This document shows positions 1-64,000 of a stretch of DNA of 64,000 nucleotides, piece after piece. The position numbers and the translations under genes are program-made. How positions within the stretch are numbered: the stretch's first letter is position 1; every line of letters starts with the position of its first letter. Where the stretch lies: positions 1-64,000 of IMG/VR virus record IMGVR_UViG_3300013132_000041; one strand, written 5' to 3'. This stretch comes from a virus. Below the pieces are notes generated by a model. The model was given only the letters and a program-made list of their open reading frames with translations, did not search any database and was not told the origin of the DNA.

Positions 1-1
1 A

Positions 2-652
2 CAGGTCTCACCAGGTCCACAACGCACACAAGGTGCTCAAGGCGCAGTTGGTGCACAGGGCGCAGGTGGTGCACAGGGTAATCAAGGTGTCCAAGGCGCA
101 GTTGGTGCACAGGGCGCAACAGGACCACAGGGTAATCAAGGTGTCCAGGGTGCAACAGGTCCACAGGGTAATCAAGGTGTACAAGGTGCAACAGGTGCTC
201 AAGGGGCACAGGGCGTCCAAGGCGCAACAGGTGTAGGTGTCCAAGGCGCTCAGGGTGTACAAGGTGCTTCTGGTTCGGGTGGTGGCGGAGCCTATTCAAC
301 TAAAACTAGTAATTACACGGCAGTAGCTTTCGATAATATCATCACTAATTCTTCTGGTGGTAGTTTCACTATAACATTACCAGCAACACCAAGTTCTGGT
401 GATTCTATTACCATAGCAGATCAAGGTTATTGGGGAGACTATCCTGTAACTGTTGATAGAAATGGCAATACAATAGAGGGTCAAAGTGACAATTTATCTT
501 TAGATTTTAGCGGTGTCAGTGTAACGTTAATCTACAGTGGTAGTACATGGCAGGTTGTTACTTCTTTGGGTAAACAAGGTGCCCAAGGTGCTACAGGTTC
601 TACATTTACAACAGGAAAGGCAATAGCAATGTCTATTGTGTTCGGGGGATAA
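2..652 (+). CDS. 5'-truncated tail fibre protein: collagen G-X-Y repeats, a beta-sandwich fibre domain and a hydrophobic C-terminal anchor ([12 protein letters not shown])
   Basis: Not in the ORF track because it has no start. The frame from nt 2 is open to TAA at 650-652 and reads GAQGAVGAQ...[39 protein letters not shown]...RNGNTIEG...YSGSTW, a common phage fibre domain. Confidence 0.8.
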
Positions 653-653
653 T

Positions 654-1010
654 ATGGCAAGTCCTAATATAGTTGGGGTGGTTAATATCACAGGAAATAC
701 AATAGTATCTAATGTAACTACTATATTTTCTAACGTAATTACTAATACTTCTACAAGTAATTCTATTATAAAAATTAATAACTTGATTGTATCCAATTAC
801 TCCAATGCCTCCATTACTTCCACAGTTCAATTAAATAGAAGTGCTGCTAATTATTATTTTGCCGGAGCTATAACAATACCAGCAAATTCTACACTTGTAG
901 TTATAGGTAAAGATACAGGTGTTTATCTTTTAGAAGGCGATGTTATTCAAGCTAATGTATCTGCTAATGTATCAGCTTCTTTAATTGCGTCATTTGAAAC
1001 CATAAGTTAA
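654..1010 (+). CDS. ~118-aa Asn-rich virion adaptor protein (module 1)
   Basis: ATG at 654 (MASPNIVGVVNITG). Paralog of 6574-6933. Its stop overlaps the start of the next gene. Confidence 0.7.
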   Translation: MASPNIVGVVNITGNTIVSNVTTIFSNVITNTSTSNSIIKINNLIVSNYSNASITSTVQLNRSAANYYFAGAITIPANSTLVVIGKDTGVYLLEGDVIQANVSANVSASLIASFETIS

Positions 1011-2746
1011 TGAGACATAGATCTAATAAAGGAATTATAGGGCCCCAACAGCTGGTAACTTCCAGTAGTGCTGGAGGGATACATTCTATTTTAGATCATT
1101 TTTTAAACAAAGGTGCCGGAACTTGGCCTATTTACGGTGGCTACACCATCGTCCAAACCTTTACCGCTACGTCTACTTGGACTTGCCCTGCTGGTGTTAC
1201 AGAGGTTGATTATTTGGTTGTGGCTGGTGGGGGTGGGGGTGGCTCTCGCCATGGAGGTGGCGGGGGAGCGGGGGGGATGAGATACGGTACTGGATTGGCG
1301 GTTAGCGCTGGGACTGACTACACAATCACCGTAGGTGGCGGCGGCGCAGGAAATACAAACACAGGTAGCGCCGGTGGTGGGGTAACAGGCGGCGATTCAA
1401 TCTTCCTCTCTGTTACATCAAAAGGTGGCGGTGGTGGGGGTGGTGTTTCAGGATCTAGCCCCGGTCTCCCTGGTGGTTCTGGTGGTGGCGCTGGGTACAG
1501 TGGCCCTGGTGGATCTGCAATTGCAATAACTCCTGTTCCAGGGGAAATTTCAACTACACAAGGTAATAATGGGGCAACTCTTGGCGCTGACACATTAGAT
1601 GCGTCTGGTGGCGGCGGCGCTGGTAGTGCAGGATCGGCTAGACCGTCCTCTGGAATTGGTGGCAGTGGTGGAAACGGTTTAATAGGCCCATCATTCGCTT
1701 CATCTTATGGTGGAGCCGGTCCTGGTGGGTCACCTTCTACTGGGTATTACGCTGGCGGTGGAGGGGGCGGCGTATTTAACGTACCCAACAATGGCGGTCC
1801 TGGTGGCATAGGTGGCGGTGGAAAAGGTGCTGCTAATGTTACTGCTGGGTCAGCAGGTACAAACACATCCGGTGGCGGCGGGGGCGGTGGCAGTGGTGCT
1901 GCTGGTGGTTATAACGGCGGCTCCGGCATTGTTATCCTCAAGTACACCGTAGCAAGTCAAACCGTATTTACGTTCAAAGGCACTACCACTTGGAAATGCC
2001 CCGCAGGTGTAACCAGCGTGGATTATCTTGTGGTTGGTGGGGGCGGCGGCAGTGGAAGCCCCGTCGATGGAACAAACCAAAATCCAACAGGAGGCGGTGG
2101 TGCAGGTGGCTTCCGCACCGGAACCGCATTGAGCGTTACTGGTGGAACAGAGTACGCTATCACTGTTGGAGCGGGGGGTACTGCTGGAACAACAGGAAAT
2201 TCCGGTAATGCGGGTTCTAATTCGGTGTTTAGCATCATTACATCTACGGGCGGTGGCGGGGGTGAAGGTGGCGTTTCAGGCGCTGGTAATGGCGGTTCTG
2301 GTGGCGGTGGTAGCGGATCAGTAAACTCTGGAGGCACTAGACCGGGAGGGAGCGGTAACACTCCATCAGTAAGCCCCTCGCAGGGGAGTAATGGCGGCAC
2401 CGGTATCGGCGCTGGAAACCCAGGAACTGCAACAGATAGAGGGGGTGGTGGTGGCGGTGGCGCTTCTGCTGTTGGTGCTAATGGAGCTTTAGGCATCGGA
2501 GGAAATGGCGGAGCTGGTACTTCGTCTAGCATTTCTGGTTCTCCCGTTACTTATGCTGGCGGAGGTGGCGGGGCAGGTGGAACTGCAGGTACCGGTGGCG
2601 CTGGAGGTGGTGCAACAGCAGGTGCGTCTTCAACTCCTTCAGCAGGAACTGTTAACACAGGCGGTGGTGGTGGTGGCTGTCGTGCCACGCCGGGAACAGG
2701 CTCTGCAGGCGGTTCCGGTATCGTCATCATAAAAATAAATCAATAA
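1010..2746 (+). CDS. Glycine-rich tail-tip/adhesin protein with two tandem polyglycine domains (module 1)
   Basis: Two copies of TF..TWxCPxGVT.V.YLVVxGGGGG...GGSGIVIxK; 578 aa; located among fibre genes. Confidence 0.75.
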   Translation: MRHRSNKGIIGPQQLVTSSSAGGIHSILDHFLNKGAGTWPIYGGYTIVQTFTATSTWTCPAGVTEVDYLVVAGGGGGGSRHGGGGGAGGMRYGTGLAVSAGTDYTITVGGGGAGNTNTGSAGGGVTGGDSIFLSVTSKGGGGGGGVSGSSPGLPGGSGGGAGYSGPGGSAIAITPVPGEISTTQGNNGATLGADTLDASGGGGAGSAGSARPSSGIGGSGGNGLIGPSFASSYGGAGPGGSPSTGYYAGGGGGGVFNVPNNGGPGGIGGGGKGAANVTAGSAGTNTSGGGGGGGSGAAGGYNGGSGIVILKYTVASQTVFTFKGTTTWKCPAGVTSVDYLVVGGGGGSGSPVDGTNQNPTGGGGAGGFRTGTALSVTGGTEYAITVGAGGTAGTTGNSGNAGSNSVFSIITSTGGGGGEGGVSGAGNGGSGGGGSGSVNSGGTRPGGSGNTPSVSPSQGSNGGTGIGAGNPGTATDRGGGGGGGASAVGANGALGIGGNGGAGTSSSISGSPVTYAGGGGGAGGTAGTGGAGGGATAGASSTPSAGTVNTGGGGGGCRATPGTGSAGGSGIVIIKINQ

Positions 2747-2754
2747 GAGGGTCT

Positions 2755-2805
2755 ATGACAACTAAGGTTTTCATTAGTTATGTAATTACACATTCAAGAA
2801 ATTAA
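2755..2805 (+). pseudogene. Remnant (MTTKVF...) of the small chaperone-like gene seen at 8798
   Basis: 2714-2773 is identical to 8757-8816, including RBS and ATG. The sequences then diverge and this copy stops after 16 codons. Confidence 0.7.
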
Positions 2806-2807
2806 AT

Positions 2808-2815
2808 AATAAATA
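2808..2815 (+). promoter_or_regulatory. T4-type late promoter variant AATAAATA
   Basis: One mismatch to TATAAATA, intergenic, just upstream of ORF 2820. Confidence 0.45.
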
Positions 2816-2819
2816 ACAG

Positions 2820-3029
2820 ATGCCTATATCGTTAAAATCAATAGCACAAGCAAATCTTGAGAACGTAACCATCTCTGATACTGCACCTACTCCATTCCCT
2901 CAAGGTATTTTTTGGTTAGATAGCTCCTATTTAGATTTATACGTAGCATATAGTAATGTTTGGGTTATGGTTGGTACCAGCGGACAAGCACCCGAACAAC
3001 TTAATCCATTTTTGTTGTCTGGTATGTAA
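2820..3029 (+). CDS. 69-aa mini-fibre/anchor protein ending LNPFLLSGM (module 2)
   Basis: Fibre-type ISDTAP...G.FWLDS..L.LYVAY...W motif plus a hydrophobic C-terminus. Confidence 0.6.
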   Translation: MPISLKSIAQANLENVTISDTAPTPFPQGIFWLDSSYLDLYVAYSNVWVMVGTSGQAPEQLNPFLLSGM

Positions 3030-3038
3030 GGAACAATT

Positions 3039-3377
3039 ATGACAACGGTCTATAAAGTTTTAGCTCAGTCTATTCCAACACAGAATACGTTAACTACTGT
3101 GTACAGCGTACCAAATGGAAATACCGCAGTTATTTCTACATTATCTGTTTGCAATCAATCTAATGTTAATAATGCTTCGTACAGAATAGCTATTCAAAAG
3201 AATAATGCAGCAATTTCGTCTAACGCATATATTGTTTTCGATGCATCAGTAGCAACTTTAGATACAGCATTTTTGACATTGGGTATTACAATGGGTAGTA
3301 ATGATGTCCTGAGTGCAAATATTACATCAGGAAATTCTAACGTATCTATTAATGTATTTGGGTCGGAGATTTTTTAA
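3039..3377 (+). CDS. 112-aa virion adaptor protein (module 2)
   Basis: MTTVYKVLAQS.P...FGSEIF; AAGGAA RBS; coupled to the glycine-rich gene. Confidence 0.7.
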   Translation: MTTVYKVLAQSIPTQNTLTTVYSVPNGNTAVISTLSVCNQSNVNNASYRIAIQKNNAAISSNAYIVFDASVATLDTAFLTLGITMGSNDVLSANITSGNSNVSINVFGSEIF

Positions 3378-5026
3378 TGGCTCTGGCATTTGCCTCTTCT
3401 ATTAATAAAAGAAGAACTATTTCACAGGTATTCAAAAGATTTATTTCTGGTTATTCTATAGTCCAAACCTTTACTGCTACGTCTACTTGGACATGCCCTA
3501 CTGGTGTTACTAGTGTTGAGTATTTGGTTGTGGCTGGTGGTGGTAGCGGAGGAAGAAACAATAACGGTGCTGGTGGGGGGGCTGGCGGGTATAGAACTGG
3601 AACTGGATTAAGTGTGGCCGCAGGAAATGATTACACCATTACCGTTGGTGGCGGTGGTGCAGCTTTAACTGGTGCTGGGGCCGGTAATAATGGAAGTGAT
3701 TCTTATATCCAATCAACAGCCTCTCCTCATATAACTGCAAATCCTTCTGCTCCAGGAAATCCATACGCAAATGCTTTTGTAGCATTTGGCGGCGGTGGTG
3801 GGGGTGGTACAGGTAGCTTAGGTGGCAAGAATGGTGGTTGTGGTGGTGGTGGGGCTGGTAGCGGATCACCTGCTCCTGGTGGAACAGGAAATACGCCATC
3901 AACTTCACCAAGTCAAGGTAATAATGGTGGTGCTGGACTAGATGGCACTGGTGCTGGTGGTGGTGGTGGGGCTGGTGGGAATGGTACTGCTGGTGGTAAT
4001 CCAGGTGGTGGTGGCGGTGTCGGTATACAAGGCCCATCTTTTGCGTCATCGTATGGTGGCTCTGGGCCTGGAGGATCTCCTTCAACAGGTTATTTTTCTG
4101 GTGGCGGCGCAGGTAATGGCCCTGCTGGTAACACAGCAGGTTATGGTGGCGGTGGAGCCACAAGCACTAATGGAACCACTAATAGCGGTGGAGGCGGGGG
4201 CGGGTGGAATGGGTCTGGTAATTCAGGAGCAGGCGGCTCCGGCATTGTTATTCTCAAGTACACCGTAGCAACTCAAACCGTATTTACGTTCAAAGGCACT
4301 ACCACTTGGACTTGCCCCGCAGGTGTAACCAGCGTTGACTATCTTGTAGTGGCTGGTGGCGGTGGTGGTGGAACTGGAGGCGGTCGTGGAGGTGGTGGCG
4401 GTGCTGGTGGTTATAGAACTGGCACAGCATTATCTGTAACAGCCGGCACTGATTACACCGTAACTGTTGGTGGTGGTGGTAATGGTGGAAATGTCGGCAG
4501 TAATTCGGTATTTAGCACCATTACATCCGCTGGTGGAGGTAACGGCGGAGGCGGCCCTTCATCACAAACCGGTGCAAACGGAGGTTCTGGAGGCGGTGGA
4601 GGTGCATTGGGTTCGCAACCAGCTAGCACTGGCGGGTCTGGAAACACTCCTTCCACGAGTCCTTCGCAAGGATCAAACGGTGGCGGCGGTACTGGATCGC
4701 CATCTTTTTATACTGGTGGCGGAGGCGGTGCTGGTGGTGTTGGTGGAACTGGCGCAGCTCCATCATCTGGAAACGGCGGTAACGGCACTGCTTCAAGTAT
4801 TAGCGGTTCGTCTGTAACTTATGCCGGTGGTGGCGGTGGTTCTATGGATCCATCAGGTGCAGGCACAGGTGGTACAGGTGGTGGCGGTAATGGTGGTAAT
4901 GGATCAAGTAATACAGGATTAACGGCAGGCACAACTAACACAGGCGGTGGGGGTGGAGGTTCAATTGCTCCTGGAACGGGAGCAAATGGCGGCTCCGGTA
5001 TCGTAATCATAAAAATAAATCAATAA
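3377..5026 (+). CDS. Glycine-rich tail-tip/adhesin protein (module 2)
   Basis: Same two-domain architecture and the same GGSGIVIIKINQ C-terminus as 1010-2746. Confidence 0.75.
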   Translation: MALAFASSINKRRTISQVFKRFISGYSIVQTFTATSTWTCPTGVTSVEYLVVAGGGSGGRNNNGAGGGAGGYRTGTGLSVAAGNDYTITVGGGGAALTGAGAGNNGSDSYIQSTASPHITANPSAPGNPYANAFVAFGGGGGGGTGSLGGKNGGCGGGGAGSGSPAPGGTGNTPSTSPSQGNNGGAGLDGTGAGGGGGAGGNGTAGGNPGGGGGVGIQGPSFASSYGGSGPGGSPSTGYFSGGGAGNGPAGNTAGYGGGGATSTNGTTNSGGGGGGWNGSGNSGAGGSGIVILKYTVATQTVFTFKGTTTWTCPAGVTSVDYLVVAGGGGGGTGGGRGGGGGAGGYRTGTALSVTAGTDYTVTVGGGGNGGNVGSNSVFSTITSAGGGNGGGGPSSQTGANGGSGGGGGALGSQPASTGGSGNTPSTSPSQGSNGGGGTGSPSFYTGGGGGAGGVGGTGAAPSSGNGGNGTASSISGSSVTYAGGGGGSMDPSGAGTGGTGGGGNGGNGSSNTGLTAGTTNTGGGGGGSIAPGTGANGGSGIVIIKINQ

Positions 5027-5044
5027 ATTTACTATGGAGATACA

Positions 5045-5332
5045 ATGAAAAAGAAAACAAAACAATCTAAAGAACAATCTGAATTAAAAATTTATCGGCT
5101 AATGGGAATAGATACAGCAATGCATCTATTAAGACCAGGAGCCAAATGGGAAATATCAAACAACGTCTTTACTCGGTGGGAAGATTCGAGACCTTGTCCA
5201 ACGATAGAAGAAGTTTATGCAACAATAGAAAAGATAAAACAGTTTGAAGAAAGTATTGATACAATTTATCTACCAGAACAGCTCAAACAAATGGGCATTG
5301 AGCAAAAACAATTAGAAGAGGCATTAAAGTGA
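5045..5332 (+). CDS. Small tail-fibre assembly chaperone-like protein
   Basis: GIDTAMHLLRPGAKWEISNN...PCP; paralog of 8798-9010; follows the adhesin gene. Confidence 0.55.
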   Translation: MKKKTKQSKEQSELKIYRLMGIDTAMHLLRPGAKWEISNNVFTRWEDSRPCPTIEEVYATIEKIKQFEESIDTIYLPEQLKQMGIEQKQLEEALK

Positions 5333-5988
5333 GTGATGAAATTATTACACCTATTAGCAGTAATGTTTTTAAGTTTCCGGGTAAAGCAGTAATTCATAAT
5401 TTATTTCCAACTCCAGTGGGTTGCTATACTGTAGAACACAAGTTGACCAAAAAAGAATTAAATTTTCTTTTGAATCAACCTCAAAGAAACAATATGGGTA
5501 ACACCACAAGTGTTGATAATAAAATTCTAAATAATAAAGAGCTAAGCACGTTTAAAAAAGCATTAGAACTAAAACTTAGTATGTATTTTAATGAGGTATA
5601 CAATCCAAAATATGAAGTTAATTTGAGAATTACTCAATCCTGGGTTAACTATACAAAACAAGGACAGTATCATCACAAGCACAGACATCCAAATTCATTT
5701 GTATCTGGTGTATACTACATAGAAACATCTGACACAGATAAAATTTATTTTTATAATAAAGAACCAGCAAACAATATTAAAATGCCCCCTGTAATGTGGA
5801 ACACTTGGAACAGTGAATCATGGTGGTTCGAGGCAACAAAGGGTGATTTGTTTTTATTTCCATCTACCTTAGAGCACATGGTGGAAACAGTTAATGCAGA
5901 AAACACAAGAATTTCTTTATCCTTTAATACTTTTCCAGTAGGAATAGTAGGTGAAGAAAAAGATTTAACTTTATTAGAACTTACTTAA
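5329..5988 (+). CDS. 2OG-Fe(II) oxygenase-like protein (TIGR02466-type)
   Basis: LFPTP...SWVN...HxHPNSFVSGVYY...LFPSTLEH...RISLSFN motifs. Confidence 0.85.
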   Translation: MSDEIITPISSNVFKFPGKAVIHNLFPTPVGCYTVEHKLTKKELNFLLNQPQRNNMGNTTSVDNKILNNKELSTFKKALELKLSMYFNEVYNPKYEVNLRITQSWVNYTKQGQYHHKHRHPNSFVSGVYYIETSDTDKIYFYNKEPANNIKMPPVMWNTWNSESWWFEATKGDLFLFPSTLEHMVETVNAENTRISLSFNTFPVGIVGEEKDLTLLELT

Positions 5989-6013
5989 TAAATACTTTTA
6001 TTTGAGGCAAAAT

Positions 6014-6394
6014 ATGGCACATTTCGCTAAAATAGACGAGAATAGCGTAGTTACTTCTGTTGTCGTAGTAGAAAATAAAGATACATCAGATGCAGCAGGT
6101 GTTGAAAAGGAACACATTGGTGCAGCTCATCTTGAGAAAATTCTCGGTGGTACTTGGAAACAAACAAGTTACAATGCCAATTTTAGAAAAAATTATGCTG
6201 GTATTGGGTACACATTCGATGCTCAACGTAATGCTTTTATTCCACCCAAACCATTTAATAGTTGGGTATTAGTAGAAGAAACATGCCAGTGGAAAGCACC
6301 TGTAGATATGCCTGGTGATGCTGGAACAGGCGATCCTCCAAAGATGTATTCTTGGGACGAGAATGTTGTTAATTGGGTATTGGTAACTAACTAA
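6014..6394 (+). CDS. Conserved phage tail-associated protein ([10 protein letters not shown] family)
   Basis: [22 protein letters not shown]...[10 protein letters not shown] motif, typical next to glycine-rich tail genes. AATAAATA at 5987-5994 upstream. Confidence 0.65.
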
Positions 6395-6395
6395 A

Positions 6396-6569
6396 ATGGC
6401 CATTTCCTTTCCATCAAGTCCAATTACAGGACAGACATTTACTGCAGGTGGAAAACTTTGGATTTATAATGGTGTTGGTTGGCTTGGGGCAAACACGCTA
6501 TCAACAGTTACAGTAGACACCACTACAATTAAGAAATTAGATTACGGTTTAAATATTTTATTGGATTAA
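6396..6569 (+). CDS. 57-aa mini-fibre/anchor protein (module 3)
   Basis: Below the ORF-track cutoff: [29 protein letters not shown]...DYGLNILLD*. The FP.SP..GQ.FT....W.YNG..W motif is a fibre motif. Confidence 0.7.
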
Positions 6570-6573
6570 AAAA

Positions 6574-6933
6574 ATGGCCAATCCTAATTTAGCAAACGTA
6601 TCTGCCGGATATGGTAAAATGGCATTTCAAAATGTCGCCAATACTTTTGCAAACATTGTAGTTAATACATCTACAAGTAATACTATAGTGAAAGTAAATA
6701 GTTTATTCTTATCAAATTATGATGGAACCAATGTAGCTAATGTTACAGTAAATATTTCTAATGCTGGTATTAGTTATAGTGTTTTGACCAATGTTTCTAT
6801 TCCTTTACAGAGTTCTTTAATTGCTATAGACAAAGAAAGTTCTATCTATATGGAGGAAGGGCAATTTATGCAATTAAAAGCACATGCCAATAATCATGTC
6901 CAAGCTGTTTTAAGTTACGATATTATAAGTTAA
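6574..6933 (+). CDS. 119-aa virion adaptor protein (module 3)
   Basis: Paralog of 654-1010 (MANPNL...NTSTSN.I.K.N.L..SNY...K....Y.EEG). Confidence 0.7.
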   Translation: MANPNLANVSAGYGKMAFQNVANTFANIVVNTSTSNTIVKVNSLFLSNYDGTNVANVTVNISNAGISYSVLTNVSIPLQSSLIAIDKESSIYMEEGQFMQLKAHANNHVQAVLSYDIIS

Positions 6934-8789
6934 TGAGATCTAACGGTGGAATAGTAGGGGCAGTAAACAATCCTGCCTTATCCTTTTCCAGTGGTTTATG
7001 GACACTGGGTGACAAGTTTATAGCTACAAAACTTGGTACTTGGCCTCTTTACGGTGGCTTCAGCATCGTCCAAACCTTTACAGCAACAAGCACTTGGACA
7101 TGCCCTACTGGTGTTACAGAGGTTGAGTATTTGGTTGTGGCTGGTGGAGGTGGTGGTGGTTGCAGACGTGGAGCCGGAGGCGGTGCAGGAGGATTCAGAA
7201 CGGGTACTGGTTTAACTGTTACACCAAACCAAGATTACACTATTACAGTCGGTGCAGCGGGAACAGCAGGTTTAAATTCTGGTAGTACAGTAGCAGGAAA
7301 TGGTGGTAATAGTTATATTTCTGGGCCTGGGATTACTAACAATCCTTCATCTGGAAACCCGTACACCAATGCACTAGTGGCTTATGGTGGAGGTGGTGGA
7401 GGTGGTGACGGCCCCAGTATTAGTAACGGCGCAAGCGGAGGATCAGGAGGCGGTGCTGCTGGCTATAGCGGAGCAACGGCTGGTTCTGGAAATACACCAA
7501 ATACAACGGATGCACCGTATGGTGGGCCATCTTCTCAAGGCAATAACGGTGGCTCATCTTCATCGTCTGGCCCGAATATTGGGTCTGGAGGCGGCGGCGG
7601 CGCTGGTGGAAGCGGAGGTTCTGGAACTTCAACTTCTGGCGGTGCTGGTGGCAATGGAATTCAAGGCCCGTCTTTTGCATCTAGTTATGGAAGTTCTGGC
7701 CCAGGAGGATCACCTGCTAAAGGATATTTTTCCGGCGGTGGTGGCGGTGGAACGTATAACGGGCCTAATCTAGGTGGCGCTGGTGGTTATGGCGGCGGCG
7801 GCAATTCTGGTAGTTATTCTGGATTGGGTAACGGAGTAGCTGGCGTAACAAATTCTGGTGGTGGTGGGGGTGCTGGGTCAAACGGCGACCCTGGATTAAA
7901 TTACGATGGAGCAGCAGGCGGCTCCGGTATTGTTATCCTGAAGTATTTCGTACCATCACAAACTGTATTTACGTTCAAAGGCACTACCACTTGGACTTGC
8001 CCCGCAGGTGTAACCAGCGTTGACTATCTTGTGGTTGCTGGTGGGGGTGGGGGTGGGGGTGTTGGTGTGTCAGCCGGTATTGCTGGTGGTGGTGGCGCTG
8101 GCGGGTTTAGAACAGGAACGTCTTTAACTGTCACGGCAGGAGATTCTTACACAATTACCGTTGGCGCTGCTGGGTCTGCTGGAACAGCCGGTAGTGGATC
8201 TCCTGGCGCTGCTGGTGGTATAGGCGGGACAGGTGGTGCTTCATCAATTGCAGGTCCATCACCGTTTTCAACAATTAGTTCTGCTGGTGGTGGTGGAGGT
8301 TCTCCAGGTAGAGATAGTAATGTTGTGGGAGCTAACGGAGGATCTGGTGGCGGTGGCGGTGGTGGCGGTGCAGGAACTGGGAACACTGGAGGTACTGGTA
8401 ACACGCCGTCAACAAGTCCTTCTCAAGGCAACAATGGCGGTACTGGCGCAACAAGCGCACCAAACTACGGTGGCGGTGGCGGTGGCGGCGCTTCGGCGAT
8501 AGGAGCAAACGGAACGAGCAGCGTTGGCGGTAACGGAGGCAATGGAACCGCATCTTCAATTTCCGGCAGCAGCGTTACTTACGCTGGCGGTGGCGGTGGC
8601 GGCACTCTAGCAACATCAATCAGTAGTGGCGGCACAGGTGGCGGCGGCGCAGGAGGCAGAAGAACAGTAGCGCCAACCGCTGGGACAGCCAACTTAGGTG
8701 GCGGTGGCGGCGGTAGTGGTCAAGATGATACTGCTGGCGCAGGAGCAGCTGGCGGCTCCGGTATCGTCATCATAAAAATAAATCAATAA
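6933..8789 (+). CDS. Glycine-rich tail-tip/adhesin protein (module 3)
   Basis: Same architecture as modules 1 and 2; 618 aa. Confidence 0.75.
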   Translation: MRSNGGIVGAVNNPALSFSSGLWTLGDKFIATKLGTWPLYGGFSIVQTFTATSTWTCPTGVTEVEYLVVAGGGGGGCRRGAGGGAGGFRTGTGLTVTPNQDYTITVGAAGTAGLNSGSTVAGNGGNSYISGPGITNNPSSGNPYTNALVAYGGGGGGGDGPSISNGASGGSGGGAAGYSGATAGSGNTPNTTDAPYGGPSSQGNNGGSSSSSGPNIGSGGGGGAGGSGGSGTSTSGGAGGNGIQGPSFASSYGSSGPGGSPAKGYFSGGGGGGTYNGPNLGGAGGYGGGGNSGSYSGLGNGVAGVTNSGGGGGAGSNGDPGLNYDGAAGGSGIVILKYFVPSQTVFTFKGTTTWTCPAGVTSVDYLVVAGGGGGGGVGVSAGIAGGGGAGGFRTGTSLTVTAGDSYTITVGAAGSAGTAGSGSPGAAGGIGGTGGASSIAGPSPFSTISSAGGGGGSPGRDSNVVGANGGSGGGGGGGGAGTGNTGGTGNTPSTSPSQGNNGGTGATSAPNYGGGGGGGASAIGANGTSSVGGNGGNGTASSISGSSVTYAGGGGGGTLATSISSGGTGGGGAGGRRTVAPTAGTANLGGGGGGSGQDDTAGAGAAGGSGIVIIKINQ

Positions 8790-8797
8790 GAGGGTCT

Positions 8798-9010
8798 ATG
8801 ACAACTAAGGTTTTCAGGTTTTTAGGTATTGATACAGCCATGCACTTACTTCGCCCAGGAGCCAAGTGGGAAATATCAAACAACGTCTTTACACGGTGGG
8901 ATGATCCACGCCCATGCCCAAGCATAGAAGAAGTGTATTGGGTTATGGACAAGATCAAAGAGTTTGAAGAAATGATTCCTACCATTTGGTTGCCTGAGCA
9001 ACTAAAGTAA
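8798..9010 (+). CDS. Small chaperone-like protein, C-terminally shorter than its paralog
   Basis: Paralog of 5045-5332. It stops at PEQLK* whereas the paralog continues for 14 more residues. Confidence 0.55.
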   Translation: MTTKVFRFLGIDTAMHLLRPGAKWEISNNVFTRWDDPRPCPSIEEVYWVMDKIKEFEEMIPTIWLPEQLK

Positions 9011-9049
9011 ACCAGGTGTTAGTATTTGACTTCTTTATAATCAAAAAAA

Positions 9050-9057
9050 TATAAATA
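9050..9057 (+). promoter_or_regulatory. T4 late promoter TATAAATA
   Basis: Exact consensus, intergenic, upstream of the giant fibre gene. A gp33 gene is present in the window. Confidence 0.7.
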
Positions 9058-9096
9058 TAAGGACACTATATAGTGTCCTTTTTTCTTGGATGCCAA

Positions 9097-12000
9097 ATGG
9101 CTAATACATTTCAACACAAAAGATCCTCCGTTGTAGGTAAAATCCCTACATCTGCCAATTTAGCAGTAGGCGAAATTGCTATCAATTTTGCTGACAAGCT
9201 TATCTATACCAAAAATACAAATGGTAACGTAGTAATTATAGCCTACGGGACTTTAGAAAGCTATACCGGCAATATTATTCCTTCACAAAATGTAACGTTT
9301 TCCATTGGTAATTCTACACATCGCTTTTCAAATTTATTTCTAAGTGGGTCTACCATAGACATAGGTGGGGCTGCAATAAAATATGAAGAAGGCCTTTTCA
9401 AATTATTAGACTCAAATGGCAATCCTGCTAAAACACTAATATACACAGCCAACATAATAGAATCTGGAGACACTACTACTGGTAATGTGTATTTTACAAA
9501 TTCAAGAGTTTATGCATCATTAACATCCGGCAATACTATTTCTTTCAATGCTGCTACAGGTAATATTACATTAACACCTTCCGGAGTAGTATCTTCTACG
9601 TACGGTTCCAATAGACAAATACCTACTTATGATGTAGATCAATTTGGTAGAATAACAAGAGCAGCCAATGTAGCATTAGGTGATATAATTTTAGGTACAG
9701 AAACATCTGGACCATATGTTGCTAATCTCATAGCAGGCACAGGTGTAACTTTATCCAATTTGGGCAATGAAGGAACGATTCCAACTATATCTATAGGTCA
9801 AGATGTAGCAACCACGTCTTCAGTTACTTTTGGTAATCTTACTGTTACTGGAAATCTAACGATTTCTGGAAATACTACTATTATTAATTCTGAAGAAATA
9901 TATTTAGCAGATAACCAATTAGTACTTAATTCTAATCATTCTGGTGTTCCATCCCAAGATGCGGGTATTTCTATTAATAGAGGCACGTCTGCTAATGTAG
10001 ATATAAAATGGAATGAAACCACTGATAGATGGTCTTTCACCAATGATGGTTCCACTTATTATGTTTTACCTACTAGCACAACAGATATAGCGGAAGGTAC
10101 AAATCTATACTATACCAATGCTCGTGCCATATTAGCAGCCATTCCAGCCGTTACTCAATTAGTAGTTACTACACCCGTATTCAATTATAATATAGATCAA
10201 TATTCTGGAGATAATCCGACAATATATGTTAATGCTGGGGAAACTATATCTTTTGACTTAAATCAAGGTGCAGCACATCCATTTGCTATAAGGGTTTCTA
10301 ATGGTGGTTCTAATTACAATACTGGTCTTACTCATGTAGACGATAACGGCACAATTTCAACAGGATCCGGTGCTCAAGGCAAATATACTGGTGAATTATT
10401 TTGGAAAATACCGTACGAGTTAGCTGGTAACACATATGTTTATCAATGTACCAACCATTCTTCTATGGTTGGTAATATTGTTATACAAAAGTCTATAAGT
10501 TTATTATCCACTTCTGATGTTACTGAAGGAACAAATCTTTATTACACCAATGCTCGTGTCTATGCTAATATCTATCCTTTACTAACCACATCAAATGTCA
10601 CTGAAGGTACTAATTTATACTATACCAATGCTCGTGTTTATGAAGCAGTTACAGGTAATCTGGCCCTTAAAGCAAATGTAACAGACCTAACATCAAGTAA
10701 TGTAGCAGAAGGCACCAATCTTTATTACACCAATACAAGAGTATACGCTAATACATTATTGGCAATCAAAACGGGTAATGGTATAGTATATAGTAATACT
10801 ACAGGGAACATTACACTATCTGCCACAGGAGTTAATCCTGCAACATATGGTGGATCTGCTAATATTCCCGTTGTTACAATTGATGCACATGGAAGAATAA
10901 CTAGTGCGTCTAATGTGGCGGTTGCTGGGGTATCAAGTTTTACTTCTTCAGGTAATTCTTTCACTATAAGTACAGGTGCCGGTAGTAGTTTCATTGCCAA
11001 TATTCAACCCAATTCTATCAGGCTCGGTACAGATACTACTGGCTCTTATGTTGCTAATCTAGTTTCTGGTACTGGTATAACTTTAAATGGTTTAGGTGAC
11101 GAAAGTACTACACCTACTATATCAATAGGTCAAGATGTTTCAACTACAGCTGATGTAGTATTTTCTAACATTACTGCTACAGGTAATCTAACCGTATTGG
11201 GCAATGTTAACTTAAGTAATATTGTGGGAAATTTCACTAATACCACAATTACATCTGGAAGTTATATTTTTACGTTTGATAATGCTGGTAATATCACTAT
11301 TCCCACAGCTTTAAATGCAAGTACTATTAATGCCACAAATTGGAACAATATTTACACTAATAATGTAATTGAAAGCACTAATCTATACTATACCAATGCT
11401 CGTGTTTATGCAGCAGTTACAGGTAATCTGGCATCTAAAGCTAATGTAGTAGATTTAACAACAAGTAATGTAGCAGAAGGTACAAATTTATACTATACCA
11501 ATGCTAGATCATATGCTAATACGTTATTAGCTTTAAAAACAGGTAATGGTATAGTCTATAATAGTGTAACTGGTAATATTACTTTATCTGGAACTGGAGT
11601 AACACCTACTACTTATGGCGGTAACAACAGGACTATACCTAATTTTACAGTAGATAATTACGGTAGAATAACGTCAGCCGGAAATACAATATTAGATGAT
11701 ATAGTTTTGGGTACACAAACTGCCGGAGATTATGTACAAAACGTAATTCCTGGAACAGGTGTAATTATAACAGGTTCCCCTGGCGAATCAAGACAAGCAA
11801 CAATATCCATTGGCCAAAATGTAGATGTCACTTCTAATGTAACTTTTGGTAGCATAGTTATAAATGGTGATTTAACGCCTGGCACCAATGTAATATATTC
11901 ATTAGGTAATGCTACACATAGATTCGCTAATTTATTTTTAAGTGGAAATACTGTAGATTTAGGTGGATCATTTATAAAATTTAATAATGGAGCATTTGAA

Positions 12001-15000
12001 TTTTTAGACCAAGGTGGAAACCCCGCACAAACTAGATTATACACTAGTAATATTATAGAAGGTGGGGATACCACTACAGGTAACGTTTATTTTTCTAATC
12101 TTAGAGTTTATTCTGCTATAGTAGGAAATCTAGCACTCAAAGCTAATGTAGTAGACTTGACAACAAGCAACGTAATAGAAGGTACCAACCTATATTATAC
12201 CAATGCTCGTGTTTATGAAGCAGTTACAGGTAATCTGGCTCTTAAAGCAAATATAATAGACCTGATTACATCAAATATAACTGAGGGCACTAATCTTTAT
12301 TACACCAACACTAGAGTCTATGAAGCAATAACCGGCAATCTAGCACTTAAAGCCAACGTAACAGACCTAACAACAAGTAATGTAGCAGAAGGTACTAATC
12401 TTTATTTTACTAATGCTAGATCCAGATTGGCTATTAGTGCTTCGGATAGCACAATAATTTATGATCCTGTTACTGGTAGTATATCAGCCAATGTTTCAGC
12501 TTTGGGAGCCAATGTATTAAGTGTTAATGGGCAAACAGGTATAGTATTGTTGACAACAACAAACGTATCTGAAGGCGCTAATCTATACTATACTAATACA
12601 AGAGTCTATGAAGCAATAACCGGCAATCTAGCACTTAAAGCTAATGTGACCGATTTGTCTACAAGTAATGTTACTGAGGGTACCAACCTATACTATACCA
12701 ATGCTCGTGTTTATGAAGCAGTTACAGGTAATCTGGCACTTAAAGCAAATATAGTAGACCTAACATCAAGTAATGTAGCAGAAGGTACTAATTTATATTT
12801 TACTAATTCTCGTGTTTACGCGGCAGTTACAGGTAATCTGGCACTTAAAGCAAATGTAGTAGATTTAACTACATCAAATGTAACTGAGGGTACTAATCTT
12901 TATTACACCAATGCTCGTGTTTATGAAGCAGTTACAGGTAATTTAAATTTCAAAGCCAACATAACAGACCTAACATCAAGTAATGTAGCAGAAGGTACTA
13001 ATTTATATTATACCAATGCTCGTGTTTATGAAGCAGTTACAGGTAATCTGGCACTTAAAGCAAATATAGTAGACCTAACATCAAGTAATGTAGCAGAAGG
13101 TACTAATTTATATTTTACTAATGCTAGAACATATTCTAACGTAATCACATTACTTTCCAACAATGTCACACTTGGTAATGTAGTTGTTACTGGTAATTTA
13201 ACTATATCAGGAAATACTACAATAATTAATGCTGAGGAATTGTATCTAGCAGACAATCAGATAGTATTAAATTCTAATCATTCTGGTGTACCTACGCAAG
13301 ATGCAGGGATTCTGTTAAATAGGGGGACAAGCGGTAACGTAGATATAAAATGGAACGAATCCACTGATAGATGGTCTTTCACCAATGATGGTTCCACTTA
13401 TTATGTTTTACCTACTAGCACAACAGATATAGCGGAAGGTACAAATCTTTATTTTAGTAATGATAGGTCAAGATTAGCTATTTCAGTTGTTGGAAGCGGA
13501 AACTATGATAATTCTACTGGTATTATAACTATCACCGGGGGAGTTTCATCTGTAGGGGGCGCTACAGGAAACGTAAGTAATAATCAGTTGGCATTATCTA
13601 TTTCTTCATCTGGATTATTAACTACTTCAAATGTATCAGAAGGTACTAATCTATACTATACCAATGCTCGTGTTTATGCAGCAGTTACGGGTAATTTAGC
13701 AACCAAAGCGAATGTAGTAGATTTAACTACTTCAAATGTATCAGAAGGTACTAATCTATACTATACCAATGCTCGTGTTTATGCAGCAGTTACGGGTAAT
13801 TTAGCCCTTAAAGCTAATGTAACTGATCTTAAAACTAGTAATGTAATTGAAGATACCAATCTCTATTATACTGATTTAAGAGTATATGAAGCAGTTAAAG
13901 GTAATCTGGCACTTAAAGCTAATGTAGTAGATTTAACAACAAGTAATGTAACAGAAGGCACGAATTTATATTTTACAAATACTCGTGTATATTCAGCAAT
14001 ACTTGGTAATTTAGCTCTTAAAGCTAATGTAACCGATCTTAATACAAGCAATATTACAGAGGGCACCAATCTCTATTATACTGATTTAAGAGTATATGAA
14101 GCAGTTAAAGGTAATCTGGCACTTAAAGCTAATGTAGTAGATTTAACAACAAGTAATGTAACAGAAGGCACTAATCTTTACTATAGTAATGCAAGAACGT
14201 ATGCCAATGTTATATCTATATTACCTTTCTATACCGGTAATATATCAGCAGCAAACCTATATGTAGGAAATTTAACTACAACTGGAAACATATCTGTTAG
14301 TAATATTATTGGCAATTTCACTAATACTATTATAGAAGCTGGATCATATTCTTTTACATTCAACGATTCTGGTAATGTTATTATACCCAATGCTATAATA
14401 GCTAATGTATTATATGCAAACTCTATTCAAAATATTACCACAAGTAATATTATTGAAGGTACAAACTTATATTATACTAATACCAGAGCATATGCTAATA
14501 CATTATCAGCAATAAAGACAGGTAATGGTATAGTTTATAGTAACACGACAGGCAATATTACATTATCAGCTACAGGAGTTTTTCCAGAAAATTATGGTAA
14601 TAATACCCATCATGTAGGATTGGTGATAGATAGTACAGGTAGAATTACTTCTGCTAATTCTATTCCTTTAGCTGCAGGACCACAGGGTAATCAAGGTGTC
14701 CAGGGCGCAGTTGGTGCACAGGGCAATCAAGGTGTCCAAGGTGCAACAGGTCCTCAAGGAAACCAAGGTGACCAAGGCGCAGTTGGTGCACAGGGTAATC
14801 AAGGTTTCCAAGGCGCAATAGGACCACAGGGTAATCAAGGTGTCCAAGGCGCAACAGGACCACAGGGTAATCAAGGTGCACAGGGTGCAGTTGGTGCACA
14901 GGGTGCAGTTGGTGCTCAAGGGGCACAGGGCGTCCAAGGCGCAACAGGTGTAGGTGTCCAAGGCGCTCAAGGTGTACAAGGTGCATCAGGGGCAGCTAGT

Positions 15001-16794
15001 GCTACCTTTAATGTATGCGGAACAAATAATATTGTAAGTTGCATAGGTGGAACAGGTTTTTACGGCACTAATAACTTTTTTGCTGGTTCATGTGCTGGCA
15101 ATTGCAATACCACAGGCAGTCATAATAATTTCTTTGGTCGATATGTTGGTCGCGGCAATACCACTGGGAATCATAATAATTTCTTTGGTATGTTTGCTGG
15201 TTTAAACAATACCACTGGTAGTTATAATACTTTCATTGGTCAATATTCTGGTCGCTTTAATACCACTGGCTGTTATAATAATTTCATCGGTTCAAATGCT
15301 GGTTGCTGCAATACCACTGGTAGTTGTAATAATTTCCTTGGTCGTGATGCTGGTCGCTACAATACTACTGGCAGTAATAATAATTTCTTTGGTCGTAGTG
15401 CTGGTTGCTGCAATACCACTGGCACTCATAATAATTTCATTGGTTGTAGTGCTGGTCGCAGCAATACCGACGGCGGTTCTAATAATTTCTTTGGTCGCTA
15501 TGCTGGTTTCTGCAATACCAATGGCTGTAATAATACTTTCATTGGTGCATTTGCTGGTTGCGCTAATACCACTGGCAATAACAATCTTTTCTTTGGTAAT
15601 TCTGCTGGTTTCAGCAATATCAGTGGCAGTAATAATAATTTCTTTGGTGGAAATGCTGGTCGTAGTAATACCACTGGTAGTTATAATAATTTCTTTGGTA
15701 ATTCTGCTGGTCGCTACAATACCGACGGCTGTTGTAATACTTTCATAGGTTTCTATGCTGGTTGCTGCAATACCACTGGGTGTAATAATAATTTCTTTGG
15801 TACATTTGCTGGTCGCTCCAATACTACTGGCAGTCATAATAATTTCTTTGGTAATTCTGCTGGTCGCTGCAATACCACTGGCGTACATAATAATTTCTTT
15901 GGTGTAGGTGCTGGTCTCAACAATACCAATGGTAGTTATAATACTTTCATTGGTTTATGTGCTGGTTGTAATAATACAGCATCACATAACATTTTTATCG
16001 GTCGATATGCAGGAAAAAGTACAACTAGTGGCGGATACAACAATTTCTTTGGTCAAAATGTTGGTCTAAATAATACCACTGGTTGTTATAATAATTTTAT
16101 TGGTCGTGCAGCTGGTGGAAACAATACCACTGGCAGTAATAATAATTTCTTTGGTATGTATGCTGGTCGCAACAATACCACTGGCACTCATAATAATTTC
16201 ATTGGTCGATATGCTGGTCGCAGCAATACCACTGGCACTCATAATAATTTCTTTGGTAACAATGCTGGTCGCAACAATACCACTGGGACCAATAATAATT
16301 TCTTTGGTTTAAATGCTGGTTGCTGCAATACCACTGGCAGTAACAATCTTTTCTTCGGTTGTTACTCTGGTGTTGGTGCAACAGGTTTGGCAAATATTAC
16401 CACAGAATCAAATCGTATCATCATGGGCAATAGTAGTCATTCCTGTGCTCAAATTCAAATTGGTTGGACAACAGTTTCAGATATCCGTGATAAATGTGTA
16501 TTTGGTCCTGTTCCGCATGGTAAAGATTTTTTAAGAAGAATTAACCCTATTGAATTTTCCTTCAAAAATCGCGATACTAATGTAATTACAGATATCAAGA
16601 AACGTTATGGTTTTAGTGCACAAGAAATTTTAGAAATTGAAGGAAATGATCCTGTAATTGTAAGTGATCAAGATAATAGTAAATTGCATGTAACTATTGA
16701 TCATTTAATACCTATTATAGTTAATACGATTAAACAATTAGTAAATGAAGTTGATGAATTAAGAACAAAAATTATTGCGTTAGAAAATAGATAA
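9097..16794 (+). CDS. Giant tail fibre (~2,565 aa) with a C-terminal peptidase-S74-type intramolecular chaperone
   Basis: N-terminal fibre anchor (KRSSV.GK.P....L..GEIAIN.AD). Followed by 35-aa repeats, a cupredoxin-like insert, collagen, 17-aa beta-helix repeats and SDIRDK...YGFSAQE...coiled coil. Probable start is MANTF at 9097. Confidence 0.85.
12090..14200 (+). repeat. Clusters of 105-nt (35-aa) repeats [35 protein letters not shown]
   Basis: Many near-identical copies; 13858-13961 recurs at 14068-14171 (offset 210 nt). More copies lie at about 10500-10750 and 11350-11520. Confidence 0.9.
14677..14990 (+). repeat. Collagen-like (G-X-Y)n repeat
   Basis: [15 protein letters not shown]...; nearly identical to nt ~30-270. 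Confidence 0.9.
15067..16370 (+). repeat. About 25 tandem 51-nt (17-aa) repeats xxNNFFGxxAGxxNTTG
   Basis: Counted in the translation; resembles a beta-roll/beta-helix fibre head. Confidence 0.9.
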
Positions 16795-16806
16795 TCATTT
16801 ATCATA

Positions 16807-16814
16807 TATAAATA
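16807..16814 (+). promoter_or_regulatory. T4 late promoter TATAAATA
   Basis: Exact consensus, intergenic. Confidence 0.65.
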
Positions 16815-16845
16815 TGTTATGTATGTAAAAATTTAAAGGAATTTT

Positions 16846-17091
16846 ATGTCAACTACGTTAGAAATTTTGCAAACAATTAGAGCAGCTAGAGACAGTGTTT
16901 GGGTGATTCAAGATTCCTTAGCAAAACTGGCTGCAGGACAAACACTTACAGACATGATTCGCGGAAACATTGATAGAAATGTTGGACACCTTAAATTAGT
17001 CGTTGCAAACCCAGACGTTTCGGGATCGGGTGAGGACATATCCGATTTATACAATGCAATTAATCAAGGTGAAGCAGCATTAAACCAGTGA
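16846..17091 (+). CDS. Small helical protein downstream of the fibre (possible fibre chaperone)
   Basis: AAGGA RBS; 81 aa; RNVGHLKLVV motif. Confidence 0.55.
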   Translation: MSTTLEILQTIRAARDSVWVIQDSLAKLAAGQTLTDMIRGNIDRNVGHLKLVVANPDVSGSGEDISDLYNAINQGEAALNQ

Positions 17092-17203
17092 TCACTTAGT
17101 TATATACATATATTAACTACCAATTCAACATTTATTAGAATTAGTTTGATCACATTACCTCCTTATAGTATTTACTTACAGTAACTGATTATGGAAAAAA
17201 TTT

Positions 17204-17845
17204 ATGATAAAAGTTTTGATAGCTACACCCAGCTTGAATCAAAAGGTAGATGCTTATTTTGTTCATAGTTTATGTGAATCAATATTATTAGGGTTAAAAA
17301 ATAATATAGAGATAAAATGCGTATTCTTGGCTAATGAGAGTATTTTACCTATGGCTCGTAATGAGTTAATAGCTTTAGCGGTTAAAGATAATTACGATAC
17401 TATTGTATTCATAGATGATGATGAATCCTGGGATCCTCAATATTTAATAGATATTATTCTTTCAAAAAAAGATGTGATTGCTTTACCTGTTGTCAATAAA
17501 GGTGATAAAAAAATTGAGTTCAATGTTTGGCTTAATGGGAAATTTATAGATGAAGAAGACGGTTTTATTAAGATAGATCGTTGTGGTTCGGGATTTTTAA
17601 AAATATCACGCAAAGCATTATTAGACTTGTGGGAATCAAACGTAGAATTATTATTTCGTGGTAAAAAACTTAAAAACATTTTTGAATATACCTATAGTAA
17701 AGGTTCTTTTGTAGGTGAAGATATTACATTATGTTTGAAATTGAAAGAATTGGGTTACGACATTTGGTTAAATCCACATCATACTGTCGATCATATAGGT
17801 AATAAAATGTATAAGGGAGACTTTAAAAAGGCAAACTCTTTATGA
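17204..17845 (+). CDS. GT-A fold (GT2-like) glycosyltransferase
   Basis: VLIATP...ARN...FIDDD (DxD)...GSGFLKISR...GEDITLC...H.G motifs. Confidence 0.8.
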   Translation: MIKVLIATPSLNQKVDAYFVHSLCESILLGLKNNIEIKCVFLANESILPMARNELIALAVKDNYDTIVFIDDDESWDPQYLIDIILSKKDVIALPVVNKGDKKIEFNVWLNGKFIDEEDGFIKIDRCGSGFLKISRKALLDLWESNVELLFRGKKLKNIFEYTYSKGSFVGEDITLCLKLKELGYDIWLNPHHTVDHIGNKMYKGDFKKANSL

Positions 17846-19131
17846 TTGATATTATTATACCTACTATGTGGGTACCTGAAGAATTCCCTAATACAATTGA
17901 TTCATACTGCAGTAATAATTTAATTAATACAATTATTATAATAGATAATAATAGATTAGCTCGTACGAATTCATCTATTCTAAAAAATAAAAAAATAAAA
18001 ATTATTGATTATGGTAAAAATGTATATGTCAATAAAGCATGGAATGAAGGTGTTGGATTGGCAACCACTAAAATAATAGGAATTTTAAATGATGACATAA
18101 AGGTCGATAAAGAAATATTTGAAATGGTATTAAATTATGAAATACAACCGAAAGATTTAATGGGTGTTAATTTGATAGGTAGACAAAACAATTTTAAAAT
18201 TGATGATTTTATAAACACTGAAGAAAAAATTTCTGTTTTAAACTATATAGATACAGAGCCAATAGGTGGGCAAGCTTGGGCGTTTGGTATTTGTATGTTT
18301 ATGCAAAGATTATCATATACACCTATACCATCACTTTATCAGATTTGGTATGGTGATGATTATTTAGCACAACGAGCAAAACGAATACTCGTTATCAATT
18401 CTAATAAAATAAAGGGTAAAATTTCTGAAACATTGACAAAATTTAATGATAAAAATGACGACATAAACAAAAGAATGGTACTGGATTCCAAAAATCTACT
18501 TAATTTTGAACATTTTAAAAATGGAAAAAACTGGGATATACCCAACAACATAGTTAAACAATCTACAATAGATAGCAAACAATATAATGTTAAAGGTGCA
18601 GATATTTTACAAGAACAATACCTTTTAGCAAAAGATACACCTTCTGATATAAACGAAAATTTGTATATACTTTACGATTTAGCTAAAAAATGTGAAACAA
18701 TAGTGGAAATGGGGGTACGATATGGTGTAAGTACTAGGGCATTTTTAAATACAAATGCTAAGCTAATTTCATATGATTTATATTTAGATAAAAATGTTCA
18801 AAAGCTTTTTGATGTTGCTAAAACTCTTGGAAAAGATGTAAAATATTTACAAAATGATGTACTAAAAATTTCCATAGATGAGGTGGATCTTTTATTCATT
18901 GATACCTACCATACATATAATCAATTAAAACAAGAATTAAAATTGCATGGAAATAAAGCACAAAAATTTATTGTTTTTCATGATACATTTACATATGGAC
19001 TACGAGACGAAACGGGCAAAGGTATAGGTTTAATACCAGCAATTTTAGAATTTATAATAGATAATCCGCAGTGGAGAGTTAAACTACATAAAACTAATAA
19101 TAATGGTTTAACAGTATTGGAAAAATTTTAA
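17842..19131 (+). CDS. GT2 glycosyltransferase fused to a class I SAM methyltransferase
   Basis: N-terminal IIIPTM...IDN...AWNEG...LNDD; C-terminal VEMGVRYGVST...DLLFIDTYHTY...FHDT. Confidence 0.8.
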   Translation: MIDIIIPTMWVPEEFPNTIDSYCSNNLINTIIIIDNNRLARTNSSILKNKKIKIIDYGKNVYVNKAWNEGVGLATTKIIGILNDDIKVDKEIFEMVLNYEIQPKDLMGVNLIGRQNNFKIDDFINTEEKISVLNYIDTEPIGGQAWAFGICMFMQRLSYTPIPSLYQIWYGDDYLAQRAKRILVINSNKIKGKISETLTKFNDKNDDINKRMVLDSKNLLNFEHFKNGKNWDIPNNIVKQSTIDSKQYNVKGADILQEQYLLAKDTPSDINENLYILYDLAKKCETIVEMGVRYGVSTRAFLNTNAKLISYDLYLDKNVQKLFDVAKTLGKDVKYLQNDVLKISIDEVDLLFIDTYHTYNQLKQELKLHGNKAQKFIVFHDTFTYGLRDETGKGIGLIPAILEFIIDNPQWRVKLHKTNNNGLTVLEKF

Positions 19132-19140
19132 AGGTTTATT

Positions 19141-20037
19141 ATGAAATATAGTATTTTTCATCTTCAAGGTGGTATAGGTAAACATATAGCTGCAACAGCA
19201 GTAGCTAAAACCATAAAAAATAATTATCCAGATAGAAAATTAATTATCGTATGTGCCTATCCGGATATTTTTATTAACTTATCTTTTGTAGATCGTGTAT
19301 TTCTTTTGGGGAACACAAGTTACTTTTATCAAGAATATATTCAAGATAAGGATTCAATTATTTTTCATCATGAGCCATATTATACAACTAATCATATACA
19401 CAAAAGAAAAAAATTAATTGAAAATTGGTGCGAAATGCACCAATTAAAATATAATAATGAAACTCCTGAAATTAAATTTAATAAACTACAATGGGATATT
19501 TCAAAGAAATTTTGGTCAAGAAAAAAACCTATTATGTTAATTCATACTAATGGGGGCATGATGACTGCTGATGCTAAACCTTATGCTTGGACAAGGGACA
19601 TGCCCACAGATTTAGCACAGGAATTAGTAGATTATTATAAAAATGATTATCACATATATCAGGTTACAAAAATTAATTCAGAAAAATTAAATGGAGCTGA
19701 ACATATTTTTGCTGCTCCAACACAAGCATTGAATTTGATGGAACTTTTTAGTATCATACTTCATAGTAAAAAAAGAATTTTAATTGATTCTTGTCTACAG
19801 CATGCTGCAGCAGCAATGAAGAGAAAATCTACAGTATTATGGAATGGTACAAGCCCTTCAGTTTTTGGTTACGATATACATGATAATATTTGTACTGATG
19901 TTCCTTATGATTTTAAACTTCCTGGAAGTTACTTATTTGATTTTGATTTTAATGGAAATGAAGTAGAATATCCTTTTACAGATACCACTAAAATATTTGA
20001 TATAAATAAGATTATTGTTTCTGTTGATAATCAATAG
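19141..20037 (+). CDS. GT-B (GT9/heptosyltransferase-like) glycosyltransferase
   Basis: GGIGK...; IDSCLQHAAAAM....VLW motif. Confidence 0.7.
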   Translation: MKYSIFHLQGGIGKHIAATAVAKTIKNNYPDRKLIIVCAYPDIFINLSFVDRVFLLGNTSYFYQEYIQDKDSIIFHHEPYYTTNHIHKRKKLIENWCEMHQLKYNNETPEIKFNKLQWDISKKFWSRKKPIMLIHTNGGMMTADAKPYAWTRDMPTDLAQELVDYYKNDYHIYQVTKINSEKLNGAEHIFAAPTQALNLMELFSIILHSKKRILIDSCLQHAAAAMKRKSTVLWNGTSPSVFGYDIHDNICTDVPYDFKLPGSYLFDFDFNGNEVEYPFTDTTKIFDINKIIVSVDNQ

Positions 20038-20049
20038 GGTATAACTATT

Positions 20050-21024
20050 ATGGATATGAAAAATATGATTAAAGAAATTATTCGTGAAGAAATGAATAAA
20101 AATACTAAAATATATCATTTTATGGCAGGGTTACCTAGATCAGGTAGTACTTTACTTTCAGCTATTTTAAATCAAAACCCAAATATTCATTCTGGTCCCA
20201 GTTCACCTGTCGTACCTACAATGTTAGCTATAGAAATCTCACTAAGTAATGATGAACTTTTTTTAGCGTATCCTAAACCAGAACAAGCAAGCAAAATTAT
20301 TTCTAGTGTTCTTGATAATTTTTATTCTGATATTTCCGCGCCAGTAATCATAGATAAAAATAGAAGTTGGATAGATAAAATAAATTATATACGCGGATAT
20401 TTTAACATACAAAAACCTAAAATTTTATATCCAGTTAGGGATATAAAAGAGATACTGGCTTCTTTTATATCTATGCATAAACGAAATTTATATAAAGGAT
20501 CGGGTAAATTACCTTTTCCGGATGAATCTTTAGTTAAATCTAATTTGCCTCTTTCCGATGATGTTCGATGTGAATTTCTATGTGGTGACATGGGTATTAT
20601 AGGGCAATCATATAATGGGTTAAAGAAATGTTTTTTAGAAGGAAATGATGATTGTGTTCATATTATAGAATATAATGATTTGATAATTGATCCTGAAACT
20701 ACTATGAGAAAAATATACGATTATTTAGAAATGGATTATTATGAGCATGATTTCAATAACTTAGTGAATTTATATAGAGAAAATGATCTTCAAGTATATG
20801 GTCTTGAAGATATGCATGAAGTTAGAAAAAAATTAGAAAAAGTATCAACTACTCCTGAAGATATTTTACCTGAAAATGTTTTAGAAAAACTTAAAAATTT
20901 AGAATTTTGGAGAAAAAATGATATTATAGATTATGATAAAAACGTTGATTTTAATAATGAAATAGGTGAGGATGTTAATAGCGAAGTTCAAGAATCATTT
21001 ATAGGATATAAAAATTTACATTGA
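20050..21024 (+). CDS. Sulfotransferase
   Basis: GLPRSGSTLL PAPS-binding loop; DKNR; VRD...ILAS. Confidence 0.85.
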   Translation: MDMKNMIKEIIREEMNKNTKIYHFMAGLPRSGSTLLSAILNQNPNIHSGPSSPVVPTMLAIEISLSNDELFLAYPKPEQASKIISSVLDNFYSDISAPVIIDKNRSWIDKINYIRGYFNIQKPKILYPVRDIKEILASFISMHKRNLYKGSGKLPFPDESLVKSNLPLSDDVRCEFLCGDMGIIGQSYNGLKKCFLEGNDDCVHIIEYNDLIIDPETTMRKIYDYLEMDYYEHDFNNLVNLYRENDLQVYGLEDMHEVRKKLEKVSTTPEDILPENVLEKLKNLEFWRKNDIIDYDKNVDFNNEIGEDVNSEVQESFIGYKNLH

Positions 21025-21079
21025 ATTTAATTGAAAAATTTTGAATACTAAGAAATTTTAACATCAAATACGAGGTATT

Positions 21080-21916
21080 ATGGAAAAAATTTTAATTATG
21101 GGGCTACCTGGTTCCGGAAAAACATATTTTGCTAATCTTTTAAAAAAATTTTTAGAAACTTATGGGTACAGAGATTTATCCTCAATTGGAGATGTTCCTT
21201 ATCCAAAGATGAATGCAAGAGTAGATTGGTTTAATGGTGATGATGTAAGAAGAAAATTTAATGATTGGGATTTTTCTAAGGAAGGAAGAATACGACAAAG
21301 TATTAGAATGTTTGAATTTGCTCTAACTTCTAATTGTGAATATGTAATATGCGATTTTGTAGCTCCTATGCCAGAAATGCGAAATAATTTTAAAGCAGAT
21401 TGGACTATCTGGATGGATACCATAGACTCAGGTAGATTTGACGATACTAATAAATTATTCGTAGCACCAGATATGTATGATTTTAGAATTACAGAGCAAA
21501 ATGCCGAGCATTGGGCTCCTATTGTAGGTAAAATGATTCTTGATAATCAAAGACGTCCTGTGTTTGATTGGAAAAAAGAAACAGTACAGATGCTGGGGCG
21601 CTGGCAACCCTGGCATGCGGGACATAGAGCTTTGTTTGAAAGAGCATTGGCAAAAACTGGACAGGTTTGTATAATGATACGAGATTGCCAAGGATGGAAT
21701 AATTCTAACCCATTTGAATTGAAAAAAGTGAAAGATTTTATTAAAAGAGATTTAGATCCGCTTTATCAAGGGCAGTATGAGATAGTTATAGTTCCCAATA
21801 TAGTTAATATTACTTATGGAAGAGATGTGGGATATACAATAGAACAAGAAGTATTTGATGAAAAAATACATTCTATATCAGCTACTAAAATAAGAAAACA
21901 AATGGGTCTAAAGTAA
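21080..21916 (+). CDS. Adenylylsulfate-kinase-like P-loop domain fused to an HxGH nucleotidyltransferase domain
   Basis: GLPGSGKT, NGDDVR...DFSKEGRIRQ, then GRWQPWHAGH...ISATKIR. Confidence 0.75.
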   Translation: MEKILIMGLPGSGKTYFANLLKKFLETYGYRDLSSIGDVPYPKMNARVDWFNGDDVRRKFNDWDFSKEGRIRQSIRMFEFALTSNCEYVICDFVAPMPEMRNNFKADWTIWMDTIDSGRFDDTNKLFVAPDMYDFRITEQNAEHWAPIVGKMILDNQRRPVFDWKKETVQMLGRWQPWHAGHRALFERALAKTGQVCIMIRDCQGWNNSNPFELKKVKDFIKRDLDPLYQGQYEIVIVPNIVNITYGRDVGYTIEQEVFDEKIHSISATKIRKQMGLK

Positions 21917-21922
21917 TAAATA
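21915..21922 (+). promoter_or_regulatory. Late promoter variant AATAAATA upstream of erpA-iscU-endolysin
   Basis: One mismatch to consensus, followed by GGAGG and ATG. Confidence 0.45.
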
Positions 21923-21940
21923 TTTCTATCCGGAGGAAGA

Positions 21941-22261
21941 ATGTTACAAGTTACAGACAAAGCGTATGACCAAATTAAGATGGTACAAATTGAAGAAAAC
22001 GATTCGTCACCTTTAAGAATTTTTGTACAAGGTGGAGGTTGTTCAGGTTTTTCTTACGGATTTACTTTTGATGAGAATCAAGCCGAAGATGACTTTATCT
22101 TTGAGAAAGAAGGTGTTAAAATATTAATAGATGCTATGTCGATGTCATATCTTGAGGGAGCAGAAATAGATTACAAAAAAGATTTAACTTCTGCACAGTT
22201 TGTAATAAAAAATCCTAACGCAACTAATACGTGTGGTTGCGGATCATCTTTTTCAGTTTAA
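21941..22261 (+). CDS. erpA: A-type Fe-S cluster carrier (ErpA/IscA)
   Basis: [21 protein letters not shown] and [14 protein letters not shown]. Confidence 0.9.
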
Positions 22262-22648
22262 ATGGCATATTCAACACAAGTATTAGATCATTATGAAAAT
22301 CCTCGCAATGTGGGATCTTTCGCTAAAGAATTAAAGCGTATTGGGACAGGTATGGTGGGTGCCCCGGCATGTGGTGATGTGATGAAACTACAAATACAGG
22401 TTAACGAAGAAGGTATAATTACTGACGCTAAGTTTAAGACGTATGGATGTGGTTCAGCTATTGCAAGTAGCTCGTTAGTAACAGAATGGGTCAAAGGAAA
22501 AACACTTGATCAAGCAGGTGAAATTAAAAATGTACAAATTGCAGAAGAACTCGCGTTACCTCCAGTAAAGATCCATTGCTCAATTTTAGCAGAAGATGCA
22601 ATTAAGGCAGCTATAAAAGATTTTAAGGAGAAGCATAATGTCATTTGA
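22262..22648 (+). CDS. iscU: Fe-S cluster scaffold IscU
   Basis: DHYENPRNVG, GAPACGDVMKLQ, FKTYGCGSAIASSS, LPPVKIHCS. Confidence 0.97.
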   Translation: MAYSTQVLDHYENPRNVGSFAKELKRIGTGMVGAPACGDVMKLQIQVNEEGIITDAKFKTYGCGSAIASSSLVTEWVKGKTLDQAGEIKNVQIAEELALPPVKIHCSILAEDAIKAAIKDFKEKHNVI

Positions 22649-23270
22649 CTTCGATTTTACTGAGCATAAACTACAAAAATTAATTCCTCGAGTAAAAAAT
22701 ATAAGCGAATGGTACGAAGCTGTGTGCGATGCTCTTCCTCAATATCATATTAGTGATGTTGCTAGAGTTGCTGCATTTATTGCTCAGTGTGCACATGAGT
22801 CTGCAGGATTTACTGCACTATCAGAAAATTTAAATTATTCTGCTGATGGATTAAGAAAAATATTTCCAAAATATTTTCCTACTGCGGAAATGGCACAAGC
22901 ATATCATCGTCAACCTGAAAAGATAGCTAATAGAGTCTATTCTAATAGAATGGGCAATGGAGATGAGTCAAGCGGTGAAGGGTATAAATTTAGAGGCAGA
23001 GGATTAATTCAACTTACCGGTAAATCTAATTATTCCAGATGTTCTCAGTTCTTATTTGAGGATGATACTTTAATAAGAATGCCAGATGTTTTAGTTCAAC
23101 CCTATTATGCCTTGCATTCTGCCTGTTGGTTTTGGTATGCAAATAAATTAAATGAGCAGGCAGATGCTCAAGATATTAAAACTTTAACTAAGAAAATTAA
23201 TGGTGGATTTATAGGATTAGAAGATCGTATTAAACATTATAATCACGCTTTAGAAGTATTACAAGAATAA
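22638..23270 (+). CDS. GH19-family endolysin
   Basis: AAFIAQCAHES...ENLNYS...RGRGLIQLTGK.NY...INGG..GL.DR. Confidence 0.9.
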   Translation: MSFDFDFTEHKLQKLIPRVKNISEWYEAVCDALPQYHISDVARVAAFIAQCAHESAGFTALSENLNYSADGLRKIFPKYFPTAEMAQAYHRQPEKIANRVYSNRMGNGDESSGEGYKFRGRGLIQLTGKSNYSRCSQFLFEDDTLIRMPDVLVQPYYALHSACWFWYANKLNEQADAQDIKTLTKKINGGFIGLEDRIKHYNHALEVLQE

Positions 23271-23271
23271 T

Positions 23272-23931
23272 ATGCTATTTAATCATGTTACGGTGCCTAA
23301 TCTAGATTTAAAACAAGTCACAGAAGAATCGGGTAAAAGATTTTATCTAACACCCGAGGGCAACAAATACCCTTCTGTGACAACTATGCTTTCTTATTTT
23401 AGCAGGCAAGCTATAAATGAATGGAGAAATAAAATAGGGCACGAGGAAGCAAATAAAATATCCAGGGCAGCATCTACAAGAGGTACTAAAATACATTCCA
23501 TAGTAGAAAAATATCTAGCAAATCAAGATATGGAAATTGAAAATCCTGTCCATCTGGAGATGTTTAAATCTGTTCTGCCTTATTTAAACCATATAGATAA
23601 TATTCATTTACAAGAAAAATATTTGTATTCCGACCATTTAAGATTAGCTGGTACAGTAGATTGTATTGCTGAATACAAGGGTAAAATGAACGTGATAGAT
23701 TTTAAAACTTCATCTAAACCTAAAAGAGAAGATTGGATAGAAGGATATTTTGTACAAGCAACAGCATATGCCATTATGTTTGAAGAAAGATACAAGATTC
23801 CTGTTCCAAGAATTACTATTTTAATCGCTGTAGAAAATGATTATCCTCAGATTTTTCATAAGAAAAGAGACGATTTTGCTGGCAAATTACTAAAGATGCG
23901 CGACGATTACGAAAGATCAACTAAAGACTAG
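23272..23931 (+). CDS. PD-(D/E)xK exonuclease
   Basis: YPSVTT...RGT.IH...AGTVDCIA...IDFKTS...Q..AYA. Confidence 0.85.
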   Translation: MLFNHVTVPNLDLKQVTEESGKRFYLTPEGNKYPSVTTMLSYFSRQAINEWRNKIGHEEANKISRAASTRGTKIHSIVEKYLANQDMEIENPVHLEMFKSVLPYLNHIDNIHLQEKYLYSDHLRLAGTVDCIAEYKGKMNVIDFKTSSKPKREDWIEGYFVQATAYAIMFEERYKIPVPRITILIAVENDYPQIFHKKRDDFAGKLLKMRDDYERSTKD

Positions 23932-23957
23932 ACTTTATAGTCTTATTCTTATATAAT
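23929..23957 (+). promoter_or_regulatory. Sigma70-type promoter for ahpC
   Basis: TAGACT (23929-34), 17-nt spacer, TATAAT (23952-57). The inverted repeat AAGACTA/TAGTCTT overlaps the -35. Confidence 0.6.
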
Positions 23958-24014
23958 ATGTCTATGCGAAGATACCCTCCCCTAAAAACATTTAAGCTAA
24001 AAAGGAAAAAACAA

Positions 24015-24590
24015 ATGCTGACTGTTGGTGATAATCTAGAACCGTTTAATATCGTTGGTGTAAAGCCCGGTGCTCTTACACCCGAAGGTGCCTTTGAGGA
24101 CCTAACGGAACAATCTTTCCCTGGTAAGTGGAAAGTGATTATGTTCTATCCAAAATCATTTACGTTCGTATGCCCTACAGAAATCGTAGGATATGATAAA
24201 TTAAATGGTGATTTTAAAGATCGCGATACAATCTTATTAATGGGTTGTACAGATAATGAATATTGTTTATTAGCCTGGAAAAATCATCACGAAGATTTAA
24301 AGAAAACTAATTCATGGATGTTTGCAGATTTAATTAAACAATCGCAAGATTATAATAACGATCGCTATGTCGAGAATGGTTTGGCTGCTACGTTAGGTAT
24401 TTTGGATAAAGTAAATGGTGTACCTTTAAGAGCTACCTTCATTGTTGATCCAAATAATGTTATACAACACATAACGGTTAATAACTTAAATGTTGGTAGA
24501 AGCCCAGAGGAGACACTTCGTATTCTTGATGCATGTCAAACTGGAGAATTGTGCGCCTGTTCTAGGGAGATAGGTGAGGAAACACTATAA
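24015..24590 (+). CDS. ahpC: Peroxiredoxin AhpC
   Basis: FYPK.FTFVCPTE, RATFIVDP, VGR...E.LR.LDA.QTGELC. Start taken at MLTVGD after AAGGA. Confidence 0.92.
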   Translation: MLTVGDNLEPFNIVGVKPGALTPEGAFEDLTEQSFPGKWKVIMFYPKSFTFVCPTEIVGYDKLNGDFKDRDTILLMGCTDNEYCLLAWKNHHEDLKKTNSWMFADLIKQSQDYNNDRYVENGLAATLGILDKVNGVPLRATFIVDPNNVIQHITVNNLNVGRSPEETLRILDACQTGELCACSREIGEETL

Positions 24591-24594
24591 CCCG

Positions 24595-24646
24595 TTGGGC
24601 AGACATAAATAAATAATTTAAACAGGAAAAATATATGTCTGCCCAA
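24595..24646 (+). promoter_or_regulatory. 13-bp hairpin sequestering the endonuclease start codon, with an embedded late promoter
   Basis: TTGGGCAGACATA (24595-607) pairs with TATGTCTGCCCAA (24634-646). CATAAATA lies at 24604-611 and the ATG at 24635 is in the stem. Confidence 0.8.
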
Positions 24647-25390
24647 ACACCGTATACTTATTATGTTTATCACAAACCAACTGGATTGAAGTATTATGGT
24701 TCCAAATATGCTAAAAATAGTAATCCAAGTTTATTTTGGAAAAAAGATGGATACTTTACTTCTTCAGTTAAAATTCATAAATTAATCCAAGAATATGGGA
24801 CTGATTCTTTTTTTGCCTCTGTAAGAAAAAAATTTAAAACACCGCAAGAAGCTTTAGATTATGAATATAGATTTTTGAAAAAAGTTAATGCTTTAAAAAA
24901 ATCAGATTGGCTTAATAAGAATATGGGTGGTAAAAAGTTTAGCAATTATGGACCAGCGAGCGAAAAAGCTCTTTTATCGCAAAAAAATAAAAAACAAACT
25001 AAAGAGAGTAACATTAAAAGATCATTAACTTTGAAAAATAGAAAAAAATCTGAAGAAACTAAATTATTAATGTCTTTGGGCCAATTAAGTAGACCCAAAG
25101 AACAAGAAGAAATTCGTAGAAATAAAATACGAAGTAAGGCAATAGGTAGATTACATAGTGATATTACTAAGCAAAAACTTTCTATATTAGTTGCCAATAC
25201 TAAATGGATCAATGATGGCGTGTATCATAAAAAGGTTAATAAAGAGGATTTAAATAGTTATTTGAATTTGGGTTGGAAACAAGGAAGAATTTTAGAAAAA
25301 GTAATTTGCCCTCATTGCAATATATCCGGGGCAAAACACAATTTAGTTAGATATCATTTTGATAGATGTAAAAATAAGGATGATGAATGA
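24635..25390 (+). mobile_element. Free-standing GIY-YIG (Seg-like) homing endonuclease gene
   Basis: YTYYVYHKPTGLKYYGS...GYFTSS...EYG...F; basic NUMOD-like repeats; KWINDG; C-terminal CPHC...H...C finger. Sits between ahpC and ahpD. Confidence 0.75.
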
Positions 25391-25899
25391 GTTGGGTTGA
25401 TAATTTAAAAGAAACTATTCCAGATTATGCCAAGGATACAAGACTTAATCTGGATGCAGTAATTAAGCGTAGCAGCATTCCAGCCAATGAGGCTGAAGCC
25501 ATTGCTGTTGCAGCAGCATTTGCCACCGGTAACGTTAAATTTTGGACTTGGTTACATAGTGTGATTTTAGAACGTAATGAAGCAGATGCTGCACTTACGG
25601 CAGGAAGTATAATGTCAATGACAAATACTTGGTACCCCTATGTCGAAATGGCGGAAGATGATAACTTAAAAGGTCTTCCAGCGCAGTTAAGAATGAATGC
25701 TATTGCTAGTCATGGCGGTACTACTAAGGCGAGGTTTGAAGCATACAGTCTAGCCGCTAGTATTGTGGGTAAGTGTCATTTTTGCGTCAAAGCTCATTAC
25801 GAGACTTTGAAAAAAGAAGGCTATACTACAGAACAGTTACGAGACATTGGCCGTATCGCTGCTGTAATTACTGCAGTATCTAGAGTCTTGAATAACTAA
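25387..25899 (+). CDS. ahpD: Alkylhydroperoxidase AhpD
   Basis: PDYAKD.RLNL, M.M.N.WY, LAASIVGKCHFCVKAH. Confidence 0.92.
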   Translation: MSWVDNLKETIPDYAKDTRLNLDAVIKRSSIPANEAEAIAVAAAFATGNVKFWTWLHSVILERNEADAALTAGSIMSMTNTWYPYVEMAEDDNLKGLPAQLRMNAIASHGGTTKARFEAYSLAASIVGKCHFCVKAHYETLKKEGYTTEQLRDIGRIAAVITAVSRVLNN

Positions 25900-25907
25900 T
25901 ATATATT

Positions 25908-26320
25908 CATATAGTTGTATGAAGCAAGCAGAAACGTGCTGCGGACGGCGGTTCGATTCCGCCCAGGTCCACCAAAAAATAATTCGAGGAGTCAGTTATG
26001 GAGTCAGTTATGGAGTCAGTTAAAAAATTTATAGATGAACAATTAAACAAGGTTGATATTGATAAACAACGAGAGTTGATTATAAAACAGTCTTGCGAAA
26101 TTGAGCAACAAACTGAAAGAATCTTAAAGTTATTTTCTGAGGGGCCTGATTCTGGTTTCGACGGGGCAAATAGTAAGTAAGTGGACAACTCGTAAGGCGA
26201 AGGACGTAATCCTAGCAAACTAAATAGACGCAAACAACGACTATTTCTATCAGGATCTTAAGCTAGTCGCTTAAACCTGACGGGGTTTTGGCAGTTCACC
26301 TTGTTACCAAACGAACTGCC
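25908..26320 (+). ncRNA. ssrA: Circularly permuted (two-piece) tmRNA: acceptor piece ~25908-25974, intervening segment 25975-26141, coding piece 26142-~26320
   Basis: The T-arm GGCGG-TTCGATT-CCGCC followed by CAGGTCC-A-CCA ends at 25974. GGGCCTGATTCTGGTTTCGACGGG starts at 26142 and pairs 7 bp with it, including the G3-U alanine determinant. AGTTGT pairs with ACAACT. The tag frame 26230-26274 reads ANNDYFYQDLKLVA*. Outer ends are approximate. Confidence 0.93.
25998..26180 (+). CDS. 60-aa helical ORF starting in the tmRNA intervening segment and reading into the coding piece
   Basis: GAGGAG at 25986-91, ATG at 25998; 12-nt repeat GGAGTCAGTTAT in about 3 copies. Confidence 0.5.
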   Translation: MESVMESVKKFIDEQLNKVDIDKQRELIIKQSCEIEQQTERILKLFSEGPDSGFDGANSK

Positions 26321-26339
26321 TCACACACAAGGAGATTCA

Positions 26340-26882
26340 ATGAAAAAGACAATTTTAGCATTAGCTTTAGCAACAGCTGCGGCAACTTCTCAAGCTGCTA
26401 ATTATGTAAGTTTCGATGTAGATCAAGTTAAGGATACTCGCAACAAAGCAGAAAGTACTGCACAGTATTTCCGTGCCGGTAAAGATATGGCTGGACTTAA
26501 TTTGGATCTTCAGGTTCGAACAGCAGTTTTTGATAAAGGCGGAATGCTTAATAGTGTCGAAGTTACTGCAGGTAAAAACATTGCCGGTCTTAATGCATTC
26601 GGCGGTGTAGGTTATGACAATGGTTTTAATGGTAAAGTCAACGGTGATTTTACTTATGGCTTAGTCGGTCTCAAAGCAGGAGTTCCTATTGGTCCTCTAT
26701 TCGCTTTTACTGGTGTTAAGACTCGAGTAAATTGGGACACTGATAATCCAAAGCAGACTGTTACTTGGTTAGGCGCCAGTATGCCTCTCAACAAAGCAGT
26801 TAGTGTTAGCGCCAGCATGAGTCGTTCTTTACAGGACATTCAAGAAAAAGCAGTTGGTGTTGGGCTACGTGTAGCCTATTAA
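26340..26882 (+). CDS. Outer-membrane beta-barrel protein with signal peptide
   Basis: MKKTILALALATAAATSQA signal peptide, amphipathic strands, C-terminal VGVGLRVAY beta-signal; AAGGAG RBS. Confidence 0.75.
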   Translation: MKKTILALALATAAATSQAANYVSFDVDQVKDTRNKAESTAQYFRAGKDMAGLNLDLQVRTAVFDKGGMLNSVEVTAGKNIAGLNAFGGVGYDNGFNGKVNGDFTYGLVGLKAGVPIGPLFAFTGVKTRVNWDTDNPKQTVTWLGASMPLNKAVSVSASMSRSLQDIQEKAVGVGLRVAY

Positions 26883-26945
26883 AATTAAGGTTCGGTGGAA
26901 CCTTTAAATCCACCATTTTTCACACACAAACACAAGGAGTAGTAA

Positions 26946-27215
26946 ATGAGTAATATGTCACCGTTTGAAATTAGGTTAGAGCTTCTTAAAATGGCTCAGA
27001 CCATGCTTGAGCAAGATTATTATGGTAAACGTGAATCTATTTCCAATGACTGGACTACTAAAGTAGAAAATGCCCGTCACGCTGGAACACAACCACCAGA
27101 TCATCCTGGATATCCTCATTATCCAACAGAAGCTGAAATCATTAATAAAGCTCAGATTCTTAATGGTTTTGTATCACAACTTCCTCTCACCTTAGAAAAA
27201 TCTTCTAAGAAATAA
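26946..27215 (+). CDS. Conserved phage hypothetical protein (PFEIRLELLKMA family)
   Basis: Strong RBS; 89 aa; YPT..EII.KA..LNGFVS. Confidence 0.7.
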   Translation: MSNMSPFEIRLELLKMAQTMLEQDYYGKRESISNDWTTKVENARHAGTQPPDHPGYPHYPTEAEIINKAQILNGFVSQLPLTLEKSSKK

Positions 27216-27220
27216 TTTAT

Positions 27221-27235
27221 GGGGGCTCTGCCCCC
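27221..27235 (+). terminator. GC hairpin GGGGGC-TCT-GCCCCC (terminator or processing site)
   Basis: 6-bp GC stem right after a stop codon; weak U tract. Confidence 0.45.
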
Positions 27236-27247
27236 TTAGGAATTTTA

Positions 27248-27781
27248 ATGGACAAGTTACTAAAGATTTTCTTAGTATGCTTTGCTGCTGTTATATTAGG
27301 TAATTTTTTCTATAAGTTTGTAGAATATAAACTTGAATCATTAAAAAATAATACTAAAGTACAAACTAAATATACTACAATGGCAGAAAGAGAAAAACAA
27401 CTAGAATGCTTGGCATATAATATTTACTATGAGGCAGCTAAAGAATCGTTTGAGGGTAAAGTAGCAGTTGCACAAGTTACATTAAATAGAGCAGCATCGG
27501 GATTATTTCCAAGTGACGTTTGTAAAGTAGTATATCAAAAAAATGTTTTTATGGAAAAAGTAGTATGTCAATTCAGTTGGTATTGTGAAGCAGTAACAAG
27601 AAAAAGACCATTACACCAAGAAGCATTAAATGAATGTTATGGTGTAGCTAAAAAGGTTTTGCTTGAAGGTTTTAGATTAGATGTGCTTGAAGAGGCAATG
27701 TATTATCATGCAAACTATGTCAACCCTAAATGGAACAAACAAAAAATTGCTACCATAGGTAACCATATTTTTTACAAATGA
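27248..27781 (+). CDS. SleB/CwlJ-like cell wall hydrolase with an N-terminal membrane anchor
   Basis: CLAYNIYYEA..E...G..AVAQVTLNR...FP..VC.VVYQ...QFSW...YHA.YV.P.W...IGNHIFY. Confidence 0.88.
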   Translation: MDKLLKIFLVCFAAVILGNFFYKFVEYKLESLKNNTKVQTKYTTMAEREKQLECLAYNIYYEAAKESFEGKVAVAQVTLNRAASGLFPSDVCKVVYQKNVFMEKVVCQFSWYCEAVTRKRPLHQEALNECYGVAKKVLLEGFRLDVLEEAMYYHANYVNPKWNKQKIATIGNHIFYK

Positions 27782-27782
27782 T

Positions 27783-29447
27783 ATGAGAATTTTATCTTAT
27801 AATATTACCCATGATAGTTCTGTTTGTGTACTTAATAATGGTGAAATTGAATTTTTTGGAAAAGAAGAAAGATTTTCTAAAATTAAAAGAGATTCAAATC
27901 CTATAAAAAGTTTAATAGCGTATTTTGAAAACTATCCAAATCAAGATATAGATTATAGTTTATTTCTTACACCGTCTTTAGATGATATAAATGAATCTAG
28001 CCGCACTATTTTTGAAACTATTATTAAAAAGTATAGGCGAGTAAAAACTTACGAGACATTTTGTGAAAATTCTCATCATGATTTGCACGCTTGGTTAGCT
28101 TACGTAAATAGTAAATTTGATAAATCTTTAGTTTTTGTGGTGGATAGAAACGGGGCATGTTTGTATACATCCAAAAATAGTTTTTTAGCAAGAGAAGCTG
28201 AGAGTATATTTTTATTTGACCAAAAAAATAAATGTAAACCTGTTTATAAGAACTATTGGTGTTCTTCTAAAGTAGATCCTTATGAGATTAAACATTTTTT
28301 AACTAGTAATTTTCAAGATTGTGATATTAAGGCAAACTCTTCGTTTAGTATAGTTAAAGTATATGAAGCTGCTACAACATTAATAGGACAACATCCACTT
28401 GAAAATGGAAAAACTATGGGATTATCCTCCTATGGAAAAAAAATTGACCATTCTTATTTCGATTTAGATGGTAATATCCAAAATAGTTTTTTCATTCATA
28501 ACAAAGATAATTTAGAATCAGTGGTATTCAAAAATTATTGGAAAAAAATTACAAAAGAAATAACTAAAGATAATTTTCAGTTTTATGCAGATAGAGCTCT
28601 AGAAGTACAAACTCAGACTCAACAACAAGTTCTTAATCTAATAGAAAAATATACTAACCTATATCAAGTTTATAACGTTTGTATTGTTGGTGGGTATGGA
28701 TTAAATGTTGTTGCTAATAATTTCTATATAAAAAATTTACCCAAAATTAATTTTTATTTCGAGCCAGTAGCAGATGACACTGGTATTACTATTGGTGCTT
28801 GCTATAAAAAGTATTTTGAGGTAACCTCAACTTTGCCTGTTCCAGTTAAAGATACCTTTTTTCATTTTTATAATGAGAAAGAGAAGTTAAGAAACAATAT
28901 TGGTAAAAAAGTAAAAATTAAAGATTTAGTTGATTTATTAGTGAATCAAAAAAGCCTAGGTATTTTTAACGGTGCACCCGAAGCTGGTCCAAGAGCACTA
29001 GGGCATAGATCAATTCTATTTGATCCTAGAGAATATGAAGCCAGAAATATTGTAAATAATATAAAAAAACGAGAATGGTACAGACCTTTTGCCGGTGTGA
29101 TACTTAGATCAGAATTTAAAAAATACTTTTTTACTGAGGGGCTAAACGATTCCCCACATATGACAATTAATTTCACATCAAACGAAGAAGGAAAAAATCT
29201 ATTTCCTGCTGTCATTCATGTTGATGGGTCTTGTAGAATACAAACTATTGATAAGGAAGATGGATTTTTATATAATTTATTACTGGCATTTTATAATGTA
29301 ACGGGATGCCCGGTTCTATTAAACACAAGTTTAAATTTAGCAGGCAGACCTTTAATTCAAACTAAACAAGATGCAATTCAATTACTAAATAATAGTAAAT
29401 TAGATTACATTTATTTTGATGATGAGAAAGTTTTATTAAATGCGTAA
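27783..29447 (+). CDS. NodU/CmcH-family carbamoyltransferase
   Basis: HDSS...EERFS, HH..HA, GKTMGLSSYG, GPRALGHRSIL.DP, REWYRPFA, HVDGSCRIQT, LNTSLN. Confidence 0.9.
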   Translation: MRILSYNITHDSSVCVLNNGEIEFFGKEERFSKIKRDSNPIKSLIAYFENYPNQDIDYSLFLTPSLDDINESSRTIFETIIKKYRRVKTYETFCENSHHDLHAWLAYVNSKFDKSLVFVVDRNGACLYTSKNSFLAREAESIFLFDQKNKCKPVYKNYWCSSKVDPYEIKHFLTSNFQDCDIKANSSFSIVKVYEAATTLIGQHPLENGKTMGLSSYGKKIDHSYFDLDGNIQNSFFIHNKDNLESVVFKNYWKKITKEITKDNFQFYADRALEVQTQTQQQVLNLIEKYTNLYQVYNVCIVGGYGLNVVANNFYIKNLPKINFYFEPVADDTGITIGACYKKYFEVTSTLPVPVKDTFFHFYNEKEKLRNNIGKKVKIKDLVDLLVNQKSLGIFNGAPEAGPRALGHRSILFDPREYEARNIVNNIKKREWYRPFAGVILRSEFKKYFFTEGLNDSPHMTINFTSNEEGKNLFPAVIHVDGSCRIQTIDKEDGFLYNLLLAFYNVTGCPVLLNTSLNLAGRPLIQTKQDAIQLLNNSKLDYIYFDDEKVLLNA

Positions 29448-30003
29448 AAGTTTAGATGATTATATAGTAATTTTCAAGGATATAATTCCAAAAAATCATT
29501 TACTTTTTTTAAGTGATTATGTAGAAAATATTGAGTATAATAAACATGCATATTATAATAATTTTTCTGGGAAAATGAAAACTAATTCCTACGATTTGGA
29601 AATTTCTAAAAATGCTGATATAGAAGATAAATCTGGATTACGTAGTTTTATTTTAACAGCAATAGATGATTACTTAAAGTTTTTAAGGTTGCCTTATTTT
29701 AGAGCAGTAAAAACTATTACTACTGTTAGAATAAATAGATATTTAGAAAATACTAGTATGGACTTACATTGTGATCATATTTATTCTATGTTCGACGGAA
29801 AGGTAAAGGGTGTGCCTGTATTAAGTGTTCTGGGCGCTTTAAATAATAATTACGAAGGTGGTGAATTAGTGTTTTTTGAAAATACAAAAATTGAACTTAG
29901 GGCAGGTGATATCATGGTATTTCCCTCAAGTTTTCTTTTTCCGCATAGAGTAGAACCGGTTAGGCAAGGGGTTAGATATTCTTTTGTATCTTGGGCTGCT
30001 TAA
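29440..30003 (+). CDS. Prolyl-4-hydroxylase-like 2OG-Fe(II) oxygenase
   Basis: HCD...LNNNYEGGE...FPS..LFPH.V.PV..G.RYS.VSW. Confidence 0.85.
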   Translation: MRKSLDDYIVIFKDIIPKNHLLFLSDYVENIEYNKHAYYNNFSGKMKTNSYDLEISKNADIEDKSGLRSFILTAIDDYLKFLRLPYFRAVKTITTVRINRYLENTSMDLHCDHIYSMFDGKVKGVPVLSVLGALNNNYEGGELVFFENTKIELRAGDIMVFPSSFLFPHRVEPVRQGVRYSFVSWAA

Positions 30004-30701
30004 TGAAAACTTATATTATAAGATTGAAAGAAAATAATTTTTCTTGTAATTTAGCTGAAGAAACTATGGTTTCATGCAATAATTTAAATATCAATGCTAA
30101 ATTTTTTGATGGCATACGAATTACAGATATAAAAGATTTATCTAGATTTTACTTAAAAGTTAATAATAATCAAAAACATATTACACTAGGAACTATTGGT
30201 TGTTTTTTAAGTCATTGGAGTTTATGGAAAAAATGTAGTGAAGATTTAGAATCATATTTAATTCTCGAACACGATGCCTTAGTGTTGAAAGATCCTAAAA
30301 TAATTGATATGGATATAAAAGAAGTATGTCATTTAGATGCCTTTATACCATTTAATTCTAACTTGCCTTCAGATAGTGAAGAACATTTTTTAAAGTATAA
30401 TCAGAATGTAAAAATAGAAAAAAATGGAGTATCTGAGTATCCTATTAATAGTTTTTATCCCAAAGACAAGTTAACCGAAACTATAGGTACTTTTAGTTTT
30501 AGAGGAGCATATGGATACATTCTTAAACCAAAGGGAGCTAAAAAACTAATAGAATTTTGTAATCAATTTGGTGTTATGCCTGCGGATAGAGCTATTTGTG
30601 ATAAGATATTATATCTTCAAAGGACAAATTCTACATATGTAAGATTAAATCCTTTTTTCAAATCTCTTAAAATACAAAGAGATTATTCAACCAGAACATA
30701 A
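30003..30701 (+). CDS. GT25-family glycosyltransferase
   Basis: YII.L...G.IGCFLSH..LW...LILEHDA...GAYGYIL.P.GAKKL...PAD. Confidence 0.8.
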   Translation: MKTYIIRLKENNFSCNLAEETMVSCNNLNINAKFFDGIRITDIKDLSRFYLKVNNNQKHITLGTIGCFLSHWSLWKKCSEDLESYLILEHDALVLKDPKIIDMDIKEVCHLDAFIPFNSNLPSDSEEHFLKYNQNVKIEKNGVSEYPINSFYPKDKLTETIGTFSFRGAYGYILKPKGAKKLIEFCNQFGVMPADRAICDKILYLQRTNSTYVRLNPFFKSLKIQRDYSTRT

Positions 30702-30709
30702 GGTTTCAA

Positions 30710-31045
30710 ATGAACAATTTAGTACAAAAAATTAAAGATATAAATTTATTTAATGTGCAAAAGATTGTAGAATATTTTAGAACTCATGTAACAGCTGCTA
30801 CTGCAGAAACTATTACTTGGGTTGCAATAATTTTAATTCATGCATCTATTGTTCCCACAATGATTGCTTTGATGGCGGGATTGTCTGACAAAACTCCTCC
30901 TATTGATCTGGTATTGTTTATTTGGGGAGGATTATCTTTATTGTTTATTCGTGCAGCAATTTTAAAGGATATGCTTAACGTGATTACTATTGGTTGTGGA
31001 TTTTTAGCACACGCAATTATGCTAGCTTTGGTGCTATTTAAATGA
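30710..31045 (+). CDS. Small membrane protein with 3 predicted TM segments
   Basis: Three hydrophobic segments. Confidence 0.65.
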   Translation: MNNLVQKIKDINLFNVQKIVEYFRTHVTAATAETITWVAIILIHASIVPTMIALMAGLSDKTPPIDLVLFIWGGLSLLFIRAAILKDMLNVITIGCGFLAHAIMLALVLFK

Positions 31046-31305
31046 TTGAAGAATTTAATAAGTTAACCGATGGCATTATAATAACTAAAAGATTTAGATC
31101 GGCAAATGAATTTTCTCTGCACATAGAAGAAAAAGTAGCCAAAGAAAAAATCGGTTATATGGATGCTATCATAGATTATTGTAATAATATTGACATTGAT
31201 GTTTCTTCAGTTGCCTCATTGGTGAATCAATCTTTAAAGGATAAAATTCAGATTGAGGCGGAAGAAGCAAATTTACTAAAACGAAGGGGTAAATTACCTA
31301 TATGA
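31042..31305 (+). CDS. gp33: Late transcription coactivator gp33
   Basis: FS..IE..V......YMDAIIDYC...LKDKI..EA...NLL; upstream of gp59 and gp32. Confidence 0.85.
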   Translation: MIEEFNKLTDGIIITKRFRSANEFSLHIEEKVAKEKIGYMDAIIDYCNNIDIDVSSVASLVNQSLKDKIQIEAEEANLLKRRGKLPI

Positions 31306-31934
31306 TCGTAATGGATGCATTTGAAGTTTATAAGTATTACTTGGCATTAAAGTTACATTTTACAACAGACAAATATGATGTTATTGAACAGAAGGGGAAA
31401 GTTAGAGCAACCAGACAAGCTTTTGCTAAAAGAAAAGATTTGTATGCAATAAATAAAGTAGCAAAAACTTATACAGACGAAGAAGTAGCTAATTTTCTTA
31501 TTGCTAATTTCGTTTCTGGAGATCGGTGGGGCGGAGTATTTGATACAGAAGCAAAAGAGACCTATATTCTTTGGAAGAAAAGAGTAGAAAGTTTGTCATA
31601 TAATTTCACGCAAGATTTAGATAAACTTTTAGAGGAATTGGAAGAGAGCAAAAAGCAGTTTGGTGATCTTTTCAATTGTGCAAAAGGCGAACATCCATAT
31701 ATAATTAAGGCATATTTGAGAAAAAGCATAACAATAGAAACACTAGTAATACTGGACAAATTATATGGGTTGGTTAACAAATTCGATACAGAAATTAGTG
31801 ACACTATTGTTTGGCCCGATATATCAAGACTAATTAAAAAGTATAGACCGTTCCTTGTAATAGATAAGGATAAATTTAATGAAATTATTAGAAGACGATT
31901 TGGATATGACGGCGCAGAGACTAACCAACATTGA
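31302..31934 (+). CDS. gp59: Helicase loader gp59
   Basis: Y..YLALKLHFTTDKYD...F.KRKD...IETLVILD...KY.PF. Confidence 0.88.
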   Translation: MIVMDAFEVYKYYLALKLHFTTDKYDVIEQKGKVRATRQAFAKRKDLYAINKVAKTYTDEEVANFLIANFVSGDRWGGVFDTEAKETYILWKKRVESLSYNFTQDLDKLLEELEESKKQFGDLFNCAKGEHPYIIKAYLRKSITIETLVILDKLYGLVNKFDTEISDTIVWPDISRLIKKYRPFLVIDKDKFNEIIRRRFGYDGAETNQH

Positions 31935-32118
31935 AACAGAATTAATTCGAATAAACGAGCAAATTAATGCTATGGTAGATAGTCTCAATACTCAAATTGA
32001 ATCAATAAAAGAAACACAAAGGTATTTAATAAAGCTAGCTAGAAATCAGCAGGAATTAACCAAAAGAATTTCAGCATGGCCATACATTGTGGTTAATAAT
32101 AGAGACGAGGAAGTTTAA
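31879..32118 (+). CDS. Hypothetical coiled-coil protein
   Basis: ORF fills the gap; heptad pattern. Confidence 0.55.
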   Translation: MKLLEDDLDMTAQRLTNIETELIRINEQINAMVDSLNTQIESIKETQRYLIKLARNQQELTKRISAWPYIVVNNRDEEV

Positions 32119-32124
32119 AATCAT

Positions 32125-32310
32125 ATGGGTGACACAAAACGGTTTGACGATTATGATCGCGAAAAAAGATTACATAAGATCAAATCTTCCAAAAATAAAC
32201 TAGACAAGCATCGAAAATTAATATATAATGTAGTATCATCGAGAAAAGATGATGCAGAATTTGATGAGTTTCTTGAGTATGATACTTATACAAAAATCAA
32301 ACGACGCTAA
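32125..32310 (+). CDS. Hypothetical protein
   Basis: 61-aa ORF with GAGG upstream. Confidence 0.55.
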   Translation: MGDTKRFDDYDREKRLHKIKSSKNKLDKHRKLIYNVVSSRKDDAEFDEFLEYDTYTKIKRR

Positions 32311-32343
32311 AATTTTATACAACGCAAATACGGAGTAATACAA

Positions 32344-33264
32344 ATGGCATTTACATCTCTATCCGATCTTCGCAAATCTCGTGGTGGTTTTGATACACTA
32401 ATGAAAGAGGTTGAGAAGATTTCTAATCCCCAATCTGAAGCAAAAGGCGATGATCGCTTTTGGGTTCCTGCGGTAGACAAGGCAGGTAACGGATATGCAG
32501 TTATTCGTTTTCTTGCACCTCCTAAAGGTGAAGAACTTCCCTGGGTTCGTATTTGGTCTCATGGTTTCCAAGGTCCATCAGGTAAATGGTACATTGAAAA
32601 TTCATTGACCACTATTGGTCAGACTGACCCTGTTTCTGAGCTTAATACTAAACTATGGAATAGTGGTAGTGAAGCAGATAAAGAAACAGCTCGTAAGCAA
32701 AAGCGTAAATTAAATTACATTACAAATATTCTTGTTATTAAGGATGCCGCTAATCCTGAGAATGAAGGAAAAGTTTTCTTATTCAGATTTGGTAAGAAAA
32801 TTTTTGACAAGATTAAAGATGTTTCTCAACCACAATTCGAAGATGAGAAACCAATTAACCCATTTGACTTCTGGGAAGGAGCAAACTTCAAACTTAAGAT
32901 TCGTAATGTTGAGGGTTATCGTAATTATGATAAATCTGAGTTTGATTCTCCTAGCCCAGTAGCAGATAACGATGATCGTATCGAGGCAATCTGGAGTAAG
33001 CAATATTCACTTACAGAATTCCTTGATCCCAAGCACTTCAAGACTTATGATTTCTTGAAGCAAAAATTAGAAACAGTATTGTCGGGTACTACAGCACCAG
33101 CTGCTCGTAGAGCCGAAGAAGTAGAACTAGATGAACCGATGGCACCTGCTCCAAAAGCGCAGGTTGTATCTAAACCTGCAGCAAAGGCGCCACCTAAAGA
33201 AGTAGATTTTGATGACGACGAAGAATCGTTATCTTATTTTGCCAAATTGGCAAACGATGACTGA
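32344..33264 (+). CDS. gp32: Single-stranded DNA-binding protein gp32
   Basis: DDRFW.P.VDKAGNGYAVIRFL, HGFQGP.GKWYIENSLTT, FDFWEGANFKLKI, acidic tail. Confidence 0.96.
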   Translation: MAFTSLSDLRKSRGGFDTLMKEVEKISNPQSEAKGDDRFWVPAVDKAGNGYAVIRFLAPPKGEELPWVRIWSHGFQGPSGKWYIENSLTTIGQTDPVSELNTKLWNSGSEADKETARKQKRKLNYITNILVIKDAANPENEGKVFLFRFGKKIFDKIKDVSQPQFEDEKPINPFDFWEGANFKLKIRNVEGYRNYDKSEFDSPSPVADNDDRIEAIWSKQYSLTEFLDPKHFKTYDFLKQKLETVLSGTTAPAARRAEEVELDEPMAPAPKAQVVSKPAAKAPPKEVDFDDDEESLSYFAKLANDD

Positions 33265-33364
33265 TAGCTAGTCCAAGCTGTATGCGAGTATCCGTCTGAC
33301 TAATTCAGATCATGAATCGCTAAGGATGACGACCTATTATTTTAAACTTTAAAAGGAAACTTTT

Positions 33365-33592
33365 ATGAAAACTTTAATTGCACTTTTCGCAGCACTTGGT
33401 CTTATTACTGGAGTTTTTGCAGCTGATGCTAAGAAAGAGGAGCCAAAGAAGGACGCTCCTAAAGCAGAAGCAAAGAAAGAAGAACCTGTTAAGCCAAAGG
33501 TAAAGCCTGTTGGTAAAGACGGTAAGCCAGTAGAAGAAAAGAAAGAGGAGCCAAAGAAGGACGCTCCTAAAGCCGATCCTGCTAAGAAGTAA
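33365..33592 (+). CDS. Secreted low-complexity Lys/Glu/Pro-rich protein
   Basis: Signal peptide MKTLIALFAALGLITGVFA; KKEEPKKDAPKA occurs twice. Confidence 0.7.
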   Translation: MKTLIALFAALGLITGVFAADAKKEEPKKDAPKAEAKKEEPVKPKVKPVGKDGKPVEEKKEEPKKDAPKADPAKK

Positions 33593-33605
33593 TTTAGTAG
33601 TCAAC

Positions 33606-33633
33606 AAAAAAGGGAGCCTAGCTCCCTTTTTTT
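33606..33633. terminator. Bidirectional intrinsic terminator
   Basis: A6-GGGAGC-CTA-GCTCCC-T7 between convergent genes. Confidence 0.9.
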
Positions 33634-35383
33634 ATGCAAACGCTGATACCCTATCCACATATCTTTCTAATGCTGAACTCATCGTTCCTCTTGGTTGAGC
33701 TTTAATAGGAGACAGTGTTTGAGTATTATTAGTTTGTACTGTATTAGAAACTATTGGTGGCGCTAGTGTGGGAGCAGATGATTGACGTTTTAAATCTTCA
33801 TTATCTCTACTCATTTCAGACATGGGTGTTGCTATATCTTTTTTCTCTGCAGGTGTTATTTTATTAACAAGCTCTTGCTTTTGTTTACTATATTGTGCTT
33901 CGATTGCGGGCGGATATTGTTTACCCATATCTTTAGCCATACCAATTACTGCCATTTGTTTTTCAGATAATGGTTGTCCTTCTATATATGCTTCGCCTGC
34001 TATTCTTATTCCCTTTTCTTCAATTTTACCAGGAGTAGGTGTCTCATCTTTTTTACCTATTCCAAAAAATGAGCCAATAGCATTTCCTGCTTTTTGAATA
34101 CCTTGAGCAGCAGTTTTTTCGCTTAATAATCCGAAAGTTGCGCCGGAAGCTATACCACCTAAGGTTGATGATATTTTTTGTCCTGTTGTAGCTTTTTCAC
34201 CTTCTTTGAGATCAAAATTCTGTTCTGTGTTTTGAAATCCCTCGAAACCACTGTAAGCAGCTCCAGCTATTGCTGCCGCTGGTCCTAATACTTTTGCAGC
34301 TTTGCCAGCCATACCCAAAAATTTACTTACTTTTCCCCCTGCTTTATCTGGGGCTTTGCCATTACCTGCTATATCTCCAATAGCATCTAATCCAGATTTA
34401 GCAACATCAAGTGCTCCTACTCCTCCACCCCCTTCCCCACCGCTCTGAGATTTCAATTCTTCGGGATTTATAACTTTAACTAATATACCATCATTTAACA
34501 TAGCCTTTTTAATACTAGCTATATCTTCAACAAGCTTTGTTGAAATTGTTCCAGAAGACGAAGGTTGCTCTATTTTCTTAGATGTGTCTAATATAGAAGG
34601 CGTTGGATTAGTTTTTTGCTTGGGTCCCTCAAGCATTAATGGAGCTATAGATTTGGGTGCTTCTAGTATAGGAGTTTTAGATTGTACAGGCGTAACATCT
34701 ATTACATCATCATATTTTTTCTTAGGCGCTTCTAGTAAAGGAGTTTTAAGTTCAATCTTAGGTGCTTCTAATACCAATGGTTTAGATGAGTTTACTTCAG
34801 GGGCATTTAATAAGGGAGATTCTGGGAAAAGTTGTTTTCTTTCTCCCTTACCAACATAATTGGCTATTGGTCCCTTATTCTCTAACATAGGTGTTTTAGA
34901 TTGCAAAGCAGGTGTTTTTGATACTGGTACATTAGAATATACCTGTTGCATTTCTCCCCTACCTACAAATTTAGGTATAGGAGCTTTTTCCTCTAAAGCT
35001 AAGTTTTTAGGTTCAATTTCTTTTTCAAGTGCCGTAATGTTTGTTTTGCCCTTAACACTTGATTTTATTTTTTTCCCAAAGAAAAATTCTTTATATTCCT
35101 CAATTCTTTTACCAAAGCCTGTAAAAAAATCTGTTATACTTCCGAAAGATTTCACGAATTCCTCATCGTCTTTATCTTTAGAATATTTTTTAGATTTACC
35201 TAAACCTTTAGTAATCGCTGTGAGTTGAATTTTATCTATTAAATCTTTGAGAATAGCATTATTATCTTTTAGTACGTCGAGTATTTTCTCGTCAACCTTG
35301 ACAATATCATCAGTTTCTCTTTTGAAAACTCGACGTAGTTCTAAGAACTCAACATTCTGTAGTGTTTGTTGAGAAATTGCCAT
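33632..35383 (-). CDS. Tape-measure / baseplate hub gp29-like protein
   Basis: 583 aa, with G/A-rich amphipathic segments, downstream of gp26/gp51. The call is mainly positional. Confidence 0.5.
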   Translation of the reverse strand: MAISQQTLQNVEFLELRRVFKRETDDIVKVDEKILDVLKDNNAILKDLIDKIQLTAITKGLGKSKKYSKDKDDEEFVKSFGSITDFFTGFGKRIEEYKEFFFGKKIKSSVKGKTNITALEKEIEPKNLALEEKAPIPKFVGRGEMQQVYSNVPVSKTPALQSKTPMLENKGPIANYVGKGERKQLFPESPLLNAPEVNSSKPLVLEAPKIELKTPLLEAPKKKYDDVIDVTPVQSKTPILEAPKSIAPLMLEGPKQKTNPTPSILDTSKKIEQPSSSGTISTKLVEDIASIKKAMLNDGILVKVINPEELKSQSGGEGGGGVGALDVAKSGLDAIGDIAGNGKAPDKAGGKVSKFLGMAGKAAKVLGPAAAIAGAAYSGFEGFQNTEQNFDLKEGEKATTGQKISSTLGGIASGATFGLLSEKTAAQGIQKAGNAIGSFFGIGKKDETPTPGKIEEKGIRIAGEAYIEGQPLSEKQMAVIGMAKDMGKQYPPAIEAQYSKQKQELVNKITPAEKKDIATPMSEMSRDNEDLKRQSSAPTLAPPIVSNTVQTNNTQTLSPIKAQPRGTMSSALERYVDRVSAFA

Positions 35384-35386
35384 TTA

Positions 35387-35959
35387 TTATACTGGTCTTC
35401 TAACTATTGGTCTAATTGATGCACCGTCACTAGGAGCGGATTCCGCCATTGGTTGTGACAATGGCATATTTGATCCCGAATCAGCATAACTTACAGGCAT
35501 AGGTCTCGGCGCCATATTCTGTTGTGCCGGAATAGCTGCACCAGTAACTGGTGTTGTACCAGGTGTAAATTTGGGCGGCTCTGAGCTTAGAGTTGGGGTT
35601 GCTACTCCGCCTGCTGCTCCTGCAATCTTTTCCTGAGTACGACCAAATGCACTAACACCCAATACTGCACCCATGGCTACGTGAAATAAACCACCGCCTT
35701 GCAGCGTTATGGGCACCCATTGTCTAAACGCATCATTGGCTGCTTGAGTTTCCCAGAACTGCACAATAGTAAACATAATGGGAAATATAGCAAAATCAGC
35801 AAGGCAGCAAATCATGTACATTATAGCCATCATTGGACGCCATTTCTTAGTCATCCAATCTTCTTTATTCTCGTTTCCGGGAATCAGCTTAGAATCTTCT
35901 TCTTTAGTTTCTTCCACTTTAGGTTCCTCTTTCTTTTTAGTTCCAAATTGAAATCCCAT
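35387..35959 (-). CDS. Membrane protein, 3TM holin-like
   Basis: WM..KWRPMM...D..IFP...W.P.TLQGGGLFHVAMGAVLGVSAFGRTQEK. Confidence 0.6.
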   Translation of the reverse strand: MGFQFGTKKKEEPKVEETKEEDSKLIPGNENKEDWMTKKWRPMMAIMYMICCLADFAIFPIMFTIVQFWETQAANDAFRQWVPITLQGGGLFHVAMGAVLGVSAFGRTQEKIAGAAGGVATPTLSSEPPKFTPGTTPVTGAAIPAQQNMAPRPMPVSYADSGSNMPLSQPMAESAPSDGASIRPIVRRPV

Positions 35960-35969
35960 ATCAGTTCCT

Positions 35970-36128
35970 TTAACTAAATTCTCTATTCTTATTTTGCATT
36001 CTTATTTTTTCGTTTTCTTCATGGATGTATTGAATCAATAATGCTATATAAGTTTCTCTTTCCCAGGGCAACATATTTTCCAATTCTGATAATGAATATT
36101 TGTGATGATGCATCAAAGCAAAATTCAT
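35970..36128 (-). CDS. gp51: gp51-like baseplate hub assembly protein (probably expressed as a -1 frameshift extension of gp26)
   Basis: Below the ORF-track cutoff: MNFALMHHHKYSLSELENMLPWERETYIALLIQYIHEENEK...*. The frame stays open upstream to the gp26 slippery site. Confidence 0.8.
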   Translation of the reverse strand: MNFALMHHHKYSLSELENMLPWERETYIALLIQYIHEENEKIRMQNKNREFS

Positions 36129-36163
36129 TTTGAAATAATTTAGTAAATCATCTTGAGAAAGAT

Positions 36164-36859
36164 TTAAACGAAAAAACTTTGAAGGCCCTCCAATTTTACT
36201 ACGTTATGTTTGCCGCACTTATCACAATCTGCTTCAATGGTTTGTTCTAATCTAGGCATAGTTAGAAAAAACTCTTCTACTTGCTCAAATTGTTTTCTAG
36301 TAAAATCATTTACAAACTCTAAAACCTCATCTTCTGTTTGTTCTGAAGAATCCCAGTAATTTTTCTTATCATAAATACCCTTAATACATTTTATAACTAG
36401 TTTAACTATATCATCTTGGTCATTGTTTTCATACGCTTTAATAACTTCCTCATACGTAGGATATCGCATCTCTATACCAATAGTGTCAGTTAACTGTATT
36501 TTGCTATTATGTTTTTCATTTTTTACTACTTTAGCATCATATAAATTGGCAGTATGTTCTATTTTATTACCGCAATCACAGTTTATAATTAAGTCTAAAG
36601 TTTCACCTATGGATTTTGCTCTAAGTTGAATAAAGATATACTCTATATCAAAATTAGTTAAATCTGTCGTCTTCAATTGTTCAAAGGTACAAACGTTAAC
36701 TAAATCTTTGATTACTCTAAATATTTCTATTTCATTAGCATCTTTCAAAGTTAAAAGAATTTTGTGTTCTTTAACTAGAAAAGGTCTGTACTTAACAGTT
36801 TTTCCTGTAGAAGGAAGTTTTAATTCATAGGTTGGTGTGTTTAGTTTAGGTAAAGCCAT
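36164..36859 (-). CDS. gp26: Baseplate hub assembly protein gp26
   Basis: MALPKL.TPTYEL.LPSTGK.VKYRPFLVKE.KILL, FDIEYIF.QLRAKS.GE, CxC...CxxC...LEGLQSFF. Confidence 0.9.
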   Translation of the reverse strand: MALPKLNTPTYELKLPSTGKTVKYRPFLVKEHKILLTLKDANEIEIFRVIKDLVNVCTFEQLKTTDLTNFDIEYIFIQLRAKSIGETLDLIINCDCGNKIEHTANLYDAKVVKNEKHNSKIQLTDTIGIEMRYPTYEEVIKAYENNDQDDIVKLVIKCIKGIYDKKNYWDSSEQTEDEVLEFVNDFTRKQFEQVEEFFLTMPRLEQTIEADCDKCGKHNVVKLEGLQSFFV

Positions 36860-36871
36860 ACTATATCCTTA

Positions 36872-37588
36872 TCATGCTGATATTGGTAAATCACTACCTG
36901 GTGTATCTTCCAAATTACCAGTAGTTGGATTAAATTGTCGTCTCGCTGTTTTTTCCGGTAAACTTTCTTCAGGTCTTTTAATAAATGATTTTGAATCAGG
37001 GGGAGGGATGAACGGCATAGTTCTTTGAACAGTAGCTACTGTTTCGTTATCCATAACTGCTGTCCAATATCTGTAAGCAAACATAACAGTTAATCTATGT
37101 GTTTGATTTTGCGTTGCATTATTCAATGCCATTATATTAATAGATCTAGGAAAAGCTTCCTTCAGAACACATCTATAAGTAACGTTATCTGTTTCATCTA
37201 ATTGATAAATTGTAATGTCTTGAGCATACTCATCTTGATATGCAACCAAAAAAGTATCCTGTTCAACAATAGAATAACACCATTCCTCAAAAAATCTTTT
37301 TATAATCATTTCTCTATCAACATGAAAAGTCATAGATATACCTTCACCGCCGAATTCGGCGGATACTGGTCTTTGAAATGATGGTCCGAATATTTTATAG
37401 TTTTTAGTGTTTACTATTAAAGGTGGAAAATTGGTTTCTTCGCAGTATAAACTCACCACTCTACCAAACTGCCTGTAAAATGAATTTAAACCTAAAGGTA
37501 CGGGTATTTCTACTTCGAACCGATTTGGTCTTGCTAAACCATAACCCAAAACTTCGCTTCTAAATTCATTTAAACTAAATGTTGCCAT
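36872..37588 (-). CDS. gp54: Tail-tube-like baseplate-tube initiator (gp54-like)
   Basis: GLARPNRFEV...L.CE...P...Y...ITIYQLD...L.EAFP......L....N....LTV.FAYRYW. Confidence 0.7.
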   Translation of the reverse strand: MATFSLNEFRSEVLGYGLARPNRFEVEIPVPLGLNSFYRQFGRVVSLYCEETNFPPLIVNTKNYKIFGPSFQRPVSAEFGGEGISMTFHVDREMIIKRFFEEWCYSIVEQDTFLVAYQDEYAQDITIYQLDETDNVTYRCVLKEAFPRSINIMALNNATQNQTHRLTVMFAYRYWTAVMDNETVATVQRTMPFIPPPDSKSFIKRPEESLPEKTARRQFNPTTGNLEDTPGSDLPISA

Positions 37589-38151
37589 TAGTATTTTGCC
37601 TTTGAATCTTCCCAAACTTTGGTTTTATTTGCGCCCACAAATTTGTCTACGGGTAACAAAGCAGCAGTTACCCAATTAGTTATAGGTACTTCAAAAAATC
37701 TAGATTCCACGTGATCTGCTAAATAATGTTTTACACAAGCTTTAACTGGAGCCAGTCTAGAAGATCTAGTTAAAATTCTCCATGATATTTGTAGTTTTGT
37801 AGTCTCATTCATTTTGTCATTATTTAGATATTCCGAAAGATATCCTAACAATTTAAATCTTGCCAAGTACGGCAAATAATGTAAATTTAAGCCATAGAAA
37901 CCATTTGGTATTTTTCTAAAAGGTAATACCAGGGGAAAGGTATCATAATACGGTAATTTATTTTTATGTTTTGGATCATAAAAGAATAAATACATTTTAC
38001 CAGGAATCACTCTGTTTACTAGATATTCTCTTTCTCTCATAATGTTTGTGCCGCTCAAAGTACCAAGTTTTCTTACTTGGGCTTGATACCATTGAACAGA
38101 CATATCGACATTTTTTGGGTCGACAGATATGGAAGTAAAGGAGGTAGCCAT
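37588..38151 (-). CDS. gp2: DNA end protector gp2
   Basis: G.MY.F.YDPK.K.KLPYYD.FPLV...GLNLHYL...K.YL..HV. Confidence 0.9.
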   Translation of the reverse strand: MATSFTSISVDPKNVDMSVQWYQAQVRKLGTLSGTNIMREREYLVNRVIPGKMYLFFYDPKHKNKLPYYDTFPLVLPFRKIPNGFYGLNLHYLPYLARFKLLGYLSEYLNNDKMNETTKLQISWRILTRSSRLAPVKACVKHYLADHVESRFFEVPITNWVTAALLPVDKFVGANKTKVWEDSKAKY

Positions 38152-38155
38152 AGTA

Positions 38156-38614
38156 TTATTTATTGTAGGTTTGAATTCCTAAATCTTTCTCAGTAAGTAT
38201 CATGAATTTCATCTTGCGATCTTCGCAATATTCGAATGCTGCCTTCCATTTGGCTTCATTTACCCCATATTGGAACACCTCATCTATAAACTGTTTGGTT
38301 TTGCGTTTAGGTATAGAAGGAGGTTTGGTGAATTTTTCTGGTTTGATTTCTATTAGATATTTTTGAATTTTACCAGTTTTATCTAATACTTTAATAAAAA
38401 AATCCACGAAATATCTGTGTACTTTTTTATCAATAGGAGAAATATATGGAATAATAATTGTTTCTGAACCCCATTCTAAAATTGCGAGGTTGCCATCGCA
38501 CCATTTCATAAATTTGAGTTCCCAAAGAGACCTATAGATAACATTATTGATTTCTCCCCTATATTTACTGGGGTTTATTACTCTATATCGACCTTTGTAC
38601 GTATTTTTATACAT
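38156..38614 (-). CDS. gp4: Head completion nuclease gp4
   Basis: NP.KY.G....VIYRSLWE.KFM.WCD...W.SE...IPY.SP.D...HRYF.DF...EIKP...N.AKW.AA. Confidence 0.93.
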   Translation of the reverse strand: MYKNTYKGRYRVINPSKYRGEINNVIYRSLWELKFMKWCDGNLAILEWGSETIIIPYISPIDKKVHRYFVDFFIKVLDKTGKIQKYLIEIKPEKFTKPPSIPKRKTKQFIDEVFQYGVNEAKWKAAFEYCEDRKMKFMILTEKDLGIQTYNK

Positions 38615-38622
38615 AGTTTTGG

Positions 38623-38648
38623 AATAAATAATTTATCAACTATTTATA
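38623..38648. promoter_or_regulatory. Pair of opposite late promoters serving the divergent gp4 and gp48 operons
   Basis: AATAAATA (+) at 38623-30 and TATAAATA (-) at 38641-48. Confidence 0.65.
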
Positions 38649-38656
38649 GGCAAAAA

Positions 38657-39868
38657 ATGTCAGATTTAGCTACACAAAGATTAGACGACAGCCCTGTTTG
38701 GAATATTGATGTACAAGGTGTTAGCGACGAACAACAGTTTTTATCTGACGTAGGTAATACTGTTACTACATCCAGTAGATCTAAATTTGATATTAATGTT
38801 ATACGATTTCCCGAAACTTTGGGCACGGATCCTGGTTTACAACATTATGTCTCTTTTTCTATAAACGTAAGAGGTAAATCCAAATATTCTTTAGATGCTG
38901 ATAGATTATTTTCTATTACTAGAAATAATGCAGCTCAATTAACAGCAGATGAACTGGCTAATGCGACGGAAGGATTGGCTAAAGTAGGAGGAGCAGTACT
39001 AGGTGCTAGTTTGGGAAGTATGGCATCAAAAAAATTAGCAGATGCTTTACCCAAAAGTGGTAGTAAAAATACAGCAAATACTAATGTAGGTCGTACAGCT
39101 GCAGATAAAACGATACAAATTGGAGCAGGTGTATTGGGGGCAGCAGCCGGAGCTAAATTAGGTGAAACTGCAGCAGAAATTATTAATTCAACCGCTTTAT
39201 TGAAACCTGATGTATCTTATAGAATATCGGACGTAATAGCATTACATTTAGAGGAAAAACCTTCAGTAAAATATGCTGCAAATTATTCAAATAAAGATTT
39301 AGGAACACTAGCAGGTGTTCTTGGACAAACAGGGGGTGGCGATTTAACCGATACTCTTAAGAGCGCAGCAAACATGGGAGGGGAAATAGCATCTGCTGCT
39401 ATTTTAGGATTAGCAAAACTACCATCTATGTTTGGCGGCACAGATGTAAAATCTGTGATAGGAGCCGGAGCCAAAGTTGCACTAAATCCATTTAGAGAAG
39501 TATTATTTGAAGCAATAGATTTTAGAACATTTAGTTTTAAATACAGGCTAATGCCCAAAAGTGAAAAAGAATCAAAAGACATATACAATATTATAAGATT
39601 ATTTAAATTCCATATGCATCCCGAATTATCTAAAAATCGTTTATTTTTTATATATCCTGCAGAATTTCAAATAACTTATTTTTTTAGAAATCAACAAAAC
39701 AAATATTTTCATAATTTTGCCCCGTGTGTTTTAACTGATCTTCAGGTAGATTATGGAGGAGAACAATTTTCCTCATTTAGAGACGGAGCACCGACTGAAA
39801 TAAATTTATCTCTTACATTTAGAGAAACAGAAATTCTTACCAAAGATAAAATATTGGATGGATTCTAA
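38657..39868 (+). CDS. gp48: Baseplate tail-tube cap gp48
   Basis: NP..E.LF....FRTFSF.Y.L.PKS..E...I..II..FK.HMHP...P.EI.LSL.F.E.E.LT. Confidence 0.85.
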   Translation: MSDLATQRLDDSPVWNIDVQGVSDEQQFLSDVGNTVTTSSRSKFDINVIRFPETLGTDPGLQHYVSFSINVRGKSKYSLDADRLFSITRNNAAQLTADELANATEGLAKVGGAVLGASLGSMASKKLADALPKSGSKNTANTNVGRTAADKTIQIGAGVLGAAAGAKLGETAAEIINSTALLKPDVSYRISDVIALHLEEKPSVKYAANYSNKDLGTLAGVLGQTGGGDLTDTLKSAANMGGEIASAAILGLAKLPSMFGGTDVKSVIGAGAKVALNPFREVLFEAIDFRTFSFKYRLMPKSEKESKDIYNIIRLFKFHMHPELSKNRLFFIYPAEFQITYFFRNQQNKYFHNFAPCVLTDLQVDYGGEQFSSFRDGAPTEINLSLTFRETEILTKDKILDGF

Positions 39869-40362
39869 TGTATTTCGAAAAATTTCCTTATGATGTTTAT
39901 TCTTTAGATGATTTATCATCTGTTCAACTTGTAAAAGATATTTTACGCAGAATAACTATTACAGATGAAGTCAAAAATAATACAAGTATATTTGATCAAT
40001 ATGATATTAAAGAGGGTGAGACCCCTGAAAGATTAGCGGATAAATTTTATGGTGATTCTAACTATCATTGGGTAATTTTACATCTTAATGAAATAGTTGA
40101 TCCTAGATTCGATTGGCCATTATCAACTTACCAATTAGAACAATATGTGGGCTCTAAATATGGAATAGCTAATGTTCAAGCAACTCATCATTGGGAAGAT
40201 GGTAATGGAAATTGGGTTAACAACACTTATCCTTCAGCAACAGCAATTTCTAATTTCACGTATGAGGATAAATTAAATGAAGATAAAAGAAGAATTAAAA
40301 TTTTAAAACCAAGGTTTTTAGCTTCTGTAGAAACAGAATTTGATAATAAGATTAAACAATGA
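39868..40362 (+). CDS. gp53: Baseplate wedge gp53
   Basis: MYF..FP...Y.I.EGETPE.LA.KFYG....HWVIL..N...YE..LNE.KR.IK.LKP. Confidence 0.9.
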   Translation: MYFEKFPYDVYSLDDLSSVQLVKDILRRITITDEVKNNTSIFDQYDIKEGETPERLADKFYGDSNYHWVILHLNEIVDPRFDWPLSTYQLEQYVGSKYGIANVQATHHWEDGNGNWVNNTYPSATAISNFTYEDKLNEDKRRIKILKPRFLASVETEFDNKIKQ

Positions 40363-41711
40363 GATCTGAGGATGTCCTGCAAAAAGCAGGTGAAGTTATA
40401 ATAGAATCTATGAAATTACTTAGTGTTAATAATACATTAACTGATCTTGATGAATTTTTAATTGAATTAAATTTGTATGAGGATATATTTACCAATTTTA
40501 TGCGAGGTGAAATATCTTTGTCTGATAGTAGAAATCTAATTCAAAGTTTGCCTATAATTGGTGAAGAATACTTATTACTTAGATTTAGAACACCAACTTT
40601 TCCTAACGCTATAGAAAAAACCTTTAGAGTAGTTCAAATTACTGATAGAAAAATTGTAAGAGATAATAATACGCAAACTTTTGTATTACATTTTGTTTCT
40701 CAAGAATTAATAGCTGACGTTTTGCTTCCATTGTATAAAAGTTTTGAAGGAAGTATTGATGATGTTGTTATAGATATTTTTACTGATAATCTAATGATGA
40801 ATAGGGAATTTGAAACTAATAGTGATGAATCTATTCTCAAGGAAATAGAAATAGTTACCCCGTTAAAAGTAATTACAGAAACAGAAAATAAAGTAAAATT
40901 TGTAAGTCCAGGTTGGTCTCCCTTTAAGTGTATTAATTGGTTGGCATCTAAAGCAATACCTAAAGAAGGTAAAGCATGCAATTTTTTATTTTTCGAATCT
41001 AATAAAGCTTTTTATTTTGGTAGTATAGAATCAATTTTTGATTTTACAAATAAAAACAAAAGTTTTTTAGGAACCTATACTATATCAGCATCTAATATCA
41101 AAGAAATAGGCAACAATACTTTAAACAGAGAATTTTTTATCACAGAAAGTGTTGATATGGTAGCCACTACTGACCACATTAAAAATTATACCAATGGATA
41201 TTTGGCAAATAGATTAATAACATTAGATGTTTTTAATAAAGTATATGAATTAGTAGATTATGATCATACAACAGAATACTTTAATTATAAGCATACCTCA
41301 GGTGAAAATGCTATTCCAATTTTTGCAAAAGACAGTTTAAGAAATCCTGCATCTAGTGTGCATTTTTATCCTATTAATCCTAAACTATACAATAATTTTA
41401 CTGGTAATATTAACGAAAAAATTAAACAAATCTACGGAAATAGAAAATCCTCAATGCTTGAATTAACTAATTTAAAGTTAAATATTAATGTGCCGGGTAG
41501 AACAGATGTAGAAGTTGGTTCAATGTTAAGATTTAGTTATCCTGAACTCGGTCCACAAGACAACCCAAATACTAAAAATGAGGATATTCAGTATTCTGGG
41601 TACTATATTGTTACGGCTATCAGACATAAAATTACTAAAACTGATACTATAGAACATAGAATGATTATGGAAATTACTAAGGATTCACTTGTAGTGGGTG
41701 GTGACGTATGA
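40359..41711 (+). CDS. Baseplate hub protein (gp27-like)
   Basis: Between gp53 and gp5; YEDIF...G.I...D...LPIIGEE, FLFFE, VPG.....G...SG.Y.VTAIRH. Confidence 0.7.
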   Translation: MRSEDVLQKAGEVIIESMKLLSVNNTLTDLDEFLIELNLYEDIFTNFMRGEISLSDSRNLIQSLPIIGEEYLLLRFRTPTFPNAIEKTFRVVQITDRKIVRDNNTQTFVLHFVSQELIADVLLPLYKSFEGSIDDVVIDIFTDNLMMNREFETNSDESILKEIEIVTPLKVITETENKVKFVSPGWSPFKCINWLASKAIPKEGKACNFLFFESNKAFYFGSIESIFDFTNKNKSFLGTYTISASNIKEIGNNTLNREFFITESVDMVATTDHIKNYTNGYLANRLITLDVFNKVYELVDYDHTTEYFNYKHTSGENAIPIFAKDSLRNPASSVHFYPINPKLYNNFTGNINEKIKQIYGNRKSSMLELTNLKLNINVPGRTDVEVGSMLRFSYPELGPQDNPNTKNEDIQYSGYYIVTAIRHKITKTDTIEHRMIMEITKDSLVVGGDV

Positions 41712-42787
41712 ATATTTTTAATAAAGATGGATTTATATGGTGGATAGGTGTTGTAGAAGATAGAATGGATCCTGAAAAATCTGGCCGTGTACGAGTAAGA
41801 ATATATGGATATCATACCGACGATAAATTATTATTACCTACTAAAGATTTACCTTGGGCATTACCTATAACTCCCATTACATCTGCGTCTATTTCAGGTA
41901 TAGGTTCAACACCCTTAGGCCCAATTGAGGGTACTTGGGTAATTGGTTTTTTCCTCGACGGCGCTGATATGCAGCAACCTGCTATTTTTGGAACGATAGC
42001 TACTAAAGCTGCGCCAAAAGTATTTGTTCAAACTGAAGAAAAACCTGTAGTGGTAAACACGAATGATGGCATATTGAAAGATAGTCAAGGGCAACCCGTA
42101 GTAGATAGTAGTGGGCAACCAATAAGAGCAGGAGTGCCAGCAGTGGAAGGTTGGGAATTAGGGCAAACTTCAGAAAAATATGAAACTGGAGGAAAAGGTC
42201 CAGGCACTATAAACAACTATGCTAACACTGGAGATTTTGGAGGAGCGTCATATGGTACTTATCAGTTTGCTTCCTATTTACCCGAAACATTACCAAATGG
42301 TAAAGCCAGACCTAATTCCAAAAAATCGCCTTTAAAAGATTATTTAGCAGCATCTAGATATGGAGAAAAATTTACAGGAATGGAACCAGCTACATCTTCA
42401 TTTGATAATATGTGGAAATCGTTGGCTGCATCCAATCCTATAGAATTTAAAAAAGATCAACACGATTTTATACAAACTAAATACTACGATGTAATGTTAG
42501 CTAGCCTTAAAAGAAAAGGCTTGGATTTGTCTAAGTTTGGCCCGGGGGTGCAAGATCTAGTATGGTCAACTGCAGTTCAACTAGGACCTAATAGAACAAG
42601 TGTTTTTACTACACCTTTAGAAGGTAAAAGCGAATTGACCGATAAAGATATAATTGAACTTGTATCTAATTTTAAAATTAACAGCGTAGATACATTTTTT
42701 AAATCAAGCTCAGATAATATAAAAACTAGCGTTAAAACAAGATGGCAAAATGAAAAAACAGATTTGCTTAAACTGGTACAAGCATGA
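41708..42787 (+). CDS. gp5: gp5 N-terminal part: OB-fold plus a lysozyme-like peptidoglycan hydrolase domain
   Basis: WWIGVVEDR.DP...GRVRVR..G.H...LPWA...G.WV.GFF.DG...Q.P; then SEKYETGG.GPGTI...D.GGASYGTYQF, resembling the VgrG3 C-terminal domain. Confidence 0.8.
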   Translation: MNIFNKDGFIWWIGVVEDRMDPEKSGRVRVRIYGYHTDDKLLLPTKDLPWALPITPITSASISGIGSTPLGPIEGTWVIGFFLDGADMQQPAIFGTIATKAAPKVFVQTEEKPVVVNTNDGILKDSQGQPVVDSSGQPIRAGVPAVEGWELGQTSEKYETGGKGPGTINNYANTGDFGGASYGTYQFASYLPETLPNGKARPNSKKSPLKDYLAASRYGEKFTGMEPATSSFDNMWKSLAASNPIEFKKDQHDFIQTKYYDVMLASLKRKGLDLSKFGPGVQDLVWSTAVQLGPNRTSVFTTPLEGKSELTDKDIIELVSNFKINSVDTFFKSSSDNIKTSVKTRWQNEKTDLLKLVQA

Positions 42788-45129
42788 GTGATTCTATTAC
42801 TAAATTAGTAGGAGGTAGATTAGCTTCATCTTTAGGTAAAGCATTTGCTAGTCAAAATAATTTACCTATCAATAATACAGTGTTGAATACTATTATACCC
42901 AGTATTTCCACTAACATTGCTAAAGAAACTACAGGTATAGTTAATAAAGAAGCAAATTATCAGCTAAACGAAATTCCTAAAAATTTAGTAGGTATTAATA
43001 ATCCGGTAAATATAGTTTCTGGAAATATTCCTACATCTGCTTTGACCAATACTTTAAGAGATAATTTAGATGGCAAAGTTTATTCTGACGTAAATAATTC
43101 TATTTTACGAAAAGTAAACGAAGTGCTTAGTTTAAATTTACCTGGTGGTAGTAATAATCCTAGTTTTGAAAGTTTAAAAAATAATATTTTAAATTCTGTT
43201 CAAAATGATGTCGACAGAATAGTTAATTTAGCTTTAGGTAATTTTACAAATGGTGTTTTTAGTACTGGTATAACAATTCCGCCCATAGTGCCAGGTATAG
43301 ATAATTTATTTAATTCTGGTGATTCAAGTATCGGATTGCAAAGATATGATGATCAATATAACTCAGCATTAGTAGGTAAAGCGTTAACAGAATCTCAACG
43401 TTTTAATCCTGTAAATTCAGAAAATATTGCTAAATTGGAAGTAACTAGAACAGGTTTTTCTGATCCAACTGCAACCTACCCAACTGAGGAATATAAAAAC
43501 AGACCCGATACAAATAAACTAGCTACGGGCGACGTAAACGGAACAGTAGTTCAAAAGAAAAATGAAGAACGGATGATTGGGGCCAAATTACCAGGCAATT
43601 CTTCTTGGTCACAGCCCGAATCCCCCTTTAAAGGTGAGTATCCATACAATAAAGTTACACAAACAGAGCAAGGTCACATTATTGAAATAGATGATACGCC
43701 AGGTGCAGAAAGATTACACATATATCATAAATCTGGAACATTTGTTGAAATAGATTCCAACGGCTCTTTGGTAAAACGAACCAAAGGTTCCAATTATGAA
43801 ATAATAGATAGAAACGGATATATTTCAATAGCAGGTAAAGCTGATATTTCTATAAATGGAGCATGTAATATTTTTGTGGGAAATGATGCAAATATAGAAG
43901 TTGAGGGTGATACTAATATTACATGTCATAATGATATTACTGCACAAGCAGGCGGTGCTTTTAGATTATCTGCAGTTGAAAGTTTTAGTATTAGAAGTGC
44001 TAATGTATTCATAGAAGCAGACAATGAATTAAATGTTTTATCTGGGAATGTTACCAAATTATCGTCTAATGTGATACATGGTAATGCTATATCTAATATG
44101 TTTATCTCCTCTAAAGATTATTATGGTAAATATAACAACAATTATTACATTGAAGTTTTGAATGATTCCCACCTTAAAGTTGCAGGCGACCAATATATTT
44201 CATCAGATAATTTTTATAATAAACAATCTGCTTCTTTTTATGTAGAAACAGGTAATGATTTACATCTTAATGTAACGGGTAATTTTAATGCAGATACAGG
44301 TGGTATTTTTGATTTTGCAAATGGTTCCGCAGACACATCGAAAAATGCTTTGGAATCTTTAAGAGCAACAACTGCTTTAAATTCATATGCAGGATTAATG
44401 ATAGGTAGAAAAGATATAAATTACATAGATATAGCTGATCCGTTGTTTCTTACAACAGCAGATTTGTATGTATTGTCCGCAGAAGAACCAAATGATTCTG
44501 AAACAGAGGTAAATATAACTAGAAAGAACGCATCTACTGCAGGAATAGTTTCTAAGGAAAAATTTGAAGAAATACCTGTACCTTTAGTATCAGATAAACC
44601 AAAAAGTGATAACAGTATTTTCATAACACCTGGCGCAGAACTTAAAAGTATTTCAGAGGCACCAGATAACTTTAATTTGTCTCCCAATTTTACGTTGGGT
44701 ATGCTTTCTAGTAAAGCCGCAGTGACAAAAAATAAACTTACAGCCCAGGCAGGAAGAACATACGGAGAATTACTATTTAATCTAAGCGCAATAGCTTTGA
44801 ATATATGTGAGCCTGTTCTTAAATTATATCCTAACATGTACGTTACTTCGGCTTTTAGATTATCTGGTAATTCTTCATCCACATCGCAACATCCATTGGG
44901 GCAAGCAGTTGATATTCAATTCAAAGGAGTAAGTAAAAAAGAATATTATGAGATTGCTAAAATTTTAGCAACTAAGTTGAACTACGATCAATTACTGTTA
45001 GAATATGCAGCAACTACTAATAATCCCTGGATACATATATCTTTGGATGTTGCAAAAAATAATAGAATTCAAGTGATGACTTTTAATGATCATAAAAAAT
45101 ATGCCGATGGTTTGAGTCAATTGGCATAA
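42784..45129 (+). CDS. gp5: gp5 C-terminal part: beta-helix spike plus a C-terminal M15 Zn peptidase
   Basis: YPYNKV..TE.GH..E.DDTPGAER.H.YH.SGTF.E; LSPNFTL...TS.FR...SQH..GQAVDI...WIHIS. Confidence 0.8.
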   Translation: MSDSITKLVGGRLASSLGKAFASQNNLPINNTVLNTIIPSISTNIAKETTGIVNKEANYQLNEIPKNLVGINNPVNIVSGNIPTSALTNTLRDNLDGKVYSDVNNSILRKVNEVLSLNLPGGSNNPSFESLKNNILNSVQNDVDRIVNLALGNFTNGVFSTGITIPPIVPGIDNLFNSGDSSIGLQRYDDQYNSALVGKALTESQRFNPVNSENIAKLEVTRTGFSDPTATYPTEEYKNRPDTNKLATGDVNGTVVQKKNEERMIGAKLPGNSSWSQPESPFKGEYPYNKVTQTEQGHIIEIDDTPGAERLHIYHKSGTFVEIDSNGSLVKRTKGSNYEIIDRNGYISIAGKADISINGACNIFVGNDANIEVEGDTNITCHNDITAQAGGAFRLSAVESFSIRSANVFIEADNELNVLSGNVTKLSSNVIHGNAISNMFISSKDYYGKYNNNYYIEVLNDSHLKVAGDQYISSDNFYNKQSASFYVETGNDLHLNVTGNFNADTGGIFDFANGSADTSKNALESLRATTALNSYAGLMIGRKDINYIDIADPLFLTTADLYVLSAEEPNDSETEVNITRKNASTAGIVSKEKFEEIPVPLVSDKPKSDNSIFITPGAELKSISEAPDNFNLSPNFTLGMLSSKAAVTKNKLTAQAGRTYGELLFNLSAIALNICEPVLKLYPNMYVTSAFRLSGNSSSTSQHPLGQAVDIQFKGVSKKEYYEIAKILATKLNYDQLLLEYAATTNNPWIHISLDVAKNNRIQVMTFNDHKKYADGLSQLA

Positions 45130-45144
45130 CCGATAAATAATAAA

Positions 45145-45408
45145 ATGCCTGGAATTTCAAGAGTAGGTCTAGATACCGCCGGAGGCTTAATAGTTGGTGT
45201 TCTGCAAACTAAAGTTAAAGTAGAAAATAGATATGTAGCCTTAATAGGTGCAGCAATTCAAAGCCATGGTAGTGGATCGCATGGCAGTGCTATAATGATC
45301 GGAGGATCTTCTAAGGTTTTTATACAAGGTATAGGTGTTTGCCGACAAGGTGATAGTGCGTCGTGTGGACACTTTGCTACGGGTTCATCAAAAGTTTTTG
45401 CTGGATAA
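45145..45408 (+). CDS. PAAR spike-tip protein (gp5.4-like)
   Basis: H...H...GSSKVF..G..VCRQGD..SCGH...GSSKVFAG; GATAAATA at 45132-39. Confidence 0.88.
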   Translation: MPGISRVGLDTAGGLIVGVLQTKVKVENRYVALIGAAIQSHGSGSHGSAIMIGGSSKVFIQGIGVCRQGDSASCGHFATGSSKVFAG

Positions 45409-45409
45409 A

Positions 45410-45811
45410 ATGGCAACGATACAAAGAAATACTAGAGAATTTACAGATTTTAGTTTAATTTTTAATGCACATCCCTCTACTTTAGATGTGGTAAAAAAAT
45501 CAGATGCTGACGCTATTAAACAATCATTAAAAAATTTATTATTAACTAAACATTATGAACGACCATTTCATCCCGAAATAGGATGCCAAATTCATAGTCT
45601 ATTGTTTGAAAATTGGGATCCAATTGTTGAAAGAACAATGCAACAAACTATTTTAGACTTGGTAAATAAATTTGAACCAAGGGTTAAGATATTAGATATA
45701 CGAATAAATCCTTTACCTGACGACAACGGATTAAATATTACTTTGGAATTTAAAATAATTAATACTGACAGACCTGTGACATTCACAACAGCTTTAACTA
45801 GAGTACGATAA
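45410..45811 (+). CDS. gp25: Baseplate wedge gp25
   Basis: AIKQSLKNLLLT...ERPF.P.IG..I..LLFE...FEPRV. Confidence 0.92.
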   Translation: MATIQRNTREFTDFSLIFNAHPSTLDVVKKSDADAIKQSLKNLLLTKHYERPFHPEIGCQIHSLLFENWDPIVERTMQQTILDLVNKFEPRVKILDIRINPLPDDNGLNITLEFKIINTDRPVTFTTALTRVR

Positions 45812-47661
45812 TGGCTAACCTTAGAATAGCAGAGCTTGATTTTGGCACTATAAAATCTAATCTTAAAACTTTTCTAAAAGCACAGAACGAATTTTCGGAT
45901 TATGATTTTGAGGGATCGGGATTATCTACTTTAATTGATTTATTGTCCTATAATACTCATTATAATGCATATCTGGCAAACATGTTAGTAAATGAAATGT
46001 TTTTGGATAGTGCAGTAAAAAGGACGTCAGCTGTATCGATTGCAAAACATTTGGGTTATACTCCTAGATCTGTACGAGGAGCTAGAGCAACTATAACTGT
46101 TCAAGTAAATAGCCCAACAGGATCTCCATCCAATGTTACAATGGATAGATATACGCCGTTTACTACTACAGTTAACGGTACAAGTTTTACTTTTTTAAAT
46201 ACTGTTCCATATACTGTTACTCCATCTGGCGGCAATTATATTTTCACAGATATTGAGATAGTTGAGGGTCAAAACTTTGAATACAAATACACAGTAGCAT
46301 CGCCAGGTCCTTCAGAAAAATTTGAAATACCTTCCGAAAACGTTGATACATCTACACTTAGAGTTTTAGTACAAAATTCATCTGCTGACACTATACAAAC
46401 TGTGTATTCGTTATACAATGAATTATCAGCAGTCGAATCAGATTCTTTAGTGTATTATATTGAAGAAAATGCTAACGGTAGATATCAAATTTATTTTGGT
46501 GATGATGTTTTAGGGAAAAAACTTATAGCAGGAAATATAGTAATTATTCAATATTTGGTTTCCAGTGGTTCAGATTGTAATGTATCTAGCTTGTTGCCTC
46601 AAACCTTCTCTCTATCCGGAACTATAGATGGTAATAGTAATGTCACTATAACTGTAGGAAGCAATTCTACAGGTGGGGCTCCCAAAGAAACTATATCAGA
46701 AATAAAATTTAACGCGCCTAGGCAATATTTAAGTCAAAACAGAGCAGTGACATCTGATGATTATAAAACTATAATACAAACTAATTATCCTTTAGCACAA
46801 TCAATAGCAGTTTGGGGAGGGGAAGACAATGTGCCTCCTATATATGGTAAGGTTTTGATTTCACTTAAACCTTATGCGGGTTATGTAATAAGTAATTTGA
46901 CAAAAGAATCCATAAAAAATGATATTCTTGCATCTAAAAAAGCTATAGGTATACAAATAGATTTTGTGGAACCTCAATACTTTTATGTTAATTTAAATGT
47001 AACAGTAAATTACAATAGTAGAAATACTACATTATCTAATTCACAAATTAAAACTTTAGCTACTAATGCTATAACTAATTATTTCGCAAACAATCTTGAA
47101 AAATTTGATGCTGATTTTTATCTTTCTAAGCTATCGAAAGCTATAGATGATTCAAGTTCTGCTATAGTTGGCAGTCTTATAACTTTATCTTTACAGAAAA
47201 GAATTGAACCTACTCTTAATGTAAATAATTCTTTTTTAAGTAGTGATTCTATTAGATTTTTTCATAAAATTAAACCATATGGTATTTCTTCCACACGATT
47301 TAATATAATAGTTGGGACAGAAACAACTGCAGTTACAATAACTGATACACCGAACGATACCCCTATTAATGACAACGGTTTAGGTACTTTAATTTTAAAA
47401 AATGTATTGACGGGTTCTACTGTAAGCACAAATATAGGATCAATAAATTATGCTACAGGTGAAATTACTATTACGTCTTTGTTGCCAATAGGTTATCCTT
47501 CAGGTCAAACAGATATAAGAATTAATGCCAGATTGCAAGAAGCTTCTTACAATCTAGTTGCCAATAGAGAACAAATTATAGTTTTAGACGATAGTACTTT
47601 AGATCCTCTTGCTAGCAGACAATCTGGTTTAACTGTAACTGCCTTAGATATAGCATTGTAA
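45811..47661 (+). CDS. gp6: Baseplate wedge gp6
   Basis: LDF..IK.NLK.FL..Q.EF.DYDFEGS, NEMFLDSA..R..AVS.AK.LGY.P.S, QNRAVT..DY. Confidence 0.93.
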   Translation: MANLRIAELDFGTIKSNLKTFLKAQNEFSDYDFEGSGLSTLIDLLSYNTHYNAYLANMLVNEMFLDSAVKRTSAVSIAKHLGYTPRSVRGARATITVQVNSPTGSPSNVTMDRYTPFTTTVNGTSFTFLNTVPYTVTPSGGNYIFTDIEIVEGQNFEYKYTVASPGPSEKFEIPSENVDTSTLRVLVQNSSADTIQTVYSLYNELSAVESDSLVYYIEENANGRYQIYFGDDVLGKKLIAGNIVIIQYLVSSGSDCNVSSLLPQTFSLSGTIDGNSNVTITVGSNSTGGAPKETISEIKFNAPRQYLSQNRAVTSDDYKTIIQTNYPLAQSIAVWGGEDNVPPIYGKVLISLKPYAGYVISNLTKESIKNDILASKKAIGIQIDFVEPQYFYVNLNVTVNYNSRNTTLSNSQIKTLATNAITNYFANNLEKFDADFYLSKLSKAIDDSSSAIVGSLITLSLQKRIEPTLNVNNSFLSSDSIRFFHKIKPYGISSTRFNIIVGTETTAVTITDTPNDTPINDNGLGTLILKNVLTGSTVSTNIGSINYATGEITITSLLPIGYPSGQTDIRINARLQEASYNLVANREQIIVLDDSTLDPLASRQSGLTVTALDIAL

Positions 47662-50432
47662 TGCCAACAACAAGAATAAAAGAAAAATTATCCACACTGG
47701 TATCAACTCAATTACCAGAACACATAACCTCAGACTATCCTACCTTTAGATTATTTTTAGAAAAATATTATGAATTTTTAGAACAAGATCAAAATGCCCA
47801 AGAATTACTTCAGAATGCTAGATCATATGCCGATATTGATAGAACTATAGATTCCTTTGTTGATTATTTTATTGATTTGTATGCAAAAGGTATACCTAAA
47901 ACTATATTATATGACAAAAGAGCATTTGTAAAACATGCCAGTGATCTGTATAAGCATAAAGGTACAGAAGATGCTTTTAGAATTTTATTTAGAATCTTGT
48001 TTAATGAAGAGATTGATTTTTTCTACCCAAATCAAGTTATATTAAAACCGTCAGATGGCAAATGGAATAAAGATTACGTTCTAAGAGCTAGTGCTATTAC
48101 CGGCAGTCCTTTTGATTTATCCGGAACACAAATCTCAGGCAATTTATCAAATGCTACAGCATTGGTGGAATCAGTTTTAAGTTTTGCTTCTGGGTCTGAT
48201 ACAATCTATGAAATTTATCTTAATTCTGATAGTGTTATTGGTAATTTTATAGGCGGCGAAAATATTATTGGAAGAAAACTTACCAATATTAGCACCCTAG
48301 CCAGTTCTGTTATAACAGCAAATTTATATCCTATTGTATCAAAAATTGATATTGTAGATGGTGGTTTAGGATATGTTTTAAATCAATCTATTTCTATTGA
48401 TAGTGCAAACGGCACCGGTGCTTCAGGTGTTGTAACAAGTGTTACTGATGCAGGCGCAATCAGAGAAATACAATTATCAAGTTATGGCTACAAATATGAT
48501 ACAAAACCTAACGTAACGATTTCATCGCCTACTGCTACAGTAATTGGAACATATAAAATTGTCTCTAATGTGGCAACTATAAGATTATCAAATAATCATA
48601 GTTTATTAGTAGGAAGTAATGCCAATGTTACTTTTACTGCAAACACTTTAAGTGACTTAAATGGTTCCACTAAGACTTTAACAATATCATCTGTACCTAA
48701 TTTAAAAACTGTAGTTATTTCTAATATAGCTCCTTTTAGAACCGGTGTAATAACTGCACAAAATGCTAATACTAGTGGAAATGTTACTTTATCATATACC
48801 ACTAATAAATTTCTGACGGGAAGATTTACTATATCAGATAATTTAGTAAGAACCACATTGGGTATAGAACACGGTTTAAAAACTAATGACAACGTAAACG
48901 TTATTTTCAATAAAACAGATGTTGATTCATATACTGCAGATTTTAAATTAAAAAATTATAATAATGTTACTGTTGGATTTTCTGAAACACATAATTTTGT
49001 GGTCAATGATAAAATAAATGTTACATTTGATTCTAACTATACTAATTCAACAATAGGCACATATGTATTAAAAACATTACCAGGAGCGTCATCAAATACT
49101 GCTAATTTATATTTTAATACTGCCCCTCATTCGTTTTTGACAGGACAAAATGTAAATGTAAAATTTGGTTTAACAATAACTAATGCAGTATCAGGTACAT
49201 TCTTAACTATTGCCAATGTAGGTATAGCATATCTTAATACCCCACATTCGTTTAAAGTTAACGATTCTATTAATGTAAGTTTTACTAGCGCATTGTTGAC
49301 TGATGATATAGATAAGACATTAATAAAGGGTAATGCAAATATAACACTAGGTAGTAATGCATTGGTCGGTAATGATACTACATTTTTATCTAATTTAACC
49401 GTAGGTAATGCTATAACTGTTAATTTGGGTAATTTGTATTATGTAGCTAACATAGCAAGTAATACATTAGTTTACTTAAGCTACAAAGCTAAATCAAGTG
49501 AAACATTTGCAAATGTTTATTTGGCTACTAGTAATCTTAATAGTAATTCCACTATTACTGCAGTAACACTTGTACCCAACAGTAAAAGAATATTTTTTAG
49601 TATTGCTGATAAACCAAATACTTCAGGTGATATAGTTATATCTAATAATTTTACTAATAACTTAGTAAATACTTTTATGACCGCTGTAGTTGTAGGAAAC
49701 GGATATCCCATCTACAACTACATAGATGTAGCTTTACCGTCTGGATTTGCTAATGCTAATAGTAGAGGTGTTGTAACTGTAACTAATCAAGACGTAAGTA
49801 ATATTATAGGAAATACTGCTTCACAGGTCACCGTTTTAGCAATCCCAAATAAAAAATCTATTGTTTTTGAATCTAATATATCATCGAATATAGTAGCGTC
49901 CAATGGAACAGTTATAGTTAATAGTGATTTGCCTGGGGATATAGAAGATTTTTCTAATGTTTTTTCTATTTTATCTGCCCCAAATTTAAGAACAATAACG
50001 TTTGCATCATCTAATGCTAATACTAGAGGTAATGTAACAGTTTTTTATAGTAAAGCAGCAAATCTACAAGCAAATATAGGAGCTTTAGGAATAGGACCAG
50101 GCAGTTGGTTAGACGACTCTGGTAGATTAGATGAATCATTCAAGATACAAGGTAGAATAGGCACAGATGAAAGGGTATATTATCAACCGTTTTCGTATGT
50201 TATAAAATCATCTCAACCACTTTCCGCTTGGAGAGAAGCAGTTAAAAAGTTATTACATCCTGCAGGATTTGAGGTTTTTGGTGAGGTCGTATTAACCACA
50301 ACTATTAACGAAGTTCAAAATGTGACTGCTCAAGCCAAATTTTTCCCAATAAAAATTGTTGGTAATGTTGATTCTAGTTCTACAACAGTATTAGCGGATA
50401 CCTTAGAATATACCGCAGACAATCTAACTTAA
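47661..50432 (+). CDS. gp7: Baseplate wedge initiator gp7-like protein with inserted beta domains
   Basis: QLPE....YP.F..FL..YYEF, Y..KGT......LFR.LF, YYQ.FSYVIKS....W...VKKL.HPAG...FG. Confidence 0.8.
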   Translation: MPTTRIKEKLSTLVSTQLPEHITSDYPTFRLFLEKYYEFLEQDQNAQELLQNARSYADIDRTIDSFVDYFIDLYAKGIPKTILYDKRAFVKHASDLYKHKGTEDAFRILFRILFNEEIDFFYPNQVILKPSDGKWNKDYVLRASAITGSPFDLSGTQISGNLSNATALVESVLSFASGSDTIYEIYLNSDSVIGNFIGGENIIGRKLTNISTLASSVITANLYPIVSKIDIVDGGLGYVLNQSISIDSANGTGASGVVTSVTDAGAIREIQLSSYGYKYDTKPNVTISSPTATVIGTYKIVSNVATIRLSNNHSLLVGSNANVTFTANTLSDLNGSTKTLTISSVPNLKTVVISNIAPFRTGVITAQNANTSGNVTLSYTTNKFLTGRFTISDNLVRTTLGIEHGLKTNDNVNVIFNKTDVDSYTADFKLKNYNNVTVGFSETHNFVVNDKINVTFDSNYTNSTIGTYVLKTLPGASSNTANLYFNTAPHSFLTGQNVNVKFGLTITNAVSGTFLTIANVGIAYLNTPHSFKVNDSINVSFTSALLTDDIDKTLIKGNANITLGSNALVGNDTTFLSNLTVGNAITVNLGNLYYVANIASNTLVYLSYKAKSSETFANVYLATSNLNSNSTITAVTLVPNSKRIFFSIADKPNTSGDIVISNNFTNNLVNTFMTAVVVGNGYPIYNYIDVALPSGFANANSRGVVTVTNQDVSNIIGNTASQVTVLAIPNKKSIVFESNISSNIVASNGTVIVNSDLPGDIEDFSNVFSILSAPNLRTITFASSNANTRGNVTVFYSKAANLQANIGALGIGPGSWLDDSGRLDESFKIQGRIGTDERVYYQPFSYVIKSSQPLSAWREAVKKLLHPAGFEVFGEVVLTTTINEVQNVTAQAKFFPIKIVGNVDSSSTTVLADTLEYTADNLT

Positions 50433-50435
50433 CTA

Positions 50436-50443
50436 TATAAATA
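50436..50443 (+). promoter_or_regulatory. T4 late promoter TATAAATA
   Basis: Exact consensus between gp7 and gp8. Confidence 0.7.
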
Positions 50444-50464
50444 ATTTGATAACAGAATAAAAAA

Positions 50465-51823
50465 ATGCCAGCAATAATTACTCAAAATCTAAGATTTCAT
50501 AATTCTGAGCAGTTTTATGAAGCGTTTACTGAACCAGCTAACACTTTGATTTATGTGTTCATAGCTAAATCTAGCCCATGGAACGATAATCTTGATACTG
50601 TTGGGGTAGTCGCTAATAGAGTCGATAGTCCAGAATTGACCTATAAGTTATATGATGAAATGATAGCAATGAAACGTGTCTTATCTACGGATGTAGAATA
50701 TGTTGTACCTCGATACGATTGGGTATCTGGTACTGTTTATAATTATTATGATCATACGTCTAATACTCTTTTTAATAATGAAATTACAACTAGAGTAGGA
50801 ATAGCAGGGGCAGTACAACAAACTCTACAGCCTTTTTATGTTTTAGATACAACTACATTTAATGTTTATAAGTGTTTAGCTAATAGTAAGGGAGCACCAT
50901 CTACTGTAAGACCTGCAGGTTCCTCCGCTAATGTCATTACTATGGGTGACGGATATCAATGGAAGTATATGTACAATATTCCTGCAGGTAAAAGAAGTAG
51001 ATTTTTGAATAGTGATTTTATGTATGTTACAGATAATAATTATTCTGCTAATATAGATGGTGCGTTGGATATAGTTGTAGTTACTAATACTGGATCAGGG
51101 TATACAAGTGCGCCCAATGTTACTATTTCTGGGGATGGAGTTGGAGCTACAGCCAATGTAACCTTATCGGGAAATACTGTAGCTAATGTCAATATAGTAT
51201 CCAGAGGTAGCGGATATAGATATGCAAATGTTTCTTTTTCTGGAGGTGGTGGTTCCAATGCCTCAGCTAGAGTAATTATTGGGCCGAAAGGTGGGCATGC
51301 CGCGAATGCAAGATTAGAATTAGGTGGATTCTTTTTAATTCTAGCCCCACAATTAATAAATGAGGAAAGTGGAATTTTTCCTGTTGATAATGACTTTAGA
51401 GTGCTAGGATTAATAAAGGATCCGCTTGAATATGGTACTATTACTGTAGCGTCGGGTAGTACTTATTCTTTGAGAAAAAATTTATATCTAGCTAATGTAA
51501 CAGGCGCATTTTCTTTGGATGAATTTTTAGCAGGTAGTAATTCAAAAGCAAATGCTATAGTTACATCAATCTCCGCAGATGCAGGAAATGCCAAAGCTAA
51601 TGTGAAATATTATCAAGCATCTGGTGCTACCGCCAACGCAAATTCTTTTTCGGTTGGGGATACGGTAACAGGGTTAAGTTCAGGTGCCGCTGGCAATTTA
51701 TTGTCAATAACAAATGAAGATATTGAACCAGATTCGGGTCAAATTTTATATGTAGATTCTTTTAGACCTATACAAAGAGCTATAGATCAAACAGAAAGTT
51801 TACAATTAGTAATAGAATTTTAA
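50465..51823 (+). CDS. gp8: Baseplate wedge gp8
   Basis: VVPRYDW.SGTVY..Y, VYKCL.N..GAPSTV.P, DGY.WKYMY, GGH......ELG, SG..LY.....PI.R..DQTE....VIEF. Confidence 0.88.
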   Translation: MPAIITQNLRFHNSEQFYEAFTEPANTLIYVFIAKSSPWNDNLDTVGVVANRVDSPELTYKLYDEMIAMKRVLSTDVEYVVPRYDWVSGTVYNYYDHTSNTLFNNEITTRVGIAGAVQQTLQPFYVLDTTTFNVYKCLANSKGAPSTVRPAGSSANVITMGDGYQWKYMYNIPAGKRSRFLNSDFMYVTDNNYSANIDGALDIVVVTNTGSGYTSAPNVTISGDGVGATANVTLSGNTVANVNIVSRGSGYRYANVSFSGGGGSNASARVIIGPKGGHAANARLELGGFFLILAPQLINEESGIFPVDNDFRVLGLIKDPLEYGTITVASGSTYSLRKNLYLANVTGAFSLDEFLAGSNSKANAIVTSISADAGNAKANVKYYQASGATANANSFSVGDTVTGLSSGAAGNLLSITNEDIEPDSGQILYVDSFRPIQRAIDQTESLQLVIEF

Positions 51824-51832
51824 AGGTAACTC

Positions 51833-54800
51833 ATGTACGTTAGTAGCCAAAGTCCTTTTTACGACGATTTTAATGAATCCAAAAAGTTTTATAGAATCTT
51901 ATTTCGTCCGGGTAGAGCAGTTCAAGCTAGAGAACTGACACAATTACAATCTATTTTACAAAAACAGATTGAAAGATTTGGCTCTCATATCTTTAAAGAG
52001 GGATCAATTGTTATACCTGGTTCCCAATTTTATGAAACTAATTATAACTACGTAAAATTGCAGGCAACGTATAATTCTATCGATGCTGATAATGTTATAG
52101 ATGATTTGGTGGGAGAAATAATTGTAGGTCAAACTAACAACGTACGAGCAAGGGTAGTTAAAGTAATTACGTCCGAAGGTATTGATCCTCCCACACTTTA
52201 TGTAAAATATTTAAATTCAGGAACCAATGGTACTACTTATTTGTTTGAAGATAATGAAATTTTACAACAAGATACCGTTGGATCACCTATAAATGTTAGA
52301 GCTATTTCTGCAAATGCTACAGGTATAGGGTCTGCTTTTAGTATTAAAAGCGGTGTAATATTTGTAAAAGGTATATTTGCATATTTTGAAGACTCAACGT
52401 TGGTAGTTAGCAAATACTCAAAACAAACTTCAGATAAAAGAATAGGATTTTTGATTACTGAGGAAGTAATAGACGACCAAGATGATTCATCGTTACTTGA
52501 TCCGGCAGTCGGAACAGCAAATTATTTTGCTCCAGGCGCAGAAAGATATAAATTAGATCTAACACTTGAAGCCAGAGGTATTTCTTTTGATTCCGCTGTT
52601 GATGATACTAACTTTATAGAATTGCTAAGATTACAAAATAATGAAATAGTTTTTCAAAAGCCTAAGGTTGAATATAATATTTTAGCTGACGAACTAGCTA
52701 GAAGAACATATGATGAGTCTGGAGATTATTCCGTAATTCCGCATAAAATAGATTTACTAGAACATCTTAGAACATCTAATAATAGATTAGACGGATACTT
52801 GACAGTTAGTCAAGGAGGCGATGATAGTAAGTATGTAGTAAAAGTCATGCCAGGAAAATCCTATATCAAAGGATATGAAATAGAAACTTTAACCAACAAA
52901 TATATTGTTGGTAATAAAGCTAGAAATTTTGCTAACGTAAATTCTGGAACCGTATCTGTTGAAGTGGGAAATTATGTAAATATTACCGATGTGCATAGTT
53001 TGCCGGACGTATTGACTTTAAGTAAAGTAAATTTATATAATAAATTTGTGACAGGCAAAGGGGCGACCCCATCAAACGCAGTTCTTGTGGGTAATGCAAG
53101 AGTAAGGGCCTTTGAATATTCTTCGGGTACCGTGGCCAATAGTACAACCGGGGTTTATTCTTTGTATCTTTTTGATGTTAGTATGGTTACTGGGTATAAA
53201 TTTGAAAATGATGTAAAATCTTTTTATTATGATAATTCAGGTTTTGAGGATTTTACAGCAAATATTGTTCCTACACGTGTATCTATAACAGGTTCTGCTA
53301 CAACAACTAATAGTAGTAATGTTATAACAGGTTCAGGTACTCTTTTTAATTCGGAATTGGTTGCCAACGCTTATGTTAGTATAGGAAATCAATTATTTCA
53401 AGTTGCAAGTATAAGTAATAATATTTCATTTTTTGCTACAACTAATGCTAATTCTAGTGTAACAGGCGAAACAATCTATATCAATAAAGCAACTATAAAT
53501 TCCAATGATAAACAAAGTTATGTATTCGAAACACCATATAAGTACATAAAAACTATTGATCCTGATGAAACAGAAACAACTTATACTGCAAGAAGAATAG
53601 TTGATACTAACTTATCGAGCGGTAATATTACTCTAACTGCTAGAACTAATGAGACATTCTCACCATATTCTGTAGATAATTATAAAATTTTAATTAAACA
53701 GTACGGTAGATATGAGGATTTAACAGGTAAAGTTACAAGAGGTGGAACTCCTACAGGTAGAACTTTAACTATTCAATTAGGTGCTAATACAAATATTACA
53801 ACAGATGCAGTGAGAATTTTTGCTACAGTTAATAAAACTAATTCTGCTGCATTGGAAAAGAATAAAACTTTACAAACTAATTCTACAATAGATTATACAG
53901 ATGCTAATACTGCAGCTGCTGCTATAGTATCATTAGGAAAAGCAGATGTATATAAATTGGTATCCGTTAGTATGTCAAGTACTGCATTTGGGACAAGTTA
54001 TAGTTCAACTAATGCGACAGATATAACTAATAGATATTCATTTGATAACGGTCAAAGATTACAATTTTACGATGTCGGTAGAATCACACTTAAACCAAAT
54101 CAAGCTAAACCCACTGGTCCTATAAGAATAACTTTTGATTATTTTACTCATAGTACCACCGGCGATTATTTTAGTGTTGACTCTTACACTGATATAGAAT
54201 ATAAAGATATACCTGCGGTAAATTTAAATGGAAAAACCTATAATCTAAGAGATTGCTTAGATTTTAGGCCTAGAATAGGTGACGATTCTACATTTTCTGC
54301 AACAAGCTCAGTTATAAACGAGTTTTTAGATCAAGAAACTGATTTTCAAACAGACTACCAATATTATTTACCTAAAACAGATAAATTGGTGTTGGATCGT
54401 TCCGGTAATATTTTTATAGTTTCAGGTATAAGTAGTAATAATCCAAAAGAGCCAAGTACACCTGAAAATGCAATGGCATTGTACGTGTTCCGTCAATCCC
54501 CTTACGTAAGAAATGTAGAAATTGATGTCAATGTCACTGAGATTGATAATAGAAGATTTACAATGCGAGACATTGGTCGTATTGAATCTAGAGTTAAAAA
54601 TTTAGAATATTACACGTCGTTAAATTTGCTAGAAACACAAACAGCAACGTTACAAATACAAGATTCTTTGGGCTTTGATAGATTTAAAAACGGTTTTGTT
54701 GTAGATAATTTTTCTGGGCATGGAATAGGAGATGTATCTAATCCCGATTATAAGGTGTCTATAGATTACAATAAAAAAGAAATAAGACCTCTAGTTAATC

Positions 54801-56458
54801 AAATTTTCAAACCTTTATACGAGGTAAATTTATATTCTACGCCCGATACTATAACAAACAGAACAGCAAATAATTATTCTGTAGTAAACAAACTCATTTT
54901 GCCGAAATATACACACGAGGCGTTAGTTTCTAGCACAAGTGCAACTAGAACTGAATTTGTAAATCCTTTTAATATTACAACATTTAGAGGCATTTTGACT
55001 CTAAATCCTTCATCAGATTCTTGGCACGATGAATTATTGTTACCTATTCTTAATGAAAATAATAATGGTAATTATGATTCTTTGACTAGTATTTCTCAAA
55101 TACAAAGAAAATACGAATCTATATATGGTAATTGGAGAGATATATGGTATGGTAATGAAAGAACCAGTGATAAAGATACAGGTGATGGGGCATTAAGAAA
55201 AACTTCTACAATTCGTACATCTGATCTTATTTTAAATAGTACCGGTAATAGATATGAGATTATGGAAACCTTGGATACAACTGTTACTGATGAAAAAGTT
55301 ATATCCAGAGTAGTTATACCATTGATGCGAGATAAGGAAATACATTTTACACTAAAAGGTATGAAACCCAATACAAAATTATATGCCTTTTTTGATGATA
55401 TAAATGTTACTAATTTTACATGTATAAGTTATCAAAGAGCAAATGTAATTGCTACACTAACAGGTGAAACTGCAGACGAGGTTATTAGAAATAGAAATCT
55501 AATTACTGATCAATATGGAGATTTAGAGGGCGTATTTAGTTATTCTGCTTCACAATTTAAAGTATCGGCAGGTAGTAAAAAATTAAGATTTAGTGATTCT
55601 GTTAATAATAGTACAGATCAAACTACATTTGCTGAGGCAGTATTTTCTTCTAATGGACAGTTAACATTTAAAGAGAAAATTATTTCTACTCAACCTGTGA
55701 ATGTAAACACTGCTTCTTCCAATCCGAATACCTCAGGCACATACCCACCATCTACCGTGGGTCCGTTGGGATTTTCCTCAGTCACACCTGGCGGCGAGGT
55801 AATTAAACCTGTTACTAATTTTGGATTATTAGTTGCTGGAGGGCCGTCAATAGGCGCATATAATACAGAGAAAAATCAAGAAATTTTTGCAGATAAACTA
55901 GAGGAACAGGGATTCGTTGCTGCAGATATTGTAAATTTAACTTCGGATGTAGGTTTGGCGGGCGCATACGATGCAGCTGATACTTTTCCAACAAGTACTA
56001 ATCAATTCGATTATAAAGAATTTTTTGATGAAGCTTCAACAAGCACAGGTGCTATTAGTTCTGCTATTACTTCTGCAGGTGCGTCTGGAGATAAAGTAAT
56101 AGATCATTTCTCTGCAGCTTATGAAACAGCGAAATCTATGATAGGCGATGCAGCATATGCAGTATCAGCGTGGAATTGTGTGAGTGATGCGATTAAAAAT
56201 AACCCCGGAGCAACTATTGATCAATTAGCAGATAAATATGGTTTTCCTGGTTGGAAGGGCAATCCTTTCGTAGAGGCCGTGTATTCTGTAGAAACTGATT
56301 CAGCTTTAAAAGCAGCCACAGGATTAAATGATCAATATCATGATACCGGAGATTATAAATTACATTTAAGTGCATCTTTAGTTGCAGGAAAAATGACTAT
56401 GGGAACTATTCGTGCTCAAGATAATGATTTTATTTTGAATTCTATAAGTGGTAATTAG
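51833..56458 (+). CDS. Large virion structural protein, VrlC/DUF4815-like (N-terminal part)
   Basis: PFYDDF...K.FYRILFRPG.AVQARELTQLQS, APGA.R.K, LARRTYDESGDY, TMRDIG..E.R..NLEYYTSL.LLE, DRFKNGF.VD.F. Confidence 0.8.
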   Translation: MYVSSQSPFYDDFNESKKFYRILFRPGRAVQARELTQLQSILQKQIERFGSHIFKEGSIVIPGSQFYETNYNYVKLQATYNSIDADNVIDDLVGEIIVGQTNNVRARVVKVITSEGIDPPTLYVKYLNSGTNGTTYLFEDNEILQQDTVGSPINVRAISANATGIGSAFSIKSGVIFVKGIFAYFEDSTLVVSKYSKQTSDKRIGFLITEEVIDDQDDSSLLDPAVGTANYFAPGAERYKLDLTLEARGISFDSAVDDTNFIELLRLQNNEIVFQKPKVEYNILADELARRTYDESGDYSVIPHKIDLLEHLRTSNNRLDGYLTVSQGGDDSKYVVKVMPGKSYIKGYEIETLTNKYIVGNKARNFANVNSGTVSVEVGNYVNITDVHSLPDVLTLSKVNLYNKFVTGKGATPSNAVLVGNARVRAFEYSSGTVANSTTGVYSLYLFDVSMVTGYKFENDVKSFYYDNSGFEDFTANIVPTRVSITGSATTTNSSNVITGSGTLFNSELVANAYVSIGNQLFQVASISNNISFFATTNANSSVTGETIYINKATINSNDKQSYVFETPYKYIKTIDPDETETTYTARRIVDTNLSSGNITLTARTNETFSPYSVDNYKILIKQYGRYEDLTGKVTRGGTPTGRTLTIQLGANTNITTDAVRIFATVNKTNSAALEKNKTLQTNSTIDYTDANTAAAAIVSLGKADVYKLVSVSMSSTAFGTSYSSTNATDITNRYSFDNGQRLQFYDVGRITLKPNQAKPTGPIRITFDYFTHSTTGDYFSVDSYTDIEYKDIPAVNLNGKTYNLRDCLDFRPRIGDDSTFSATSSVINEFLDQETDFQTDYQYYLPKTDKLVLDRSGNIFIVSGISSNNPKEPSTPENAMALYVFRQSPYVRNVEIDVNVTEIDNRRFTMRDIGRIESRVKNLEYYTSLNLLETQTATLQIQDSLGFDRFKNGFVVDNFSGHGIGDVSNPDYKVSIDYNKKEIRPLVNQIFKPLYEVNLYSTPDTITNRTANNYSVVNKLILPKYTHEALVSSTSATRTEFVNPFNITTFRGILTLNPSSDSWHDELLLPILNENNNGNYDSLTSISQIQRKYESIYGNWRDIWYGNERTSDKDTGDGALRKTSTIRTSDLILNSTGNRYEIMETLDTTVTDEKVISRVVIPLMRDKEIHFTLKGMKPNTKLYAFFDDINVTNFTCISYQRANVIATLTGETADEVIRNRNLITDQYGDLEGVFSYSASQFKVSAGSKKLRFSDSVNNSTDQTTFAEAVFSSNGQLTFKEKIISTQPVNVNTASSNPNTSGTYPPSTVGPLGFSSVTPGGEVIKPVTNFGLLVAGGPSIGAYNTEKNQEIFADKLEEQGFVAADIVNLTSDVGLAGAYDAADTFPTSTNQFDYKEFFDEASTSTGAISSAITSAGASGDKVIDHFSAAYETAKSMIGDAAYAVSAWNCVSDAIKNNPGATIDQLADKYGFPGWKGNPFVEAVYSVETDSALKAATGLNDQYHDTGDYKLHLSASLVAGKMTMGTIRAQDNDFILNSISGN

Positions 56459-56475
56459 TATAGACAAGGACAGCA

Positions 56476-58326
56476 ATGACAACATCTAGTAGATTAATAA
56501 GCAGTAGTATTTTAAGTGAGGGCTCTACTTTAACTTATTTGGATCCTTTGGCTCAGTCTTTTTTAGTTACCGAGCCTAGTATTTTAACTAAAGTGGACCT
56601 ATATTTTTCTAATAAAGATGATGTATTACCTGTTAAAATTGATATTAGAAAAATGATTAATGGGTCTCCTAGCACAATTATAGTACCATTTTCAGAAAAA
56701 AATATTGCCGCGGCTAATATTTTGACAAGTGCTAATTCTTTAGTTGCTACTTCAGTGGAATTCAATGACCCAGTATTTGTAGAAGCTGGAGAATATTGTC
56801 TAACTTTATTTTCAGATTCAAATAAAACTAAAGTATGGATAGCACAACTAGCAGAAACAGATGTAGCAACTGGCATAGTTGTGCAAAAACAACCAACTTT
56901 AGGCGTTTTATTTAAAAGTCAAAATGGTTCAACTTGGACACCTGATCAATTACAAGATTTAAAATTTACTTTATATAGAGCAAAATTTACTCCTGGCCAA
57001 ACATCTACAGTTGAATTTTATCCTGGTTCAATTTCACATCTTCAAGTTTTACCGTATGATCCACTTGAAATTTATCCTAACAGAACTACGTTAAAAGTAT
57101 ACCATCCAAATCATGGATTATCAGACGGATCTAAAACATTAATTAGCCAAATTTATCCAGCTAATCTTATGTCTACTGTTACTTATTATGGTTTATTTCC
57201 TAATAATATAACAGGTTTCGTTCAAACGGTAAGTAATGTCACTCCTGATTCTTACACCGTAAACATGTCAGGGGTTCCTAACTCTTCTATTACGGGAATA
57301 ACGAGATTCGGAGGCAAAGCAATAACAGCTTTTTCGGATTTCAAATTTACTGATTTTTTCCCAGCCATTTCTATTCTTAAAAATTCTGATTCTACAGTTA
57401 CTCATTCTGTTAAACTGACTTCTTTAGATTATTCTGAAGACAATTCTTTTACTGTCGCTACACCAAACAAAGATAATAATCTAGATGCAGCAAAAGTATT
57501 ACCTTCTGAAACCAATAGGTTCGTTAGTATGGGGAACGCTAAAGCTTTAACATATAAAATAGAAATCATAACTAATGAGGAATACAATGCTCCTATTATT
57601 GATACTGAAAAAATAGGCTTAGTTTTATTCAATAACAAAATAAATAATCCTACCTTTGAAACTGAACATAAGGTGGATGCTGAAATACGGCTTATAACTT
57701 CTGGTTGTACAACTAGTTTTACTAATTTAACTACAAACACTGGCACTGTAGATTTGTCAAATACAAACGCAAGAGCAAATGCAGTTAGTATCGCTAAAGG
57801 AACAACTTTAAGAATATTGGGGGCGAATAATTCGGGGAATGTTAGAGTATTAGAAATTTTAAATAATGGTGCTAATATTTTAGTAAATGGTACTATTACT
57901 ACTGAAGCTGCTAATGGTTCGGCATCAAGTAATGTAATAGTATTAAGTGGATCCAAATTTATATCTGAAGAAGCAGCATCTGGCGGATCTGCTATGTCTC
58001 GTTATATTACTAGACCTCTTAATTTTATAAATCCTAGTACGGCTTTTAAGTTTTTCTTAGATGTATCTAAACCTGTAGATACAAATTTAAAATTCTATTA
58101 TAGAACAAGTTTAGTAGGTGAAACATCCACATTATCAGAAAAAGAATTTACCGAAATTACAAGTGTATCCATGGCCAATTCTTTGGGTGGAGAATTTTAT
58201 GAGATAGAAAAGTTAATAGATAATTTAGAAAGTTTTGACGGGTTACAATTCAAGATAGTATTTCTTTCTGATGATATGACTAAAGTACCTAAATGTAGAA
58301 ATCTTAGATTAGTAGCAATAGCATGA
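56476..58326 (+). CDS. Virion structural protein, continuation of the VrlC-like protein
   Basis: DPLAQSF.V, G.LFKSQNGSTWTPDQ.QDLKF.LYRA.F, P....LR.VA.A. Confidence 0.75.
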   Translation: MTTSSRLISSSILSEGSTLTYLDPLAQSFLVTEPSILTKVDLYFSNKDDVLPVKIDIRKMINGSPSTIIVPFSEKNIAAANILTSANSLVATSVEFNDPVFVEAGEYCLTLFSDSNKTKVWIAQLAETDVATGIVVQKQPTLGVLFKSQNGSTWTPDQLQDLKFTLYRAKFTPGQTSTVEFYPGSISHLQVLPYDPLEIYPNRTTLKVYHPNHGLSDGSKTLISQIYPANLMSTVTYYGLFPNNITGFVQTVSNVTPDSYTVNMSGVPNSSITGITRFGGKAITAFSDFKFTDFFPAISILKNSDSTVTHSVKLTSLDYSEDNSFTVATPNKDNNLDAAKVLPSETNRFVSMGNAKALTYKIEIITNEEYNAPIIDTEKIGLVLFNNKINNPTFETEHKVDAEIRLITSGCTTSFTNLTTNTGTVDLSNTNARANAVSIAKGTTLRILGANNSGNVRVLEILNNGANILVNGTITTEAANGSASSNVIVLSGSKFISEEAASGGSAMSRYITRPLNFINPSTAFKFFLDVSKPVDTNLKFYYRTSLVGETSTLSEKEFTEITSVSMANSLGGEFYEIEKLIDNLESFDGLQFKIVFLSDDMTKVPKCRNLRLVAIA

Positions 58327-58535
58327 AATATTTAGTAAAAGATCATCCGGGGTTGATAAGAGACCCTAATTCTAAAGCTATTATAAACGAAAATCAAAAA
58401 GCATATGAGAAATATTTAAAAGAAAAACAACTAAGAGATAAAAATATCTATTTTGAAAATGAAATAAATAATATGAAATCTGATATTTCTGAGATAAAAT
58501 ATATCTTACGTGAGTTATTAAACAAACAGGCGTAA
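58323..58535 (+). CDS. Conserved small coiled-coil phage protein
   Basis: V..HP.L.RD..S.AIIN.....Y..Y...IK..L..L. Confidence 0.7.
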   Translation: MKYLVKDHPGLIRDPNSKAIINENQKAYEKYLKEKQLRDKNIYFENEINNMKSDISEIKYILRELLNKQA

Positions 58536-58538
58536 TAA

Positions 58539-60854
58539 ATGTCCATTTTTAATAGTAACACTGTATCAAATGTAAATGTAGGTTTCGCTGCAAACGACGG
58601 AACAGGCGATCCCTTACGAACTGCCTTTGAAAAAATAAACAATAACTTTTTTGATGTTTATGTGTTTTTAGGTAACGGAACACACTTAGGTAATGTTACT
58701 CAAATCAATATTCTTGGTGGAAATTTAGTAGGTGTAGCTAATGTTTCCACTTCTAATACTGTATATACTGGTAATCTTAGTACTCCTACTATTTTTCATA
58801 ATTCCGGCACAATAGACATAAAAAATAATCTCAATGTTACAGGTGATTTGGATGTAGATGGAGGAGATTTAACTTTTAGTGCATCTACTATAAACATAGC
58901 AGGAACTCCAACAACAATAAGAATTGGAGCATCAGCAAGCACCGTTAATGTGGGATCTACTTCCGGCACAACAACTGTTAGAAACGATTTAAGAGTATTA
59001 TCTGATTTGAATGCTCTAGGTAATGTGGCAGCAGGAAATGTAAGTACAGACAGAGGAGTGTTCACATTTATAACAGGTGACCATGATACCGGCACACTAA
59101 GAAATGCAGTAGTAGTAGAAAAATCACCTTATGTTAATGTTACTCTTTCTGGCAACATTACTGGTACTGCTAACGTATTACTAAGCAATTTAGCTGGGAA
59201 TATTTTAAATATTACGGCAAATCTTGAAAATACAGGAGTTACCCCTACCACTTATGGTAATTCTAGAATAGTATCTAGAATTACAGTGGACGCAAAGGGA
59301 AGAATAACATCTGCAGCAAATGTAGCTTTAGGTGATATCGTTCTTGGAACAGAAACTTCGGGGCCATATGTAGCTAATTTAACTTTCGGTAATGGTATTG
59401 CTATATTTAATTTAGCAGATGAAAGTGCTACTCCTAACATTAGATTAACTACAACAGGAGTTACCCCTACCACTTATGGTAATTCCAGACAAATACCTAG
59501 TATAGTTGTGGATGGTCAAGGTAGATTGACCTCGGCTAGTAATATATCTTTAGGTGATATCGTTCTTGGAACAGAAACTGCCGGAGCATTTGTAGGTAAT
59601 GTCTTAGGTGGTACTGGTGTAAGTATCACTGGGCAAGGCGGAGAGTATGCTAACATTGTTGTAAATATTGGGCAAGCTGTTAATACTACAGCAAATGTGA
59701 ATTTCAATAATGTTACTGTCCAAGATCGCGTAAATGCTGCAACAGGACTATTTACTGGTAATGTCACAGTAGGAAACATAATAGTATCAGGCACAACAAC
59801 TACAGCCGGGACACAAATTATTACCGGTAATATTACAGTACAAAATTTAATAGCAGAAGGTGCGCCCCAAACCGGAGGATCTGTTGTACAAAGTGTACAA
59901 GGTAGATTCAGTAGCAATGTAACCACCGGAAACGTTAGTGGTACTAGAGGCAATTTTACTAGAATAAATGGTATTTTTGATTCGGGTAGTATTAGTTCTA
60001 CAGTTACATTTCCAAATACCGGTGTTAATGCTGCTAACTATGGCAATAATTCTCATCATGTAGGTTTAGTAATAGATAGCACAGGTAGAATTACTTCTGC
60101 TAATATGATTCCTTTTGCGGCAGGTCCTACTGGTCCACAGGGAGCACAAGGATTTCAAGGAGCTACGGGCCCGCAGGGTGCAACAGGTGCCCAAGGTGCA
60201 GCAGGGGTTCAAGGAGCTACGGGCCCGCAGGGTGCAACAGGTGCCCAAGGTGCAGCAGGGGTTCAAGGAGCAACAGGTACTGCCGGCGCACAAGGTCCAG
60301 CAGGGGTCCAAGGAGCAGCAGGTGCCCAAGGAGCAACAGGTACTGCCGGCGCACAAGGTGCAGCAGGGGTTCAAGGAGCTACGGGGCCGCAGGGTGCAAC
60401 AGGTGTACAAGGTGCAACAGGTGTACAAGGTGCAGCAGGTGTCCAAGGTGCCCAAGGATTTCAAGGCGCTACTGGTCCACAAGGATTAAATTCCTCTGTA
60501 AACTTTTTTGCATCGAACGTTACTGCCAATGTAAATTTATTTACTGCTAATCTTATAGTTTCTAATGCAATAACTGAAGGTGTAGTAACTATATCTCATA
60601 ATACGTTGACAGCAAATAATGGCACCATTTTAACTAGGCACTTAACAGGAACAACAACTTTTACAGATGGATTATTAAGCGGGCAATCACTTACTTTACT
60701 TTTGTATGGTGGAAATACTTATTCGGTGACTTGGCCAACAACAACTTGGATAAGTACTTCAGGTAGTGTAGCGCCTACATTACAATCAAAACACGGTTTA
60801 GTATTCTTCAAACAAAGTTCTAACTTATTTGGTGTTTCTTTAGGATATTTTTAA
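58539..60854 (+). CDS. Baseplate-attached fibre with a gp9/gp10-like N-terminus and a collagen segment
   Basis: [24 protein letters not shown]; G-X-Y repeats at ~60123-60485. Confidence 0.8.
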
Positions 60855-61504
60855 TGGCTTGGGTAATTAGAAAAGCAGGTGTAACTAAAACATTCACAAC
60901 TAATTGGACAACAACTTGGTTAACTAGTTATACAACAAGTTGGACAACATCGTGGAATAGTACATACACAACCTACACATATTCAAATACCACAACCTAT
61001 TGGACTTCAGTAGTTCAACAGTATGCCGGTGAAGGCCCTGTGATTGTGGGTTATAATTCAAGGAATAGTACATATACAACCTCATGGAGTTCTTTCGTAA
61101 ATAATGCAGAACAATGTGCCGTGGCAGGTTCTTGTTTTCAATCATATGATAGTCAATTAGGAGGCTGGTATGCAGATAATTGCCCTCCCGGTCAACCTGT
61201 AGCACCATGTGTTACTAATGTTAACTCTGCGCCTAACTTATTGGGAAATGGAGTAGTATTTTATATAACTTATTACTCTCCCCAAACAGTAGCTATTAAT
61301 ACTACTAAAAGCCAAAATACCAATGCGACTGTTTATGATCCTATTTATGCACCGGGTCCAATTTATAACTATGATTATTACAGTACTTCAGGTTCTACAA
61401 GCACAATAATAGCAAGTAATAATACTACTGCAACATTTAGCCAAAGTACATCTAGAAATACATCAAGTAATACTTCTCAAAATACTTCAAGGATTACGTC
61501 TTAA
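60854..61504 (+). CDS. Thr/Ser-rich fibre-tip protein
   Basis: 4-residue periodic TTxW/TSxN repeats at both ends; coupled to the fibre gene. Confidence 0.6.
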   Translation: MAWVIRKAGVTKTFTTNWTTTWLTSYTTSWTTSWNSTYTTYTYSNTTTYWTSVVQQYAGEGPVIVGYNSRNSTYTTSWSSFVNNAEQCAVAGSCFQSYDSQLGGWYADNCPPGQPVAPCVTNVNSAPNLLGNGVVFYITYYSPQTVAINTTKSQNTNATVYDPIYAPGPIYNYDYYSTSGSTSTIIASNNTTATFSQSTSRNTSSNTSQNTSRITS

Positions 61505-61516
61505 TGGGGATAAAAC

Positions 61517-62014
61517 ATGCATTTTGCTAAATTAGATGAAAATAATGTTCCTATAGTTGATCCTATTTCTGAAAAAAATTTAAGAGCTACGTTGAATTGG
61601 ATTTCTTTACCTGAAAAAATTACCCCTGATTCTATCGCAGGTACAGGGTTTGTTTGTGTTAGAGCAGGCAAAGAAGGAGAAGCATTTTCTTCAAATTTGA
61701 CTCATATCTGTAAACTATCAGGATATGCTATTGATGAAGAAAATCCTGGGTATTATAGACCCATATATACGTTAGAAGAATTATTACCAGATAAAAAACT
61801 TAAAAGAATAGAAGATCAAAAAAATAAATTACGTGCAGAAAGAACTAAAAAATTTCAAGAATTAGATTTTATGGTAGCTAGAGCTTTGAGAGAATCAAGA
61901 ATGAATTTACCATTAACTATTCCTTTAGATGTTTTAGATGCCTATGGTCAAGCTTTAGCAAACATAACTGATCAATCAGATGTATTTAATGTAAATTGGC
62001 CGAGTATAAATTAA
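61517..62014 (+). CDS. Tail fibre assembly chaperone-like protein
   Basis: LRAER......D...Y.QAL..IT.Q......V.WP C-terminal motif. Confidence 0.65.
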   Translation: MHFAKLDENNVPIVDPISEKNLRATLNWISLPEKITPDSIAGTGFVCVRAGKEGEAFSSNLTHICKLSGYAIDEENPGYYRPIYTLEELLPDKKLKRIEDQKNKLRAERTKKFQELDFMVARALRESRMNLPLTIPLDVLDAYGQALANITDQSDVFNVNWPSIN

Positions 62015-62015
62015 A

Positions 62016-62399
62016 ATGAATCCCATACCATTTCTGTCGTCAAGTAATACTTTACCTAGTATATTAGTGAATGTTAATACTACTTATGATACTAGTGATT
62101 ACGACACTACATCTGCATTAGCTAAAAGAATAGAAATATGTAAAAGTTGCCCAGAATTAAATAGTTTAAATTTTTGTAAACAATGCGGTTGTTATATGCC
62201 ATTAAAGGTAAGAATTAAATCTAGTGAATGCCCTTTAAAGAAATGGAATAGACTAGAAATAACTATCCCTGAAACTAAAGATGATTTAAAAAATTTAGAA
62301 TTAAATGATTTAAAAAATAAAATGAATTCTGATAATGTATCAACAACTGATAAAGAGATTTATAATGAAATTTTCAAAAGAATTAATGCGGGACAATAA
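62016..62399 (+). CDS. Cys-rich small protein (metal-binding)
   Basis: R..IC..C......C..CGC....K......CP..KW. Confidence 0.65.
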   Translation: MNPIPFLSSSNTLPSILVNVNTTYDTSDYDTTSALAKRIEICKSCPELNSLNFCKQCGCYMPLKVRIKSSECPLKKWNRLEITIPETKDDLKNLELNDLKNKMNSDNVSTTDKEIYNEIFKRINAGQ

Positions 62400-63279
62400 A
62401 ACCCAACATAGTAAAATAGGAACTTTTGTTTCAAGATCAAAAAGAAATACGTGGGCTGAAGAACAGGAAAATATATTAAGACAAATTTGCCCATATCCTA
62501 TAAGTTATGATATTCACACTTACAGTCCCAATTTAAGCAATCTTAACTTCACCGAATATGAATATACTGAGTTACTGGGTGGTATTTGGGTAAATCCCCA
62601 ATGCCTTGAAATCACATGTAGAATGGTTCAAGACGCCTCATTAGAAAATAACAATATTTTAACTAATAATCAAATAAAAAATATAATGGGGGACAAATAT
62701 GATCTTTCCCCCGTAAGTGACAAATGGAAATCAGCTAAAAAAATTATTTTTATGCCCGGGCACAATTTACTTCCTTTGGCAAGCCATGAAACAATTAGCC
62801 AACTAATGTTCAATAATAACGATATATTTTTAAAACCGCATCCTATAACATTTGATAGAATAATAGAATCTTTTGGTAGAGAATTTGGATGGGATAGAGT
62901 AATAGGAAGGGAAATATCTGGGTATTCTTTGTTAGAACAATGCGATGAGGTTTATACAACATCTGCTTCAGAGATGGCAATATCTGGTATTTTATTAGAT
63001 AAGAAAATATTTAATGTTTCAAATTTTCTTAATGAGGGGTATGGTGCTTATTATGCACTGAATAGATTAATTTTTAATGCTAAAAATAACTATGAAGCAA
63101 AGGCAAAAATAAGTAACGTATTTCAATCTGAATGGTCTGGTATTTGTTTTCCGCACCACAATAATATTAAAGAAAGATTTGAAAGCTTTTTTACGAAATC
63201 TTTAGAATATAAAGAAAAATATAAACCTTTATCCCCACCATGGCATCCCAAATTAAAAGTGAAGGATGAATCTAATTAG
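62386..63279 (+). CDS. GT-B-like protein, capsule-synthesis (KpsS/KpsC-like) type
   Basis: LKPHP motif, LL..CD.VYT..SE.....L..K. Start uncertain (62365 or 62386). Confidence 0.5.
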   Translation: MRDNKTQHSKIGTFVSRSKRNTWAEEQENILRQICPYPISYDIHTYSPNLSNLNFTEYEYTELLGGIWVNPQCLEITCRMVQDASLENNNILTNNQIKNIMGDKYDLSPVSDKWKSAKKIIFMPGHNLLPLASHETISQLMFNNNDIFLKPHPITFDRIIESFGREFGWDRVIGREISGYSLLEQCDEVYTTSASEMAISGILLDKKIFNVSNFLNEGYGAYYALNRLIFNAKNNYEAKAKISNVFQSEWSGICFPHHNNIKERFESFFTKSLEYKEKYKPLSPPWHPKLKVKDESN

Positions 63280-63863
63280 TTATTATTAAAAAAAATTCTA
63301 TTTTTATAGATATACCATCCTGTTAAAATTAATTTTTCGTCTTCAGTTGCAGGATAACCTCTGTGCACGTGTGTGAAATCTGCAGGCCAAATTAAAGTTA
63401 ACCCTTTTTTTGGTTTTATTTTTAAATTATAATATAAAAATTCTGTTTCACCTCCGTTTTCTATATCATTAAGATATGTTAGAAATACAGCTTTTCTAAA
63501 CATTTTTCCGTTTTCGGGAGGTCCTTGTTCCGGATGCCAATTTTTATAATTTTTTCCTGGTAAATAATGTTGAAAATTAAATGGTGTACTTGGCCTAATG
63601 TAGTTATCACCATTATATAAAATATATTTGTAGTTTTTTGCATATTGTAAAAACAGACCATCAAGAAAATGAAGATACTCTTGTACCAATAAGGTAGGTA
63701 ATTTTTCAGAAGATATCATAGTATATCCTCTTTCCTCCCCGTTAGGTTTAAAATCTTTTCTTTTAGATTTAAATTCATTTAAAAAAGATTCAACTATCTC
63801 ATCATCTAGAAAAGTACTACCTATAAAAGTTTCTTCGCCCCGCATTCCTTGTACCGGCGTCAT
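63276..63863 (-). CDS. 2OG-Fe(II) oxygenase
   Basis: Q.Y.PG..Y..WH.E...YLND...GGETEF...WPADFTH.HRG. Confidence 0.88.
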   Translation of the reverse strand: MTPVQGMRGEETFIGSTFLDDEIVESFLNEFKSKRKDFKPNGEERGYTMISSEKLPTLLVQEYLHFLDGLFLQYAKNYKYILYNGDNYIRPSTPFNFQHYLPGKNYKNWHPEQGPPENGKMFRKAVFLTYLNDIENGGETEFLYYNLKIKPKKGLTLIWPADFTHVHRGYPATEDEKLILTGWYIYKNRIFFNNN

Positions 63864-64000
63864 ATCAAAAGCTCCGTGGCTTCTTCCTTAGAACCTAATG
63901 TACCTGTTACGAACGTATTGAACGCTATGGAAATTCTAGTTTCATTGGAATTAATTTTATCTATCTGATGCATAAGATGAGATGGAAAAATTATTAATGA
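63860..64000 (-). CDS. 3' end of a TIGR02466-type oxygenase (partial)
   Basis: SLIIFPSHLMHQI...RISIAFNTF...LI*, paralogous to 5329-5988. Confidence 0.75.
   Translation of the reverse strand, partial: SLIIFPSHLMHQIDKINSNETRISIAFNTFVTGTLGSKEEATELLI

Follow-up and report, generated by a model that had tools for sequence, protein, structure and literature searches.

The intervening segment (IVS) of a two-piece tmRNA gene in a T4-like phage was found to carry an open reading frame (ORF) that, judged by the conservation of its sequence, is a genuine small gene of 44-48 codons without a stop codon of its own. The ORF lies in a stretch of 64,000 nucleotides, hereafter called the window, which is part of the 75.6-kb IMG/VR virus record IMGVR_UViG_3300013132_000041. 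The probable explanation is that a small hitchhiking gene occupies the spacer of the two-piece tmRNA and is translated from the tmRNA precursor, non-stop fragments being a by-product. The anatomy of the gene, its conservation, the selection acting on it and its mosaic structure were shown in this analysis. Genes for two-piece tmRNAs have been described before, with the spacer regarded as disposable sequence; in the window, a single transcript would serve both as the precursor of a stable RNA and as a messenger. This raises a concrete question, namely how ribosome and RNase P compete on one RNA. A preliminary description of this DNA had read the ORF as a sensor or feedback loop for trans-translation, and that interpretation is, as a whole, partly supported.

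The phage and its permuted tmRNA gene

The phage was recognized as a T4-like myovirus from PHROG matches, including gp32 SSB, baseplate wedge and hub proteins and the tail tube cap. The closest cultured relatives are the Pelagibacter phages Mosig and HTVC008M and the OM43 phage Melnitz, with approximately 40% amino acid identity in a gp6-like protein. The source habitat is probably fresh water. Just upstream of the tmRNA gene, an ORF of the AhpC/TSA family (23958-24590) and a CMD/AhpD-like ORF (25387-25899) form a peroxiredoxin pair. Between them lies a 251-aa ORF (24635-25390) with a weak NUMOD3 match below the Pfam cut-off, which may be a free-standing homing-endonuclease-like insert. Three paralogous ORFs matching phrog_2295 (1010-2746, 3377-5026 and 6933-8789), two of which also match a tail-fibre-assembly family, are located in the left 10 kb, where the G+C content is 43-48% versus approximately 30-35% in the rest of the window.

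A permuted tmRNA was called by ARAGORN at 25882-26365, with the tag ANNDYFYQDLKLVA. The Rfam model RF04321 (tmRNA_permuted) matched positions 25913-26274 over model positions 1-213 with 110.1 bits (E = 1.4e-20), well over its gathering threshold of 47 bits. The order of the parts, with T-arm, acceptor 3′ strand and CCA followed by the IVS and then by the acceptor 5′ strand, corresponds to the permuted form (Table 1). In the acceptor stem, CAGGUCC, followed by the ACCA that ends at 25974, forms 7 pairs with GGGCCUG (26142-26148), the third of them being G3:U70. The tag starts with alanine and has a hydrophobic degron end; the tags of relatives end in LAA. The window tag ANNDYFYQDLKLVA is separated by two single-base changes, at window positions 26236 and 26267, from ANDDYFYQDLKLAA, the tag in the related tmRNA genes L097, L114 and L119. 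Since G at 26236 and C at 26267 were present in every related contig of the four sequencing runs examined, the unusual LVA ending is either private to the window record or a rare variant.

Table 1. Positions of the tmRNA parts, the spacer and the spacer ORF within the window
Feature	Position	Strand	Basis
Promoter-like TTGAAT-16-TATAGT just 5′ of the tmRNA gene (weak candidate)	25888..25915	+	9/12 matches
tmRNA acceptor piece: P2 strand, T-arm, acceptor 3′ strand CAGGUCC, ACCA	25913..25974	+	RF04321 alignment, ARAGORN
IVS, 167 nt, predicted to be removed during maturation	25975..26141	+	Acceptor-stem ends in RF04321 alignment
Closing stem, 5′ strand (pairs with 26128-26136)	25976..25984	+	Nine contiguous pairs, MFE fold
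Shine-Dalgarno-like GAGGAG, 6 nt before ATG 25998	25986..25991	+	Sequence
12-nt tandem repeat GGAGTCAGTTAT	25988..26022	+	Tandem Repeats Finder: period 12, 2.9 copies, 100% matches
ORF, 60 aa, TAA stop at 26178-26180	25998..26180	+	ORF translation, family alignments
Closing stem, 3′ strand, inside ORF codons K-L-F-S	26128..26136	+	MFE fold, pairing
tmRNA coding piece: acceptor 5′ strand GGGCCUG (26142-26148), D-loop analogue, through tag frame	26142..26274	+	ARAGORN, RF04321
Tag reading frame ANNDYFYQDLKLVA plus TAA	26230..26274	+	ARAGORN, sequence

Promoter-like sites were no more numerous in this region than in shuffled sequences, and the one at 25888-25915 scored no better than chance. The IVS of the window has a G+C content of 29%, compared with a mean of 41% for the non-coding IVSs of relatives. 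The ends of the relatives' IVSs pair, and the resulting closing stem stacks under the acceptor stem; a stem of at least 6 bp (median 11) was found in 62 of their 64 distinct IVSs, with sequences that differ between lineages. In the fold of the window precursor the Shine-Dalgarno (SD) region is partly paired. The fold z-score of the window IVS was -1.0, weaker than that of the non-coding IVSs.

Anatomy and conservation of the spacer ORF

The preliminary description had placed a GAGGAG motif, an ATG and 48 sense codons in the IVS, ending at the predicted RNase P cut, with the stop codon inside the tmRNA coding piece. All of these coordinates hold: codon 48 (GAG, 26139-26141) ends exactly on the predicted cut (26141/26142), a further 12 codons (26142-26177) belong to the mature 5′ end of the tmRNA, and the stop was confirmed as TAA. 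The only stop lies downstream of the predicted cut in all tmRNA-embedded members of the family, seen or inferred, so that cleavage would indeed leave the translated fragment stop-less. The start region, described as about three copies of a repeat that supplies GGAG and ATG, was recovered as such by Tandem Repeats Finder. The repeat GGAGTCAGTTAT provides two ATGs (25998 and 26010), each with GGAG 6 nt ahead, and because of it the window ORF has 48 codons within the IVS rather than the 44 of the conserved core (26010-26141). Two relatives, L002 and L120, have a single copy of the repeat and no SD before the ATG, and in a third, L132, AAAGGT precedes the ATG. A start duplication was also found, at the protein level, in cluster P0008 (MEQVMEQV). 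These start-region repeats suggest selection on initiation. The neighbouring downstream gene, with AAGGAG at 26328-26333 and ATG at 26340, displays the same spacing as the GAGGAG and ATG of the ORF.

An ATG-started frame of at least 44 codons within the IVS was obtained in approximately 1% of mono- or dinucleotide shuffles. That a codon boundary coincides with the cut has, taken alone, a chance of 1 in 3. Of the three possible frames, one is shut by conserved TGAs at -4 to -2 and +6 to +8 relative to the cut, and in the comparison of the window with L132 the two frames other than that of the ORF hold 5-8 stops. The encoded peptide is acidic and rich in Q, E and K. AlphaFold2, run on an 8-row alignment, predicted helices at residues 2-18 and 21-47 with a pLDDT of 83, followed by a disordered tail (pLDDT 54) that begins exactly where the tmRNA sequence begins.

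In a word-indexed search of 5.8 billion proteins, eight clusters with 70-100% identity to the ORF were found. More distant members (P0009-P0013 and P0015-P0017), with identities as low as 35-50%, were recovered when 1.84 billion representatives were searched with a HMMER profile. The family comprises about 17 protein clusters. Most members came from protein databases, and the always-open frame is partly an effect of this ascertainment. DNA was available for three relatives (L002, L120 and L132); among viral contigs, searches with degenerate DNA patterns gained only L120, and a scan of metagenome contigs found no relatives. Several candidates were rejected: L121-L124 are chance matches where no tmRNA is present, L133 is a chance match within a larger gene, and in L134-L144 the match is confined to the tmRNA-encoded tail of P0012. 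The ORF protein matched no Pfam family at E ≤ 0.01 and gave no usable match in PHROGs or in a BFVD fold search, and its ESM Atlas scores of 0.88-0.90 were within the chance range. A homing-endonuclease or intron origin of the insert was discarded, as the insert is short (44 codons) and shows neither a nuclease motif nor an intron structure.

The ORF core of L002 differs from that of the window at 5 of 132 bases and that of L120 at 11 of 132. The core of L132, which encodes P0013 exactly, is 71% identical to the window. Between window and L132, dN was 0.29 and dS 0.84, a ratio of approximately 0.35 (Fisher P = 0.018), with 14/7/17 differences at the three codon positions; the selection test for this family rests on this one divergent DNA sequence. 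Within the trio of window, L002 and L120, dN/dS ranged from 0.85 to 2.4 on only 5-12 substitutions, with no third-position bias. Compared with random single-base neighbours, the amino acid replacements across ten sequences were more conservative (P = 0.025). Among the at least 15 sequences of alignments A1 and A2, the core shows only in-frame indels, a repeat of 4 codons at the start and, in P0015 and P0017, an insertion of 8 codons. The frame and its selective constraint had been put forward earlier as features to be expected in relatives together with the ribosome-binding site: the frame is kept and the ratio against L132 is low, but L002 and L120 have no SD.

Exchange of spacers between tmRNA backbones

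The 25-nt acceptor end of the window tmRNA was found in more than 117 IMG/VR contigs, nearly all of which are permuted tmRNAs. Their IVSs range in length from 51 to 398 nt; most have 51-119 nt and approximately 41% G+C and are non-coding. An ORF starting 12-24 nt after the CCA is held by 11 of the 64 distinct IVSs, all of them AT-rich (23-35% G+C), mostly behind a purine-rich SD-like motif, L002 and L120 being the exceptions. These ORFs belong to eight unrelated families and have 31 to 124 codons. Four families (L046, L098, L005 and L095) terminate at an internal stop 4-16 nt ahead of the cut, three cross the cut in phase 0 and one (L096) crosses it in another frame. Selection was tested in two families, that of the window and that of L107/L020, and both passed; the other slot ORFs were mostly judged by their anatomy. 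Between L107 and L020, 26 of 30.5 synonymous sites had changed versus 29 of 137.5 non-synonymous sites (P = 2e-11), with 11/12/32 differences by codon position, and this ORF also reads across the cut site. The longest spacer, of 398 nt, occurs at L095:2791-3162 (also in L043); its ORF of 124 codons terminates by itself, the stop lying 14 nt ahead of the tmRNA 5′ end, and has no Pfam match and only faint PHROG matches.

In a tree of the mature tmRNA parts, the ORF-bearing genes were scattered. The mature variable parts of L119, L097 and L114 (acceptor piece only) are 87-93% identical to those of the window, and their IVSs, of 51-65 nt, are unrelated and non-coding. L002 and L120, with mature variable parts only 68-77% identical, share the ORF; over the whole IVS, repeat indel included, the window is 82% identical to L002 and 78% to L120. 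The right crossover can be placed between GGGCCTGATTCTGG, which matches the L002/L120 type, and the L119-type sequence that starts with GGGGCAAATAGTAAG; the left one falls within the invariant T-arm and acceptor sequence. The family occupies at least four tmRNA backbones with different tags. From this sequence pattern, the ORF is best described as a recombined cassette that arrived in the window tmRNA and moves between backbones. As backbones approximately 90% identical to that of the window carry unrelated non-coding IVSs, the ORF must be dispensable for the window tmRNA. Short non-coding spacers in relatives had been named in the preliminary description as an outcome contrary to its reading; L119, L097 and L114 do have them, while within the ORF family the frame is conserved.

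The C-terminal end of the product varies with the backbone. Tails of the L119 type read GANSK-stop, those of the L002 type GV.ST... with 22-32 residues, and that of L132 GPVTVSTG-stop. Between backbones the tmRNA-read tail shifts frame (GFDG vs VSTG, that is, FDG versus STG), which is the behaviour expected of an RNA-constrained non-coding stretch. Stop position and tail are set by the recipient backbone. A similar exchange is familiar from the hyperplastic regions of T4-type phages, where small ORFs are shuffled between conserved flanks. As in those regions, unrelated small genes occupy the same position and would be moved by recombination in conserved flanks; unlike there, the flanks in the window are the two halves of the tRNA-like domain of a stable RNA, and the slot is an RNA-processing spacer. 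The spacer may be regarded as a site favourable to recombination, used by aquatic T4-like phages to carry and exchange small genes (eight families in 64 spacers), and its ORFs hint at a reservoir of phage proteins that are small and probably early. At L132:1380-1425, an apparent 3′ end of a tRNA gene (…GGTCATCAGTTCGAATCCGATATTCAGCACCA) was found directly upstream of the permuted tmRNA, and a DNA contig of run X2 has a similar junction.

Two-piece tmRNAs are known in Melnitz, HTVC008M and Mosig, and the tmRNA, a riboswitch and a host origin have been discussed for them; the coding capacity of the IVS is absent from that discussion of the tmRNAs of Melnitz and the pelagimyophages (PMC9004378). 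The window phage resembles these three in being a T4-like myovirus whose gene runs acceptor piece, IVS, coding piece, but its tmRNA cannot be aligned with that of any cultured phage at the DNA level beyond the T-arm. The Melnitz record MZ577097.1 annotates only a tmRNA at 45984-46436. Its 142-nt IVS was found to contain GGAG and an ATG, from which 41 codons run precisely up to the predicted RNase P cut; 13 further codons are read from the tmRNA, giving an unannotated ORF of 54 aa (L128:1565-1745, approximately 46077-46257 of MZ577097.1). Seven metagenome clusters are 76-98% identical to it, one of them with an in-frame 8-codon insertion. The IVS of HTVC008M, of 49 nt, is non-coding. Annotation is affected because spacer ORFs are hidden under the tmRNA feature, as in the Melnitz record, and the cultured pair of Melnitz and OM43 makes the competition between ribosome and RNase P open to experiment.

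According to the tmRNA database paper, mature tmRNA lacks the IVS, whose length varies and which may contain foreign inserts, with a tRNA-Ala gene in one case and a repetitive element in another (PMC11915505). Protein genes in the IVS are not described there, homing-endonuclease ORFs being mentioned only in group I introns of the intron form (PMC11915505). The window IVS is likewise a spacer with a foreign insert, and differs in that the insert is a protein gene. A full-text literature search, with some older key papers outside its reach, returned no description of coding IVSs.

Probable translation from the precursor and competing readings

In the explanation considered probable, the cassette would be transcribed together with the tmRNA, possibly from the weak promoter-like site at 25888-25915. 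Ribosomes would load on the emerging SD and, trailing the polymerase, traverse first the spacer and then the acceptor 5′ strand as far as the TAA at 26178. As the ORF lacks a stop of its own, they would cross the RNase P site and terminate at the first in-frame stop, and the short disordered tail appended by this read-through would differ in sequence from one host tmRNA backbone to another. The polypeptide so made would comprise two helices and be rich in Q, E and K. Folding of the closing and acceptor stems, and cleavage by RNase P, would have to await the passage of the ribosomes, translation and folding of these stems being, in this scheme, mutually exclusive on one molecule. A ribosome left on a cleaved spacer would form a non-stop complex in need of rescue, an inherent cost or quirk that could in principle be exploited. 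Cassettes would be exchanged by recombination in the conserved tRNA-like halves that flank the spacer. We infer the joint transcription, the translation from the precursor and the fate of the cleaved fragments from the arrangement of the gene.

It is unlikely, although it is the alternative that survives best, that the missing stop was itself selected. The excised spacer would then be a non-stop mRNA whose peptide is tagged by tmRNA and degraded, in an ArfA-like rescue-capacity circuit in which untagged protein builds up only before processing or when trans-translation is saturated. If so, tmRNA maturation would switch a small early protein from being made (on the precursor) to being tagged and destroyed (on the cleaved spacer), and its level would report the rescue and processing capacity of the infected cell through a circuit built into the precursor of a stable RNA. 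There is a precedent in E. coli arfA, where a cut by the endonuclease RNase III removes the stop codon and the product of the non-stop mRNA is tagged, and so repressed by trans-translation, unless tmRNA is limiting (PMC3989581); ArfA is the one protein known to be regulated in this way. Like arfA, the window ORF has a predicted endonuclease site (26141/26142) upstream of its only stop (26178-26180). The cut in the window, predicted from the sequence, would be made by RNase P during tmRNA maturation and not by RNase III, and the window peptide is acidic and helical, whereas ArfA is a basic ribosome-binding peptide; nor was there any Pfam or PHROG match that would indicate ArfA homology.

The positions of the stops can be read both ways. 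Beyond the window, the stop lies past the cut in L002, L120 and L132, phase-0 tails are found in P0001-P0010, P0012 and P0013, and three other families of IVS ORFs, as well as the unannotated ORF of Melnitz, lack an internal stop. The WA-stop ending of P0015 and P0017 agrees with the acceptor-stem TGA past the cut; this same ending fits T|GG GCC TGA, inferred from protein only, so that the phase at the cut is apparently not kept. The tails of P0011 and P0016, both known from protein alone, are unlike any tmRNA 5′ end. Moreover, a stop-less design with a common phase is not a rule in the slot, as L046, L098, L005, L095 and L096 deviate from it, and tail and stop are dictated by the backbone and not by the ORF. 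Near-identical tmRNA backbones also operate with non-coding IVSs. An excised leader, with a 5′ monophosphate and a free 3′ end, is probably short-lived, which likewise counts against a feedback loop. The claim of a selected sensor or loop is consequently left unsupported by close backbones without the ORF, by stops set by the backbone and by the own stops of four of the eight families. The outcome in the slot looks opportunistic, translation ending at whichever stop comes first, and a non-stop loop, while possible, appears to be a side effect of the position of the gene.

We consider still less likely a cis-acting leader, in which the transit of ribosomes, and not the peptide, holds the stems open and so delays or doses tmRNA maturation early in infection. 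The ORF does overlap the 3′ strand of the closing stem, a stem present in 62 of 64 IVSs, and crosses the acceptor 5′ strand; the partly paired SD region, the recurrence in P0008 of the start repeat that creates GGAG and ATG, and the dN/dS near 1 among close relatives, on 5-12 substitutions, would also fit. Against this reading stand the constraint at the peptide level in the comparison with L132, the confidently predicted fold, the presence of unrelated ORFs of 31 to 124 codons in the same slot, and the maturation of most related tmRNAs with no ORF at all.

Very improbable is an untranslated ORF, its open frame being due to chance or to an RNA-level feature of the AT-rich spacer: base composition, the lack of an SD in L002 and L120 and the absent third-position bias in the three close sequences would agree with it, but it is contradicted by the rarity of such a length in shuffles (1%), by homologues whose replacements are conservative and whose indels are all in frame even at 35-50% identity, by the dN/dS of 0.35 (P = 0.018) next to two other frames with 5-8 stops, and by a fold weaker than that of non-coding IVSs.

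Sequencing runs with related tmRNAs were also inspected. In four of them (three RNA-library and one DNA), which carry related tmRNAs with other IVSs, cover of positions 25986-26138 was zero. Contigs of the RNA-library runs X12 and X20 join a near-identical acceptor piece (window 25914-25976) to a short non-coding IVS type (TGGTCTCTCTCCGTAGAATACC...), which indicates that metatranscriptome libraries of river and marine origin contain related tmRNAs, either as unprocessed precursor or as contaminating DNA.

Follow-up and report, generated by a model that had tools for sequence, protein, structure and literature searches.

Predicted -1 ribosomal frameshifting from gp26 into the gp51 module of T4-like phages

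Results

The gene for a gp26-like protein of an uncultured freshwater T4-like phage was found to end on a slippery heptamer from which the -1 frame runs open into the gp51 module, and it is very probable that the locus yields two proteins, of 231 and 296 aa, by -1 slippage on TTTTTTC. The slip itself is inferred, and there is no direct protein evidence for it. The analyzed DNA, referred to below as the window, is a stretch of 64,000 nt (positions 1 to 64,000 of IMG/VR virus record IMGVR_UViG_3300013132_000041), and the record as a whole is a 75.6-kb viral fragment from lake-water metagenomes, about 48% complete. The positions of the features discussed are given in Table 1.

Table 1. Features of the gp26/gp51 locus and of the adjacent genes (positions within the window).
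Feature	Position	Strand	Basis or remark
gp54-like baseplate tail-tube initiator, tube fold	36872..37615	-	phrog_45 E 3e-38; PF06841 below cut-off
gp26-like gene, short product 231 aa	36164..36859	-	PF12322 and phrog_150
Shine-Dalgarno-like GGAGG, possible stimulator as in dnaX	36187..36191	-	10 nt upstream of heptamer
Slippery heptamer T_TTT_TTC, proposed -1 shift site	36170..36176	-	Read from sequence; X_XXY_YYZ phase
gp26 0-frame stop TAA	36164..36166	-	One codon past heptamer
-1 frame extension (gp51 module), 68 codons and stop	35970..36176	-	phrog_634
First ATG of the -1 frame (extension codon 17), start for ORF caller	36126..36128	-	No Shine-Dalgarno
190-aa membrane protein ("holin-like")	35387..35959	-	PF11351 26.0 bits vs cut-off 24.8; phrog_3427 E 2e-6
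583-aa low-complexity protein, candidate tape measure (inferred only)	33632..35383	-	Length, composition, position

Organization of the gp26/gp51 junction

A preliminary description of the window, made from the letters alone, had proposed a -1 frameshift fusing gp26 to gp51, and its reading of the junction proved accurate. On the minus strand the 3' end of gp26 is AGT TTT TTC GTT TAA, with the heptamer T-TTT-TTC (36176-36170) one codon before the stop. From the heptamer the -1 frame reads FF-RLNLSQDDLLNYFK-MNFALMHHH... and continues to a stop at 35972-35970; it opens 9 codons ahead of the heptamer and, as had been claimed, has no start for its first residues, the first ATG being codon 17. The product lengths computed from this arrangement, 231 aa and 228 + 68 = 296 aa, coincide with those predicted beforehand (231 and ~296 aa). 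The ATG at 36128-36126 had been said to have no evident ribosome binding site, and no purine-rich Shine-Dalgarno sequence was detected upstream of it; AAGGA is located 6-8 nt upstream of both the gp26 start and the start of the neighbouring 190-aa ORF.

The identity proposed for each of the two reading frames was confirmed by profile searches. The 231-aa product matched PF12322 ("T4_baseplate") with an E-value of 9.5e-63 (212.2 bits vs. a cut-off of 24.5; positions 2-218 of the 219-position profile), as well as phrog_150 ("baseplate hub", T4 gp26) with an E-value of 8.6e-68, and the gene with the PF12322 domain is present as a single copy in the record. The -1 piece matched phrog_634 ("baseplate hub assembly catalyst", gp51; E 3.4e-24), and this match extends back to the second residue past the shift, 13 residues ahead of the first ATG at 36128. 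The same piece also matched positions 235-276 of the 282-position phrog_150 profile. The motif LSxxxLxNYYKxNFAL, which had been attributed to gp51-like homologs, is real and can be seen in the consensus.

The heptamer was rejected as a statistical oddity by itself, TTTTTTC being found 54 times in the AT-rich window against 32 expected. A second TTTTTTC within gp26 (36271-36265) is out of phase and unconserved. Within the body of gp26 the -1 frame holds 40 stops in 229 codons, the longest open run being of 12 codons, and across the junction it forms one open run of 77 codons; at the stop density of the gp26 body, the probability of 68 open codons is ~2e-6. The arrangement exceeds chance through its context, not through the heptamer alone.

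Conservation of the heptamer and of the -1 frame

Related loci were gathered by gp26 similarity alone in two scans of viral contigs, which provided a close set (83 loci, 49-90% identity) and a distant set (80 loci, 37-44% identity). The heptamer T_TTT_TTN, in the same phase and position, was observed in every related locus in which the 3' end of gp26 is complete (167/167; loci with 37-90% identity to the gp26 of the window, plus five other phage lineages). It was also found in Schizotequatrovirus (e.g., Vibrio phage phi-ST2), Emmerichvirinae (e.g., Aeromonas phage AS-zj), Pootjesviridae, Emdodecavirus, Menderavirus and Xanthomonas phage BUDD, as well as in Stenotrophomonas phage Yut3 and cyanophage S-CRM01, with the variants TTTTTTG in Rhizobium phage AF3 and TTTTTTT in Sinorhizobium phage phiN3. 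Over the two contig scans C was the usual seventh base, replaced by T in approximately 20 loci and by A in 2. A gap of 0-1 codons separates the heptamer from the 0-frame stop of gp26 in all but 2 loci, in which the 0 frame extends 8 codons further.

The -1 frame was conserved along with the heptamer. In the distant set, the gp51 match was located in the -1 frame and began at FF in each of the 78 loci (of 80) that reach far enough, while all -1 peptides of the close set start with FF and bear the gp51 motif. Homologs without the heptamer in which gp51 had its own conserved start would have refuted the proposal; this was not the outcome, and most close relatives lack a gp51 start of their own. 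The heptamer was missing in two lineages, Ackermannviridae Kamild and Vibrio D494, where only a T_TTC tetramer is left.

Given that homopolymers are error-prone and that the record is an incomplete metagenomic fragment, the junction could in principle reflect a homopolymer indel introduced in sequencing or assembly, or a freshly broken gene of the gp51 type. Nevertheless, 167 independent sequences, contigs as well as genomes of cultured phages, show the identical arrangement, no indel was seen in the T-run in contigs from four DNA runs, and the position of the 0-frame stop is conserved, so that artefact or decay can be virtually excluded.

At the codon level, F229 is encoded by TTT in all 155 unique gp26 genes of the alignment, whereas seven other conserved Phe columns of gp26 mix TTT and TTC, with the minority codon at 8-66% (p-values derived from such codon counts take related sequences as independent). 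The T-run is kept where Leu (TTA, TTG) stands in place of the 0-frame Phe, and also in phages whose gp26 favours TTC. A natural control is provided by the two-gene phages T4, AV111 and PWKp18, which retain the FF dipeptide as TTC TTT, without a slippery run, indicating that the T6 run is not imposed by the protein sequence. Judging from these codon patterns, the constraint at the junction acts at the nucleotide level. In comparison with public phages, the junction was the best-conserved nucleotide stretch of a 2.2-kb region.

Coding evidence ahead of the first start codon

In most of the unique close relatives (61/74) the first 20 codons of the -1 frame include no ATG, GTG or TTG, and in 6 close relatives the first start codon is codon 35. 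The residue at the position of the window's first ATG is Met, Leu, Thr, Ile or Val among relatives. Codons 3-21 of the -1 frame had a pN/pS of 0.34 and showed third-position variability; in the two alternative frames, these bases gave pN/pS values of 0.96 and 1.55, with stops in 53-54 of 54 sequences. By this measure, the -1 frame codons upstream of any start are under purifying selection. In the AlphaFold2 model of the gp51 module (pLDDT 87), which consists of three helices, helix 1 comprises residues 2-25 and thus begins at the junction, so that a start at M17 would truncate it.

These data bear on the possibility that gp51 is a separate small protein, initiated at the ATG at 36128 (52 aa), by termination-reinitiation or from a non-canonical start just past the gp26 stop, with the T-run being kept only for the C-terminal FF of gp26. 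In the clade of the window, this possibility is opposed by the absence of a canonical start ahead of 19 conserved codons under purifying selection, by the missing Shine-Dalgarno sequence at 36128 and by the loss of two thirds of helix 1 that a start at this position would entail. Furthermore, FF does not need TTT TTC, since TTC TTT serves in phages of the T4 type and the codon varies at other Phe columns, and the T-run persists when the 0-frame residue is Leu. On the other hand, public records do annotate a small separate gp51, and an ATG overlaps the gp26 stop (TAATG or TGATG) in several distant lineages, including Kamild and D494, the two that lack the heptamer. On account of these overlapping ATGs and of the two heptamer-less lineages, the gp51 module may be able to work as a separate small protein, and Ackermannviridae Kamild and Vibrio D494 may rely on separate initiation as a rule. 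Only an ATG that overlaps the stop makes a separately initiated gp51 plausible; such a protein is at odds with the clade of the window, and for the locus analyzed here we consider it improbable.

Proposed mechanism and search for stimulators

According to the preferred reading, the majority of ribosomes would decode TTT TTC GTT and then terminate, releasing the 231-aa gp26. In a minority of them, carrying tRNA-Phe on UUU in the P site and on UUC in the A site, -1 slippage would take place on U_UUU_UUC, base 36170 would be read twice, and translation would proceed from CGU... through 66 further codons of the -1 frame to give the 296-aa gp26-gp51 fusion. Sites of the form U_UU.U_UU.Y (H_HH.U_UU.Y class) are efficient for frameshifting in E. 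coli (PMC4066793). For the gp26/gp51 heptamer, both the slip and its efficiency remain inferences.

A protein identical to the fusion would be obtained by transcriptional slippage, if RNA polymerase added one U on the T-run and standard translation then entered the gp51 frame, and for this reason the comparative data cannot fully separate the two processes. The site is indeed a homopolymer, and at approximately one quarter of the distant loci it is a T7 or T8 run, as in AGTTTTTTTTAA. However, exactly six T make up the run of the window and of most relatives, and appreciable slippage of bacterial RNA polymerases needs roughly 8-9 bases. Moreover, the loci differ in the seventh base (C, T, A or G) and agree without exception in the X_XXY_YY phase, as tandem tRNA slippage requires. 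Transcriptional slippage appears decidedly improbable, the T7 and T8 runs of some relatives leaving it a small chance.

With regard to stimulators of ribosomal slippage, the Glu-224 codon, which forms the upstream GGAGG, is GAG in 62% of 134 relatives vs. 19-33% at six other conserved Glu columns. The element is not universal, GAAGG being found instead in many relatives, and because of this substitution its role as a stimulator is a hint only. Downstream of the heptamer, RNAalifold predicted no pairs in a set of 30 diverse junctions, the window's own 73-nt fold did not improve on shuffled sequences (z +0.6), and a candidate 5-bp hairpin located 6 nt past the heptamer failed to beat shuffle or slide controls. 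A search of Rfam returned nothing relevant. A conserved downstream stimulatory RNA structure was not found by any of these sequence-based predictions.

Predicted structure of gp26

The AlphaFold2 model of gp26 was of high confidence (pLDDT 95), and its C-terminal domain is zinc-ribbon-like, with four Cys in CxC and CxxC motifs. A structural comparison of gp26 with tail assembly chaperones had been suggested in the preliminary description. When the model was searched exhaustively against 48,161 representative chains, the first four ranks were occupied by the four solved tail assembly chaperones: 3FGX (rank 1, Z 7.5), 2OB9 (the HK97 tail assembly chaperone; rank 2, Z 6.6), 3KLU (YqbN; rank 3, Z 6.4) and 5IR0 (rank 4, Z 5.7). 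All four aligned over 81-85 residues on residues 1-93 of the model, and the next match had a Z of 4.5. 2OB9, 3KLU and 3FGX are tail assembly chaperones (PMC9603447), and 5IR0 is a chaperone of a Vibrio satellite (PMC12987554). A Foldseek search of the PDB with the gp26 model gave no match at E <= 0.001, and a profile search of PDB sequences gave nothing significant. On the evidence of the model, the N-terminal domain of gp26 (about residues 1-93) has the tail-assembly-chaperone fold; the Z-scores are moderate, and chance is not an easy explanation for chaperones taking all of the first four ranks.

Both forms of the protein would share the chaperone-fold domain and the zinc-ribbon domain, and the long form would gain the three-helix module. 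The tape measure or hub proteins would be bound by the shared domains, and a partner with the tube fold by the helical module; these partners are inferred, as there are no binding data. By analogy with lambda gpG/gpGT and from T4 genetics, the pair would chaperone the tape measure and hub assembly, in a ratio set by the frequency of the slip (PMC5009743, PMC3004832).

Gene neighbourhood

Genes on the same strand are ordered gp4, gp2, gp54-like, gp26, gp51 module, 190-aa membrane protein and 583-aa protein, with gp48, gp53, gp5-like, gp6, gp7 and gp8 on the opposite strand; the context is a T4-like structural module. Related lake phages were observed to align to the window at the gp26/gp51 junction only.

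The gene order had previously been likened to the tail tube, chaperone and tape measure layout of long-tailed phages. The gp54-like gene upstream of gp26 has a tube fold, and the designation "tape-measure-like" for the 583-aa ORF rests only on position, length and composition. The 583-aa ORF sits downstream of gp51, its length is near that of T4 gp29 (590 aa), and an Atlas lead for it scores 0.89. As a tape measure by homology it was rejected, with no match to PF25671 and a BLASTP E-value of 0.14 vs. T4 gp29. The 190-aa membrane protein intervenes between the gp51 module and the 583-aa ORF, and its earlier label "holin-like" has behind it a single Pfam match just over the cut-off.

Comparison with gp26 and gp51 of phage T4

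In T4, gp26 and gp51 are listed as chaperones of hub assembly, gp51 with unknown function (Leiman et al. 2010, PMC3004832, Table 2). They are encoded by adjacent, divergently transcribed genes (208 and 249 aa, respectively). Both T4 proteins are full-length members of PF12322, which in gp51 spans residues 1-201, and gp51 adds a C-terminal part of ~48 residues matching phrog_634 (residues 147-246 hit the profile). The -1 piece of the window maps to the C-terminal end of gp51 of Aeromonas phage 25 (tblastn). When the two frames were joined into a virtual 296-aa fusion, this sequence aligned with Aeromonas phage 25 gp51 as a single segment across the junction (13-283 / 6-249, E 2e-18), and likewise with T4 gp51 (E 1.5e-12). 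A profile built from 146 virtual long forms covered T4 gp51 up to the end of that protein (position 280 of 297) and T4 gp26 only to position 236, at the junction.

The gp26/gp51 pair of T4 thus belongs to the same family (PF12322) as the locus of the window, the 296-aa fusion being collinear with T4 gp51 and the 231-aa product with T4 gp26. Since gp51 is composed of a gp26-like domain followed by the phrog_634 module, collinear with the fusion, T4 makes an equivalent short and long pair from two genes. The difference lies in the means, two divergent paralogous genes in T4 and one gene with a proposed -1 shift here. T4 would then have fixed the equivalent pair as two paralogous genes, the direction of evolution being inferred. 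Among longer proteins with the gp51 module, no in-frame gp26-gp51 fusion was detected (one protein of 132 aa; weak evidence).

Discussion

Beyond the locus of the window, the reading that we lean towards, with some reservation, is that the gp26/gp51 frameshift represents the missing chaperone system of the G/GT type for the whole T4 superfamily, spanning cyanophages, pelagiphages and freshwater, rhizobial, vibrio, aeromonad and xanthomonad phages, and that T4 is derived, a duplication having fixed both frames as genes 26 and 51. T4-like phages of the gp26/gp51 frameshift type are among the most abundant viruses of oceans and lakes. If true, the superfamily-wide reading would reveal which proteins act as the chaperone, long sought, of tape measure and hub in T4; gp26 and gp51 of T4, described as "essential, function unknown" hub assembly factors, would gain a role as a short and long chaperone pair.

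Re-annotation of gp51 would also be due in hundreds of public genomes. In all 14 of the GenBank/RefSeq records inspected for phages of the frameshift type or without the heptamer, gp51 was either a separate truncated ORF or missed, and none had a joined CDS, while the five two-gene phages inspected carry a full-length gene 51. No report of a gp26/gp51 slip was found in the literature searched (open-access papers and bioRxiv only).

The gp51 of cyanophages and marine vibriophages has been described as lacking the first ~200 residues, with ~20% of the T4 length (Sullivan et al. 2010, PMC3037559). This short gp51 corresponds to the -1 ORF of the window. No explanation for it was offered there, whereas the frameshift reading supplies the missing ~200 N-terminal residues from gp26, and the finding would account for the short proteins of both phage groups.

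Comparison with known frameshift systems

The -1 frameshift of E. coli dnaX, which gives rise to tau and gamma, has a strong downstream stem-loop, and its shifted product is the shorter one. The gp26/gp51 junction of the window resembles it in the Shine-Dalgarno-like element 10 nt upstream of a homopolymeric heptamer and in the 0-frame stop close behind. It differs in that no downstream stem-loop was found to be conserved and in that the shifted product is the longer one.

For tail assembly chaperone genes, a conserved -1 frameshift in long-tailed phages was reportedly described by Xu, Hendrix and Duda in 2004. The G-T frameshift of these genes has been stated to be conserved in long-tailed phages "except T4" (Atkins et al. 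2016, PMC5009743), an exception that the present finding would lift. The preliminary description had termed the arrangement of the window G/GT-like, and this gains support from the conservation of the heptamer, the missing gp51 start and the chaperone fold, while frameshifting as such is only inferred. With respect to lambda gpG/gpGT, the proteins analyzed here belong to the PF12322 family, without sequence similarity to known chaperone families, gp26 bears an extra zinc-ribbon-like domain, and the T4 proteins are assigned to baseplate-hub assembly. In common with lambda, the locus has overlapping ORFs, the second of which is in the -1 frame without its own start, and an X_XXY_YYZ heptamer a few codons ahead of the first stop. 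In both systems a gene with the tube fold precedes the pair and a long low-complexity protein follows it, in the window beyond the 190-aa membrane protein; the virion is expected to contain neither product, and the N-terminal domain of the first product has, as judged here from the model, the fold of tail assembly chaperones.

Conservation of the gp26/gp51 junction

Within the gp26/gp51 gene block, the highest DNA conservation is found in the region of the proposed slip site. Depth of contigs from the two source lake metagenomes rose about fivefold at the junction only (window 36138-36205), because contigs from other related phages align to the window only there. In the lineages of Dickeya phage Kamild and Vibrio phage D494 the heptamer is absent and the in-phase T_TTC tetramer alone remains; these lineages also carry a TAATG, in which the ATG overlaps the gp26 stop codon. 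In them the gp51 module may be a small protein produced on its own, or a product of slippage by a single tRNA. Regarding the public annotation of gp51 in comparison phages, conserved residues were found upstream of the annotated start in Pelagibacter phage Mosig, and the gene is uncalled in two other genomes (see table).

Location of features in the window and in comparison phage loci (L handles, each with its own coordinates)
Feature	Location	Strand	Basis or remark
gp5-like hub and lysozyme protein, apparently split (neighbouring ORFs of 359 aa and 781 aa that overlap)	window 41708-45129	+	phrog_430
gp4-like head closure protein	window 38156-38614	-	phrog_218
gp26 C-terminal domain, residues about 92-231	window 36164-36585	-	Cys motifs and weak structural matches
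190-aa membrane protein	window 35387-35959	-	between gp51 module and candidate tape measure
gp51, Pelagibacter phage Mosig	L002:2501-2698		public annotation: internal ATG as start
gp51, S-WAM1	L085:1501-1701		uncalled in public annotation
gp51, Aeromonas phage AS-zj	L178:1893-2066		uncalled in public annotation
gp26/gp51 region without heptamer, Dickeya phage Kamild	L173:1990-2160
gp26/gp51 region without heptamer, Vibrio phage D494	L179:1850-2050

Other structural genes and the C-terminal domain of gp26

The 190-aa membrane protein matched PF11351 (GTA_holin_3TM) with 26.0 bits, narrowly over the 24.8-bit cut-off, and its position is filled in relatives by small ORFs of varying size. Two ORFs appear to divide the gp5-like hub and lysozyme protein between them: they separately matched the N-terminal (359 aa) and later (781 aa) parts of the phrog_430 profile. 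The gp4-like head closure protein was also matched by PF08722 (TnsA-like endonuclease N-terminal domain; E 1e-19).

In its C-terminal domain, gp26 resembles a four-Cys zinc ribbon, with a CxC motif (residues 94 and 96) and a CxxC motif (C212 and C215, each at least 90% conserved). Pfam zinc-ribbon matches of T4 gp51 were faint, and structural matches of the gp26 domain to the zinc ribbons Cren7, ZitP, NrdR and ZPR1 were weak (Z about 3-3.7).
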